From Chiloscyllium plagiosum (taxonomy: Eukaryota): a DNA stretch of 64,000 nucleotides. The stretch spans positions 10,080,728 to 10,144,727 of the forward strand of contig NC_057749.1 of the NCBI RefSeq assembly GCF_004010195.1, in the 5' to 3' direction. The position numbers were made by a program, and so were the translations under genes. Position 1 is the stretch's first letter, and each line of letters opens with the position of its first letter. The notes under the pieces were generated by a model. That model saw only the letters and a program-made list of their open reading frames with translations. It was not told where the DNA came from and ran no database searches. Positions 1 to 64,000 of this stretch are shown here, piece after piece.

Positions 1-83
1 GGCCCTTCGGCCCATCGAGTCTGTGCTGGTCAAACACAAGAAACTATTCTAAACCCATTTTCTCGCATTTGGTTCATATATTT

Positions 84-294
84 GTACAGGAGAAACTGAG
101 AACCGCAGATGATAGACATTAGATTTGAGAGTGTGGTGCTGGAAAAGCACAGCAGGTCAGACAGCATCCAAGAAGCAGGAGAGTTAACGTTTTGTGTATA
201 ATTCTGATGATGGGCTTATGCCCGAAATGTCCATTCTACTGCTCCTCCAATACTGCCTGACCTGCTGTGCTTTTCCAGCACCACACTCTCGATG
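84..294. mobile_element. Palindromic PLE-derived short element (family 1) with hammerhead motif at 204-231
   Basis: Inverted arms spanning 127-290; flanking direct repeat catatattt at 75-83 and 295-303. Confidence 0.75.
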
Positions 295-606
295 CATATA
301 TTTATATGCCTTGATATCGCAAATGCACATCAAAATGCATCTTCAATGTGATGAGGATTCCTGCCTCTACCATAGTTACAGGCAGTGAGTTCCCAATTCT
401 CACCACCCTCTGGGTGAAAATGTATTTCCTCACATACCTGGCTTTTGGGATGCTGCACACTGTGGGGCTGTAAGAAAAGACAAAGAAGAAAGAAATTGTG
501 TTGGTTAAAAGGCAAAATAAGCTGATGAGTTAGAAATCTCAATTTGCCTAAAATAACGCATTTTTGCTCCAGTACCTTGCATGTTATCTGTCAACCTTTC
601 ATTTAG

Positions 607-672
607 GGACAATTGGTCTGATGAACCTGCTAGTCGCTAAATCTATGGGAGCGGATCCAATTGTAGTTGTAG
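607..672 (+). CDS. SORD: SORD-like paralog A, exon 6 (66 bp): (G)TIGLMNLLVAKSMGADPIVVV
   Basis: tttag|GG acceptor, G|gtaagg donor; matches the Rossmann-fold GPIG...AKAMGA segment; same 66-bp size as copy B exon 6. Confidence 0.92.
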
Positions 673-2542
673 GTAAGGTTACGTTTCTGTGAATTTAACA
701 TCATTTCTTTAAAAAACAAATGCCTGAATGTTATGCTTTTGGTGACTACTGGGGGGACCATAGGGCTGGTACATGGATAATGGCTGTTCAAAACTACTTC
801 AGTTAGAACATTTAACATTTTTGGGTGACACACTTGAGTGGGAATAAGAGTTTGGAGGAGGATGCAAAAAGGCTTCAAATCGATTTACACAGACTGAGTG
901 AGTGAACAAGAACATGGCAGGTGGAATATAAATGTGATGAGGTTTGAAAAGTGTTGAAGGCTGAAGGAACATAAGTGTTCCTTACTTATAAGTCACTGAA
1001 TATCTACAGCAGCTCAAGATATCCAAGGGTTGGGGTCTGTTGGAGCCCTACAGGACATGCTTCACAATCCTTTCCATGGATTGACACCTTGTTACAGTGG
1101 AGAAGCTTCGGAGTTCATTGATCCCAAGAGCAAAGCTGTGAGGAATTCTCAAATCCAGACCTAGTCAGCCATGATGGGAAGGTTGGAGGGGAGGAACCAG
1201 ACAAAGTAGAATCCGAAACAAGTTCCGGTAGTGATCCAGGCTGATGATACATTTGAAAGACATTTGGACAGGTTTGAATAGGAAAAGTTTAGAGGGAAAT
1301 GGGCCATGCACAGGCAAGTGGAATTAGTTTAGTTTGGGAAACTGTCAGTATGGATGAGTTGGACCAAAGAGTTTTTGTTTCTGTGCTATATGACTCTATG
1401 AAAGCTAACATGGAGCAAGTAATTTGGAAGGCAAACAGTATGTTGGAATTTGTTGCAAAAGGACTGAACACAGGGAGAAGAATATCTTGCTTCAACTGTG
1501 CAGAAAGCACTGGTGAAACCACACCTGGAGTAATAAAGGGTGCAGGATTAGTGGTACTGGAAGAGCACAGCAGTTCAGGCAGCATCCGAGGAGCAGTAAA
1601 ATCGACATTTCGGGCAAAAGCCCTTCATCAGGAATAAAGGGTGCAGCACAGTTTAACCAATCTGATTCCTGGGATGGTGGAGAGATTGAGGAGACAGTCT
1701 CTGTATTCTCCAGGGTGAAGTTGCTGCTGGCCCTCTGCTTGCTGGTGCATCTGTCCCTCTTCCTTTTTTTGTGCCTTTGTTGTATCATGGCAACAAAGAC
1801 AGGTAACACCCTTGCTGTCAGCTGCTACAGGGATGCCACTGGCAATATTTACTGTGATGTCGCATTCAATCAGACTGTAACGAGAACTGAGTGAGAATAT
1901 TGACTGGATGAAGAAACAATCATCCTGAGTGTGTTCCTGACTGGACTTGGATTGCTTGTTGTGGTTGGTATCCATCAACTTCTGGAATCTAGAAAAAGAA
2001 GATGATGGTAGCTCAGTGGTTAGCTCTGCTGCCCCATGGCAGGAGGGACCCAGGTTCAATTCCACTCTCAGGCAACTGTCTGTGTGGAGTTTGCACGTTC
2101 TCCCTGTGTCTGTGAGGGATTCCTCCCAAAGTCCAAAAATGTGCAGGTTAGGTGGATTGGTCATGCTAAGTTGGACATAGAATCCAGTAACTATTGTTAC
2201 TCCATTAATTCCTTCAGGATACTAAACATCTTGTGCAGGCGAGGTGGATTGCCATGGGAAATGCGGCGTGGGTTAGTGTGGACTCAAAGGTTTGAATAGC
2301 CTGCGTTCACACTGTTGAGATTCTGTGATTCTAACTTCCAAAGTAGGGATGGATACAGCTAAGTGCGGTAGTGTTGACGTGAGTTGGATTTTTCTGGAAA
2401 CCTTAAAGTAAACCATACAGAGCAGGTGAGACAAAACATCTCCAAAGAGGTCACCCTGGAAGAGATCAAAAAGAACTGTTGGATCAGATGGATTGTAACT
2501 ATTGCCAATGGCAACCTACTCACAAGTGATGGTTTAGCGCAA

Positions 2543-2998
2543 TCCTCCCAACAGAGGGACATGGAGCACAGTCCTCCCTCAGAGGGACATAGAGCACAGT
2601 CCTCCCAACAGAGGGACATAGAGCACAGTCCTCCCTGCAGAGGGACATAGAGCACAGTCCTCCCAACAGAGGGACATAGAGCACAGTCCTCCCAACAGAG
2701 GGACATAGAGCACAGTCCTCCCTGCAGAGGGACATGGAGCACAGTCCTCCCTGCAGAGGGACATGGAGTACAGTCCTCCCTGCAGAGGGACATGGAGTAC
2801 AGTCCTCCCTACAGAGGGACATAGAGCACAGTCCTCCCAACAGAGGGACATAGAGCACAGTCCTCCCAACAGAGGGACATAGAGCACAGTCCTCCCAACA
2901 GAGGGACATAGAGCACAGTCCTCCCAACAGAGGGACATAGAGCACAGTCCTCCCTGCAGAGGGACATAGAGCACAGTCCTCCCAACAGAGGGACATGG
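2543..2998. repeat. Minisatellite, 29-bp unit (cctccc[aa/tg]cagagggacat[a/g]gagcacagt), about 15 copies
   Basis: Direct tandem repetition; explains the repetitive ORFs in all frames. Confidence 0.95.
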
Positions 2999-4747
2999 AA
3001 AGAGGTCAATCTGGCACTAGTAGAGTTGAGAACAGAAGCGAGTCAAACAGTCAGAGCAGGCAGGGACAAGGTAGTACTAATAAATTAAACTCCGTTTATT
3101 TCAATGCAAGGGGCATGACAAGGGAGGGAGGTGAAATCAGGGCATGGTTAGGAGCATGGGACTGGAATATCATAGAAATTACAGATACATGGCTAAGGGA
3201 TGAGCAGGACTGGCAGATTAATGTTCCAGGATACGAATGCTACAGGAAGGATAGAAAGAGAGGCAAGAGTGGAGGGGGATTGGCATTTTTGATAAGGGAT
3301 AACAGTACAGCTGTGCTGAGGGTGGATATGCCCGGAAATACATCCAGGGAGGTTATTTGGGTGGAACTGAGAAATAAGAAAGGGATGATTACCTTATTGG
3401 GATTGTATTATAGACCCCCTAATAGTTAGAGGGAAATTGAGAAAAAAACGTGTAAGGAGATCTCAGCTATATGTAAGAATAATATGGTGGTTATGGTAGG
3501 CGATTTTAACTCTGGAAACATAGACTGGGAATGCCATAGTGTTAAAGGGTTAGATGGAGAGGAATTTGTAAAGTGCGTACAAGACAATTTTCTGATTCAG
3601 TATGTGGATATACCTACAAGAGAAGGTTCCAAACCGGACTTACTCTTGGGAAATAAGGCAGGGCAGCTGACTGAGGAGTCGGGGGGGGGAGGGGGCGGGG
3701 GGCGGCACTTTGATGCCAGGGACCATAATTCTCTTAGATTTAAAATAGTGATGGAAAAGGATAGACCAAGATTAAAAGTTGAAGTTCTAAATTGGAGAAA
3801 GAACATTTTTGACGGTATTTGACAAGAACTTTCGAAAGCTGATTGGGGGAAGGTGTTCGCAGGTAAAGTGACAGCTGAAAAATGGGAAGCCTTCAGAAAT
3901 GAGATAACGAGAATCCATGAGAAAGCTTATTCCTGTTAGCGTAAAAGGAAAGGCTAGTAGGTATAGGGAATGCTCTATGACTAAAGAAATTAAGGGTTTG
4001 GTTCAGAAAAAGAAGGAAACACATGTCAGATATAGACATGATAGATCGAGCGAATCCTGAGAAGAGTATAAAGGAAGTAGCAGTATAATTAAGAGGGAAA
4101 ACAGGAGGGAAAAAAGGCGACATGAGATAGCTTTGGCAAATTGAATTAATGAGAATCCAAAGGGTTTTTACAAATACATTAAGGACAAGAGGGTAACTAG
4201 GGAGAAAATAAGGCCCCTCAAAGATCAGCAAGGTTGCCTTTGTGTGGAGATGCAGAAAATGGGAGAGATACTTAATGAGTATCTTGCATCAATACTTAGT
4301 GTGGAAAAGAATATGGAAGATAAAGACTGGAGGGAAATAGATGGTAACATCTTGCAAAATGTCCAGATTACAGAGGAGAAAGTGCTGGATGTCTTCAAAC
4401 GGTTAAAGGTGGATATGTCCCCAGGACCTGATCAGGTGTACCCGAGAACTCTGTGGGAACCAACAGAAGTGATTGCTGGGCCTCTTTCTGAGATATTTGT
4501 GTCATTGATAGTCACAGGTGAGGTGCCGGAAGACTGGAGGTTGGGAAACGTGGTGTCACTGTTTCAGACGTGTGGTCAGGACTAGCCAGGGAACTATAGA
4601 CCAATAAGCCTGTCGGCGGTGGTGGGCAACTCGATGGAGGGAATCCTGAGGGACAGGACCTACATATATTTGGAAAGGCAAGGACTGATTAGGGATAGTC
4701 AACATGGATTTGTGCGGGGAAATTATGTCTCACAAACTTGATTTATT
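2999..4747 (+). mobile_element. CR1-type LINE internal fragment (APE endonuclease, linker, start of RT), decayed
   Basis: VYFNARG, YYRPPNS, MGDFN, LDLLLGN-like, SPGPD and QHGF motifs with stops and frameshifts. Confidence 0.92.
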
Positions 4748-5697
4748 GTCCTCCCTGCAGAGAGACGTGGAGCATAGTCCTCTCTGCAGAGGGACGTGGA
4801 GTACAGTCCTCCCTGCAGAGGGACGTGGAGTACAGTCCTCCCTGCAGAGGGACATGGAGTACAGTCCTCCCTGCAGAGGGCCATGGAGCACAGTCCTCCC
4901 TGCAGAGGGACGTGGAGCACAGTCCTCCCTGAAGAGGGACATGGAACACAGTCCTCCCTGAAGAGGGACATGGAACACAGTCTCACCTTCAGAGGGACGT
5001 AGAGCACAGTCCTCCCTGCAGAGGGATATGGAGCACAGTCCTCCCTGCAGAGGGACATGGAACACAGTCGCACCTGCAGAGGGACGTGGAGCACAGTCCT
5101 TCCTGCAGAGGGACATGGAGTACAGTCCTCCCTGCAGAGTGATGTAGAGCAGAGTCCTCCCTTCAGAGGGACATGGAGCACAGTCCTCCCTCAGAGGGAC
5201 ATGGAGTACAGTCCTCCCTGCAGAGGGACATGGAGCACAGTCCTCCCTGCAGAGGGACGTGGAGCATAGTCCTCCCTGCAGAGAGACGTGGAGCACAGTC
5301 CTCTCTGCAGAGGGACGTGGAGTACAGTCCTCCCTTCAGAGGGACATGCAGCACAGTCCTCCCTGCAGAGGGACGTGGAGTACAGTCCTTCCTTCAGAGG
5401 GACATGGAGCACAGTCCACCCTGCAGAGGGACATGGAGCACAGTCCTCCCTGCAGAGGGACGTGGAGCACAGTCCTCTCTACAGAGGGACATGGAGCACA
5501 GTCCTCCCTCAGAGGGACATGGAGTACAGTCCTCCCTCAGAGGGACATGGAGTACAGTCCTCCCTGCAGAGGGACGTGGAGCACAGTCCTCCCTCTGAGG
5601 GACATGGAGTACAGTCCTCCCTGCAGAGGGACATGGAGCACAGTCCTCCCTCAGAGGGACGTGGAGCACAGTCCTCCCTGCAGAGGGACGTGGAGCA
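4748..5697. repeat. Second array of the same 29-bp minisatellite, about 33 copies
   Basis: Tandem gtcctccctgcagagggac[a/g]tggag[c/t]aca units, a few shortened to 27 bp. Confidence 0.95.
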
Positions 5698-6235
5698 CTG
5701 TGGTACTTTGGGCTTGTGGAACAATCTGGTACAAATTTCAGTGTACAGGCATCTCTGATTTACAAAGATCTGACTTATAAAGGCAGTCCCAAATGGGTGT
5801 AATTTTAATTATCTAACAAATAACCATTTCAATTATTTACGGTTAGCAACTTTATATTGTCTTGTCTTGTGTCCTGACCTACGCATGAGTCGACTTGCGG
5901 ACAGATTCAGACATGAAACCTGCGGGCTACCTGTCCTCATTCCAGTTCAGTCATAACAGTGTTGAGATTAAAGGTCAACGGTAATTCAAAACAGCTCAAG
6001 TGGCTGAATAGATTACTCCTCTTGTCCCAATGTCCCTTTAAAACAATGTAGTTTTGCTTAAACAATACTACAGCCTCTTGTGAGCAAATGTGTTGTGCGT
6101 GGAAGAATTTCACTTATCATTATACATTTCCCTCATCGAGGCAAATATTCCTTAATTTATTTAAATCATAAAGCCTTCTTTTGCAGGTTTATCTCTAGCT
6201 ACTTGCAATTTTATTGCCCTGTGGTATCATTTCAG

Positions 6236-6414
6236 ACATGGTACAAGAGCGATTGGACATGGCAAAATGTCTGGGTGCCTCTTGTGTTTGCAAGATGGAA
6301 AAGAACACATGTCCTCGAGAAATGGCATCCAAAGTCAAAACTGCTCTTTGTGGTATGCCAAACATATCTATTGAATGCACTGGGGCAGATCAATGTGTAC
6401 AGACAGCTATCCAT
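6236..6414 (+). CDS. SORD: SORD-like paralog A, exon 7 (179 bp): DMVQERLDMAKCLGASCVCKMEKNTCPREMASKVKTALCGMPNISIECTGADQCVQTAIH
   Basis: tttcag|AC acceptor, CAT|gtaagt donor; contains the IECTGA motif and the NAD-specificity Asp at the exon 6/7 junction. Confidence 0.93.
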
Positions 6415-6949
6415 GTAAGTACTGAAGCAGTAGCATTGACATTGAGTCAAATGATTTTTCAACCAATTACATTTGCAAGATAGCTCGTAATGGATCTCTG
6501 TGTATTTTCTTTCTAAATCTGCATCTATTGCTTATCCATTAATTCCTTAAGGAAACTAAACATCTTGTCCCATGTGCAACTAAGAGTCAATCAAATGGTA
6601 TAGATTCACATGTATGTTTAGACCTGACTGAGAAGAGGCTCTGGAATTTGTGAACTGGTTGGGTTTTTCGTACAAATTGCTTACTTTTCTGGTTAATTTT
6701 CTGGTGACACCCCCAATTTTTACCAAATTTGTCTAATCGCATATCATAATTTAACTCCTACATTTTTAGTGTCATCCTGTTAAGCCTGTGCTTCACTCTG
6801 TCTAAGACCAGTATATCCTTCTTAATGGACTGCCCACAGTTACTCCACGTAAACTTCATATAGTTGAACCCAGACTTCTACCTCCTAGTATTTTAGCCCA
6901 TCGGATATAAAGGCTCACATCTCCTGAGCATAAGTTCCTTTGAATCATC

Positions 6950-7662
6950 AAATCCCTACAGTGTGGAAACAGGCCCTGAGACCCAACAAGTCCACACCAA
7001 CCCTCCGAAGAGTATTACACGCAAGCCCATTCCCCTACCCTATTACTCTAGATTTCCCCTGACTAATGCACCTAACCTACACATCCCTGAACACTATGGA
7101 CAATTTAGCATGGCCAACCTGCTCACCTTTGGACTGTGGGAGGAAACCAGACCACCCTGAGGAAATGCACAGAGACATGGGGAGAATATGCTTGGAGTTC
7201 CTCACCTGTGGCTGGAATCAAACCTGGGTCCCTGGTGCTGTGAGGCAGTAGTGCTGATAAATCCCCATGTCTCTTTGCACCACCACTGCATTTAGCTTTC
7301 CACCAATTAGAAAGTATCCTGTCCTATGTTCATAGTGGATGATTTCAAATTTGCCTTCAGTAAAATCCATTTCATAGAATCCCTACAGTGTGGAAGCAGG
7401 CCATTCGGTCCACACCAATCCTCCAAAGAGCACCCAGACCCACCCCCTTACCCCTGTATTTCCTGTGGCTAACTCAAGCCAGCCTGCAAATCCCTGGACA
7501 CTATGGGCAATTTCCCATGGCCAATCCACCCCAACCTGCACACCTTTGGACTGTGGGAGGAAACCAGAGCACCTGGACACAGAGAGAATGTGCAGACCTG
7601 AGGGTGGAATTGAACTCAGGTCCCTGGTGCTTGACACAGCAGTGCTGACCACTGACCCACCA
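6950..7662 (-). mobile_element. Two tRNA-derived HE1/V-SINE-like SINEs (about 6950-7256 and 7372-7662)
   Basis: Reverse complement of the agcactgctgcctcacag...cctcccacagtccaaag consensus seen throughout the window. Confidence 0.85.
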
Positions 7663-7870
7663 TGTTACCTGTTAGCCAACGTATCAGTATCACCTTATAC
7701 ACTGCTGACAATGACGCTCAGCTTAATTGATAGGAGAATATACATGCACCTTTTCTGGACTTTCCCTAGATTTACATTTAGAATATCCAACAGTGGCACA
7801 ATGAAAGCTATAGAGACATCTTGTTTATGTTTAAGAATTTCTTGAACTCGAAATTTATCTTTTTTTTAAG

Positions 7871-7992
7871 GCTACCAACCCAGGAGGAGTTGTGGTTCTG
7901 ATTGGTTTGGGTAACACGAACACGTCTGCCCCCCTATTAACTGCGACAACACGTGAGTTGGATATCCGAGGAATTTTCAGATACTGTAACAC
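7871..7992 (+). CDS. SORD: SORD-like paralog A, exon 8 (122 bp): ATNPGGVVVLIGLGNTNTSAPLLTATTRELDIRGIFRYCNT
   Basis: tttttttaag|GCT acceptor, AC|gtaagt donor; RE.DIRG.FRYCNT motif. Confidence 0.95.
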
Positions 7993-9827
7993 GTAAGTGG
8001 CAAAGAGATCATAGTTAGTTTTCAATTAAAAAAAGCTTATGGGCCCACAAGTTTTGCCCGTTTGACTGTGGTTTTATTTACATTCTTCCACTTAACATGT
8101 TCAGACGTAGTATGATCCACTTCTGGAATAGTTGGGAACTGAAACTAAGCCTCCTGGCTCAGAGGTAGGGACCTTACCACTGTGTCATTAAAAACCCATA
8201 ATGCTGCATCGTTCATTACAAAGGGTAGAATTTCATCCGGGTGACTGCATCTCATCTGCATTGCTGCCTCTGGGGAACATGCTCTGTCCTCGGTGCCAAT
8301 CAGACACTTAAATGGCCAGAGACAGCCTTCCGCGGGATCAAGGTTTTCAAAGATACCCACCCCCATGAGATTAGCAGGCCACTCTGAGGTTGGCAGCTCT
8401 CTATAGCAAGCAGCACCACCTGTGGGTATCCTGTTGGTAATGCCCCTACCACGGGTCCTCTTACTGATCCTGAGCCTAAGTCAAAGGACAGGAGTGATAC
8501 ACTGGCTGGGGGCATTGGGAAAAAAGGACAGGGAGAGCGGTTCCGAGTGGTCCACTCCCTTTTTGATGCCGAGCTCCTCATTTAGCTTTGAGTGGCTGAC
8601 AGCAGAGCCCACAGACAAATGTGCCTAGGGTTTTTCTTTGCTGTTCAATAGGGCCCTGCCTGTCAATGAATGTCCATTTAAAGGCTTTGCTTTGGCTTTG
8701 AGTGAGATGGCCTGGGCTTCCTCTCCTTAAAGTCATGGAGGGAAGGTGGCAGGATTCCTATCTGCCTCTCTGGTCTGATGAAATGCGCCCCACTTACTTA
8801 CAAAATCTCCTTGGGGGAGGGAGGGCATTAATTTCCAGCACCACTCTAATCTTGACTCTGATCTCCAGCATCTGCGGTACTCACTTTTGCATTATTAATT
8901 TCCACCTGTTGAATTTACAGCACTGGAATGAGCAATTTATTTATATTGGTTTCTTGCTGCACAGGAGCTTCCTGCCAATTGGTTTTGTTGATCTCCCCCC
9001 AACTCAACCTTTCTTATACTTCTTTTCCTAATCTACTTGCTTAACTATCCCTTACCTGCATATGAGCTACTATTCTAAGTCAATTCTTACACAGGTGTGT
9101 TGCACATTCTAGCCTCTTGCTGCATACAATGTTTCTCCTGAATACATTTTTGGATTAATTAGTGTTTGTCTGATATTTGAGGCCCTGGTATAGATATCCA
9201 AAGATGTGCAGGTCATGCTAAATTGCCCATAATGTTAGGTGCATTAGTCAGAGGGAAATGGGTCTGGGTGGATTACTCTTCGGAGGGTCGGTGTGGACTG
9301 GTTGGGCCGAAGGGCCTGTTTCCACACTGTAGGGAATCTAATATCCCAGTGCAGAAATGTCCTTTCTATGCAGGATAGTGCAACAGGTTTCGTGCTGTGG
9401 AGCAATGAGTATTGAGTTTACCAGGATATTTGGGTTCAGTGCAAAGGTTCACTAAAGAAAACAATTAAATTCATAGATTCATATACTCATACTGTGCAGA
9501 AAAAGCCCTTTGAATTTGCACCGATGTAGCTACCACTGAAAGTGCGCTGATCCCAATTTCCTGCACTTGTCCCATATTCTTGAATGTTCTGACATTTTGA
9601 AGCACTCATCCAAGTATTCTTTAAAGGTTGTAAGGTTTCCAGTCCCCACTATTTCCCAGGCAGTGCATTCCAGATTCTCATTACCCACTAGGTGAAAGTG
9701 TTTGTAGATAAGCGAGAGTCCTGGATCAGCAATAAGGTGTCATGATCTGTGGAATCAAAAGTCTGCTTCAAAAGGCCATGAAACCATCAATTGTCATTAA
9801 AACCCCAATGTTCACTGGGGGAAAGAC

Positions 9828-10278
9828 ATTTGCCATCCTTACCTGGTCTGCGCGTATACATTTGCCATCCTTACCAGGTCTGCGTGTATGGATTTGCCAT
9901 CCTTACCTGGTCTGCGTGTATGGATTTTCCATCCATACCAGGTCTGCGTGTATATATTTGCCATCCTTACCAGGTCTGCGTGTATACATTTGCCATCCTT
10001 ACCTGGTCTGCGCGTATACATTTGCCATCCTTACCTGGTCTGCGTGTATGGATTTGCCATCCTTACCTGGTCTGCGTGTATGGATTTGCCATCCTTACCA
10101 GGTCTGCGCATATACATTTGCCATCCTTACCTGGTCTGCGTGTACATTTGCCATCCTTACCAGGTCTGCGTATATACATTTGCCATCCTTACCTGGTCTG
10201 CGCGTATACATTTGCCATCCTTACCTGGTCTGCGCGTATACATTTGCCATCCTTACCTGGTCTGCGTGTATACATTTG
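9828..10278. repeat. Minisatellite, 32-bp unit (catttgccatccttacctggtctgcgcgtata), about 14 copies
   Basis: Direct tandem repetition. Confidence 0.95.
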
Positions 10279-11446
10279 ACTCTGAACTGCCATCTGGGCC
10301 TTTGGAGATGGGCAATAAAAGCTGGGTCTCACCAGAAATGCCCACCTGCTGTGATTTTTAAAAAAGGGTGAGTAATTATTACCATTAATTTTGCACCTTA
10401 TTCCCTCATTTTGAAAATGATGGTATCACTTTACTATTAAAATTTACACTGGGATGTCTCATGAGAACGTTTTAACATAACTTCAGAATTGGATTTTATC
10501 AGTTTTCTGAAAGTTTTCCATTCCTTTTAAAGCATCTTGATGATTGTTGCAGAAACCAATTGGCTTTTTGCACTGCATTTGAAATAAAACTGCTTGGGCC
10601 ATGATAAATGCTTTCAAAAAAATTAACACCTTGATAATAAGCCACTTTAAAATAAACTGGACAAGCAATGCTGATCAAAGTGGGTAATTATCAAGATGTT
10701 ATTTTTTTTATACTGGTGGTCAGCGATATGAAACAGATAGCTTAACAACTTATTTCCTCTGTTTTCCAGTTTGTATAGGGGCTAGTGGACTTAGTCATAG
10801 AGTCAGAGAATTGTACAGCACAGAAACAGACCCTTCAGTCCAACTTGTCCATGCCTACCTGATATCCTAAAGTAATCTAGTCTCACTTGCCAGCATCCGG
10901 CTCATAGCTGTCTAAACTCTTTATGCACGTGCAGTTTTATGATTGCTTAAGTTAACAAACCGAAGTTTCTTCAGGTACCATACATGTAAAGTACCAAATA
11001 GGAAGAAGCCAGACTAAAAGCTGTCAAGAGGTTGGTGGCGTCCCAGTGGTGCTAGATTACTTGATCTTACACATGTTGCAATAAAGGGACGATCAAACGG
11101 CATCTATATTGGACATGCAACCCTCTCTCCCAATTACTGACTTCTAATGAGTCATGATGTGGAGGGGCTGGTGTTGGACTGGGGAGGACAAAGTTAAAAA
11201 ACGAAGGATTCTGGGTAATCCAAGATGGAGGACAGGAAAATATTCTGGCTGTAAGAGCTGCTCCTTTTTTGAGGTATTTTAGGTGTTGGAGGTGATTTCC
11301 TCGAATTCCAGGAGCAGCAATTACTGTTTTATATGCTGTTGCATTGTTTTGGAACTTTGGAAAAAAAAAGTCAAAACAACAGCAGTTTAAAAGGGAGAAG
11401 AGCAGACAAAGGAAGCACATGGTGAGGACAGTGAAGGAGAGAGAGA

Positions 11447-11966
11447 GTCATAGAGTCATAGAGATGTACAGCATGGAAACAGACCCTTCGGTTCCAACCC
11501 GTCCATGCCGAACAGATATCCTAACCCAATATAGTCTCACCTGCCAGCACCCGGCCCATATACCCCCAAACCCTTCCTATTCTTATACCCATCCAAATGC
11601 CTCTTAAATGTTGCAATTGTACCAGCCTCCACCACATCATCTGGCAGCTCATTCCATACACGTACGGCCTGCTGCGTGAAAAGGTTGCCCCTTAGGTCTC
11701 TTTTATACCTTTCCCCTCACATCCTAAACCTATGCCCTCTAGTTCTGGACTCCCTGACCCCAGGAAAAAGACCTTGTCTATTTATCCTATCCATTCCCCT
11801 CATAATTTTGTAAACCTCTATAAGGTCAACCCCTCAGCCTCCGACGGTCCAGAGAAAACAGCCCCAGCCTGTTCAGCCTCTCCCTGTAGCTCAGATCCTC
11901 CAATCCTGGCAACATCCTTGTAAATCTTTTCTGAACCCTTTCAAGTTTCACAACATCTTTTCGATA
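11447..11966 (-). mobile_element. CR1-type LINE 3' end
   Basis: YRKDVVKLERVQKRFTRMLPGL on the minus strand; (ctatgact)n-type tail. Confidence 0.9.
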
Positions 11967-11989
11967 TTGAAAAATACATTGAAAAATAC

Positions 11990-12557
11990 CTTGATTGTTT
12001 GTTGAGTCTCTCATCTGTTAGAATGACCATGATAGTTTCACTTGTTTCATATGTAAAAGTTACATTCTCAGGTTAACTGTAACAATTAGTGTCAGCCAGA
12101 TACTATGTTGAAGGTGTTAACCCCCTGTGTTTCCTGTCTATGCCATGATGTTTAGATTGATTCTAATCTAAAAAGTGAGTTAACAGAGTCTTACATGGAT
12201 TCATGCAGATTTTGAGCAAAGTACAATGTAACTCTGCAAGTACAAATTCACCCCACAAAATATATGTATATGTATGCGTGTGTGCGCGCGTGTGTGTGTC
12301 TGGGGTGGGGGGTTGTGAGTGTGAAAGAGAGTGTATATGTGTGTATGCGAGTGTATAGAGTGCCCTAAGTCTGTGAGAGGATGCATGTGTGAGTGTGGGA
12401 GTGTGCGTGTCTGTAGGAGTGTGTGTGTGTCTGGGGTGAGGGGGTTGTGAGTGTCTGTGAGAGAAACTGTATGTGTGTATGTGTGGGTAAGAGTGTCTAT
12501 GTGTGTGTATAGTGCAATGGTGGTCACCTGTAGTGTGACATGAACCCAAGGTCCCGA
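11990..12557. repeat. Interspersed repeat with degenerate (TG)n tracts, probably the 3' region of a PLE
   Basis: Two similar TG-rich blocks at 12270-12510; family assignment is inference. Confidence 0.5.
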
Positions 12558-13658
12558 TAGTCTAGATCAGAATCTTTTCCAAGTACTCATTCCATCCCGA
12601 CCCCAGGCAAGAAGGGGAGAAACACTGATTTGAGGAATTCATGCTTTGGTTCTTTATTCGATTGCAATGCCAGATGTGCAGGCTGAGAAAGTATTAGCCT
12701 GAGGCGTATTCTTTACAGAAGCTGAAAACTGTTTGGGTGAATCTATCTTCTTTGCTTTTTTTTAAGTGCAAGTTATTTGAAACTGATCAATGCTGTCTTT
12801 GAAAGAGCAGCTATCAGGAGAATATTACACAAGCACAAGATTGTGGTAAATTCTGGACTTTAGTAGCTGAGCGTGGGGCTCTAAATGAAGGGAGTATTTT
12901 CTTTACTCATTTGTGGGACGTAGGCACCATTGGCTGGGCCCACCATTTATTACCCGTCCCTAATTGCCCCTTGAGAAAGTGGTGGTGAGCTGCCTTCTTG
13001 AACCGCTGCAGCCCACCTGCTGTGGGTTGATCCACAATGCCATTAGGGAGGGAATTCCAGGATTTTGACCCAGCCACAGTGAAAGAACAGTGATATATGT
13101 CAAAGTCAGGATGGTGAGTGGCTTGGAGGGGAACTTGAAGGGGGTAGTGTCTTCCCAAGTATCTGCTGCCTTGTCCTTCTATTTGGAGGTGGTCGTGGGT
13201 TTGAAAGATGCGGTCTCTTGGTGAATTTCCGCGGTGCATCTTGTAGATATCATGGTCATACTGTGCTCCACGAACTGTGGCCCCATTTCAGGACTTGGAA
13301 AATGTGGCAGCCTCTCTGTGAAACCGGCGAGATTGGTTGGGGAAAGGGGTACAGAGGAGCTCGGGTGTCTGTGAAAGTGAGGGGCCTGGTCTGGTAAAGT
13401 GGGAGCACAGCTGGAACAAATCTGTCAGAGCTCCATTAGAGCCCATACCAACGTTGCAGATTGGAACTCCAAGATTTGGGCAAGTGGCCCCCACTTGGGG
13501 CCCCAACCCCCACTTTGGGAAGCCCTGTTTCAATCAGAATCAATAAAATGGACCTTGGTGTATAAGGTTTAAGTGGTTCCAATGTGCACCAACTGTAGGA
13601 CAACAGTCGGAAATATGTGCCAGTTGCTCATCTCATGTTTTTGTCGCTTTTTATTTAG

Positions 13659-13950
13659 GTGGCCCACGGCCATAAACATGTTAGCTTCAAAGAAGGTGGA
13701 TGTGAACCCAATGATCACACATCGTTTCCCCTTGGACCAGGCCATTGAGGCATTTGAGTTGGTGAAGAAAGGTGGAGGACTCAAGGTGATGATTAATTGT
13801 GAGGAGCCAGAAAAGAAGGAACACAAACAGTCGAAATCACTGGAAGAATGTCAGAAACAGTGTCAGCAGCTTCTGCAGCAGTGTCAGCAACAGTGTCAGC
13901 AGATGCAGAAAGAACAGAAAGAGCATTGTGGGCGCACTGCTGGTCACTAA
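13659..13950 (+). CDS. SORD: SORD-like paralog A, terminal exon 9 with 49-aa Gln/Cys-rich extension
   Basis: tttag|G acceptor; [47 protein letters not shown] followed in frame by EEPEKK...[18 protein letters not shown]...GH*. Confidence 0.93.
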
Positions 13951-14041
13951 TGACCTTGCTTACCCCGCCCACAAGGTGTGACACATGCACAGTGCAGACC
14001 TGAGGGCTATGTTTTCAACAAATAGCTGTTTCCAAGTCTGT

Positions 14042-14047
14042 AATAAA
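14042..14047 (+). terminator. Candidate polyadenylation signal of paralog A
   Basis: AATAAA about 90 nt after the stop codon, followed by a GT-rich stretch (gtgtgttt). Confidence 0.6.
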
Positions 14048-14386
14048 CACTCTGATTGCATTTCTAAGATGTGTGTTTAGTAAAGCTTCATTGGTGCATC
14101 GTTTTCTCCAGTTCCCTAATCCAGTGGATAGTGAAGAAGGTGATCTCAAGAATACAATGGGACCTTGATCAGATGGGCCAAGGAGTGGCAGGTAGAGTTT
14201 AATTTAGATAAATCTGAGGTATTTTAGAAAGGCAAATCAGGCTGAACTGATACACTTAATGATAAAGTCCTGGGGAGTATTGCCGAATCGAGATCTTGGA
14301 TTGCAGGTTCATAGTTCCTTGAAAATGGAGTCACAGGATAGTGAATAAGGTGTTTAGTGCACTTGCCTTTATTGGTCACTGCATGA

Positions 14387-16270
14387 CATAGAACATAGAA
14401 CAGTACAGCACAGTACAGGCTGTACTGATGCGTGCCAGCCTTTTATCCTACTCTAAGATCAGACTAAACTACATACAACTTCCATGTGCCTAACCAGGAA
14501 TCGCTTAATTGTCCCTAATGTATCTGACTCCAATACCACTGCTGGCAGTGCATTCCACACACTCTCTGAGTAAAGAATCTACTTCTGACATCTCCCCTAA
14601 ACCTTCCTCCAATCATCTTAAAATTATGCTCCCTCATGATAGACATTTCCACCCTGGGAAATAATCTCTGGCTGTCCACTCTATCTATGCCTCTCTACAT
14701 CTCGTATACCTCTATCAGGTCACTTCTCATCCTTCTTCACTCCAATGAGAAAAGCTCTAGCTCCCTCAACCTGCCCTCCAGTCCAGGTAGCATCCTGGTA
14801 AATCTCCTCTGCACCATCTCTACAGCTTCCACATCCTTCCTATATTGAGGTGATCAGAACTGAACACAATATTCCAAGTGTGGTCTAACCAGGGCTCCGT
14901 AGAGCTGCATCATAACCTTGCGGCTCTTAAACGTAATCCCCCTGCTAATGAAAGCCAATACACCATATGCCTTCTTAACAATCCTATCAACTTGGGTGAC
15001 AACTTTGAGGGACCTTTGGATGTGAACCCCAAGATCCCTCTGTTCCTCTGCACTGCTAAGAATCCTGCCTTTACCACTGTATTCTGCATTCAAATTCGAC
15101 CTTCCGAAGTGAATCACTCCACACTTTTCCAGGTTGAACTCCCATCTGCCATTTCTCAGCCCAGTTCTGCATCCTGTCAATGTCCCATTACAACAGCCCT
15201 CCACATTATCCACAACTCCATCAACCTTTGTGTCATCAGCAAACCTACTAACCCACCATTCCACTTCCTTATCCAAGTCATTTATAAAAATCAAAAAGAA
15301 TAGAGCTCCTAGAACCGATACCTGCGGAACACCACTGGTCACCAAGCTCCAGACTGAATATTTCCCACATCCCACCACCCCTGTCTTCTATGGGACAGCC
15401 AATTCTGTATCCAGACAGCCAGATTTCCCTGTATCCCATGCCTCCTTGCTTTCTGAATGAGCCTACCATGGGGAACCTTATCAAACACCTTGCTAAAATC
15501 CACGTACACCACATCCACTGGTCTACCTTCAACATGTTTTGTCACATCCTCAAAGAATTCAATAAGGTTTGTGAGGCATGACCTGCCCTTCACAAAGCCA
15601 TGCTGACTATCCCTAATCAAACTATGATTATCCAAGTAATCATAAATCCTGTCTCTCAGAATCCCCACAAATAATTTGCCCACTACTGACATAAGACTGA
15701 CCAGTCTGTAATTCCCAGGAAAATCCCTATTCCCTTTCTTGAACAAGGGAATAACAAATGCCACCCTCCAATCAGTTAGCACTACTGTGGACAGTGAGAA
15801 CACAAAGACCATTGCCAAAGGCTTCCTGTAGTAACCTAGGGTACATCCCGTCTGGCCCAGGGATTTATTTATCCTTACTTTCTTCAAAATGTTTCAGCAC
15901 ATTCCCCTTCCTAATATCAACCTTTCGAGTATATCAGTCTGTTTCACGCTGTCCTCAGAAACATCAAGGTCCCTCTCTGTAGTGAATACTGAAACACGGT
16001 ATTCCTTAAGGACCTCCCCTACCTCCTCCAACTTCTGGCACAAGTTTCCCTCCACTATCTCTTATCAGGCCTACCCTCACTCTGATCATCCTCTTGTTCC
16101 TCACGTAAGTGTAGAATGTCTTAGGGTTTTCCTTAATCCTATCTGCTAAAGCTTTTTCATGCCCCCTTCTAGTTTTCCCAAGTGCATTCTTCAGTTCCTT
16201 CCTGGCTACCTTCTAACCCTGTAAAGCCCTATCTGATCCTTGCCTCTTCAACCTTAAGTAGGCTTCCTTC
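14387..16270 (-). mobile_element. CR1-type LINE, about 1.9 kb 5'-truncated copy (RT domain and tail), decayed
   Basis: QHGFVKGRSCLTNL, DFSKVFDKVPH, SGVPQ, FADDTK and RPHLEYCVQF motifs. Confidence 0.93.
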
Positions 16271-16294
16271 TGAGGAAACTCCTATTAAGTAAAG

Positions 16295-16870
16295 CAGTTG
16301 TGGCTATACAGGACATTGGTCAGGCCACTTTTAGAATACTGCATGCAATTCTGGTCTTCCTGCTATAGGAAGGATGTTGTGAAACTTGAAAGGGTTCAAA
16401 AAAGATTTACAAGGATGTTGCCAGGGTTGGACAGTTTGAGTTATAGGGAGAGATTGAATAGGCTGGGGCTATTTCCGCTGGAGTATTGAGGTGGAGGGGT
16501 GAGAGGTTTATAAAATCATGAGGGCATGGATAGGGAGAATAGCCAAGGTCTTTTTACCCAGGTTGGAGGATTGCAAAACTAGAGGACATAGGTTTAAGGT
16601 GAGAGGGGAAAGTTTTAAAAGGGACCTAAGGGGCAACTTTCTCTGGTAGAGGGTGGTATGTGTATAGAATGAGCTGCCAGAGGAAGTGCTAGTGACTGGT
16701 TCAATGACAACATTTAAAAGGCATCTGATGGGTATATGAATGGGAAGGGTTGAGAGGGATATGGGCCAAGTGCTGGCAACTGGGACTAGATTAATTTATG
16801 ACATTTGGTTGGCATGGACAAGTTAGACCGAAGGGTCTGCTTCTGTGCTGTACTTCTCAATGACTCTCTG
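16295..16870 (+). mobile_element. CR1-type LINE 3' end
   Basis: LVRPLLEYCMQFWS...LERVQKRFTRMLP followed by the conserved tail. Confidence 0.9.
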
Positions 16871-17486
16871 ACAGTCCATTTGCAGGTGCAGGATGAGCTT
16901 TGATAGTCGCTCAGATGCTACACTACTTGTTTTTATCTGTCTTTATTGTAAAAGGAAAATTGACAAAAAGTTCCCATTTAAGTGAAAAATGAGCCATTAT
17001 GCCTGGTGCCTCAGCTTTTTAAATAAAATGAAGATTGATGGGATCAACAAGGCAGGAATTTGAAACGAATGATAAAACACTGCAGATGCTGAAAGACAGC
17101 TGGAGCCAAATGGCCGGGTGGACATTCAAAGTTCCACTTCAGAGATGCTTGCATTAAAACCAAATGCACTCATGTCACAGACTCGGGCAGAAAACAGCTG
17201 ACAACTGACGAAAGGTCACCTGTGGACTGACATCCGCCACTGTTTGGACCAGCAGTTTGGCAATGCCAACATGGAAAAATGGCAAGCCCTGTAAACCACT
17301 CTTCAGATAGAGCACGTAGGGCGGAAAGCTATCTCCCATGGATGGTCTCCATCCACCACATCATCTGAAGCCAACCCACGTCCTGAATGGATTTAATCTG
17401 TTGCCTATTCCTGGTTGGTGGAAGAATGTTAGAGACAGCAGCAGATACTGGAAATCTGAACAGGAAATCTGAGCAGGAAATGAAGG

Positions 17487-17788
17487 GTGGCACAGTGGTT
17501 AGCACTGCTGCCTCACAATGTCAGGGACCCGGGTTCAACTCCAGCTTTGGACAGAGTGTGTCCATCCTCCCCGTGTCTGTGCAGGTTTCCTCCCACAGTC
17601 CAAAGATGCACTGGATAAGTGGAGTGGCTGTATTAAATTGCCCATAGTGACCAGGGAAGGTGCAGGCTGGGTGGATTAGCCATGGGAAATGTGGGGATAG
17701 GACAGGAGTCTGGATGGGATGCACTTCAAAGGGTCAGCATGAATTCAATGGGCTGAATGGCCTGCTTCCACACTGTGGGGATTGTATG
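17487..17788 (+). mobile_element. HE1/V-SINE-like SINE
   Basis: tRNA-like head (gtggttagcactgctgcctcac...gggttcaactcc), conserved central domain and tail. Confidence 0.85.
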
Positions 17789-19473
17789 AAAAGTTAGATA
17801 TGAAAGTCACTATTGTCCTTGAGGCTGCTCTCTCATCAGAGATAGAAAGATATAGCTGGTGGTGAGATTGACCCTGAGGGTCTCCATATGCCATTCACGG
17901 GGACCTCAGCCAGTTCAGGAATTGAATGAACCCATGCTGGTTGTATTACTCTGCATTGCCATCCAGCCAACTGACTCCCATAAATGGTCAGAGGGGAAAG
18001 GTTAAGAGATGCAAAAGATTCAAAGCAACTGTTGGTAGTGGGGAGGGTCCAAGCTAAAAAAAATCCTGTGCTGGGTTTTGATGTAAATGACAACATGAAT
18101 GATGGGGGAAGGCAACTGGAGGGGATAGTTTGGGGAGAGAGGTGGGACAAATAAGGTAGTGAAAGGTACGTTGAGTGGAGCTCTGACTGCCGGGAACAGA
18201 TACATTGCCAGCACTGGTGTGAAAATTGGGAGCAGTGTTTATGATCTCAGCTCATGAAAGACATAATCTTTACTCCAGATGTCTTATAGTTATTGAGAAA
18301 GGACAGACTCAGCTTTCAAACTCAGTCATGTCTGAAACAAAAGGCTCAAGGAGGTCAAACTATCTGAGATCATTCGGTAAGTCTGCCTGTGTAATAACTT
18401 GTATTAGTTAGACCTCTATACAGGACTGTACAGTGCTTAAAAAAATGATACCCACTCTTCAAAAAAAAAGCTGACCTCATTAATGTTCAACTTACTATCT
18501 TACCAAATGTGCCAAATAAGCTAGATGTCAAAAATCACTGCATGGAAATCAGTGCGGGGGCCCTGGCAATTTCAGCTCGCTACTTGCTCCAAAAGAGCTC
18601 TGTGTTGCTTAAGCCCAACGCATCTCTACATGATCTACAGACACCAACTGCTTGTTGACAGGCATGGACTGGAATCTGGTGTTTGCCAACCCCTCATTGT
18701 ACCTCCCCAATACACCTGCAGGCTAATTAGGAAGCACAGGCAGGCTGAGTCTTGACTCAATTTCATTGAATAAGGCAATTATTTTGAGGGAGTTAATGTT
18801 CATGTTATTATGGACTCTACCCATTCTGCTGATATTACATTCAGCCAGTAGTTGAGACAAGTTTTCTGAGGGAGCATGTGTATCTGTACCAGCTCCCTAA
18901 GGTGCTAGCCATTCTACCTGTCCAAATATAGTTGTGCTTATTGCTATCATGCAACAAACGTTCTTGCTATCCCTGAAACTGCCTCTTCTGTAGACACCCT
19001 ACAGTAATGTATCCTTGACCATTAATCCTTGACCCAAAATAAACCAAAGACATGGGGATTGGTGGCACTGAACCAACACATTCTGGCAGAGGGGGCAAAT
19101 ACAACAAGATGCCAGCAATGGTCATCTAGGAAAGTGTCACAAATTCCATGAGGGTACCGACTTGGAATCTGATCAAGTCTCCACATAAATGAGTATGAAT
19201 GTAAAGAAGGTTACATTAGTACAGTGTGATTCCCTTTGACAGATTTGGAGCAGTCATAAGACATTTCATTGCATCTATAAAAAGGGACCTGACCTGCTGT
19301 CCTGTATGCTCAGTGAAGCATTTTACTGTTTATTTTGAATTAATTTTTCTGAAGCCAGGTATTTACTTTACCTCCTTGGCACCAGTTTTGAACTACTTTC
19401 CCACAAAGCAAAGGAGGGACACTAGCTCTGGGACCTTCCACAGAAACTGTGCACTCGTCCTCCAGCCAAAGGG

Positions 19474-19783
19474 AGCTTAGTGGTTTGCAACTGCTGCCTC
19501 ACAATCCCATGGACCTGGGTTAAATCCCACCCTTGGGCCACTGTCTGTGCGCAGTTTGCTCACTCTTCCCCATGTCTGTGTGGGGGCTTCCTCCAGGAGA
19601 TCCGGTTCCCTCCCACATTCCGAAGATGTGCAGGTTAGGTGGATTGGCCATGCTAAATTGCCCGATAGTGTGTAGGCTAGGTGAGTTAGCCATGGGAAAT
19701 GCAGGATTACAAGGTATGGGTGGGATGCTCTATGGAGGATCGGTGTGGGCCTAGTGACCTGCCTCTACACTGTAGGGATTCTA
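19474..19783 (+). mobile_element. HE1/V-SINE-like SINE
   Basis: Same consensus as the other SINE copies. Confidence 0.85.
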
Positions 19784-21419
19784 AGAAAGAATATCATGAT
19801 TTCTCAGTGTTTAAGACTGAGGAACAAGAAGGTTCTGTTGATGTCAAAGACACAGTTTTCACAATGTTTGACTCAAACAATTGAGCCAATTTGAAAACCT
19901 CTTTAGTTAATGAATAAAGAGTAGGGTTCAAGCACTCCAAACAATCAGTTTTGTTATTATAAAATAGTATTGATTTTGTCTTACTCATAACCCAAAGTAA
20001 ACTGAATGTACCTTAAAATAGATACACAGGTCATGAGATAGTGGTAACTTTAAATAGACCGTGTTATGTTTCTTCCTGTAGTCTCCGTGCTCCACAATAT
20101 GTTTAGTACAGAGTTTCTATCATCCCCATCCAGAACCCCAACACCAGCAGTCCTTCCACCTCCCAAAAAAATCCAATCCTTCCCATCATTTCAATTCCAC
20201 TGAAATCTTAATTCTCCTTAATCCCACTTTGTGTATTCCTGTGCTTTCGAGTGCAGAAATTCAGAGTATTTCAAACAGATTCTTGAGCCTGTATTGGAAA
20301 TGTCAAACCCTATGAGCGATAGATTGTTCACAAACAAGACCAGGAGTGACCAGTTTCGGTAGCTGTTGATTATGCTGTTGACGCGGATCCACTGCGTGCC
20401 CTTGACACTGTTATTACTCCTTACGTTGCACAATACTTTAGGGAGTCAAACATTTCATCCATTGTCTTGTTCCAGTAGGAAAGCGATGTATGAATGATTG
20501 CACATCTGCTGGAACATATTTGAAACCAACTTGTTAGTTGCATTGGACAGCTAGAATGGTAACAAAGAGAAAGAGACTGGCACCACACAAATGCCAGCCA
20601 ATGACCATCTTCAGCCAGCGAACATCCAACTCGGTATATAGGAACAGGTGGATGGAAAAGTGTTCCAAATATCTATAACCCTTTATGTGTAGAAGATTTT
20701 ATAAACATCTATAAGGTCACCCCATAATCTCCAACGCTTTTTTCACTGGAGTGATAGAGATTGAGGAGTGACCTTAAAGAGGTTTATAAAATCATGAGGA
20801 GCATTGATAAGGTGAATGGCGGGTGTCTTTTCCTTCAGGTGGGGGATTTCAAGACTGGTGGGGGTGGGGTGGGAGGTGTTAAGGTGAGAGGAGAAAGATT
20901 TTAAAAAGATTTAAGGGCAATTTCGGGCAGGAGCCCTTCATCGGGAAAGGCTTAATGGCCTACTGCTGTTCCTATTTTCTGCATCCCCATAGGTTTAAAT
21001 TTTAGATAAGAAGTATCAATTTACACTATCTTGAATTGTTGATTTTACTTTAACTTCTCCATTCTCCTACTGCTGTCCTCTGGTAATGGGGATAAAGAAA
21101 CTGCTGGAGAGCCTGAGGAAAATTGATAGAAAGAACAGCACAGATTGGTTCAATATTGTTCTGATACAAGTTCATCAACCTCAAAGTTTTAACTCTGTTT
21201 CTTTCCACAAATGTTGTCCAACCTGTTGAGTTATTTTTAAACCCTTCTATTTCAAAAGAAACCTGAGCTTAATTCCCCTTTCCTGTTTCTGCAGTATGCT
21301 TCCAATATTGCTTCCATGTCCATAAATGTAAAAGTCGCCACAGTCCTACGAGATCATTGGGCTGCTTTCTCAGAGAAAGACAACTCACAAAAGAATATAG
21401 GTCAACGACTGTAAAATTA

Positions 21420-21921
21420 TTTTGAGAAGATTTGTAGCTCAGGTTGAGGTTCTGCGTATAAGTTTGCTCACTGAACTGGAAGGTTCGTTTTCAGGTGTTT
21501 TATCACCATACTAGGTAACATCATTAGTGAGCCTCCAGTAGAGCACTGGTGTTATTGACCCAGTTTATTTATGTATTTAGGTTTCCTTGGGTTGGTGATG
21601 TTATTTCCTGTCCTTTTTCTCAGAGGGTGGTAAATGAGTCCAAGTTGGTGTGTTTACTGATATTTGGACCCCATTTACCACCCTCCGAGAAAAAAACAGG
21701 AAATGACATCACAACAGGAAATGACATCACCACACAAAATTCCATCACCAACCCAAGGAAACCTAAACACATAAGGAGAAAGTGGGTCACGAACACCAGT
21801 GCTTCACTGGAGGCTCACTGATGATGTTACCTAGTATGGTGATGAAACATCTGAAAACCTAGTATGGTGATGAAACATCTGAAAATGAACCTTCCAGCTC
21901 AGCAAGCAAACTTACATCCAG
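21420..21921. mobile_element. PLE 3'-end fragments in inverted arrangement, with a degenerate hammerhead motif
   Basis: 21420-21650 is the reverse complement of 21662-21921; same family as 32628-34218 (gagaagatttgtagctc terminus). Confidence 0.8.
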
Positions 21922-22089
21922 GTAGGAAATTGAGGTTAGAATAGGTAGTTGTTTTTAAGTGGGACTGATACAATATGCTGAATGGCCTCTTTGCCGCTGT
22001 GGATCTTTGTGACTGCTGGTGGTTTAGCCTGGGGGTAACCATGGCTCAGTTCCCAAATTGGCTGAGGTTACCCCGAAGGCTGTTACAGC

Positions 22090-22762
22090 AAGGATATTAT
22101 AAAACTGGAGAGAGTTCATACAATATTTACCAGGATGTTCTGGAAATGGAGAATTTAAGTTATAAAAATAGTCTGGATAGGCTGGGATTATTTTCACTGG
22201 AACATAGGAGTTGAGGGATGACCTTATTGAGGCTTTTAAAATCATGAGGGGCATGGATAAGGTGAACAGCAGGTGTCTTTTCCCTCGAAGCTTGGGGGAC
22301 ATATTTTTAAGGTGAGAGGAGAAAGGAGACTGAGGACCTTTTTTTTACACAGTGAGTGGCTCAGATGTGGAATGAACTGTGAGAGGAAGTGGTGGATATA
22401 GGTACAGTTACAACATTTAAAAGACATTTGGACAGGTGTGTGAACAGGAATGGTTTGTCCCCCAACCAGACCACCCTGGGTGTGCCCCGGATGTAGGTCA
22501 GTGACTCCCATTGTCTGTACTGGTTTGGGATAGTGACTCACCCGGATGTGACCAGTGCCGACATCGAATCTACTGGGCTGTGCCCAGAGTGGTCATCAGG
22601 TCCATGACTGCCCGCTTGCATGTCACTGTGCCTGCAGGCTATTGTGGCACAGTGTGGGTCTGAGAGTAAAGGCAGGCGGGTGTGACTAGTTTGAGAACAT
22701 AGTAAGCATGGACTATTTGGACCAAAGTGTCTGCTTCTGTGCAGCATGACTCTATGACTCTC
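22090..22762 (+). mobile_element. CR1-type LINE 3' end interrupted by a non-LINE segment at 22459-22668
   Basis: LSYKNSLDRLGLFSLE and tail ending gactctatgactct. Confidence 0.8.
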
Positions 22763-23339
22763 CTTCTCAACTTCTCACCTTGCCTAAGGCATGGTGACCC
22801 CCACAGGTTAAACCACCATCATTGAATCCACACTATAGGTGCAAAATACTGCAGATGCTGGAATCTGTACTGAAAACAATAAATGCTGGTGATCACAGCG
22901 GTGGCATCCATGCAGAGACAGCAAGCTGAAGTTTCGAGTCTCGATGGCTCTTCATCAGAGCTGAAGCGTGGAGGGGACAGCACTTATGCGATATTCCAGG
23001 GGAGGGGGTGGGTGTAGGGTGCTGACTCACACTGTTGGCATTACGCAGCAGTGCAAACGAGGCGTCCGGCCAACTGAACTAACCAACATCCCCGCCCCAA
23101 AGTTCGATACACGTTCCACCCGGAAATGCAAATGTCCTCCCCCATCTTCTTGTTACTGCACGGAATGACTTGAGCAAGCATGGAACTGCAAATCATGATC
23201 AAAAGAACTAAATGGATCAGTTGATGAAGGAGAATCAAGGCAAGTATTTGTTCCCTCTAATACAGCTGGAAGGCGATTGAGACTGAGCCCCTCTTCAAGT
23301 GACAGTTATTGTAACAATTACTTATGATTGACAGGGAAA

Positions 23340-23720
23340 CCGACCAATGAGGAGCGGGGGTGCTGTAGCTCTGGTCCTATTGGGGAGTCGTGACCAATCA
23401 GGGTGTGAGTAGGGTCTGGCTGGCCGGCAACTACTGGATGGTGCAGGGGTTCCGGGCAGTTTCGGCTCTTACCCTGAGACACAGAGGGAACACACACACA
23501 CACACAGCTCCCGGTAAAGGAATTGCTGTAGCGCAGCTACTGCCCGCGGGCCCCACTCTCACCCGCGCCTCCTGCCCCAGCTTTGTGGGACCGCTGCCGT
23601 TGTTCGGGGGCGGCCGGACAGGGCGGAAACTCTCCTGCCCCCAGTCCTTGTGTCTGGGGCACCCTTTCACCGCGATGGTGCTCAGTGTGGGTCACTGAAC
23701 TCTCATCCCGACGCCTCGGA
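23340..23720 (+). promoter_or_regulatory. CpG-enriched CCAAT-box promoter with candidate non-coding first exon (donor CCG|GTAAAG at 23513/23514), probably for paralog B
   Basis: CCAAT 23344-23348, ATTGG 23379-23383, CCAAT 23394-23398 (GACCAATGAG and GACCAATCAG NF-Y-like contexts); GGGCGG boxes; locally high CpG in a CpG-poor window. Confidence 0.6.
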
Positions 23721-23749
23721 TTACGTCCAGTATTGGTCAGTGATTTCCC

Positions 23750-24720
23750 TCCTCCCCTGGATTGTGCCCACGGTTGGTCAGTGATCCTTACTCCCCCGGA
23801 TTGTGCCCACGGTGGGTCAGTGACCCCCCCACTCTTCCCCTGGATTGTACTCAGGGTGGGTCAGCTAACTTTGTCCCCTCATCCCGGATTATGCCCACAG
23901 TGGGTCAGTGATCCTTACTCCCCTGGATTGTGCCCACGGTGGGTCAGTGACCCCACACCATACCCCTGGATTGTACTCAGGGTAGGTCAGTTAACCTTGC
24001 CCCCTCACCCTGGAATGTGCCCACAGTGGGTCAGTGATCCCCACTCCCCTGGATTGTGCTCACAGTGGGTCAGTGATCCCAACTTCCCTGGAATGTGCCC
24101 ACAGTGGGTCGTGAACCTTGCCCTCTCACCCTGGATTGTGCCCACAGTGGGTCAGTAATCCCCACTCCCCTGGATTGTGCCCACAGTGGGTCAGTGAGCC
24201 TTGCCCACTCCCCTGTATTGTGCCCACGGTGGGTCAGTGAACCTTAGCCCACCCTTCTGGATTGTGCCTATGGTGCATCAGTGAACTTTGCCCCCCCTTC
24301 CCAGATTGTGCCTACAGTGGGTCAGTGAAACTTCCCCCTCCCTCAGATTGTGCCCACAGTGGGTCAGTGAACCTTTCCCCTTCCCCCAGATTGTGGCCGC
24401 TTTGAGTCAGAAATTCATTTAGAATGTGCTTTGTATGTGGCAATGAACCTCACCCCCACCCTGGTTTGTGCCCACTGTGGGTCAGCAATGGTTTTGCCCC
24501 TCTCAGCAATGATTTTGCCAGTGTGGGTCAGTTAACCCCGAGAATTTGCCCAACAGTGGGGGCCAATGAGTTCCATCCCACACACCCCTACCCTACGATG
24601 CCCAGTGTGGGTCAGTTCCCCCAACCAGAGTACTCTGGGTGTGCCCTTTGTGGGTCCGTTAGTCCCCTGGATGGCACCCAGTGTGGGTCAGTGACTCTCA
24701 TTGTCTGTGCTGGTGCAGGT
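23750..24720. repeat. Minisatellite, 39-42-bp unit (ctggattgtgcccacagtgggtcagtga...ccc), degenerating 3'-ward
   Basis: Repeated gtgcccacagtgggtcagtga core; well conserved to about 24400, then decayed. Confidence 0.88.
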
Positions 24721-26947
24721 CAGTCACTCACTCGGATGTGACCAGTGCCGTCATTGAGTCTACTGGGCTGTGCCCAGAGTGGTCATCAGGTCATTGACTG
24801 CTTGCATGTCACTGTGTCTGCAGGTTATTGTGGCACAGTGTGGGTCAGAGAGTGTGCCCAGTGCTGGCAAAACTTCAGAAGTTCTACTGGAGCTTCTCAA
24901 CTTCAGTTTTGGGGTACAATGTACACTGAATTTCACCTGACAAGCCCAATTCTTAGCATGGTCTTGTTGGATGTTACATAGTTTGCAGCAGCTTCTCCAC
25001 TCTGTTATCTTCTTGGCTGTTGGAACTGGCCTGCCTAATTTTTAAAAAATCTAATTCATGCTTGAGATGTGAGCACCAATGGTAAGACCATTATACAATG
25101 CCCATCACTGAGTGGCTTTCTAGGCCTCCTCAGAGGGTGGTTAAGGGTCAGCCATATTGCTGTGGGAATGGAGTCATGCACAGACCAGGTAAGGATGAGG
25201 TCGTTTCCTTCCCTAAAGGGCATTAGTGAACCAGCTGGGGGTTTTACACGATCACCATTACTGAGATGAGCTGTTTATTCCATATTAATGAATTAAATTC
25301 AGACTTCTCCAGCTTGCTGTGGTGAAATTTGTTTCCAGAGGCTGAACCTTTGGCTTACAAAAGTATTGGTATAACCACGATGCCACCATTCTTGATATTC
25401 AGCGATAAGAATGATTTTGTCACCGCTATCTAAAGGGGCAAACCTGGTAAGGAGACAGAGCCCAAACATGTAGTGTAATGGAAAGTATATCAAATTTATA
25501 ATTCCAGTTGATAGCATTCTGATTCCTGTTTCGCCAATGTTTCAATCTGGCATCATGTGCCAGTGTAAAGAGTACAATGCCCACTTCATGGGCTACACCT
25601 GTGAAGGTCAAGACGATTTCCAATCAGTGCCTCTGCTCATTGTGTGGCTGAAGGTCATCTTTAAACCTTAACCACAAAATTTAAAGAGCGGTCCCCTTAA
25701 ATCCCAGAACAGGAGTCACACTCCACAGAATTGTTGCAGCTCAGAAGAAGGCCATTTATCCCATTGATCCAGCACCAGTTCCGTTAACTAGTGCCAATTT
25801 CCTGCCTTTTCTGGAAATCCCTTCACACCATTTTGACCTAAATATTCATCCAGAGCCCTCTTGAATGTCTCGATTGAACCTGCCCCCGCCACATTTCCAG
25901 GTAGTGCACTCCAGACCCTAAATACTCGCTGAGTGAAAAGTGTTATCCTTTCTTCATTTTAAATCTATGCTTCATTTTAACATCATTTTAAATCTATGCC
26001 CTCTCGTTCTTTTTTCTTTTCCAAGTGAGAACAGCTCCAAATATGCCAAAATGTTTAACCAATTCTATTGTCGGCCTGTCAAGTCAGTGAAGTCACTTAA
26101 AAGCTAATTGTACGCCTCTTGGTCTCCACCCCAAATCTCTAACGGTGTAGAGAGGGACGCCAGCATAGAAATGACAGATTTTACTTTGCATCATTTGCCT
26201 GATTTTACTCAGGATTCATTTAACTATATTTTTTTCAGTAACCAGTCATTATGTAATTTACTTAGTTTGAGTAAATAGATTGTGTTTGCACAGAACATGC
26301 TGTTCTGGTAGAGATGATATACTGAGATATGAAAGGCATGTGAAATGTTGATTGTGACTTTGTATGTCTTTTATTTGTTTGTGGGATGTGGGTGTCGCTG
26401 GCTGGGCCAGCATTTATAACCAATCGCTGGAGAAGGTGGGGGTGAGCCACCCTCTTGAACCATAGCAGTCCTTGGCCTGTGTTGTTGATTGGATGGGAAT
26501 TCCGGGGTTTTGAACCAAATCACTGCACATGTTGCTTTCGGCTGTTTTGAGTTACTGATAACCCAAGGGAACCTCAGTGTGCCTGTAATTCCAGAATCTT
26601 TGGCAGAAGGCTAAATCGTGAGGAAATCAGTTGGGAAAGGCATGAAGGATGGTGGTAGAAGTGAAATTTTGTGGGACAAAGGGTGGCAAATGCTGTTCCT
26701 GATTGAATATTTCAGAACTGAGTTTGGCAACTTTGTGATGTTAATGTGGATGGAAGGTAGCTGAATGGTATTGAGATAATAATACATTGAATGGTGGAAC
26801 AAGCATGGGACATCAATAAACCTGCTGTTATGATTTCTGAAGTCGCAAAGAGAAGGAGTTAATGAGGCTCACATCTGCAGGGATACAGTTAAGTAAAACC
26901 CTTGGGAATGGAAAGGATAACAAATTGGATGAGTGTAGAAAATATTT

Positions 26948-27174
26948 AGGAGAAACTAGGGACTGCAGAGATCAGAGTTGAGAGTGTGGTGCTGGAAAAG
27001 CACATCAGGTCAGGCAGCATCGGAGGAGCAGGAGAATCGACGTTTTGGGCATTGGCCCTTCATTAGGAATGATGAATGCCCTTCCTGATGAAGGGCTCTT
27101 GCCTGAAACGTCAATTCCCCTGCTCCTTGGGTGCTGCCTGACTTGCTGTGCTTTTCCAGCACCACACTCTCAAC
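26948..27174. mobile_element. Palindromic PLE-derived short element (family 1) with 14-bp TSD and hammerhead motif at 27085-27112
   Basis: Inverted arms spanning 26976-27175; tgtagaaaatattt at 26934-26947 and 27175-27188. Confidence 0.85.
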
Positions 27175-27663
27175 TGTAGAAAATATTTGTTATGTGTCAA
27201 AGGAGATACGTTAGAGAAGGCAGAATTGTTGAGGTATGTGAGTGAACAGAAGAGCGAGGAAGAATATTTCATGCAGACCAGTGTGAAGTACATCACAGAT
27301 AGAAATTAGATGACATATAAATATTATGCACATTGTTGAAAAAGTTAAGAAGGGAGATGGAAGCCTTGGTGCAGCTGACATGAAACATCATTCAACAAAG
27401 TCCCTAGGAAGATAAGCTAAAAAAACCCAAATAGCCAAATTCGAATTAGAGGATAATCAAATTTTATGACATTACATTCAGCTTGTGCCTTAACCTCTGC
27501 TCCCAATTCTGCTTTCCCCAGCCGCAGCAGCTGTTTGGACAATTAGAGCCGTGGAGAGAAGAGGCTGCTCCCTCAGGCTGTGGTAAATAATTCTGAGTTG
27601 TAAGTACACATATTGTTTCTCACTTTCCTCTCTTCGTGTGAATGGGAGCTGCCTGCCTGACAC

Positions 27664-28095
27664 CTTAACTATGGAAAATACACCTTCCCACTCCCCTTCT
27701 GAAATGACCATCCTCGGCCTCCTCCGTTGCCACAACAAACCAAGCCACAGGGTGGAGGAACGACACCCCATCTTCCGCCTGGGCAACCTACAGCCTGGAG
27801 AACTCAACACTGAATTCTCCAATTTCAAATAACCTCCCTTCACTTCCCCAGCTCCCCTCCCTTCCATTCCTCCCTGTCACCCACCCACCAGATTCATTCT
27901 TCCCATTGACTCACCAGGTCATACCCTCTACCTGGCTTCACCTATCCCCACTTCAACATCCTGCCCCGCCACTCCCTTTATCTGCAGCTCCCTCTTCACT
28001 CACCGCTAGTTCTGAAGAAGGTTTACACCCAAAACGTCAACTTCTCCATCTCCACATGTTACCTGGCTTGCTGTGTTCCTCCAGCCTCCTGCCTG
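27664..28095 (+). mobile_element. PLE 3' fragment (end of GIY-YIG ORF plus 3' terminus)
   Basis: ILGLLRC...EERHPIFRLGNLQPGELNTEF; degenerate hammerhead near 28012. Confidence 0.75.
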
Positions 28096-30109
28096 ATACA
28101 GCATGAGAGGACTGGGGCTTAGAGATTGCTCAATTATTTGAACTTTTGCGAGGGGCCTCACCTTTGAGTGAATATGTATGGTAGGGCAGTCTGATTGTGT
28201 TAACCTTTCTGGCCTTTTTTACATTTCTTATTCTATGTCAGATTTTCCCAGGTGACAGCTTTTGATCAATGCCTTGCACAACTTGGCTCCCTTAACCAGA
28301 CAATGCAAATATATTTAAAGCCGCTTCTTACTTAACCAAACCACCTGCACACACTCACAGGGAATGACGATCACAGCCCACAGCTCTCCCCAAATAAAGG
28401 AAGTAGTTTGCGTTTATATAATGCCTGTCGGGATATAGCCAAGCATTTTGTAGTTGAACCGAAGGGAAACCCAGTCAGTTCATGCATAGGAAGATCACGC
28501 AAGTTGCAATGATGTAAGTCTGCAGTGAATGTGATTTTGGTGAGCTGAGCGAGGGATGTATGTTCAAACAGACATGAGCAGAACCTCTCTGAACAGTGAT
28601 TTATTGTCTCATTTGTACCTCAAACCATGGCAGCCTTGCTCCCGGACGGCAATGACAGCTTGCACTAGCTGGCTAAGTCCATGTCTCTGCCAGTGACACA
28701 TCTGCACCAGGTTTTGGTGAAATAAGACTTTTTTAGGAGTGTCATTCTCACCCAGTTTGCTGCCTGATCCCCTCCTTGAGGGTGTCCCCATTTTCAAGAG
28801 GTGATTCTGCTCACAGGTCCCTCAGAAATGCCAAGGTGTACTAGCTCTTCTTTCCTTCTTCACAGCAGCTAGCTGCCACGTTCTGACACTTCAAAGGCCC
28901 AGGCAGCTACTGACAACGGTAAGTGCATAAAGTGGGTGTGATGTTATGGCAATGGGAGGGTAGGGAAGCAGATAAATGGTGAACTGTTGAGAGACATCTG
29001 GGAGGGTCTCTGTCACGGTCATGGATCATGTGGTCAGGTCAGATCAGGCCATGGCATTGGAGATGGAGGTTCACAGAAGACACCGAAGGAATTGCCTGGG
29101 TTATATTTTCTGCTCAGCAATTCCTCTACACCTGATTCCCTCCGGGAATCTCTGTTTAAGTCAGAGAATTCAGAGGGTTCTGATGAAATTGAGGAAATAG
29201 TTACTCAGGAAAAATTAAACTATTAAATCACAGCCTAACTCCTGAGTAACTATTCACTTGAAGCCGCACTTACCTCACAAATGCCCCCCACTACAGAGTG
29301 GCATCCAGTGTTTCTTAATGAAACCATTATTGCTGCCCTGTGCCTCATTAATCAGAATGTTTTCACGTTTTTGCTGATGTGTCCCACACTTTTGGGTACA
29401 GTGTCCAAATGTCCTAGCAGGAATGGGATGATAATTTATGTACAAGTAGATACAGACATTAGACCTTAAGAAACAGATGTAGAATTTGGCCCTTCAGCTC
29501 ATCAAGTCTACCCCACCATTCGCACATGATTGATATATGGTAGCCTCAGCTGGTGCTGGAATTGAACCCACACTGTTGGTATCACTCTACATCACAAACC
29601 AATCCATCCAGCCAATTGAGCTAACTAACCCCCTATCGTGGCTAGTTCACTCAGTCTGAAGTAGAGTTTTCATTTATACCAGTGAATGTTGCAGTTAATA
29701 AGGAAATGTTTAACTTTGTGTCTGCAGCCAAAACTAAGACAGTTTGGTTAAAGTAAGCACAATGAGCAACATAATGGTGAAGACCTCACTATTACTTATT
29801 GCTGGATGAGACACACTTGTAGAAAATAGCTAACAGGCAGCTACACTGGAGCGTGAAGGAGTATATCTGAAAGAAAATCATAGCTCTCTTTGCATTTAGT
29901 ATGTCTCGATCTCTCAGGTCCAAACTATTTCTGTACAACTCAAACTTAAATATAGCTGAAGTGGCAAAGTGTTTTTTCAAAAATATACTTTATTTGTAAA
30001 AGTACATTGACAGTTTAAATTTGACATCACATGCAAGTAACACAGATGAGTTTTTATCACATCAATATTCTTATAATTTCAAGTTTGCAATATGTATTTG
30101 TATTTCTGT

Positions 30110-30370
30110 AGAATCCCTATGGCCATACTGACCCCCTGAGAGCATTCCACCCAGACCCACCTCTTTATCCTATCCCAGTAACCCTGCATTTCCAATGGCC
30201 AATCCACCTAACCTGCACACCTTTGGACTGTGGGAGGAAACTGGAGCACCTGGAGAAAACCCACACAGACACAGGGAGAATGTGCAAACTTGAACAATCG
30301 TATGAAGCTGGAATCAAACCTGGGTTCCTGGTGCTATGAGGTAGCAGTGCTGACCACTGAGCCACTGTGA
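30110..30370 (-). mobile_element. HE1/V-SINE-like SINE
   Basis: Same consensus, reverse strand. Confidence 0.85.
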
Positions 30371-32549
30371 CATTTCATGTCAAATGGTCTCAGATTTCTC
30401 AAGGGACGTTATACAGATTCCAGCTTGTCCAGTGGTGGGAGGCCTTAGAAAGTATCGAAGTTGCTAAAGTTTATTTTACCTAAAATATGCTTTATTCATG
30501 AAGTTTGTAAAGCTTCAGTTTAAATTTGTCATTTCATGAGGTACTTTCCAATACAACAGATTCCTCACTACACCCGGTCTTACCATTTTATTTACAGTGT
30601 TTATTTCATGTCAGCCATACAGCCCCAGGGGTTTTGTATAGTTTCTAGAATTTCCACCTTTTCTTGTGGAGGTAGAGCTTTACAGAGTAGCTTTGCCTCA
30701 GAGGATTTGTGGCATCTGCTCCAAGGCTTAGGGTATTCCTCAGCACACAGCCCTGGACCTTGACTATCGAGTGGAATCCACTATCGCAAAGTACGGTGGT
30801 AACTGGGACAGTGAGTAAATTTGAGGAGGAATTAGACAGATTTTTAATTGGTAATGGGTTGAAGGGTTATGGGGAGAAGGCAGGAAAGTGTGGGTGAGGA
30901 GCATATCAGCCATGATCGCATGGCGGAGCAGACTCAATGGGCTGAATGGCCTAATTCTACTCCTATATCGTATGATTGCCTTTGACACTGGAAGACCAAT
31001 GAGCTTGAGCTGCCCAAAGAGCTTCTTTATCTGTGTTAAATTTGGGTGGGAGTGGGGGGATGTGCGTGCAGTGGTGTTGGGTGCAGGTGGGAGGGGTGTT
31101 GGGGGGTTAGGTGGGGGATGTGGGTGGCAGGCACAGGGCCCGGGATTATGGAACAGCTTGAGATGAGCCTCAAAAGCACACAGTATGTCTTTCCAGCACA
31201 GCTTCACATTGCAGAAGGAGGTGAGGAGGGGGTGTAGTTGGATTTGGTCTTTACCACATAGCAACCTGAGGGCAGTGTGCAGAGAGACTGGGAGCACAGG
31301 AAACGCCCTGTGCCTCCTCAACCAAGAATGTCTCTGTGCTTGTTTGGAAATTCTGGTGAGCGTTCATTCTACCAAATTTATGGGTCTGTTCAGGGAACCA
31401 TCTGACAGAATCCAGCATCTTCCTTTCCTGCATGGCCTCATGTCATTGACCAGAATATTGACTTGCGTTGCAGTTCGACAGTCCTTTCTATTCTTTTATT
31501 GAAGGTGAGTATTGGTGGCCACTCTAACATGTGTTACTATTTCCTCAGTGCCCTTGAATTAAGCAGCATCATTGCCCATTTCAAAGGGCAGTTAAGAGTC
31601 AACCACATCGCTGTCTGGAATCATGTGTAGGCCAAACTTTCTTCTCTCAAGTATATACGAAACAGATGGGTTTTTAAAACAATAATATTAGTTTTGTTTA
31701 TTGTGAATTAAATCTAAATTCTACTAGCTGCCGTGATGGAATTTGAATCCAGGTCCCCAGATGATTAGACTGAGTCTCAGGGTTCCTGGGTCACATTGCC
31801 CCTACCCCAGCATTTCCCCATTGACAGCTATTGAATAATATTGTTTGTCAGTGGGATAAGAAGCAAAAACAAAGCACAGCAAGATGAGGAGGAGCCACAG
31901 TATTGCCTGCAGCGAGTTCTAGATAATGTAACTGCTTCAGGATGGTGTAATGCATGACTAAGACAGAACCACTTATTCAGAATGGTGCTGAGCTGCACCA
32001 TTCACCTGAGGGAGTCCATTAGCCTTTGACGGCCAGTTTGCAATGCAGAGTGATACCAATAGCACGGGTTCAATTCCTCCACCAGCTGAAGGACCCTCCT
32101 TCTCAACCGCTCCCCTCGCCTGAGGCATGGTGACCCTCAGGTTAAACCACCAGTGGATTATTTTGTCTACAACAGAGTAATAATTAAAGCAAGTTTTAAG
32201 TTGCAGGTTTTTTTTGTTTGTGGGGATAAGAGAGAGAGAAAAAAACAAATCTGAAACTGAGATCATTAGACATTGGAAATATATACAATTTGGGCTTCAG
32301 CTCAGGACCTTGATCAGTAGTTTGTAACTTAGAGATGAATTTCATGAAATAATGTTATTAACATGCACATGAATTGTTATCTTATCAAAACTTCGAATTG
32401 TTCCGTTTTTGTTAAGCAAGTTAAAAATACATGCAATTCACATTTCAGTTCAAGGTCAGTGAATCAAGGACTTTTGGACCTATTTAGAGCTGTTTATCAA
32501 CTCCAAACATAAGTGAAAGCTACACAGTTTTAACCTGAGAGATTGGAAG

Positions 32550-32606
32550 ATGGAACAGCACGGGAATCTATCAGTAGTGCTCTATGCAAAAAATGACCTG
32601 AGACTG
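32550..32606 (+). CDS. SORD: SORD-like paralog B, coding exon 1: MEQHGNLSVVLYAKNDLRL
   Basis: Strong Kozak (AAGATGG); in-frame TGA upstream at 32514; CTG|gtaaac donor; matches the SORD NLS.V....DLRL motif. Confidence 0.9.
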
Positions 32607-32700
32607 GTAAACTAACTTTATCTCTTCAAAGTTTGTGAGAAGATTTGTAGCTCGGGTACTTGCTGTGGTTCTGTTCGCCAAGCTGGAAGTTTTTGTTGCA

Positions 32701-32734
32701 AACGTTTCGTCCCTTGTCTAGGTGACATCCTCAG
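32701..32734 (-). ncRNA. Minimal type I hammerhead ribozyme motif in the PLE terminus
   Basis: gca-CTGAGGA-tgtcacctagacaagggac-GAAAC-GTT-tgc: core boxes, stem II, self-complementary stem III, GCA/TGC stem I. Confidence 0.65.
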
Positions 32735-33696
32735 TGCTTGGGAGCCTCCTGTGAAGCGCTTCTGTGGCGTTTCCTCCGGCATTTATAGTGGCCTGTCCCT
32801 GCCGCTTCCGGTTGTCAGTTTCAGCTGTCCGCTGTAGTGGCCGGTATATTGGGTCCAGGTCTATGTGTTTGTTGATGGAGTTTGTGGATGAGTGCCAAGC
32901 TTCTAGGAATTCCCTGGCTGTCCTTTGTTTCGCTTGCCCTATAATGGTAGCGTTGTCCCAGTCAAATTCATGTTGCTTCTCGTCTGCGTGTGTGGCTACT
33001 AGGGATAGCTGGTCGTGGCGTTTCGTGCATAGTTGATGTTCATGGATGCGGATCGTTAGCTGTCTTCCTGTTTGTCCAATATAGTGTTTTGTGCAGTCCT
33101 TGCATGGGATTTTGTACACTACATTAGTTTTGCTCATGCTGGATATCGGGTCCTTCATCCTGGTGAGTTGTTGTCTGAGGATGGCTGTTGGTTTGTGTGC
33201 TGTTATAAGTCCTAGTGGTCGAAGTAGTCTGGCTGTCAGTTCTGAAATGCTCCTGATGTATGGTAGTGTGGCTAGTCCTTTGGGTTGCGGCATGTCCTCG
33301 TTCCGTTGTCTTTCTCTTAGGCATCTGTTGATGAAATTGCGAGGATATCCGTTTTTTGCGAATACCTTGTATAGGTGTTCCTCTTCATCTTTTTGCATCA
33401 AGACACTATTCAAAAGGGCCACAACACACTGCAGCACACCAGAACTGCAAAAAGAGAAAGAGGAACGCCTATACAAGGTATTCGCAAAAAAACGGATATC
33501 CTCGCAATTTCATCAACAGATGCCTAAGGGAAAGACAACGGAACGAGGACATGCCACAACCCAAAGGACTAGCCACACTACCATACATCAAGAACATCTC
33601 TGAAATGACAGCCAGACTACTGCGACCACTAGGACCCCCAACAGCACACAAACCAACAGCCACCCTCAGACAACAACTCACCAGAACGAAGGACAC

Positions 33697-33913
33697 NNNN
33701 NNNNNNNNNNNNNNNNNNNNNNNNNNNNNNNNNNNNNNNNNNNNNNNNNNNNNNNNNNNNNNNNNNNNNNNNNNNNNNNNNNNNNNNNNNNNNNNNNNNN
33801 NNNNNNNNNNNNNNNNNNNNNNNNNNNNNNNNNNNNNNNNNNNNNNNNNNNNNNNNNNNNNNNNNNNNNNNNNNNNNNNNNNNNNNNNNNNNNNNNNNNN
33901 NNNNNNNNNNNNN
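33697..33913. other. Assembly gap (N run)
   Basis: Ns in the sequence. Confidence 1.
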
Positions 33914-35303
33914 GACCTAGAAACTATTCTCGATTGTCAGGAAAACCCATCTGGTCCACTAATGATCTTTAGGCCTAGAAGCATGGCACTCATCCACAAA
34001 CTCCATCAACAAACACATAGACCTGGACCCAATATACCGGCCACTACAGCGGACAGCTGAAACTGACAACCGGAAGCGGCAGGGACAGGCCACTATAAAT
34101 GCCGGAGGAAACGCCACAGAAGCGCTTCACAGGAGGCTCCCAAGCACTGAGGATGTCACCTAGACAGGGGACAAAACGTTTGCAACAAAAACTTCCAGCT
34201 CGGCGAACAGAACCACAGTAACTTTATCTCTTCTTGATTCATTTTGGAATGACAGTGCAGAAAGTAAAAAGATCCGGTTAGCTGTGGAGTTCAAAACAAA
34301 ATATATTTTAGTGAAGGATTTTCTTTTAACATTTTAATTGTTATTCAGCTGTATTAAAGACAGCTATCAAGCAACTGGAAATAAACAAAGAAAAAACGGA
34401 AATCGCTGGAGAAACTCAGCAAGTCTGGCTGCATCTCTGACGGGTAAACGGAGTTAACATTTTGAGTCTAATAACCCTTCTTCAGAACTGAAAACAGCTG
34501 GCATCGAAGTTCTGAAGAAGGATCGCCAGAACCGAAATGTTAACTCTGACGCTGCTGAGTTGTTCCAGCAACTTCTGCTTACATTTGTTTCAGACCTCCA
34601 ACATGCACAGTTCTTTATTTATATGAAGCAGCTAACTTGTGCATCTTGGAAGAATTGTGAAATCCTTTTAAACGTTGGCCTTGCTTTTATTCTGTTGCAG
34701 TCCCTAGAAGTCTGACAAATTTATCTCTGATTTCCATCCTAATATGTTAAACAATAATGGCTACGAAGAAAATTTGTTTTGACTGGATGAATATTAAAGG
34801 TTTGGGAATTGACAGGGGTGATTATATAGAGCAGTGCAATAGTATTGTAGCTATGGTGGAAGAATAGAAATCTTGAGGCATGAGTTTAAATTCTGCTGCA
34901 TCATTTGGGATATTTTTAAAATTTAAATTAATCACCCTGGAATAAAACAAAAACCAACAGCAGTAATGATGTCTATGAAAGTGTCAGCATCATCCAGTTT
35001 GCTAATTCCCTTCAGGCAAGGCAATTCATAGAAATGTCCCCGTCTAGCTGTCATCAGAATTGCCCATGAACTAAAAATTTGGATGAGCCCCGTTTGTATC
35101 CTGTTCTGGTTTTTGAGTGTTTCAGATTAAAAATAATCAACGACACAGCTTTCTACTTTAGACAAGACTAAAGGATAATGTGTATGCAATGCTTGATGAA
35201 AGTCAATCAATTAAAAGTGACAATGTTATTAGTTAAAACTACAGACATCAAAAGTAGGCAGGATAAGAGATACTTGTAAAGAAGAAAGTAAGACCAAACT
35301 AGC

Positions 35304-35553
35304 GAGTTTTGAGAAGATTTGTAGCTCAGGTTGAGGTTCTGGATGTAAGTTTGTTCGCTGAGCTGGAAGATTCATTTTCAGACATTTCGTCACCATATGA
35401 GGTAACATCATCAGTGAGCCTCTGGTGAAGCGCTGGTGTTATGACCTACTTTCTATTTATCTGTTTAGGTTTAATTAGATTGGTGATGTCATTTCCTATT
35501 CTTTTTGGGTCCAAGTCGATGCGTTTGTTGATAGAGTTCTAGTTGGAATGCCA
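35304..35553 (-). mobile_element. PLE 3'-end fragment
   Basis: gagaagatttgtagctcagg terminus and a ctgatgatgttacc...gacgaaa motif on the minus strand. Confidence 0.75.
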
Positions 35554-35626
35554 AACTGACTGATAGTTGCAGGTTTATTAATTCTTAAGGTTACTCTATC
35601 CAAAGTGGCAGGTTTTGAAACTTACA

Positions 35627-36068
35627 TCAGCTACAGGGAGAGGCTGAGTAGGCTGGAGCTACTTTTCTTGGAGTGTTGGAGGCTGAAGGGTGACCTTATT
35701 AGAAGTTTGTAAAATCGTGTGGGGCATGAACACGGTGAATAGTCAATGTCTTTTCCCCAGGATAGGGGTCTCCAAAGCTAGAGGGCAAAGGTTAATGTGA
35801 GCAGGGTAAGTTTTAAAAGGGACTTAAGGGGCAACTTTTTCACATAAAGGGCGGTGCATGTATGGAATGAGCTGCCAGAGGAAGTGGTGGAGGCAGGTAC
35901 AAATACAACGTTTAAAAGGCATCTAGATGGATACATGATCAGGAAGTGTTTAGAGGGGTATGGGTCAAATGCTGGCAAATAGGACTAGATTAATTTAGGA
36001 TATCTGGTTGGCATGAATGAGTTGAACTGAAGGGTCTGTTTCATGCTGTACATTCCTATGACTCTATG
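35627..36068 (+). mobile_element. CR1-type LINE 3' end
   Basis: Conserved CR1 tail ending ctatgactctatga. Confidence 0.88.
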
Positions 36069-36934
36069 ATGCAACAATTGCAATGCTTCTGTAGTCAAAT
36101 AGTTGGTGTTTGCCTCTATGGATGGATTCAGCTGGATTTTGGAGACAGCGAGAAGATTTCTTGTTCTTCACTAATTCTCTGGTTGAGGAGTTTGGAAATT
36201 GCCATTGCTCTTTTGGCAGAACAGTTGATTCCTAAAACATTTGTCCTTATGCTCCCATGGACCAGTAACCCAGCTTTTCCTAGGAGCCAAAAGAAAAATG
36301 CTGCAGATGCTGGTAACCTGAAATAAAAAAAAAACAAAGAGCTGGAAAATTTCAGCAGGTCTGTTAGCTTTTGCGAGTTCTCCAGAAGAGTTTCAAAACG
36401 GTAACTGTGTTTTTCTCTCTCTTGGATGCTGCCATACCTGTTGGGTTTCTCCAGGAATTTGTGTTTTTGTTGTTTCTTCCCAGGCCTCTCTCCAAATTGG
36501 GGTTTGCATCCTGTCTTTATCATCGGAGGCCATAAGAACATCAGAACAAGTAGCAGGACCATTCAATATGATCATGATTGATCTTTTCATGGCCTCAGCT
36601 CCACTTACCCGCCTGCTCACCATAACCCTTAATTCCTTTACTGTCCAAAAAAATTCTCTACCTTAGCTTTAAAAACATTTACTGAGGAAGCCTCAACTAC
36701 TTCATGGGCAGAGAATTCCCTTAGATTCACAAGTCACATGAAGAGGCTTATTTGAAATCACAAGCTCTCAGTGCACTGCCCCTTCATCAGTTCATTAAGT
36801 TTTGAACTTGTCCAATAGTTGTCAGCTGTGAGTTCTAACTTGAAAGGATGTTTAAAATTTAACGTAAGGGTTTTTCTTGTTAAGGTACAGGCAGAAAGTT
36901 TCTTTTAATATACCTTTATCCACAGAATTCCACA

Positions 36935-37590
36935 GATGTGGCCTTGCAAGTAGATTGGGTGGTTAAGATGGCGTATGGCATGCTTGCCTTTATTGGCCGG
37001 GGAATTAAGTACAAGAATCAGAGTTCATGTTGCAGTTTTATAAGACTTTGGTTAGGCGACACTTAGAGTATTGCGTTCAATTCTGGCCACCACATTACAG
37101 GAAGGATGTGAAGGCTTTGGAGAGGGTGCAGAAGAGATTTCCCAGGATGCTGCCTGGATTAGAGGGTATGACCTATAAGGAGAGGTTGGAAAAACTCAGG
37201 TTCGTTCCTCTGGAGCGGTGGAGGCTGAGTGGAAATTTGATAGAAGTCTATAAAATTATGAGATGCATAGAAAGGGTTGATGGTCAGAATCTTTTTCCCA
37301 GATTTGAAATGTCTGAATCTAGGGGACATGCATTTAAAGCGAGGGGGGAAGGTTCAAAGCAGATGTGAGGGGCAGGTTTTATGTACAGAGAGTGGTACGA
37401 GTCTGGAATGCGCTGCTAGTGATGGTGGTGGTGGCAGATACGGATAGGGGCATTTAAGGGGCTTTGAGATAACCACATGAATATGCAAAGAATGGAGGGA
37501 CATGGACCAAGGGCAGGCAGAAGAAGTTAGTTTAATTTGGCGTCATGTTCAGCACAACATTGTGGGCGGAAGGACCTGTTCTTGTGCTCT
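36935..37590 (+). mobile_element. CR1-type LINE 3' end
   Basis: MLQFYKTLVRRHLEYCVQFWPPHYRKDVKALERVQ. Confidence 0.9.
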
Positions 37591-38169
37591 AAGTTCAATG
37601 GCAGTGGCTAACATGTGATTACAGACCCATTGCATTTTGTGTTTGATTTTTAACTGCAACTTTAACTGCAAAGCACTCGATTTTCTCAGAAAATGTGACA
37701 GTGAATCCCAACAGTTCAAGAATGTGATTGCCCAACACCTACTGCCGTAACTGCTGACCAAGCCGGCAATTCCCAAGCTCAGTGAAAGAATAAATGTTTA
37801 AAAAAATCAGGAATAGGTGTTCTTTTGGGTTGAGATGTTTGTGACAAGAGATAAAGTCTGACTGAAAACTGGTTGGGAGGGAGTCTGTGCTGAGCATAAA
37901 CAGGGGGAATCTGAGAGTTTTGACCGCAAGACTTTTGGCAGCACAAACGTTTGTTATGTTTGACAAGCTTGTTCAATGATTACAATGATGTGCAGCAGAG
38001 CATGTTACCACCACACAGTTACACATTAACTTCATAAATTGTTCTCAAGATTCTTATGGTTGTGGACAAGCATGGTACAAAAGAACGAGATTTTTCTCAA
38101 CTGATTGGTGATTCTCAGAATGTTAATGTTGGTGGTGCTTCCACCTCCTGTGTGAGTGTAGCTTTAATC

Positions 38170-38485
38170 ATCATAGAATCCCTACAGTGTGGGCACAGGC
38201 CCTTCGGCCCAATAAGTCCACACCGACCCTCCGATGAGTAACCCACCGAGACACATTCCCCTGAGTAATGCACCTCACCTACTCATCCCTGAACACTATG
38301 GTCAATTTTGCATCGCCAGTTGACCTAACCTGCACACCTTTGGACTGTGGGAGGAAACCAGAGCATCTGGAGGAAACCCACACAGACACGGAGAGAATGT
38401 GCAAACAGACAGTCACCCGAGGCTGGAATCAAACCGGGGTCCCTGGTCCTGTGAGGCAGCAGTGCTAACCACTGAGCCACCACGC
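38170..38485 (-). mobile_element. HE1/V-SINE-like SINE
   Basis: Same consensus, reverse strand. Confidence 0.87.
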
Positions 38486-38964
38486 CCACCCCACCCCACC
38501 CCCCCCCCACCCCAATTTTCCACCGTTGTTGTCCCTGTTTCTGTCAAGCTAGGCTTGTATGCCAACAGCTCCTGTTTACTTTTATGATCATTTGCCAAAA
38601 ATGCAAGCAGTCACCAACTAGTTTTCTAATCACATTTGGGCCCAGAAGGAAGAGCCTGGAAGTGTTGTGGAGGTGAGTTCACTTGAGGCATTCAAGAGGG
38701 CATTTTTTAAAACAGAAACAAGGAACAGGAGAATGGGGAAAAAGCAGGAGGTTGACACTAAATCATTATGATCATCGGATAGCCGGTGCAGACATGATGG
38801 GCCAAACGGCCTCCTTCCACATCACACCACCTCTCTAATTCTGTATGATACACTTTGTTTGCCCCTTGACTATTTGATGGCTACAAACACCACAGTGACA
38901 GGGATGGATTGTAGACAAGGGTGTTCATTAGACCTACAATGATTCAGTGCTTGCATCTGAGAAC

Positions 38965-39785
38965 GTAGAACTTCGGACAGTACAGCAAAGGAACAGGCCC
39001 TTCTGCCAACAATGTTGTGCTGAATGTGACACCAAATTAGACCAATCCCTTCTGCATTCCCTTGGTCCATATCCCTCCATTCTTTCCAAATGCATGTGGT
39101 TATCTAACAGCCCCTATTGTACCTGCCTCCACCACTAACCCTGGCAGCATGTTCCAGACTTCTCCCCCTCTCTGAGTAAAAAGTCTGCCCCTCATTCCAT
39201 ATTTTTCTTAAATGCATGACCCCCAAGTTTTAGACATTACAACTCTGTGCAAAAGATTCTGACCACCAACCCTATCTGTGCATCTCATAATTTTATAGAT
39301 TTCTATCAAGTCTCCCCTCAGCCTCCGTCACTTCAGAGAAAACTAGCTGATTTTTTCTAGCCTCTCCTTATTCTACATAGGCCTTTGCTCTCTCACATGC
39401 TTAGCTAGCTTTAACTTAAATGCATCCAGGTTAGTAAATCATAGAATTGCCAGAGTACAGAAAGAGGCCCATTTACTCTTCACCGACTCTTGTCTCCTCC
39501 ACCCCCCCACCTCCCCCATCCAGGCCCAAGCCTTACCCTTTCCCTGCATTCCCCCTGGCTAATCCACCGAGGCTACATGTCCCTGAACACTATTCAATTT
39601 AGCAGGGCAACTTAGCATGGCCAAACCAATTCCTGCACATCTTTGGACTATGGGAGGAAACCAGAGCACCAGAGGAAACCCACAGAAACACAGGGAGAAT
39701 GTACAGACATAATGCAAACAGCTACCGATTTGAACCTGGGTTCCTGTTGCTGAAAGGCAGCAGTGCTAACCACTGAGCCACCCTA
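38965..39785 (-). mobile_element. CR1 3' end (about 38965-39380) and SINE (about 39490-39785)
   Basis: Reverse-strand matches to the repeat consensuses seen elsewhere in the window. Confidence 0.78.
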
Positions 39786-40236
39786 AAGGAAGATGATAGA
39801 GGACATTCCATTCATCTTGCCTTAGATACTATAAGGACAACCTGGAGCATCTCCATAGCAACATTCAGCTATTTCTCAAACAACTTTAAGTTTGACTCCC
39901 TCAAACAAAAGCAAAATACTGCGGATGCTGGAAATCCGAAATAAAAGCAGAGGATGCTGGAGAAACTCAGCAAGTCATGCAACATCTATGCAGAGATAAA
40001 TAGTGTGACCCTTATTGAACTCTGCTGAGTCATAACAGACTTGAAACATTAATCCTGTTTCTTTGTCCACAGATATTGCCAGCTCTGCTGAGTTTCTCCA
40101 GCTCTTCCAGCTTTCATTTGAAGAAAAATTCTCTGTATCTTTTACAATATGTTTCTGTTTCCATTATAATAACAGAATGATTTCTGTCACAAGGATTCAA
40201 ACTTCCTCAAGTAATTTTCTCAATCATTCCTTACAG

Positions 40237-40270
40237 GAGAATCGCCCCATTCCAGAACCAGGCCCTAAAG
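40237..40270 (+). CDS. SORD: SORD-like paralog B, exon 2 (34 bp): ENRPIPEPGPK
   Basis: ccttacag|GAG acceptor, AAAG|gtaatt donor; matches SORD EN.PIPEPGP. Confidence 0.93.
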
Positions 40271-40444
40271 GTAATTTATTTTATTCACCCGTACCTCAAT
40301 AATGCACATTCATTTTCAGGCAGGGTCCTGAAATATAAAATAAGTAAATGTCGGAAATATAGATCCCTGGTTTGCCGTGGGGAATAATTTAAATTCTAAA
40401 AGAAGAGCAAACTGAAGCTGAAATGATGCAAGCATTCAGCAGAA

Positions 40445-40770
40445 CGGCACAGTATGTCAGTGGTTAGCACTGCTGCCTCACCGAGCCAGGGAACTGGGTT
40501 TGATTCCAGCCTCAGGTGACTGTCTGTGTGTAGTTTGCACATTCTCCTTGTGTCTGCAGAGGGCTTCCTCCAGGGGCTCTGCTTTCCTCCCACAGTCCAA
40601 AGATGTGCAGTTTAGGCTGGATTGGCCATGCTAAATTGCTCTGTAGTGTCTAGGTGGGCTAGCCATGGGAAATGCAGGGTTACAGGGGTGAGGTTGGTGG
40701 GATGCTCTTCGGATGGTCAGTGTACACTTGGTGGGCTGGATAGCCTGGTCCCACACTGTAGGGATTCAAG
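40445..40770 (+). mobile_element. HE1/V-SINE-like SINE
   Basis: Same consensus. Confidence 0.85.
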
Positions 40771-41407
40771 GTCAGGAAGCATCTTTGGAGATGAAATGGG
40801 TGTTTTAAGTTACTGATTCTGTGCTTGCTTAAAAGCTGCCTATTGCAACTTTTCTCTGGCTGAGCAATGAATTGAATAAGGATTGAGCACCAAACATTAA
40901 CTTGAATTTATACAGCAACTTTTGAAACACCCAAGGTATTTCATTGCAGCATGTTGACGTTGAGGAGTCTTCAGGGCAGAAGACCCTTTGTTTGCCAAAG
41001 AAGCAGGTACAACTGAACCTTGTAAAAGGAGGAGGAAAGGTTTAGGGACTGAATTCTGGAGCTAAGAGTCACAAATGAATATCCGCCAATGTAGGATATG
41101 GTTCAGAAGGTCGGTGAGGACTTGGTGCACCAAGTAGCCAGCTTCCACACAGTAGGATTGCTGTGATTCAGTGGGGGTGTGACGGAATTAGGTTGGAATT
41201 AGAGAAAAGCAGACATCCTGAGATACTCCTGGAAAAGAGTGAGATGACTCGTAACTAAAATGCAAAAGAGCTATCAATCAGAGGCCTTTTAAAAAACTGA
41301 CATGAATTTACTGTGCTTGGTTCTCAAAATCCATGTATCTTGTCAAATCCTTTTTGTGAAACAGCCAAAATGTGGCCTTTACTAATGTTAGACTGCATCT
41401 CTTTAAA

Positions 41408-41612
41408 GGTTAAAAGTCACACAACACCAGGTTATAGTCCAATAGGTTTATTTGGAAGTCCTGCTCCTTCATCAGGTGGTTGTGGAGTATAACCACCTGA
41501 TGAAGGAGCAGGACTCCGAAAGCTAGTGCTTCCAACTAAACCTGTTAGACTATAACGTGGTCTTGTGTGATTTTTAACTTTGTAACCCCAGTCCAGCACT
41601 GGCTCCTCCAAA
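41408..41612. mobile_element. Palindromic short element (family 2, probably PLE-derived) with 8-bp TSD
   Basis: Inverted arms about 41408-41581; tctttaaa at 41400-41407 and 41613-41620. Confidence 0.8.
41497..41525 (+). ncRNA. Minimal type I hammerhead ribozyme motif (sense to SORD-B pre-mRNA)
   Basis: cac-CTGATGA-aGGAGcaggaCTCC-GAAAG-CTA-gtg. Confidence 0.65.
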
Positions 41613-41638
41613 TCTTTAAAATTTATAATTTCTTTCAG

Positions 41639-41803
41639 AGGTGCTACTGAAGATAGATTCCGTCGGGATCTGTGGCTCAGATGTCCATTACTGGCAAAAT
41701 GGAAGGATTGGAGATTTTGTTGTGAAGAAGCCAATGGTTCTGGGGCATGAGGCTGCAGGGACAATATTCAGAGTGGGGTCTGGAGTGCAACATCTTAAAC
41801 CAG
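41639..41803 (+). CDS. SORD: SORD-like paralog B, exon 3 (165 bp): [55 protein letters not shown]
   Basis: tctttcag|AG acceptor, CCAG|gtcagt donor; catalytic Cys and GHE motif. Confidence 0.97.
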
Positions 41804-42179
41804 GTCAGTGCGCAAAACTGAGAAGTGTTTATTTTTCCTCAACAGTTGAATGTACGTGCCTCTGATTCATGGGCACAACTAACCCCACTCACTGAACGGG
41901 AGGATGGGACAGAATGAAAGTACGTATCATTTGTTCATTTGCTCAGAGCTCACCTTCACCCAGTGGCCTAAGGGTTATGAGAAGGCAAAGTGCCCACTGG
42001 GTTGGCTTACAATGCAAAAGGTGCAGTTCGTTCCATTTTCTCAAACATTACCCAGCGATCCCGGAACTGACACAACATTTTTTTAAAATCCCATTCTAAA
42101 CAATCATCTCCCTTTCCTCAGAATTTGACCACCTTGAAATGAAGTTCTGAAGGCAATATTCACCCTTGGGGGTCTTTTC

Positions 42180-42500
42180 ATAGTATCCCTACAGTGTGAG
42201 AGCTGGCCATTCGGCCCTTCAAGTCCCACCGACCTCCCAAAGTGCATTCCACCCAGACCCAAACCCTTCCTGCCCTATCACCCTGTCTTTTGCATGGCTA
42301 ACCCACCTTGCCTGCACACCCCTGGACAATTTCCCATGGCTAGTCCACCTGACCACATCTTTGGACTGTGGGTGGAAACTAGAACACCTGGAGGAAACCA
42401 ATACAGACACAGGGAGTGTGTGCAAACTCCACAGACAGCCACCTGAGTGTGGGGTCGAACCCCTGTCCCAGGTACTGTGCTAACCACTGAGCCACTGTGC
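42180..42500 (-). mobile_element. HE1/V-SINE-like SINE
   Basis: Same consensus, reverse strand. Confidence 0.85.
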
Positions 42501-43303
42501 TGACCTGTCTTCTTGCAAAATTGACTTGGAGGTCCTGGAATCAATCCACATTTTTTTTAATATCCTTTCTTTCCAACCATGCTCCTTTCTTCAGAATTTG
42601 ACCCCCTTACTGAAAAGTGGACCTGATGTTAATACTCACCATTGGATGCCATTTTGAAGTGGCTGTTGATTGGGGAGTGCAGGTGGATTGGTCAAGGACA
42701 AAACCCATTGCTTCCTAACTGTGTTTCAGCCTTTCATATCCAGTGGCAATGCATTTGCTCCAGTTGGAAGTTTAAAATGAGCTGACCTACCCTCTTTAGC
42801 TTGAGAGTACCATGCTCAATGTTAGTTCCCATACCATTACCCTTTTGAGGACCAGCCATCCTAACCAGGGTTTGAATCTGCAACATTGTACTGGGTTTCT
42901 GAATCTAATAGAGTGTTTTCAAAGTGAGACCTGTGTTCGACAATGTCTTTTTGATGGTCTGTGATGAATGATCATCACCATAGTATGAACCCTGCCCAGG
43001 TCCTTGACTTATGGAAGCCTTTCCATGGTTCTCTCTTTCTGCCAGTCTATTAATTTGCCAGTAAGTTCTGAGAATTTTCAAGTTACCCAACGCAGGAATT
43101 CTCTTCCTCTCCTTTTCACTTCATCACCAATGTTCCCAACCCAGCCTCTTCATCTGCGACTAATAATGGTCAGCAAATTGTTTTGTTCACTCCTGCGGTA
43201 TTTCCCCAGGTGACCACTCCTTGTGATATTTGCCAACTCTACCAGAATGAGGGACTGGGTAAGTATTGTTTGAGATAGTTCACTGCGACCAAACCTTTTT
43301 TAT

Positions 43304-43699
43304 CGAGTTTTGAGAAGATTTGTAGCTCAGGTTGAGGTTTTGGATGTAGGTTTGCTCGCTGAGCTGCAAGGTTCATTTCCAGATGTTTCTCACTAGTATC
43401 CTCACATATGGATGAGGAAGGACACTACTTTGACTGGGACAACACATCCATCATAGGACAAGGCAAACAGAGACATGCACTGGAACTCTATCAACAAACA
43501 CATCGAGTTAGACCCCATCTACCACCCCCAAGAAAAGGAACAGGAAGTGACTTCACCAACCCAAAGAAACTCAAACATATATCGAGAAAGCAGGAATTCT
43601 CAGCATTGCTTCGCCTGAGGCCCACTGAAGATGTTACCTAGTAGGGCAATGAAACATCTGGAAATGAACCTTGCAGCTCAGTGAGCAAACCTACACCCA
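43304..43699. mobile_element. PLE 3' fragment with inverted terminus and 13-bp TSD
   Basis: GHYFDWDNTSIIGQ remnant; aaaccttttttat at 43291-43303 and 43700-43712. Confidence 0.82.
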
Positions 43700-44946
43700 A
43701 AACCTTTTTTATGTTAGGGCTCATCCCAGTTGTTATTAATAGATAATGGGAATCGATTTAGCTCAGTTGGCTGGATTGTTGGTTTACAGCGCAGTGTAAT
43801 GCCAACAGTGTGGGTTTAATCCCCATCACCGGTTTGAGATTACCATGAAGGACTCTCCTTCTCAACATCTTCCCTCGCTTGAGATCTGGTGGCCCTCAGG
43901 TTAAATCCCCACCAGTTGCTTCTCTGTCATAAGAGAGCAGCCCCTACGGTCTGGTAAGACTATAGTGACACAACCAACCAGTCGATGATACACCACAGTA
44001 GAACATCTACCGAAGAGGCACTATTTTTAGCTAACAAGAAGGTTTATTTCATGATAGTAATAAGTACACCTACAGTTGGTTAAACATAATTACTAGAACC
44101 ATAGGGAACTGGTACAGATGGATATACTCCCTCCAAAAGCTAGTTTTTAAAAATTCATTCATGGGTTGAGGGTGTTGCTGGATAGGCCAGCATTTATTAC
44201 CCATCCCTAAGTCAAGAGGCAATCACATTGCTGTAGGTCTGGAGTCACATGTAGGCCAGACCAGGTAAGGATGGCAGTTTTCTTCCCGAAAAGATGTTAG
44301 TGAACCAGATGGGAGTTTTCTGACAATCGATTGATGGTTATCATTCCAGATGTTTATTGAATCCAAATTCCACCATCTCCCATGGCTGGATTTGAACCCA
44401 GCTGCCCAGAGCATTACCTGGGTCCCTGGATTAACAGTCCAGCAATAATATCACGAGGCCGTTGCCTCCCCGAAACTCGAGTAGAAGTCCCCTCTTTGTT
44501 TCTATCCACACACGGTAAGACATCAGTAAAAGGGGTGCAGCTAGTGTAACATTAACACTGACCTTCAGAACCAATGCCTAGTACAAAGATTCTCTCTACA
44601 CATCATTCCATTATATATCACACATTCAGTAAATGCTGAAGAAACTTAGCAGATCTGGCAGCATCTGCAGAGAGAGAAGTAGATCCAGTGTTTCGGGTCA
44701 GAACTTCATCATTTTTTATTTTTCTTGTATGGCCAATCCTTCCTGTTCACTTCCAAATTCACATTTCAAATCGTGGTTTGACCTTCTCTCGAAGGTCTGT
44801 ATCTCTCATCCAGTTAATAAGCAGAAGGCAAACACATATTTCATACCAACGTGGGGCCAGTATAAAGGTGACCTGTCCTAAGATAATAACCAGTGGTTTA
44901 CTCTTGCATTGATGTACTGAGTGTCGAGGTGTTTGCTCCACTGCAG

Positions 44947-45106
44947 GTGATAGGGTCGCCATTGAGCCCGGAATCCCCAGAGAAATTGACGAACATTGCC
45001 GAACTGGGCGTTACAACCTCTCGCCAACAATCTTCTTCTCTGCTACCCCTCCCGATGATGGGAACCTTTGCCAATACAATACCCACGATGCCAGCTACTG
45101 TTACAA
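44947..45106 (+). CDS. SORD: SORD-like paralog B, exon 4 (160 bp): [54 protein letters not shown]
   Basis: ctgcag|GT acceptor, AA|gtgagc donor; GDRVAIEP and ATPPDDG motifs. Confidence 0.96.
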
Positions 45107-45279
45107 GTGAGCATCTGTTTCATGTAATAATATATTTATGAAGATCCTTGGGCAGCTTTGTGTTAAAGAGTGAGAATTGGTTATGTACAGCTTGGGGACT
45201 AACCACTCCACAAGAGGAGGGGGGACGGTGAGGAAGCAGGTCTTCTGCAAACTATGACAATTTGAACATTTGACGTCTC

Positions 45280-45940
45280 TGGAACTATACTTGGTGGAGT
45301 TTAGAAGGATGAGGAGGGATCTAGTTGAAACTTACAGTTTACTGAACAGCCTGGACAGAGTGGACATTGGGAAGATGTTTCCACTGACAGGAGAGACGAG
45401 GACCCAAGAGCGCATACTTAGAGGAAAGGGAATAGCCCCTAGAACCGAGATAAGGAGAAATCTCTTTAGCCAGAGAATGGTGAATCAGTTGAAGTCATTG
45501 CCACAGAAGGCTGTGGAGGTCATTGAGTATATTTAAAACAAAGAGAGTTAAATTCTTGATTGCCAAGAGGGTCAAGGCTATGGGGTGAAAGAGGGATTAG
45601 ATTAGATTAGATTCCCTAAAGTGTGGAAACGGCCCTTCAGCCCAACCAGTCCACACCGACCCTCTGAAGAGCAACCCATCCAGACCCATCCCCCTCTGAC
45701 TAATGCATCTAACACTATGGGCAATTTAGCATGGCCAATTCACCTGACCTGCACATCTTTGGACTGTGGGAGGAAACCGGAGCACCCGGAGGAAACCCAC
45801 GCAGACACGGGGAGAATGTGCAAACTCCACACAGACAGTTGTCCAAGGCTAAGAATGGGCTTGAGAAACTTATCAAACATGATTGAATGGCCGAGCAGAT
45901 TGATGGGCCGAATGGCCTAATTTCTGCTCCTATGTCTAAT
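45280..45940. mobile_element. CR1-type LINE 3' end (+) with nested SINE (-) at about 45597-45850
   Basis: RRMRRDLVETY...RRNLFSQRMVN, interrupted by (attag)n and the SINE body. Confidence 0.82.
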
Positions 45941-46159
45941 TTCTTATGGTATAGAGGTTGGACTGTGTGCTTTATTCTGCACTGCACTCTAGTTATCTAG
46001 CCAACTGAACTAATTGCGTCAACTGAGGTTACATTGAAGGTCCCACCTTCTCAACCTCACCCCTTCTCTGAGGCATGGTGACCCTCAGGTTACACTACTA
46101 CCCGTTGTCGCTCTCACGATTGAGACAGCAGCACTGTGATCCTCTGGGGCGATCGAATC

Positions 46160-47060
46160 AGCCCCTTTGGCCCATCAAGTCTGTGCTGCCAAAAATAAAT
46201 AACTAGCTATATTAGTCCCACTGCACCTGAATGTTATAATATTGCATGTGCTCATGCATGTACTTGTAAAAGGTTGTGAGGTTTCCCACCTCAACTATCC
46301 TTCCAGGTAGTGACTTCCAGACCCCTGCCACCCTCTTGGTGAAAAAGGTTTTCTTCCAGTCCCCTCTAAACCTCACTTTAAAATTATGCCTCCTTGTTAT
46401 TGACCCTTCGACTGTGGGGAGCAGATGCTTTATTTTTATCTTGTCCATGCCCCTCGTAATGTTACACATGTTTATCAGCACTTCTCCCAACTTGCTTTGC
46501 ATTGAAGCAAACAGCTTGTCCAGCCTCTCTTCATAGCTGCAACATGCTGGTGAATCTCCTTGGCACTACTCCAGTGCAGTCATACATTGTCGACTTCATA
46601 CCTCAGTTCTGATCCCCATGGTGGGTTGAAGCAATATATTATGGGGTAATGGGATAACATTGGGAATTTATAAAAATGGAAATTTTGACTGCGTGGATGG
46701 AGAATGTAAAGGCCTTTTTCCTTGGGTATTAATCTGGCCTATGTCCTAAATACCCAGTTAAACACATATGCATAGCAACTCAGGTGGAGGTTAAGTGGTT
46801 AGCACTGCCACCTTACTGTGCCAGGAACTTGGGTTCAATTTCCACCCTCAGGCGACTGTGCAGAGTTTTCACCTTCTCCCTGTGTCTGCGTGGGTTTCCT
46901 CCATGTGGTCTGGTTTCCTCCCACAGTCCAAAGATATGCAGGCTGGATGTATTAGCCATGGGAAATGCAGGGATAGGGTAGGGAGGGACCAGGGTCTGGG
47001 TGGGAGGGTCAGTGTGGACTCGATGGGCCGAATGGCCTGCTTCCACACTGTAGGGATTCA
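46160..47060. mobile_element. CR1 3' end (-, about 46160-46585) and SINE (+, about 46785-47060)
   Basis: Matches to the window's repeat consensuses. Confidence 0.8.
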
Positions 47061-47904
47061 ACGTTACTGTGGCCCTCAAAGAAATAAAGTGTTGCAATTC
47101 CTGTGAGCTGAAGCGTTCTTGTTTATAAGACAGTGATGTGCCCTAAGCAAACAGTAGGTCTATTTATTACACTTTTTGGATTGGATTTCCACTGCACACC
47201 CCTGTCACATGATCAAGAGACAAATATTGTGCTCATGTTACAGAGCTCCAGAACAGTGACCTATCATTAGTTTTGGCAAGTAGGTACTTGAAGTAACAGA
47301 ATATGCCAGTGTGTATTTGAAACCAGCTTATCAAAAAAATTACGCAATATAATCTTTCAGGTTACTTTGCAAATTTTCCAACCAATTCTTTCAGAAAGGA
47401 AATTAAGAACAAAGAATCTCTATGCAAGTTTTCACTCTCACGTGGGTTCATTAGACTAACAACATTTTACCAATTCTGTTCCTAAATTGTCTACACTCCT
47501 AGTGACATGCCATGATTTAATCTAAAAGGGTTACCCTATCTTAGAACTCATGTACTGAATACATTTCCTGCTGGAACTTGGATTTGGCAAATTCTCACTG
47601 TACTGCCTAAGATTTCTCTTAAAAATGGATTTAATCGCAGAGAGAATCACAGAGTTGTTGCTGTGCAGAAGGAAGCCATTTGGCCCATCGAATCTGCACT
47701 GGCCCTCTGAATATGCATTTTGACTTAGTGCCATTTTTTTGTCATCCTGTAAGTTGTTCTATATAAATAATCAGCAGTGCCCTCTTGAATGCTTCAATTC
47801 AACTCTGCATTCTAGACAGTGCACTCCAGACCATTGTACCATTGCAGTTCGACCTCCCTATTCTTCGATTCCCACCCCCTTAGAATAAGGGCCAATGTTC
47901 CATT

Positions 47905-48133
47905 AGAGTGTTGCTGGAAAAGCACAGCAGGTCAGACAGCATCCAAGGTGCAGGGAAATCAATGTTTCGGGCAAAAGCTCTTCATCAGGAATGAATGAAG
48001 CTCCTAATGAAGGGTTTTTGCCCGAAACCTCAATTTTCCTGCTGCTCAGATGCTGCCTGACCTGCTGAGCTTTTCCAGCACCACTCTAATCTTGACTCTG
48101 ATCTCCAGCATCTGCAGTCCTCACATTCGCCTG
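47905..48133. mobile_element. Palindromic PLE-derived short element (family 1)
   Basis: Inverted arms spanning 47903-48089; near-TSD atgttccatt (47895-47904) / atattccatt (48134-48143). Confidence 0.8.
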
Positions 48134-48380
48134 ATATTCCATTTGCCTTCCTGAATATCTACTGCCTGTCTGTTCAAGCTATCTGAGTATCTTGCACAAG
48201 CGTACCCCCAAGTCCCTCTGTGTTGCAGCTCTGCACAGTTTCTCTCCATTTAAATAATATTCTGTTCTTTTGTTCTCCTTTCCAAAATGAACAACCTTGC
48301 ATTACACTGCATTTGCCAAATTTTTCCCATGTACTTAATCTATCAATATCTCTCTGTTAATTGCTTGTATCCCTCTCACA

Positions 48381-48534
48381 GTCAAAAAGTGCGGTGCTGG
48401 AAAAACACAGCCGGTCAGGTAGCATCCCAGGAGCAGGAGAGTCGACATTTCGAGCATAGCTCTTCATCAGGTGCTTTTCCAGCACCGCATTTTTTGATTC
48501 GGATCTCCAGCATCTGCAGTCCTCACTTTCTCCC
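48381..48534. mobile_element. Partly palindromic PLE-derived short element (family 1) with 15-bp TSD, nested in a decayed CR1 fragment
   Basis: tgtatccctctcaca at 48366-48380 and 48535-48549. Confidence 0.83.
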
Positions 48535-48732
48535 TGTATCCCTCTCACAACCTACCTTTCCTCCTATTTTTGTGTTGTCTGCACATTTGGCTATAGTACA
48601 TTCATTTCCTTCTTTCAAGTCACAAATATCTATTGGAAACAGTTGCAATCGCAGCACAGGTCCCTGTGGAAACCCACTGGTCCCAGAAATGAACCCCTTA
48701 ACCCCACTCATGGTTTCCTGCCCATCAGCCAA

Positions 48733-49040
48733 TTAGATTAGATTAGATTACAGTGTGGAAACAGGCCCTTCGGCCCAACAAGTCCACACCGACCCGCCGA
48801 AGCGCAACCCACCCATACCCCTATATTTACCCATTACCTAACTCTACGGGCAATTTAACATGGTCAATTCACCTAACCTGCACATCTTTGGGATTGTGGG
48901 AGGAAACCGGAGGAAACCCACGCAGACACGGGGAGAACGTGCAAACTCCACACAGTCATTCGCCTGAGTCAGGAACTGAACCCGGGTCTCTGGCGCTGTG
49001 AGGCAGCAGTGCTAACCACTGTGCCACCGTGCCGCCCACG
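48733..49040 (-). mobile_element. HE1/V-SINE-like SINE, young CpG-rich copy with (ctaat)n tail
   Basis: Full head-to-tail consensus. Confidence 0.9.
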
Positions 49041-49392
49041 GTGAACAGGAGAATCGACGTTTCGGGCATAAGCCCTTCTTCAGGAATGAGGAAAGTGTGT
49101 CCAGCAGGCTAAGATAAAAGGTAGGGAGGAGGGACTTGGGGGAGGAGCATTGGAAATGCGATAGGTGGAAGGAGGTCAAGGTGAGGATGATATGCCGGGG
49201 TGGGGTGGGGGCGGAGAGGTCCAGAAGAAGATTGCAGGTTAAGAGGGCGGTGCTGAGTTCGAGGGATTTGCCAGAGGTGTTCTCTGAAACGTTCCTCCGC
49301 AAGTAGGCCTGTCTCCCCAATATAGAGGAGGCCACATCGGGTGCAGCGGATGCAATAGATGATGTGTGTGGAGGTGGTGGTGAATTTGTGAG
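49041..49392 (-). mobile_element. PLE GIY-YIG fragment plus 3' terminus
   Basis: IIYCIRCTRCGLLYIGETG...RFREHL. Confidence 0.85.
49056..49083 (-). ncRNA. Minimal hammerhead ribozyme motif, intact core
   Basis: CTGAAGA-aGGGCttatGCCC-GAAAC-GTC. Confidence 0.7.
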
Positions 49393-49954
49393 AGAGATGA
49401 GCCAAATGCAGGCAAATGGGATGAGTCCAGTTTAGGATATCTGGATGGCATGGGCGAGTTGGACTGAAGGGTCTGTTACCGTGCTGTATGCCTCTATTCA
49501 TTCATCGATGCTCAATTTGAATGGAAGTGGCTCTGAAAAACCCTCCTGTGACATTTAACGCCATTGATTTATATGAACTTTTAATTAAAATCCTGAGAAG
49601 TTACAAAATGTCTTTGAATGAATAGAAGACGGACTCTCTTTAGTTGTAAGGCAGGATTTCCCTTGTGAAAGTTTGGGGACCTGAGCTCACTGCTGCCATG
49701 TCACTGTGTTCCACTGCACCCTCTCTCACTCTCACAAAGCATCATCCCCCTGCAATCCCAGATCTTCTCGCCCAACACCCCCACTCTGCCAGTTCACTCA
49801 CTTAGGGACCATGACGATTGGGAAGACTCAAAGAGGAATCAGGGTGGGAAAATGCATGGGTAACGCTGTTACCAGTGGTTGATTGTCAGTCTGTATTTGT
49901 CAGTTACTGACGCACATGTAGCACTTCAGTTTAAGGGAAATCCTTTCTGTACTC

Positions 49955-50262
49955 TCAGGTGGTTCAGTGGTGAGCACTTTGCCTCACAGCGCCAGAGACC
50001 TGGGTTCAATTTCTGCCTCAGGCGATTGACTGTGTGGAGTTTGCACATTCTCCCCGTGTTTGCGTGGGTTTCCTCCGGTGCTCCAGTTTCCTCCCACAAT
50101 CCAAAAATGTGCAGGTTAGGGTGAATTGGCCGTGCTAAATTGCCCATAGTGTTAGGTGAAGGGGTAAATGTAGGGGAATGGGTCTGGGTGGGTTACGCTT
50201 CGGCAGGTCGGTGTGGACTTGTTGGGCCGAAGATCCTGTTTCCACACTGTAGGTAATCTAAA
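49955..50262 (+). mobile_element. HE1/V-SINE-like SINE
   Basis: Same consensus. Confidence 0.88.
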
Positions 50263-50611
50263 CTTGGAACTTTCAGAAATGCTGTTCTCGATGTTATAAA
50301 TCATAATTACATGCCTGTCTGGTATTTCCCTGTATCTTGTCCTTGAAATTCAACCTGTCTGTATATCAACAAGCCAGACTTGAGATGAAATTACCTTTAT
50401 GCCTCTCCCTTCCTCCTATGGTGCTCACTAATGAGGAAGCTAATTTCTTTCTTCTCACGGAAACTGGTTGGACTAGATAGACATCTTTACAAATGCAAAA
50501 GGCTCAAGGTTATATTCAGCTGCTGCCTTTGACCTTCAAAGGGAAAAATTTGCACTTATAAAGCACCTTTCATCATGTCCCAAAGTGTCTCACTGTCAGT
50601 AGAGTACACAA

Positions 50612-50804
50612 TTTGGAGATGCCGATGTTGGACTGGGGTGTACAAAGTTAAAAATCACACAGCACCAGGTTATAGTCCAACAGGTTTATTTGGAAGCACT
50701 AGCTTTTGGAGCGCTGATCCAGAGTTTTGCATTGACAGCCACCTGATGAAGGAGCTGCACTCCGAAAGCTAGTGCTTCTGAATAAACCTGTTGGACTATA
50801 ACCT
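50612..50804. mobile_element. Palindromic short element (family 2) with hammerhead motif at 50743-50771
   Basis: aggttatagtccaacaggtttatt ... aataaacctgttggactataacct arms; cac-CTGATGA-aGGAGctgcaCTCC-GAAAG-CTA-gtg. Confidence 0.78.
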
Positions 50805-51074
50805 AGTAAAATACACAGTTGCAATGTGGCAACCAACTGGCACACAGCAAGCTCCCCACAAATAAAATCCATTTATGACTGGATCATCTGTCTTTTCTTT
50901 TTAGAAATTATAAAATAAACCTTTTGTTTGAGAGTACAGTCGCCTCATGTCTTAAAGTTCATTTTAATGGAAAAGGCTTGGGTGGTAGAACTCTGGGTAT
51001 TGTTGCTGAAATAGTGTTCCTGTTGTGAAAGAACTTCAGAGGGTTTTGCTACTGAAGTCATTGTTGGCAACATC

Positions 51075-51285
51075 ACATCTACCACATTGTATCCACCATA
51101 TTGTATCCACCATGTTATATCTCCCACACTGTAACTATCCACATTGCTTCTGCCTCATTGTATCTACCACACTATCTATCCATACTCTTTCTTCCTCATT
51201 GTATCTACTGACATTGTATCTATCTATGGTGTATCTATCTACATTGTATCTATTCACATTGTACCTATTTACATTGTTCTTATCC
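51075..51285. repeat. Degenerate short tandem repeat (acattgtatc..., about 15-bp period)
   Basis: Recurrent cattgtatct motif. Confidence 0.65.
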
Positions 51286-51436
51286 AAATGGGCCCAGAAT
51301 ACTGATGTGAGCACCATTGAATCAGTATTATTTTTTGCTTAAAAGATTTTTACTCCCTTTCTATCACATGGACATTAACTTACAGTGGCTTGGTAGTGTA
51401 GAACTTGAATATTACTGAAGTAAGAGGGTTTAGTGG

Positions 51437-52190
51437 AGTCAAAGAGCCACACAGCATAAAAACAGACCCTTCAGTCCAACCTTTCCATATCAAACATATT
51501 CCCAAACTAAACTAGTCCCACCTGCCTGCTCCTGGCCCACATCCCTCCAAACCTTTCCTGTTCATGTACTTATCCAAATGTCTTTTAAGTGTTGTAAGTG
51601 TACCCGCATTCACCACTTCCTCGGGAAGTTCATTCCACACGCAAACCACCCACTGTGTAAAAAAAATGCCCCTCATATCTTAAATATCTGCCCCCCATCC
51701 TTGGGGAAAAGATGACTACCATTAACTCTATGTATACCCCTCATTATTTTGTAAAGTTCTATAAAGTTGCCTCTCAGCCTCCTTTACCTGAGTGAAAAAC
51801 CTCCCAGCCTCTCCAGCTTTTCTTTATAATTCAAACCTTCGACACCCAGGAACATTCTGGTAAATCTCCTCTGAACCCTTGCCAGCTTAATAATATTCTT
51901 CCTGTAACTGGGTGACCAGAAGTGAACTCAGTACTCCAGAAGAGCCTCCACCAAGCTTCTGTACAACCTCAACCTGACGTCCCAACTCCTGTACTCAAAT
52001 GACTGTACAATAAAGGCAAGTATGCTAAAAGCCCTTTTAACCATCCTGTGATGCAAACTTCAAAGAATTATGTACCTGAATCCCTAGGTCCATCTGTTCA
52101 ACAGCACTACCCAAAGTCCTACCATTAACTGTATAAGCTCTACTCTTGTTTGTTTTACCAAAATGCAATACTTTGCATTTATCCAGACTG
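51437..52190 (-). mobile_element. CR1-type LINE 3' end
   Basis: Reverse-strand CR1 tail and RT C-terminus. Confidence 0.85.
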
Positions 52191-52573
52191 AACTCTTTAC
52201 ATTCACCATGGCATGTGCAGGAATTACAAGCTTGAAAGGGAACAATAAATCATACTGAGTTGTCAAGCTAACTTTGATTGCAATGGAAAATGCATCTGGC
52301 AATTATGATGCTCTGCAATAACAAGGAACAAATCCAGGCACTTTTGAATTAATCAGAAGGATGGGGCAGAATAGCTCCCTGATGTGTTCTCTGGAGTAAT
52401 GCTTTACCCAATCACTTGACTTGCCAACCCCATGCAGTGTAAATAGTTGTTCCCTTTGAAATGTGACATTCTTGCATCTTGTTCTGATGAGGGCAAGACA
52501 ATAAACCTTCAATGGTAAGTCACTTTATGTTTCAGGAAAGCTCAGTGTTTGTGCTGTTTCATTTTTGTTTCAG

Positions 52574-52692
52574 GCTCCCTGAATCTGTGAGCTTTGAGGA
52601 AGGTGCTTTGATTGAACCCCTCTCTGTTGCAATTCACGCCTGTCGTAGAGGAGGGGTTACAATTGGCAGCAAGGTCTTCATTTTGGGGGCAG
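52574..52692 (+). CDS. SORD: SORD-like paralog B, exon 5 (119 bp): [39 protein letters not shown]
   Basis: tttcag|G acceptor, GCAG|gtaagc donor. Confidence 0.96.
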
Positions 52693-52959
52693 GTAAGCCC
52701 ATTGCATTTTGGGGGCAGGTAAACTCATTGATTGTGTGAGTAACTATTAGCACTGCTGAAAATTTTGAATGGAATATTTTTGCATTCTTCCATTTATTTT
52801 CACTCTTCCCCACCCCAGGCAGTCTCAGGTTAATGTTCAAGGAAGGAGGTACTTGGATTGGAGGTGCTACAATGAAGCCTCAGTATACTGATCCTTTTCA
52901 TGAGTGGCTGAGTCAACTGGGTCCATATTGTCACAAGTGTAGAAAAATGAGAGGTGATG

Positions 52960-53310
52960 TCATGGAATCTCTACAGTGTAGAAGTAGGCCATTCGGCCCA
53001 TTGAGTCCACACCAACTCTCCAAAGACCATTTCACCTAGAGCCAGCCCTCGCTACCCTATCTGTGTAACCCTGCATTTCCCATGGTTAACCCACCTAGCC
53101 TGCATATCCTGCACACTGTGGGCAATTTAGCATGGCCAATCCACCGAACTCGCACATCTTTGGACAGTGGGAGGAAACCGGAGCACCCGGAGGAAACCCA
53201 AGCAGACATGGGGAGAATGTGCTAACTCCACACAGACAGTTGCCCGAGGGTGGAGTGAAACCCAGGTTCATGGCGCTGTGAGGCAGTAGTGCTAACCACT
53301 GAGCCACTCG
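52960..53310 (-). mobile_element. HE1/V-SINE-like SINE nested in a CR1 fragment
   Basis: Same consensus, reverse strand. Confidence 0.87.
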
Positions 53311-53857
53311 CTGAAATGTAGGGATTCTGAAGAGTAAAAGCTGAGAGGTTATTTTCACCTGCTGGGGAAACTAGGACATGGGGCTCAGTCTCCAGATAAA
53401 GAACCTTCAGAACTGAAATGGATAATTTTTTGTTGAGCAAAGGTATGAAGGGATATGGGCCAAGGCTGGTATAGGGAGTTAGACCACAGCTCAGCCACAA
53501 TCTCATCGAATGGTGGAACTGGCTTGAGGGGCTGAATGACCTGCCTAATTGAGATGAGGAAATCTTCCTCCGCTCAAAGGGCTGTGAACCTTTGGTATTT
53601 TGTATCCCAGGGAGTTGTGTATACTCCATTGTTGACATAATTAAGACTGGCATAGACTAAATCCCCGATATGGAGGTGAACAGGAAAGTGGAGAGGTAGA
53701 AGATGAGTCACAATCATTTTGTTTTCATTTTTCTCTCTTGGGTTGTCAAAGTCAGCATACTGCCTATCCCGAACTGCCTTTGAACAATCTTCTGAACACT
53801 TTCCCTTATATGCCTTGGTGTCATGTTTTGAATTTACAATGCTTTTACGAAATGAGA

Positions 53858-54242
53858 CCAAAAAACTGCAGATGCTGGAATCCAAGCTGGACAAGCAAGA
53901 GGCTGGAGGAACACAGCAAGCCAGGCAGCATTAGGAGGTGGAGATGTCAACGTTTCGGGTGTAACCCTTCTTCAGGACTCAGGATGGGCGTGGGGGAAGC
54001 TGCAGATAAAAGGGGTGGTGGGGGAGAGGGGGATAGGTGAAGACAGGTAGAGGGTACGACCTGGTTGGCCAATGGGAGGAATGAATCTGGTTGTTGGCAG
54101 GGAGGAGTGGTAGGGAGGGAGAGGGACTGGGAAGGGAGTCTGGGGATGGGAAGGGAGATTATTTGGAATTGGAGAACTCCGTGTTGAGTCCTCCCGGTAT
54201 GTCAGCTGTCCAGGCGGAAGATGAGGTGTTATTCCTCCAACA
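53858..54242 (-). mobile_element. PLE 3' fragment with hammerhead motif at 53949-53975
   Basis: Similar to 27664-28095 in reverse orientation; CTGAAGA-aGGGTtacACCC-GAAAC-GTT. Confidence 0.75.
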
Positions 54243-54717
54243 TATCTTATGACATGAAGTATCTGGGAGCGTTTTAATACATTACAGATATCAAATCAAT
54301 ACAACTTGGCATTGCAGTAAAGCAGCAAAAGAAGCATTCGGAGTTTTCAACAAATTCACATGCCTCCTGTAGTCTGGGAGGGACGCACTTGATCGCACTT
54401 TGTTGAGGAGTCAGTGAGGTGTAAAGATAATTCGCAGAAAGAAAAATCAGATTATGCCTAAATTCCGTAAATGTTTTGGTTTCGTTTATGCAGAAGTTGC
54501 AGAATTTCTGTCATGTCTGTTGAGTAATTCTTTGCAAATGGTTGTCAAGCTTAGTACCAGAGAAAGCCATTCATCAGAGAGTTGAGGGCATTGTGTCCCA
54601 GTTCTCAAAGGCTCGCTCCTACAGAGTGCAGGCCAGCACTAAGAGAACTTTACTCCGTCGCTTTGCCTTGTACCTGTCCAGGGTTTTTTCTCACAAACAT
54701 CTTGTTTTTTGTGAAAG

Positions 54718-54783
54718 GGCCAATTGGACTCGTGAATCTGCTGGTTTCCAAGTCCATGGGAGCGTCTCAGATTGTGATCTGTG
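54718..54783 (+). CDS. SORD: SORD-like paralog B, exon 6 (66 bp): GPIGLVNLLVSKSMGASQIVIC
   Basis: gaaag|GG acceptor after a T-rich tract, G|gtaagt donor. Confidence 0.94.
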
Positions 54784-55217
54784 GTAAGTTGTTTGTTTCG
54801 CATGCTGCTTAACTTTGAGTACTGAATAATGTATTCTCAATCCAGAATCAATGCATTGTTAACATTGTCAGCATTACCTTTGGCGATATCAAACCTGAAA
54901 TGGATATAATCGATTAAATGGCTCACAAATCTGTGCCTGCACACAGGAGAAAATTAAAGTTAAAATCCAATAGTGTATGTAACTTTAGTTTATCTCTACG
55001 CTGCCTCCTTCTAATTCCTTATTTGCTATTTTCACTTCAGGCAGAGAAATTGTCTTTTGAAACTCCTTCCGGGTTTCTCTGCTTTAACATTTTGTAGGCC
55101 AGAAGAAGGCTTTTCGGCCTGCCATACCTGTGCTGGCTGTCTGAGAAAGCAATGACAGATGTGCCCTTTTCCCTCATGCCAGCTTCATATTTATTCTTTT
55201 AAAGTATGTCACATCTT

Positions 55218-56020
55218 GGAGTCATACAGCACAGAAACAGATCCTTCGGTCCAACCAGTCCATGCCGAATGTAATCCCAAACTAAGCTAAACGTAATCCC
55301 GCCTGCCTGAGCTTGGCCCATATCCCTCCAAACATTTCTTATTCATTTACTTATCCAAATGTCTTTTAAACATTGCAACTGTATCCACATCCACCACTTC
55401 CGCAGGAAATTCATTCCACACATGAACCATTCTCTGTGTAAAAGAATTGCTCCTTGTGTCTTTTTTAAATCTTTTACTTCTCACCTTAATAAGATGCCCT
55501 CTAGTCTTGAAGTCCCCCAACCTAGGGAAAAGACACCTGCTGTTCCTCTCATCTATATACCTCACGATTTTATGAGAACCATAGAATCCCTACAGAATTT
55601 GGCCCATCAAATCCACACCAATCCTCCAAAGAGCAGCCCGTTCAGACCCACCTCCCCCACTGTAACTCTGTGTTTCCCACTGTTAATCCACCAAACCTGC
55701 ATATCTTTGGACTGTGAGAAGAAACCAGAGCACCCAGAGGAAACCCACGCAGACATGGGGAGAATATGCAAACTCCACACAGACAGTTGCATAAGGCTGG
55801 AATCGAACCTGGATCCCTGGCGCTGTGAGGCAGCAGTGCCAGCCACTGTACCAATGCTACAGAAGTTTATGAACTTGTCTAAGGTCATCCCTCAACCTTC
55901 TACACTCCAGTGAAAAGTCCCAGCCTATTCAGCCTCTTCCCTATCTCAAACCCTCCATTCCTGGCAACATCCTGGTAAACATCTTCTGAACCCTCTCCAG
56001 CTTAATGATATCCTTCCTAT
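55218..56020 (-). mobile_element. CR1 3' end with nested SINE (about 55580-55855)
   Basis: The CR1 tail sequence resumes after the SINE. Confidence 0.83.
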
Positions 56021-56039
56021 GACATATATATACATAAGT

Positions 56040-56556
56040 ATGTAAAGTTAGCTCGCTGAGCTTGAAGATTTGTTTTCAGACGTTTCGTCACCATGACTAG
56101 GTAACATCATCAATGAGAGTCTCTGGTGAAGTGCTGGTGGTATGTCCCGCCTCTCTATTTATAGGTCTTGGTTTCTTAAGGTTGGTGATTTGATTTCCTG
56201 TTCTTTTTTTCAAAAGAAGGTAGATAGGATCAAAGTCGATGTGTTTATTAATGGGAGTTCTGGTTAGAATGCCATGCCTCGAGGAATTCTCGTGCGTGTT
56301 TTTGTTTTGCCTGTCATAGGATGTGTGTGTTGTCCCAGTCAAAATGGTGTCCTTTTTTGTATGGAAACTAATGATAGTGGGTTGTGTCTTTTGGTGGCCA
56401 GTTGGTGTTCATGTATCCTACTGACAAGTTTCCTGCTAGATTGTCCGACATAGTGTTTTTTACAGTTCTTGCATGGTATCTTGTAAATGACATTAGTTTT
56501 GCTGACAGTATCTAATGGATCCTTTAGGTTCATTAGTCTCTGTTTAGGTGTGTTTA
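56040..56556 (-). mobile_element. PLE GIY-YIG fragment and 3' terminus
   Basis: VIYKIPCKNCKKHYVGQSSRKLVSRIHEH; ETLIDDVT end homologous to the element at 32.6 kb. Confidence 0.87.
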
Positions 56557-57992
56557 TAGAGTCATAGTCATAGAGATGTACAGCATGGAAACAGACCCTT
56601 CGGTCCAACCTGTCCATGCTGACCAGATATCCCAACCCAATCGAGTCCCACCTGCCAGCACCCGGCCCATATCCCTCCAAACCCTTCCTATTCATATACC
56701 CATCCAGATGCCTTTTAAATATTGCAATTGTACCAGCCTCCACCACTTCCTCTGGCAGCTCATTCCATACATGTACCAACCTCTGTGTGAAAAAGTTGCC
56801 TCTTAGGTCTCTTTTATATCTTTCCCCTCTCACCCTAAACCCTCTAGTTCTGGACTTTCCCACCTCAGGGAAAAGACCTTGTCTATTTACCCTATCCATG
56901 ACCCTCATGATTTTATAGACCTCTATAAGGTCACCCTTCAGCCTCCGACGCTCCAGGGAAAACAGCCCCAGCCTATTCAACCTCTCCCTATAGCTCAAAT
57001 CCTCCAACCCTAGCAACATTCTTGTAAATCTTTTCTGAACCCTTTCAAATTTCACAATATCCTTCCGATAGGAAGGAGACCAGAATTGCAAACAATATTC
57101 CAAAAGTGGCCGAACCACTGTCCTGTACAACTGCAACATGACCTCCCAACTCCTGTACTCAATACCCTGACTAATAAAGGAAAACATGCCAGACGCCTTC
57201 TTCACTATCCTATCTACCTGTGACTCTTCTTTCAAGGAGCTATGAACCTGCACTCCAAGGTCTCTTTTTTCAGGAAAGGACCTGACTATTAAGTGTATAA
57301 GTCCTGTTAAGATTTGCTTTTGAAAAAGCAGCACCTTGCATTTATCTAAATTAAACTCTATCTGCCACTTCTCGGCCCATTGGCTCATCTGATAAAGATC
57401 CCGTTGTAATTCAAGGTAACCTTCTTCGCTGTCCACTACACCTCCAATTTTGGTGTCATCTGCAAACTTACTAATTATACATCTAAACTCATATCGGAGT
57501 CATTTATATAAATGACAAAAAGTAGTGGACCCAGCACAGATTCTTGTGGCGCTCCACTGGTCACAGGCCTCTAGTCTGAAAAACAACCCTCCACCACCAC
57601 CCTCTGTCTTCTACCTTTGAGCCAGTTCTGTATCCAAATAGCTAGTTCTCCATGTATTCCATGAGATCTAACCTTGCTAATCAGTCTCCCATGGGGAACC
57701 TTGTCGAACGCCTGACTGAAGTCCATATAGATCACATCCACCGCTCTACCCTCATCAGTCTTCTTTGTTACTAAGTCAAAAAACTCAATCAAGTTTGTGA
57801 GACATGATTTCCCACGCACAAAGCCATGTTGACTGTCCCTAATCAGTCCTTGCCTTTCCAAATACATGTACTTCCTGTCCCTCATGGTTCTCTCCAACAA
57901 CTTGCCCACTACCAACATCAGGCTCACCGGTCTATAGTTCCCTGGTTTGTCCTTGCCACCTTTTTTTAAACAGTGGCATCACGTTAGCCAAA
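56557..57992 (-). mobile_element. CR1-type LINE, about 1.4 kb 5'-truncated copy (RT plus tail)
   Basis: QHGFVRGKSCLTNL, DFSQAFDKVPH, RPLLEYCLQFW; (ctatga)n tail. Confidence 0.93.
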
Positions 57993-58374
57993 CCATGTTG
58001 CAGTGGGTCTGGAGTCACATGCAAGCCAGACCAGTTAAGGATGGCTGATGTCCTTCCCTCAAGGACATTAGGATGGGATTTTACCAAAATCTATGATAGT
58101 GTCATAGTCACCATCTCGGAGATTAGCTTTCAATTCCAGCTTTTATTAGTTGAATTTAAATTCCACCCACTGCCCTGGTAGGATTTGAACTCTTGTCCCC
58201 AGAGAATTAACTCTGGCCTCTGGATTATTAGCCCAGAACCATTAGCACTAAATCACGACCTCCTCCATCCCTCATTAATCATGTGAGCAGTATTGTGACC
58301 AAAAGCAGAACTCGGTCTGCTATAGACCAATTGTCTTTCTGTAATTTATTCATTGGTGTTGACTCCCCAGGTAA

Positions 58375-58712
58375 TTGGCAGCACGATGGCTCGATGGTTA
58401 GCACTGCTGCCAACAGCACCAGGACCTGGATTCGATTCCAGCCTTGGGCGACTGTCTCTGTGGAGTTTGCACATTCTCTCCGTGTCTGCGTGGGTTTCCT
58501 CCCACTGTGCAAAAATGTGCAGGTTATGTAGATTGGCCATTTTAAATTGCTCATAGTGTCCACGAAAATACAGGCTCGGTGGAGTAGCCATGGTAAATGT
58601 GGAGTTACGGGGAGTGGGTCTAGGGGGGTAGGTTGCCCTACAAAGAGTCAGTGCGGACCCGATGGGCCAAATGGCCTTCTTCCATTCTGTAGGGGTTCTC
58701 TGATTCTATGAA
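58375..58712 (+). mobile_element. HE1/V-SINE-like SINE
   Basis: Same consensus. Confidence 0.85.
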
Positions 58713-59234
58713 TTGACTGCCTTAGATGTCTATCTTATGCTGTCCTTTTACTGTCTGCATTCAGTCCATTTCCTCACCCTCCCCAACTACCTTCTCTGAG
58801 TTTTTTCCATCACCTTCTATAGCTGTCTAAGTATATGACTGAAGTATTGTATTCCTCCCTCCCTCTCTCTTTGACATTATGTACTGTTCCTCTATTCTCC
58901 AACTGTTGCCAGAACTTCCTCAGTGTCTTTTTGTCTGTGCAGGATCTGAAAACATTCTCCTGTAGCACCTCAGGGTTTTTTTTCCCTGAGACTCAGTTTC
59001 TTTGATGTTGACATTTTCTCCATTCTGACAGAGTTGGTCTTAGTTATCGCAAAACTTCAGTCTTTTATTTACCATTAATGTCATGTGTTTGTTGCATGTG
59101 TTATACCACTGAACAATGCTGAGGTGACTCTTGTTCTACTTCTGCAACAGGGTAATTTTCTTGACTTCAAAATGTCTTAGTAATTACAAAATTTCTACAC
59201 ACACTCTCTCAAGCCAGGTTCAAGAACCTTTAGA

Positions 59235-60770
59235 GCTGAAAAATGTGTTGCTGGAAAAGTGCAGCAGGTCAGGCAGCATCCAAGGAGCAGGAGAATCGAC
59301 GTTTCAGGCATAAGCCCTTCTTCAGGAATGAGGAGGGTGTGCCAAGCAGGCTAAGATAAAAGGTAGGGAGGAGGGACTTGGGGGAGGGGCGTTGGGAATG
59401 CGATAGGTGGAAGGAGGTTAAGGTGAGGGTGATAGGCCGGAGAGNNNNNNNNNNNNNNNNNNNNNNNNNNNNNNNNNNNNNNNNNNNNNNNNNNNNNNNN
59501 NNNNNNNNNNNNNNNNNNNNNNNNNNNNNNNNNNNNNNNNNNNNNNNNNNNNNNNNNNNNNNNNNNNNNNNNNNNNNNNNNNNNNNNNNNNNNNNNNNNN
59601 NNNNNNNNNNNNNNNNNNNNNNNNNNNNNNNNNNNNNNNNNNNNNNNNNNNNNNNNNNNNNNNNNNNNNNNNNNNNNNNNNNNNNNNNNNNNNNNNNNNN
59701 NNNNNNNNNNNNNNNNNNNNNNNNNNNNNNNNNNNNNNNNNNNNNNNNNNNNNNNNNNNNNNNNNNNNNNNNNNNNNNNNNNNNNNNNNNNNNNNNGGTG
59801 GGGGGGTGGATCTGACGAGGGAGTGGCGGAGGGAGTGGTCTTTACGGAACGCCGATGGGGAGGGGAGGGAAATCTATCCTTGGTGGTGGGGTCTGTTTGG
59901 AGGTGGCGGAAATGACGAAGGATGATACGATGTATCTGGAGGTTGGTGGGATGGTAGGTGAGGACCAGTGGGGTTCTGTCCTGGTGGCGATTGGAGGGGC
60001 GGAGGAGTGGGAAGTGGAGGAGATGTGGTGGAGAGCAACGTCAACCACATCTGAGGGGAAATTGCCATCTTTGAAGAAGGAGGCCACCTGGGTTGTTCAG
60101 TATTGGAATTGGTCCCCCTGGGAGCAGATGCGGTGGAGGCGAAGGAATTGGAAATATGGGATGGCGTTTTTACAGGGGGCAGGGTGGGAGGAGGTGTAAT
60201 CTAGGTAGCTGTGGGAGTCAGTCGGTTTATAGTAAATGTCTGTGTTGAGTCGGTCACCCGAGATAGAAATGGAGAGGTCTAGGAGGAGGAGGGAGGAGTC
60301 TGAGACAGTCCAGGTAAATTTGAGGTTGGGGTGGAAGGTATTAGTAAAGTGGATGAACTGTTCAACGTTCTTGTGGGAGCACGAGGTAGCGCCGATACAG
60401 TCATCAATGTAGCGGAGGAAAAGGTGGGTGTGATGCCAGTGTAGCTGCGGAAGATGGACTGTTCCACATACCCTACGAAGAGGCAGGCATAGCTGGGGCC
60501 CATGCGGGTGCCCATGGCTACTCTTTTGGTTTGGAGGAAGGAGGAGGATTGGAAAGAGAAGTTGTTCAGAGTGAGGACCAGTTCAGTCAGTCGAAGGAGG
60601 GTGTCCAGTTCAGTCAGTCGAAGGAGGGTGTCAGTGGAAGGGTACTGGTTGGATCGGCGGGAAAGGAAGGAGCGGAGGGCTTTGAGGCCTTCGTGATGGG
60701 GTTTGGCAGGAAAGGAAGGAGCGGAGGGCTTTGAGGCCTTCGTGATGGGGTTCGGCGGGAAAGGAAGAAC
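59235..60770 (-). mobile_element. Penelope-like element: RT fragment plus 3' terminus with hammerhead motif at 59298-59325; contains an assembly gap
   Basis: MGTRMGPSYACLFVGYVEQ and RYIDD-type RT motifs on the minus strand; the terminus matches the family-1 palindrome arms. Confidence 0.87.
59445..59796. other. Assembly gap (N run)
   Basis: Ns in the sequence. Confidence 1.
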
Positions 60771-60892
60771 CTTTACTGTGGTGTCAGCTACTTAAGCTCT
60801 CTAGCTCCACCTAGAGGGTTAAAAAATCTAGTACAATAAATGTAGATCAGGTCAGAAGTCACAGGACACCAGGTTATAATCCAGCAGGTTTA

Positions 60893-61065
60893 CAGAGGAA
60901 CCTCAATTATCCGGCATTCGATTAACCGGGCTTTGGATCATCTAAACAAGATCACAAGGTCCCGATGTGTGGCTAACTACATTATCCGGCATCGATTATC
61001 CGGCATTCAATTAACCGAACGAAATACTCTCCACCTGTGTTCTTTGGATAATTGAGTTTCCTGCA
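60893..61065. mobile_element. Tigger/pogo-like DNA MITE nested in a family-2 palindromic element (about 60850-61197)
   Basis: ta-cagaggaacctcaattatcc ... ggataattgagtttcctgca-ta inverted termini with TA flanks. Confidence 0.7.
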
Positions 61066-61466
61066 TATTTAAAATCACCTGATGAAGAAGCAGTGTTCCA
61101 AGAACTTGTGACTTTAAATAAACCTGTTGGACTATAGCCTGGTGTCATGTAACTTTTGACTTTGTCCATCCCGGTGCAACACCAGCACCTCAACATCGCA
61201 ACACAGACCAGTGACTAGACCAATGCAATCAAACATAGGGTTTGAGGAACATGCTATTCTAAGGAAAGGTCACTGGAACCAAAATGTTAATTCTGCTTTC
61301 TCTCCACAGATACTGCCAGACCTGCTGAGCTTTTCCAGCAAATTCTGTTTTTGTTTCTGATTTCCAGTATCCGCAGTCCTTGCAGCTTTTTTCAATCAAA
61401 CACAGATCTATTAAACCATTGAGCACTATGATTAATATTGCCACACATGTAATTCTAACGTTTCAG

Positions 61467-61648
61467 ATTTATCACTGAAAAGACTGGAAAAGGCAAAGCA
61501 AATGGGAGCCAGTTTCACAATCGCAGTCGAGCAGAATATGACACCCCAGGAACTGGGTCAGAAGGTGAAGCAGATCCTAGGTGGAGCTATGCCAGATATA
61601 TCCATTGAATGCACTGGAGCAGAGCTATGTGTCCAAGGTGGTGTTTAT
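61467..61648 (+). CDS. SORD: SORD-like paralog B, exon 7 (182 bp): DLSLKRLEKAKQMGASFTIAVEQNMTPQELGQKVKQILGGAMPDISIECTGAELCVQGGVY
   Basis: ctaac branch-like motif, tttcag|AT acceptor, TAT|gtaagt donor. Confidence 0.95.
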
Positions 61649-61894
61649 GTAAGTATGGAATTGGTATAGCTGACACTGATAGGTTAGATAGTTGAATAAT
61701 TTTAAACAAAGATTATAAATGCACGAGAAGCTGTTCAAGAGAAACTTCACATGACTGATTCCAAGAGGGGGAAGGGGCTTGTCTTAAGAGGAAAGGTTGA
61801 GCAGTTTGTGCCTGGACCTGTCAGAGTTCAGAAGAATGAGAGGTGATCTTATTGAAACATATAAGATCGTGAGGAAGGGTCCCTGGAGCATTGG

Positions 61895-62340
61895 AGGCTA
61901 TGGGGTGACCTTATAGAGGTTTACAAAGTTATGTGGGGCATGGATAGGATAAATAAACAAAGTATTTTTCCTGGGGTGGGGGAATCCAGAACTAGAGGGC
62001 ATATGTTTAGGGTGAGAGGGGAAAGATATAAAAGAGACCTCAGGGACAACGTTTTCACGCAGAGGGTGGTACGTGTATGGAATGAGCTGCCAGAGGAAGT
62101 GGTGGAGGCTGGTACAATTGCAACATTTAAAAGGCATTTGATGGGTATATGAATAGGAAGGGTTTGGAGGGATATGGGCTGGGTGCTGGCAGGTGGGACT
62201 AGATTAGTCATAGAGATGTACAGCATGGAAACAGACCCTTTGGTCCAACCCCTCCATGCCGACCAAATATTTTTGGTCAGCATTGACGGTTTGGACCAAA
62301 GGGTCTGTTTCCATGTTGTACATCTCTATGACTCTGTGAC
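61895..62340 (+). mobile_element. CR1-type LINE 3' end with an inverted duplicate of its tail
   Basis: RDNVFTQRVVRVWNELPEEVV; hairpin at 62206-62333. Confidence 0.87.
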
Positions 62341-62760
62341 AGAGTGGATGCTGGGAGGCTGAGGTGACTGTGAAGGAATCTGCTTCTCAACATCTCCCCA
62401 AATCTCAGGCTAAACCACAACCAATCGTCTCTCTCTAATGAAGGAGTCACCCTAAGGACATCGAAGACTATGGCAACTTTACCTTTCATATTCCAAAATG
62501 ATCCCCCCAGAGAAGGGATCTCCAAGGTAGTGCAACTTTTACTGTATATATACTAAATCAGAATTTGTGATTGATTTGATCACAAAGAGGATTGGTGGTG
62601 ACATTTTGACTGAGAAAGTGCTTTTGTTTTATTAAATCCTTGGCTACTATCACAAACTGCAGAATTTTAGGACAGGAATTTTGACAGGTGAATCTATGAC
62701 TGCCTGAAATTGTGAATGAATGTCTATTGTTTATTCCAACTATTTCACGTGTTTCCTTAG

Positions 62761-62882
62761 GCGACCAAGTCTGGAGGTGTGTTGGTTCTTGTCGGGTTAG
62801 GCCAACCTTCAACAAACATCCCCTTGTTAGATCTGATAGTCCGAGAAGTGGATATCAGGGGAGTTTTCAGATATTGCAACAC
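62761..62882 (+). CDS. SORD: SORD-like paralog B, exon 8 (122 bp): [41 protein letters not shown]
   Basis: ccttag|GCG acceptor, AC|gtaagt donor. Confidence 0.96.
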
Positions 62883-63015
62883 GTAAGTACTTTAAAAAAA
62901 AATTATTGTAAAACTCCTGAATTCACTTGACTGATTATTATGGATTCAGTGGAAATCTCAGAATTCATGCTGATTTTTCATTAGTAGTAGTTGTAGTCAT
63001 AGTCAATCAGAACCC

Positions 63016-63362
63016 TGCACGGTGGCTCAGTGGTTAGCACTGCTGCCTCACAACGCCAAGGACCTGGGTTCAATCCCAGCTTTAGGTAACTGTCTAAATG
63101 GAGTTTGTACATTCTCTCTGCATCTGTGTGGGTTTTCACCAGGTGCTCTGGTTTCGTCCCACAGTCAGAAAGATGGGCGGGTTGGGTGGGTTGACCATGC
63201 TAATTTGTCCACAGTGTCCAGGGATGCGCAGGTCTAGGTGGGTTAACCATGGGAAACGCAGGGTTCCAGGGATAGAGTAGGGAGCTGGTTGAGATGCTTT
63301 TGGGAGGGTTGGTGTGGAATCGATGGACCAAATAGCCTGCATTCACACTGTAGGGATTCTAA
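63016..63362 (+). mobile_element. HE1/V-SINE-like SINE
   Basis: Same consensus. Confidence 0.85.
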
Positions 63363-63732
63363 AGAATTAGACAGGAGCTTGGGAACTCTGCAGGTTGCCC
63401 ATTGCCTCAGCCAGTCGGAGTCAGGTTGCTAACCAACGAGCTCCCTTTATTCCTGAATGTTTGAAATTTGATATTCTTGCATTTGTCCTGATGACAGCAA
63501 GGCACAGAGTTTCTATCAAGTGTCTCTCCTTTCCTGATGAATACGTGAGGTGTTCCCGGACATGTATCTTTACTTTTGAAGGTGCCAGACAACTTGAAAT
63601 GATTATTTCACTATAACACTGAATGGCAGTCAAAAATATAAAAGGTGGATGTGGAAGACTATTGACAAGTAAAAACCATGACTTGAATGATTACAGTTAT
63701 CCTCCTTTCTCTTCTCATTCCTGTCACTTCAG

Positions 63733-63889
63733 GTGGCCAGTGGCAATCGATATGTTGGCTTCAAAGCGTATTGATGTGAAACCTTTGATCACTCATCGCT
63801 TTCCCCTGGAAGAGGCTCTCGAAGCGTTTGAAACCACAAAGAAAGGAGTGGGAATCAAAGTCATGTTGAAATGTGACCCGGACAACTAG
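63733..63889 (+). CDS. SORD: SORD-like paralog B, terminal exon 9: [51 protein letters not shown]
   Basis: cttcag|G acceptor; canonical short SORD C-terminus; TAG ends at 63889. Confidence 0.96.
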
Positions 63890-64000
63890 AGTGCCCCGAG
63901 AAAGTTGCTTCTTTTTCTGATGTGCAGGGTGCACCTTCAGTCGTAATCATTCAGGGGTCGTCCACTGACCAGTGGATAATTGTGCACATATCATTAGCGT

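Follow-up and report, generated by a model that had tools for sequence, protein, structure and literature searches.

One of the sorbitol dehydrogenase (SORD) genes of Chiloscyllium plagiosum, here called copy A, encodes an enzyme that is extended at its C-terminus by a tail of 49 residues, rich in cysteine and glutamine and predicted to contain a long helix. We propose that the tail is a thiol-based module for association or tethering, acting through disulfides or metal ions, on an otherwise intact enzyme; we regard this proposal as evenly poised between right and wrong. The gene was studied in a stretch of 64,000 nucleotides, referred to below as the window.

The copy A gene and its last exon

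Four exons of copy A lie on the forward strand of the window, with AG/GT borders throughout. They comprise an internal coding exon at 607–672 (…TIGLMNLLVAKSMGADPIVVV), located by tblastn; a coding exon at 6236–6414 that carries paralog-specific cysteines of the enzyme body (AKC…SCVCKMEKNTC…TALC), located by tblastn and splice-site inspection, its cysteines being picked out by comparison of alignment columns; the penultimate coding exon at 7871–7992, located by tblastn and splice-site inspection, with its donor GTAAGT at 7993; and the last exon at 13659–13950, preceded by a polypyrimidine tract and an AG at 13657–13658. Together they encode 218 residues, which match the C-terminal 218 of P0125 without a difference; P0125 is a 395-residue RefSeq protein of C. 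plagiosum annotated as 'sorbitol dehydrogenase-like'. Earlier exons are found just upstream of the window in the C. plagiosum genome and show 100% identity to P0125 except at one residue, a mismatch that marks the edge of a tblastn match crossing an exon border. Long minisatellites occupy parts of the copy A introns, at 2536–2996 and 4748–5698 (16 and 33 copies of a 29-nucleotide unit) and at 9826–10278 (14 copies of a 32-nucleotide unit).

The conserved enzyme portion of the last exon (WPTAINML…KVMINC) covers 13659–13800 on the forward strand, as defined by reading of the frame, by protein search and by the starts of the X3 and X4 transcript contigs described below. A sequence-only reading of this DNA had claimed that the SORD frame continues past KVMINC, and this is so: 49 further residues are encoded by 13801–13947, followed by a TAA stop codon at 13948–13950. 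The AATAAA that it placed downstream of the tail is present at 14042–14047, within a forward-strand 3' UTR that spans 13951–14053 and whose far end is that of the X3 contig. Copy B, a canonical, tail-less SORD paralog located by tblastn at 41638–63889 on the same strand, stops soon after the equivalent cysteine, as the same reading had stated; its last exon, at 63733–63889, ends in CDPDN with the stop codon at 63887–63889. Short C-termini are also the rule for vertebrate SORD. Among 122 SORD-family proteins fetched, 107 end at most eight residues past the last conserved cysteine, nine have the copy A tail type and two have a second tail type discussed below, the rest being one record with an unrelated 44-residue end and three without the anchor motif.

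The tail can be divided into three parts, all on the forward strand. A linker of 13 acidic and polar residues (13801–13839), predicted with pLDDT below 50 and differing in length and sequence among species, leads into a core of 22 residues (13840–13905) with the pattern C-x3-C-x6-C-x3-C, whose cysteine codons begin at 13849, 13861, 13882 and 13894. The remaining 14 residues (13906–13950, stop codon TAA included) contain a fifth cysteine at 13927–13929. Prenylation (CaaX) and peroxisomal (SKL-type) signals were considered for the tail and dropped, judging by the chain ends, which read …TAGH, …GGRS and …SPGR.

Part of the tail is built from repeats, again in agreement with the earlier claim. Three copies of the 11-mer CAGTGTCAGCA lie in the tail, at 13858, 13879 and 13891, and the remainder of the 64 kb has none; the chance expectation is 0.07, and three copies were reached in none of 100 shuffles. 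An imperfect 12-nucleotide tandem array on the forward strand, with the unit TGTCAGCAACAG (reading CQQQ) present in 4.7 copies at 13849–13901 according to Tandem Repeats Finder, lies underneath the CX3C periodicity.

Elsewhere in the window, two open frames on the reverse strand, at 15342–15893 (RVT_1 match, 1.2e-13) and at 56342–57499 (RVT_1 match, 2.9e-4, below the Pfam cut-off), are probably LINE remnants, as judged from these matches.

Transcription of the tail exon

Positions 12450–14600 of the window were compared with four public sequencing runs, X1, X3, X4 and X18. In X3, from organism B, the first 395 letters of a 1686-nucleotide contig (depth 36) align with 13659–14053. This contig starts at the first base after the acceptor AG and stops just beyond the polyA signal, and its other 1291 letters fall outside 12450–14600, even though that interval includes 1.2 kb of the upstream intron. 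A contig of 417 nucleotides in X4, from organism C, matches 13659–13902 from its letter 174 onwards, and its other letters likewise fall outside 12450–14600. The intron bins beside the exon, which serve as a silent-stretch control, are empty in X4, and in X3 as well except for a single stray bin of low depth. Since both contigs match from exactly 13659 and that of X3 reaches 14053, we conclude that at least two close relatives splice and polyadenylate the last exon and read it colinearly across the tail, and the possibility that the exon is not transcribed, raised in the sequence-only reading, falls away.

Three coding differences separate the X3 contig from the window (13746 T>C, 13776 A>C and 13890 A>G), all of them at third positions and synonymous, with one more difference in the UTR. 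Run X1 yields a colinear piece of 1057 nucleotides that spans intron and exon, and is therefore genomic or unspliced and uninformative on expression. The single-cell RNA run X18, of which ∼2% was sampled, has zero reads on the exon.

Two further features of these comparisons concern other sequences. A short contig of high depth (245–380) covers 13674–13817 in X1 and X4, with differences at 13710 and 13711; most likely it derives from a different, more strongly expressed SORD paralog, whose transcript was admitted at the 88% threshold. In all four runs, summed contig depth is very high over 12950–13300 and 14106–14600, and variant letters and loose ends abound there; these stretches look like interspersed repeats on either side of the last exon. 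From 14144 the translation is retroelement-like (WAKEWQVEFN…).

Conservation across sharks and rays

The first protein search found the tail in nine other elasmobranch proteins, and cluster look-ups extended the set to 27 proteins of this tail type. Of the 21 named species represented, 13 are sharks, belonging to six orders, and eight are batoids; one record is an unnamed transcript. Orthologs thus do not stop at the canonical site, one of the outcomes that had been envisaged for a recent loss of the stop codon. The C-x3-C-x6-C-x3-C pattern and the fifth cysteine are present in 27/27, the length of the core is constant and no frameshifts are seen. An identical 16-mer of the tail is shared by 13 of the proteins, and the others differ from it at one to three positions, none of them a cysteine. 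Mean pairwise identity is 0.84 for the 22-residue core (rank 24 of 197 windows of the same size), 0.77 for the enzyme body and 0.42 for 12 residues of the linker, whose length up to the first tail cysteine ranges from 10 to 21 residues. The spacing between the fourth and fifth cysteines is 10 residues in 14 proteins, 6 in 11, and 9 and 7 in one protein each. As judged from these alignments, the cysteines are the most strictly kept feature of the tail, and the tail is not the product of a recent stop loss, being older than the shark–ray split. That a glutamine-rich, repeat-derived core is fixed in length while the adjoining poly-Gln varies indicates that the core is under constraint.

These data bear on whether the extension might be functionless low-complexity sequence that arose when a stop codon was lost and CAG/TGT repeats slipped behind it, or else an untranslated artefact of annotation. 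The imperfect 12-nucleotide repeat from which the core is made would fit such an origin, as would the variable length of the glutamine-rich linker and the failure of the tail on its own to retrieve relatives. However, the core length and the five cysteines are constant in every one of the 27 proteins, across sharks and rays; the core is more alike among species than the enzyme body; the coding differences from organism B are synonymous only; spliced transcripts continue through the tail; and the second tailed paralog is conserved too. We regard this explanation as extremely improbable and close to refuted.

Searches beyond the tailed SORDs gave little. The tail alone had 0 matches at E <= 0.001 among 1.84 billion representative proteins, and as a region query against proteins of 228–728 residues it matched elasmobranch SORD-like proteins only. 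A query of the ESM Atlas returned no usable match, a sequence search of the PDB returned non-significant matches only, and word-based protein searches showed no holocephalan (chimaera) among the best 120 matches listed. As far as these sequence searches reach, the tail appears to have no significant relative outside its own family that might lend it a function. In the C. plagiosum genome, the tail has one true site and two weak matches elsewhere (E = 0.07 and 0.6). The weak matches, on contig G000:C18, were rejected as further tails, since they belong to a satellite with many open frames, around 70.97 Mb of that contig; both strands of this satellite-like repeat can be read through in several frames (…QHCQRVSVEGV…, …DPLTVQHSLST…).

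A SORD gene cluster with two tail types

When the C. plagiosum genome was searched with P0125, four SORD-like genes were found within ∼320 kb of one contig. Copy C, ∼100 kb downstream of the window, is a second tailed paralog; its last exon (G000:C40:10244770-10245017) has its own acceptor and AATAAA and ends in …KVVINCEQQQQQCPSLCPQNQCGQQQSQCQTRQCPQHSFF before the stop codon, the protein reading …CPSLC…QCQTRQCPQHSFF. The fourth SORD-like gene, copy D, lies on the opposite strand at G000:C40 ∼10368400-10398082 and ends in KVMLKCD and a stop, like Heterodontus P0010 and P0156.

The second tail type was first met in rays (…KVLVNC-EQQQQQQ-CPSLCPPQCQQPQNQCQTKQCPQHSFF). It is annotated in three further shark and eight batoid species, and 12/12 records end in QCQT(K/R)QCPQH(S/N)FF. 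Because both tail types occur in sharks and in batoids, both are older than the shark–ray split. The second tailed paralog retains cysteine and glutamine but not the helix; as its cysteine array contains a proline, the helix is not the trait that the two tails have in common.

The relationships among these proteins were examined in a quick maximum-likelihood tree of 35 SORDs, from which a fill filter had removed the tail columns, with SH-aLRT supports and no bootstrap. Two insect sequences served as the outgroup, and one of these has a long branch. The proteins with tails, of both types, fall into a single clade (SH-aLRT 99). Its sister group is the canonical SORDs of elasmobranchs (SH-aLRT 95), and its place is inside vertebrate SORD. 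We read copy A as a sorbitol dehydrogenase duplicate specific to elasmobranchs.

The enzyme body and its cysteines

In P0125 the Pfam domains ADH_N (2.6e-27) and ADH_zinc_N (2e-24) are recognised, and the protein aligns with sheep SORD (3QE3) with E = 2e-162. The motifs GICGSD, LGHEASG and EEGAMIEPLS, which we take to be the zinc-ligand sites (Cys, His, Glu and a second Glu), are preserved in this alignment, and their columns are invariant or nearly so across the family; the motifs for the NAD cofactor are kept too. The catalytic machinery of copy A appears to be intact, and, judged in this way, copy A is a SORD by every testable criterion except its chain length.

The body is nonetheless enriched in cysteine relative to other SORDs. 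Proteins with the copy A tail type have a mean of 16.7 body cysteines (range 13–20, 19 proteins) and those with the second tail type have 21 (two proteins; range 18–28 over all twelve records), compared with means of 10.1 in canonical elasmobranch SORDs (range 10–11, eight proteins) and 11.2 in other vertebrates (range 10–13, 16 proteins). The copy-D type, with 15–16, is also above the canonical count. Cysteine is found at P0125 positions 210, 224 and 237 in all proteins of both tailed types, and at position 141 in 95% of the tail-type proteins. Other SORDs have N/S at 141, E/Q at 210, S at 224 and G at 237, residue types that suggest a surface location for all four cysteines. Position 98 is cysteine in 89% of tail-type proteins and Asp in other SORDs, and presumably falls within the loop that holds the structural-zinc cysteines of classical alcohol dehydrogenases.

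Predicted structure of the tail

Two AlphaFold2 models were made, one of full-length Heterodontus P0004 (39 aligned rows, mean pLDDT 60.8, poor overall) and one of the window's own last-exon product (12 aligned rows). Both alignments are shallow, and the method takes no account of disulfides. Each model has a disordered linker followed by a single helix with all five cysteines inside it, at residues 355–392 in P0004 (pLDDT 70–85) and 58–90 in the last-exon product (pLDDT 72–84). The helical appendage of the sequence-only reading is in line with both predictions. Its suggestion of a disulfide-stapled helical hairpin, in the manner of small Tims or alpha-hairpinins, is at odds with them: the predicted helix is uninterrupted in both models, and the invariant Leu-Leu pair shares the face of the cysteines.

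On a helical wheel, all eight Cys, Leu and Met residues of the core (8/8) fall between -20° and +80°, an arc of 100°, the remainder being Gln, Lys and Glu. Numbered from the first tail cysteine, these residues are L-3, C0, C4, L7, L8, C11, C15 and M18, and as read from the sequence the two sets of positions -3, 0, 4, 7 and 8, 11, 15, 18 are mirror-symmetric about the L7/L8 junction. The hydrophobic moment of the core is 0.44 compared with 0.15 for shuffled sequences, and was equalled by 0/2000 shuffles. The predicted helix would thereby carry a continuous apolar stripe, a trait of coiled-coil and amphipathic association helices, and if the helix continues the fifth cysteine would lie on the same face in 26/27 proteins.

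The same residues could be arranged as an intramolecular alpha-hairpin, with the two CX3C pairs on two short antiparallel helices joined by C1–C4 and C2–C3 disulfides into a compact, stable knob. The spacing in the tail fits the alpha-hairpinin motif CX3C-X4-20-CX3C, for which PMC11591084 gives X6 as the commonest predicted form. The top look-alike of the tail in the PDB is a vicilin-buried peptide (6o3q_A), although this match is not significant (E = 0.79), and the mirror symmetry of the apolar positions suits a hairpin no less than an antiparallel dimer. Both models, however, predict one unbroken helix. None of the 27 proteins has Gly, Pro or Asn in the 'loop' of six residues (QQLLQQ), whose Leu-Leu pair is invariant and lies on the cysteine face. 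Known hairpinins are secreted, whereas the tail is the end of an enzyme for which no signal peptide is evident on inspection by eye. A hairpin of this kind is, in our view, improbable.

A second arrangement confined to the one molecule is that the five thiols bind zinc, copper or a heavy metal within a single chain or tetramer and do not cross-link, the tail then storing or chaperoning the catalytic zinc or buffering metals or the redox state. SORD requires zinc, and designed helices with cysteines one turn apart bind soft metals. The cytosolic, reducing setting would suit metal binding, as would the clustering and invariance of the tail cysteines and the additional surface-type cysteines of the enzyme body. 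The two CX3C pairs, however, would be about three turns apart on a straight helix, too distant to hold one ion, so that a metal site internal to the chain would need a bend that is absent from the models; nor does the tail have the His- or Cys-dense pattern of metallothioneins. We consider a purely metal-handling tail unlikely, though less so than the hairpin.

A possible mode of association

The thiol-based association module that we propose would consist of three parts: a floppy acidic and glutamine-rich linker of 10–21 residues, an amphipathic alpha-helix of 22 residues and a near-terminal fifth cysteine. The narrow L-C-C-L/L-C-C-M stripe, the sole apolar face of the helix, would provide the association surface. 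Two tails, from different subunits or from different tetramers, or one tail and a cysteine-rich partner, could pack stripe to stripe. As the stripe is palindromic, the simplest pairing would be antiparallel about a two-fold axis, so that C0 would face C15' and C4 would face C11', around a central Leu pair. The SORD tetramer itself has two-fold axes, which would make antiparallel pairing of its tails sterically natural. Disulfides between the chains, or metal ions shared between CX3C pairs, would then lock the packed stripes, leaving the enzyme open to cross-linking or tethering.

An apparently intact enzyme of tetrameric type, a floppy tether, a helix with a narrow, palindromic Cys/Leu stripe, the extra surface-type thiols of the body and a second paralog that has kept cysteine and glutamine without the helix together suggest that the thiols do the work and that the tail serves association. 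Several observations weigh against the proposal: both structural models are built on few aligned rows, the second tail has a proline within its cysteine array, the distance to the fifth cysteine varies, and the searches gave the tail no significant outside relative from which to borrow a function. If the enzyme is cytosolic, its surroundings are reducing. This speaks against disulfides in living cells and for either metal bridging or late locking, in dying or maturing cells. The sequence-only reading had called copy A a neofunctionalised SORD. Because the appendage is conserved, transcribed, predicted to be helical and most strictly kept at its cysteines, a neofunctionalised paralog with a thiol-rich handle is a fair description of the duplicate; the part of that reading in which the handle cross-links, binds metal or anchors goes further, and we infer it, along with the association with itself or a partner, how the lock works chemically and where in the cell it acts.

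A bolder version, which we think rather unlikely, is that the two ancient, cysteine-enriched elasmobranch SORD paralogs serve as building material in an insoluble or long-lived assembly. One would contribute through its palindromic helix as an antiparallel 'cysteine zipper', held by as many as four disulfides between chains or by two metal sites that the chains share, and the other through its Cys/Pro/Gln tail, in a setting such as the sperm sheath, the lens or another thiol-cross-linked tissue. If true, this would represent a taxon-specific recruitment of an enzyme with a previously unseen cross-linking motif. The sequence-only reading had named an isoform tethered to sperm structures as one possibility. 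In the searched passages and supplementary tables of a catshark semen proteome (PMC11083954), the word 'sorbitol' is absent, and the accession-only lists there contain none of the three SORD accessions that could be derived for comparison (A0A401T3K3, A0A401Q554 and A0A401T3M7), nor the XP accessions; this comparison is incomplete with respect to the tailed fragment of S. torazame.

The tail is of interest on several grounds. The chain length of SORD is near-constant across vertebrates, and one vertebrate class has kept two distinct tails on its duplicates, which points to an elasmobranch-specific use of a polyol-pathway enzyme. The core is a clean case of a tandem 12-nucleotide repeat turned into a constrained protein module. 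As a palindromic motif of 22 residues, with a Cys-Leu stripe on a Gln background, it is small and easy to synthesise, and its association chemistry is directly testable.

Comparison with known systems

Full-text searches of the open literature found no description of a tailed elasmobranch SORD. The tail sequences are already public under the automatic annotation 'sorbitol dehydrogenase-like', and the module itself is undescribed as far as we have searched.

Vertebrate SORD, a member of the MDR superfamily with solved structures from sheep (3QE3) and human (1PL6, 1PL7 and 1PL8), is matched by copy A over the full enzyme body. Copy A differs in being 49 residues longer at the C-terminus, where the solved chains end at most eight residues past the last conserved cysteine, in having about six more cysteines in its body and in being one of four tandem paralogs.

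The CX3C-X6-CX3C spacing of the tail falls within the formal motif of plant alpha-hairpinins and vicilin-buried peptides as given in PMC11591084. In the PDB alignment the tail and the vicilin-buried peptide are both rich in Gln, Glu, Arg and Lys, with 'LQECQ..CQ' strings. The tail nevertheless has no significant similarity to alpha-hairpinins, 6o3q_A being the best match, and its predicted fold is a single helix, not helix-loop-helix. It also ends an animal enzyme of cytosolic type, in contrast to the secreted plant peptides, and convergence is the best account of the likeness. Small Tim proteins, the twin CX3C proteins of the mitochondrial intermembrane space, likewise have two CX3C pairs on helical segments. 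Their spacer between the motifs is roughly 11–16 residues long, compared with 6 in the tail, and they are small, stand-alone proteins, whereas the tail belongs to a larger enzyme. Pfam finds no family in the tail at E <= 0.001, the Tim10/DDP zinc-finger-like domain included. On these comparisons the tail is not a demonstrable member of either the alpha-hairpinins or the small Tims.

Some enzymes have isoforms that are tissue-specific and anchored by an extension, and some structural proteins of sperm have Cys/Pro-rich tails; GAPDHS and ODF1 are examples. Such cysteine-rich tails become cross-linked by disulfides. Copy A is likewise a duplicated enzyme with a terminal, low-complexity handle, although there is no relation in sequence. 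As leads from other systems, anchored enzyme isoforms and the cysteine-rich tails of sperm or cornified-cell proteins may be the closest working analogies for the tailed SORDs of sharks and rays.
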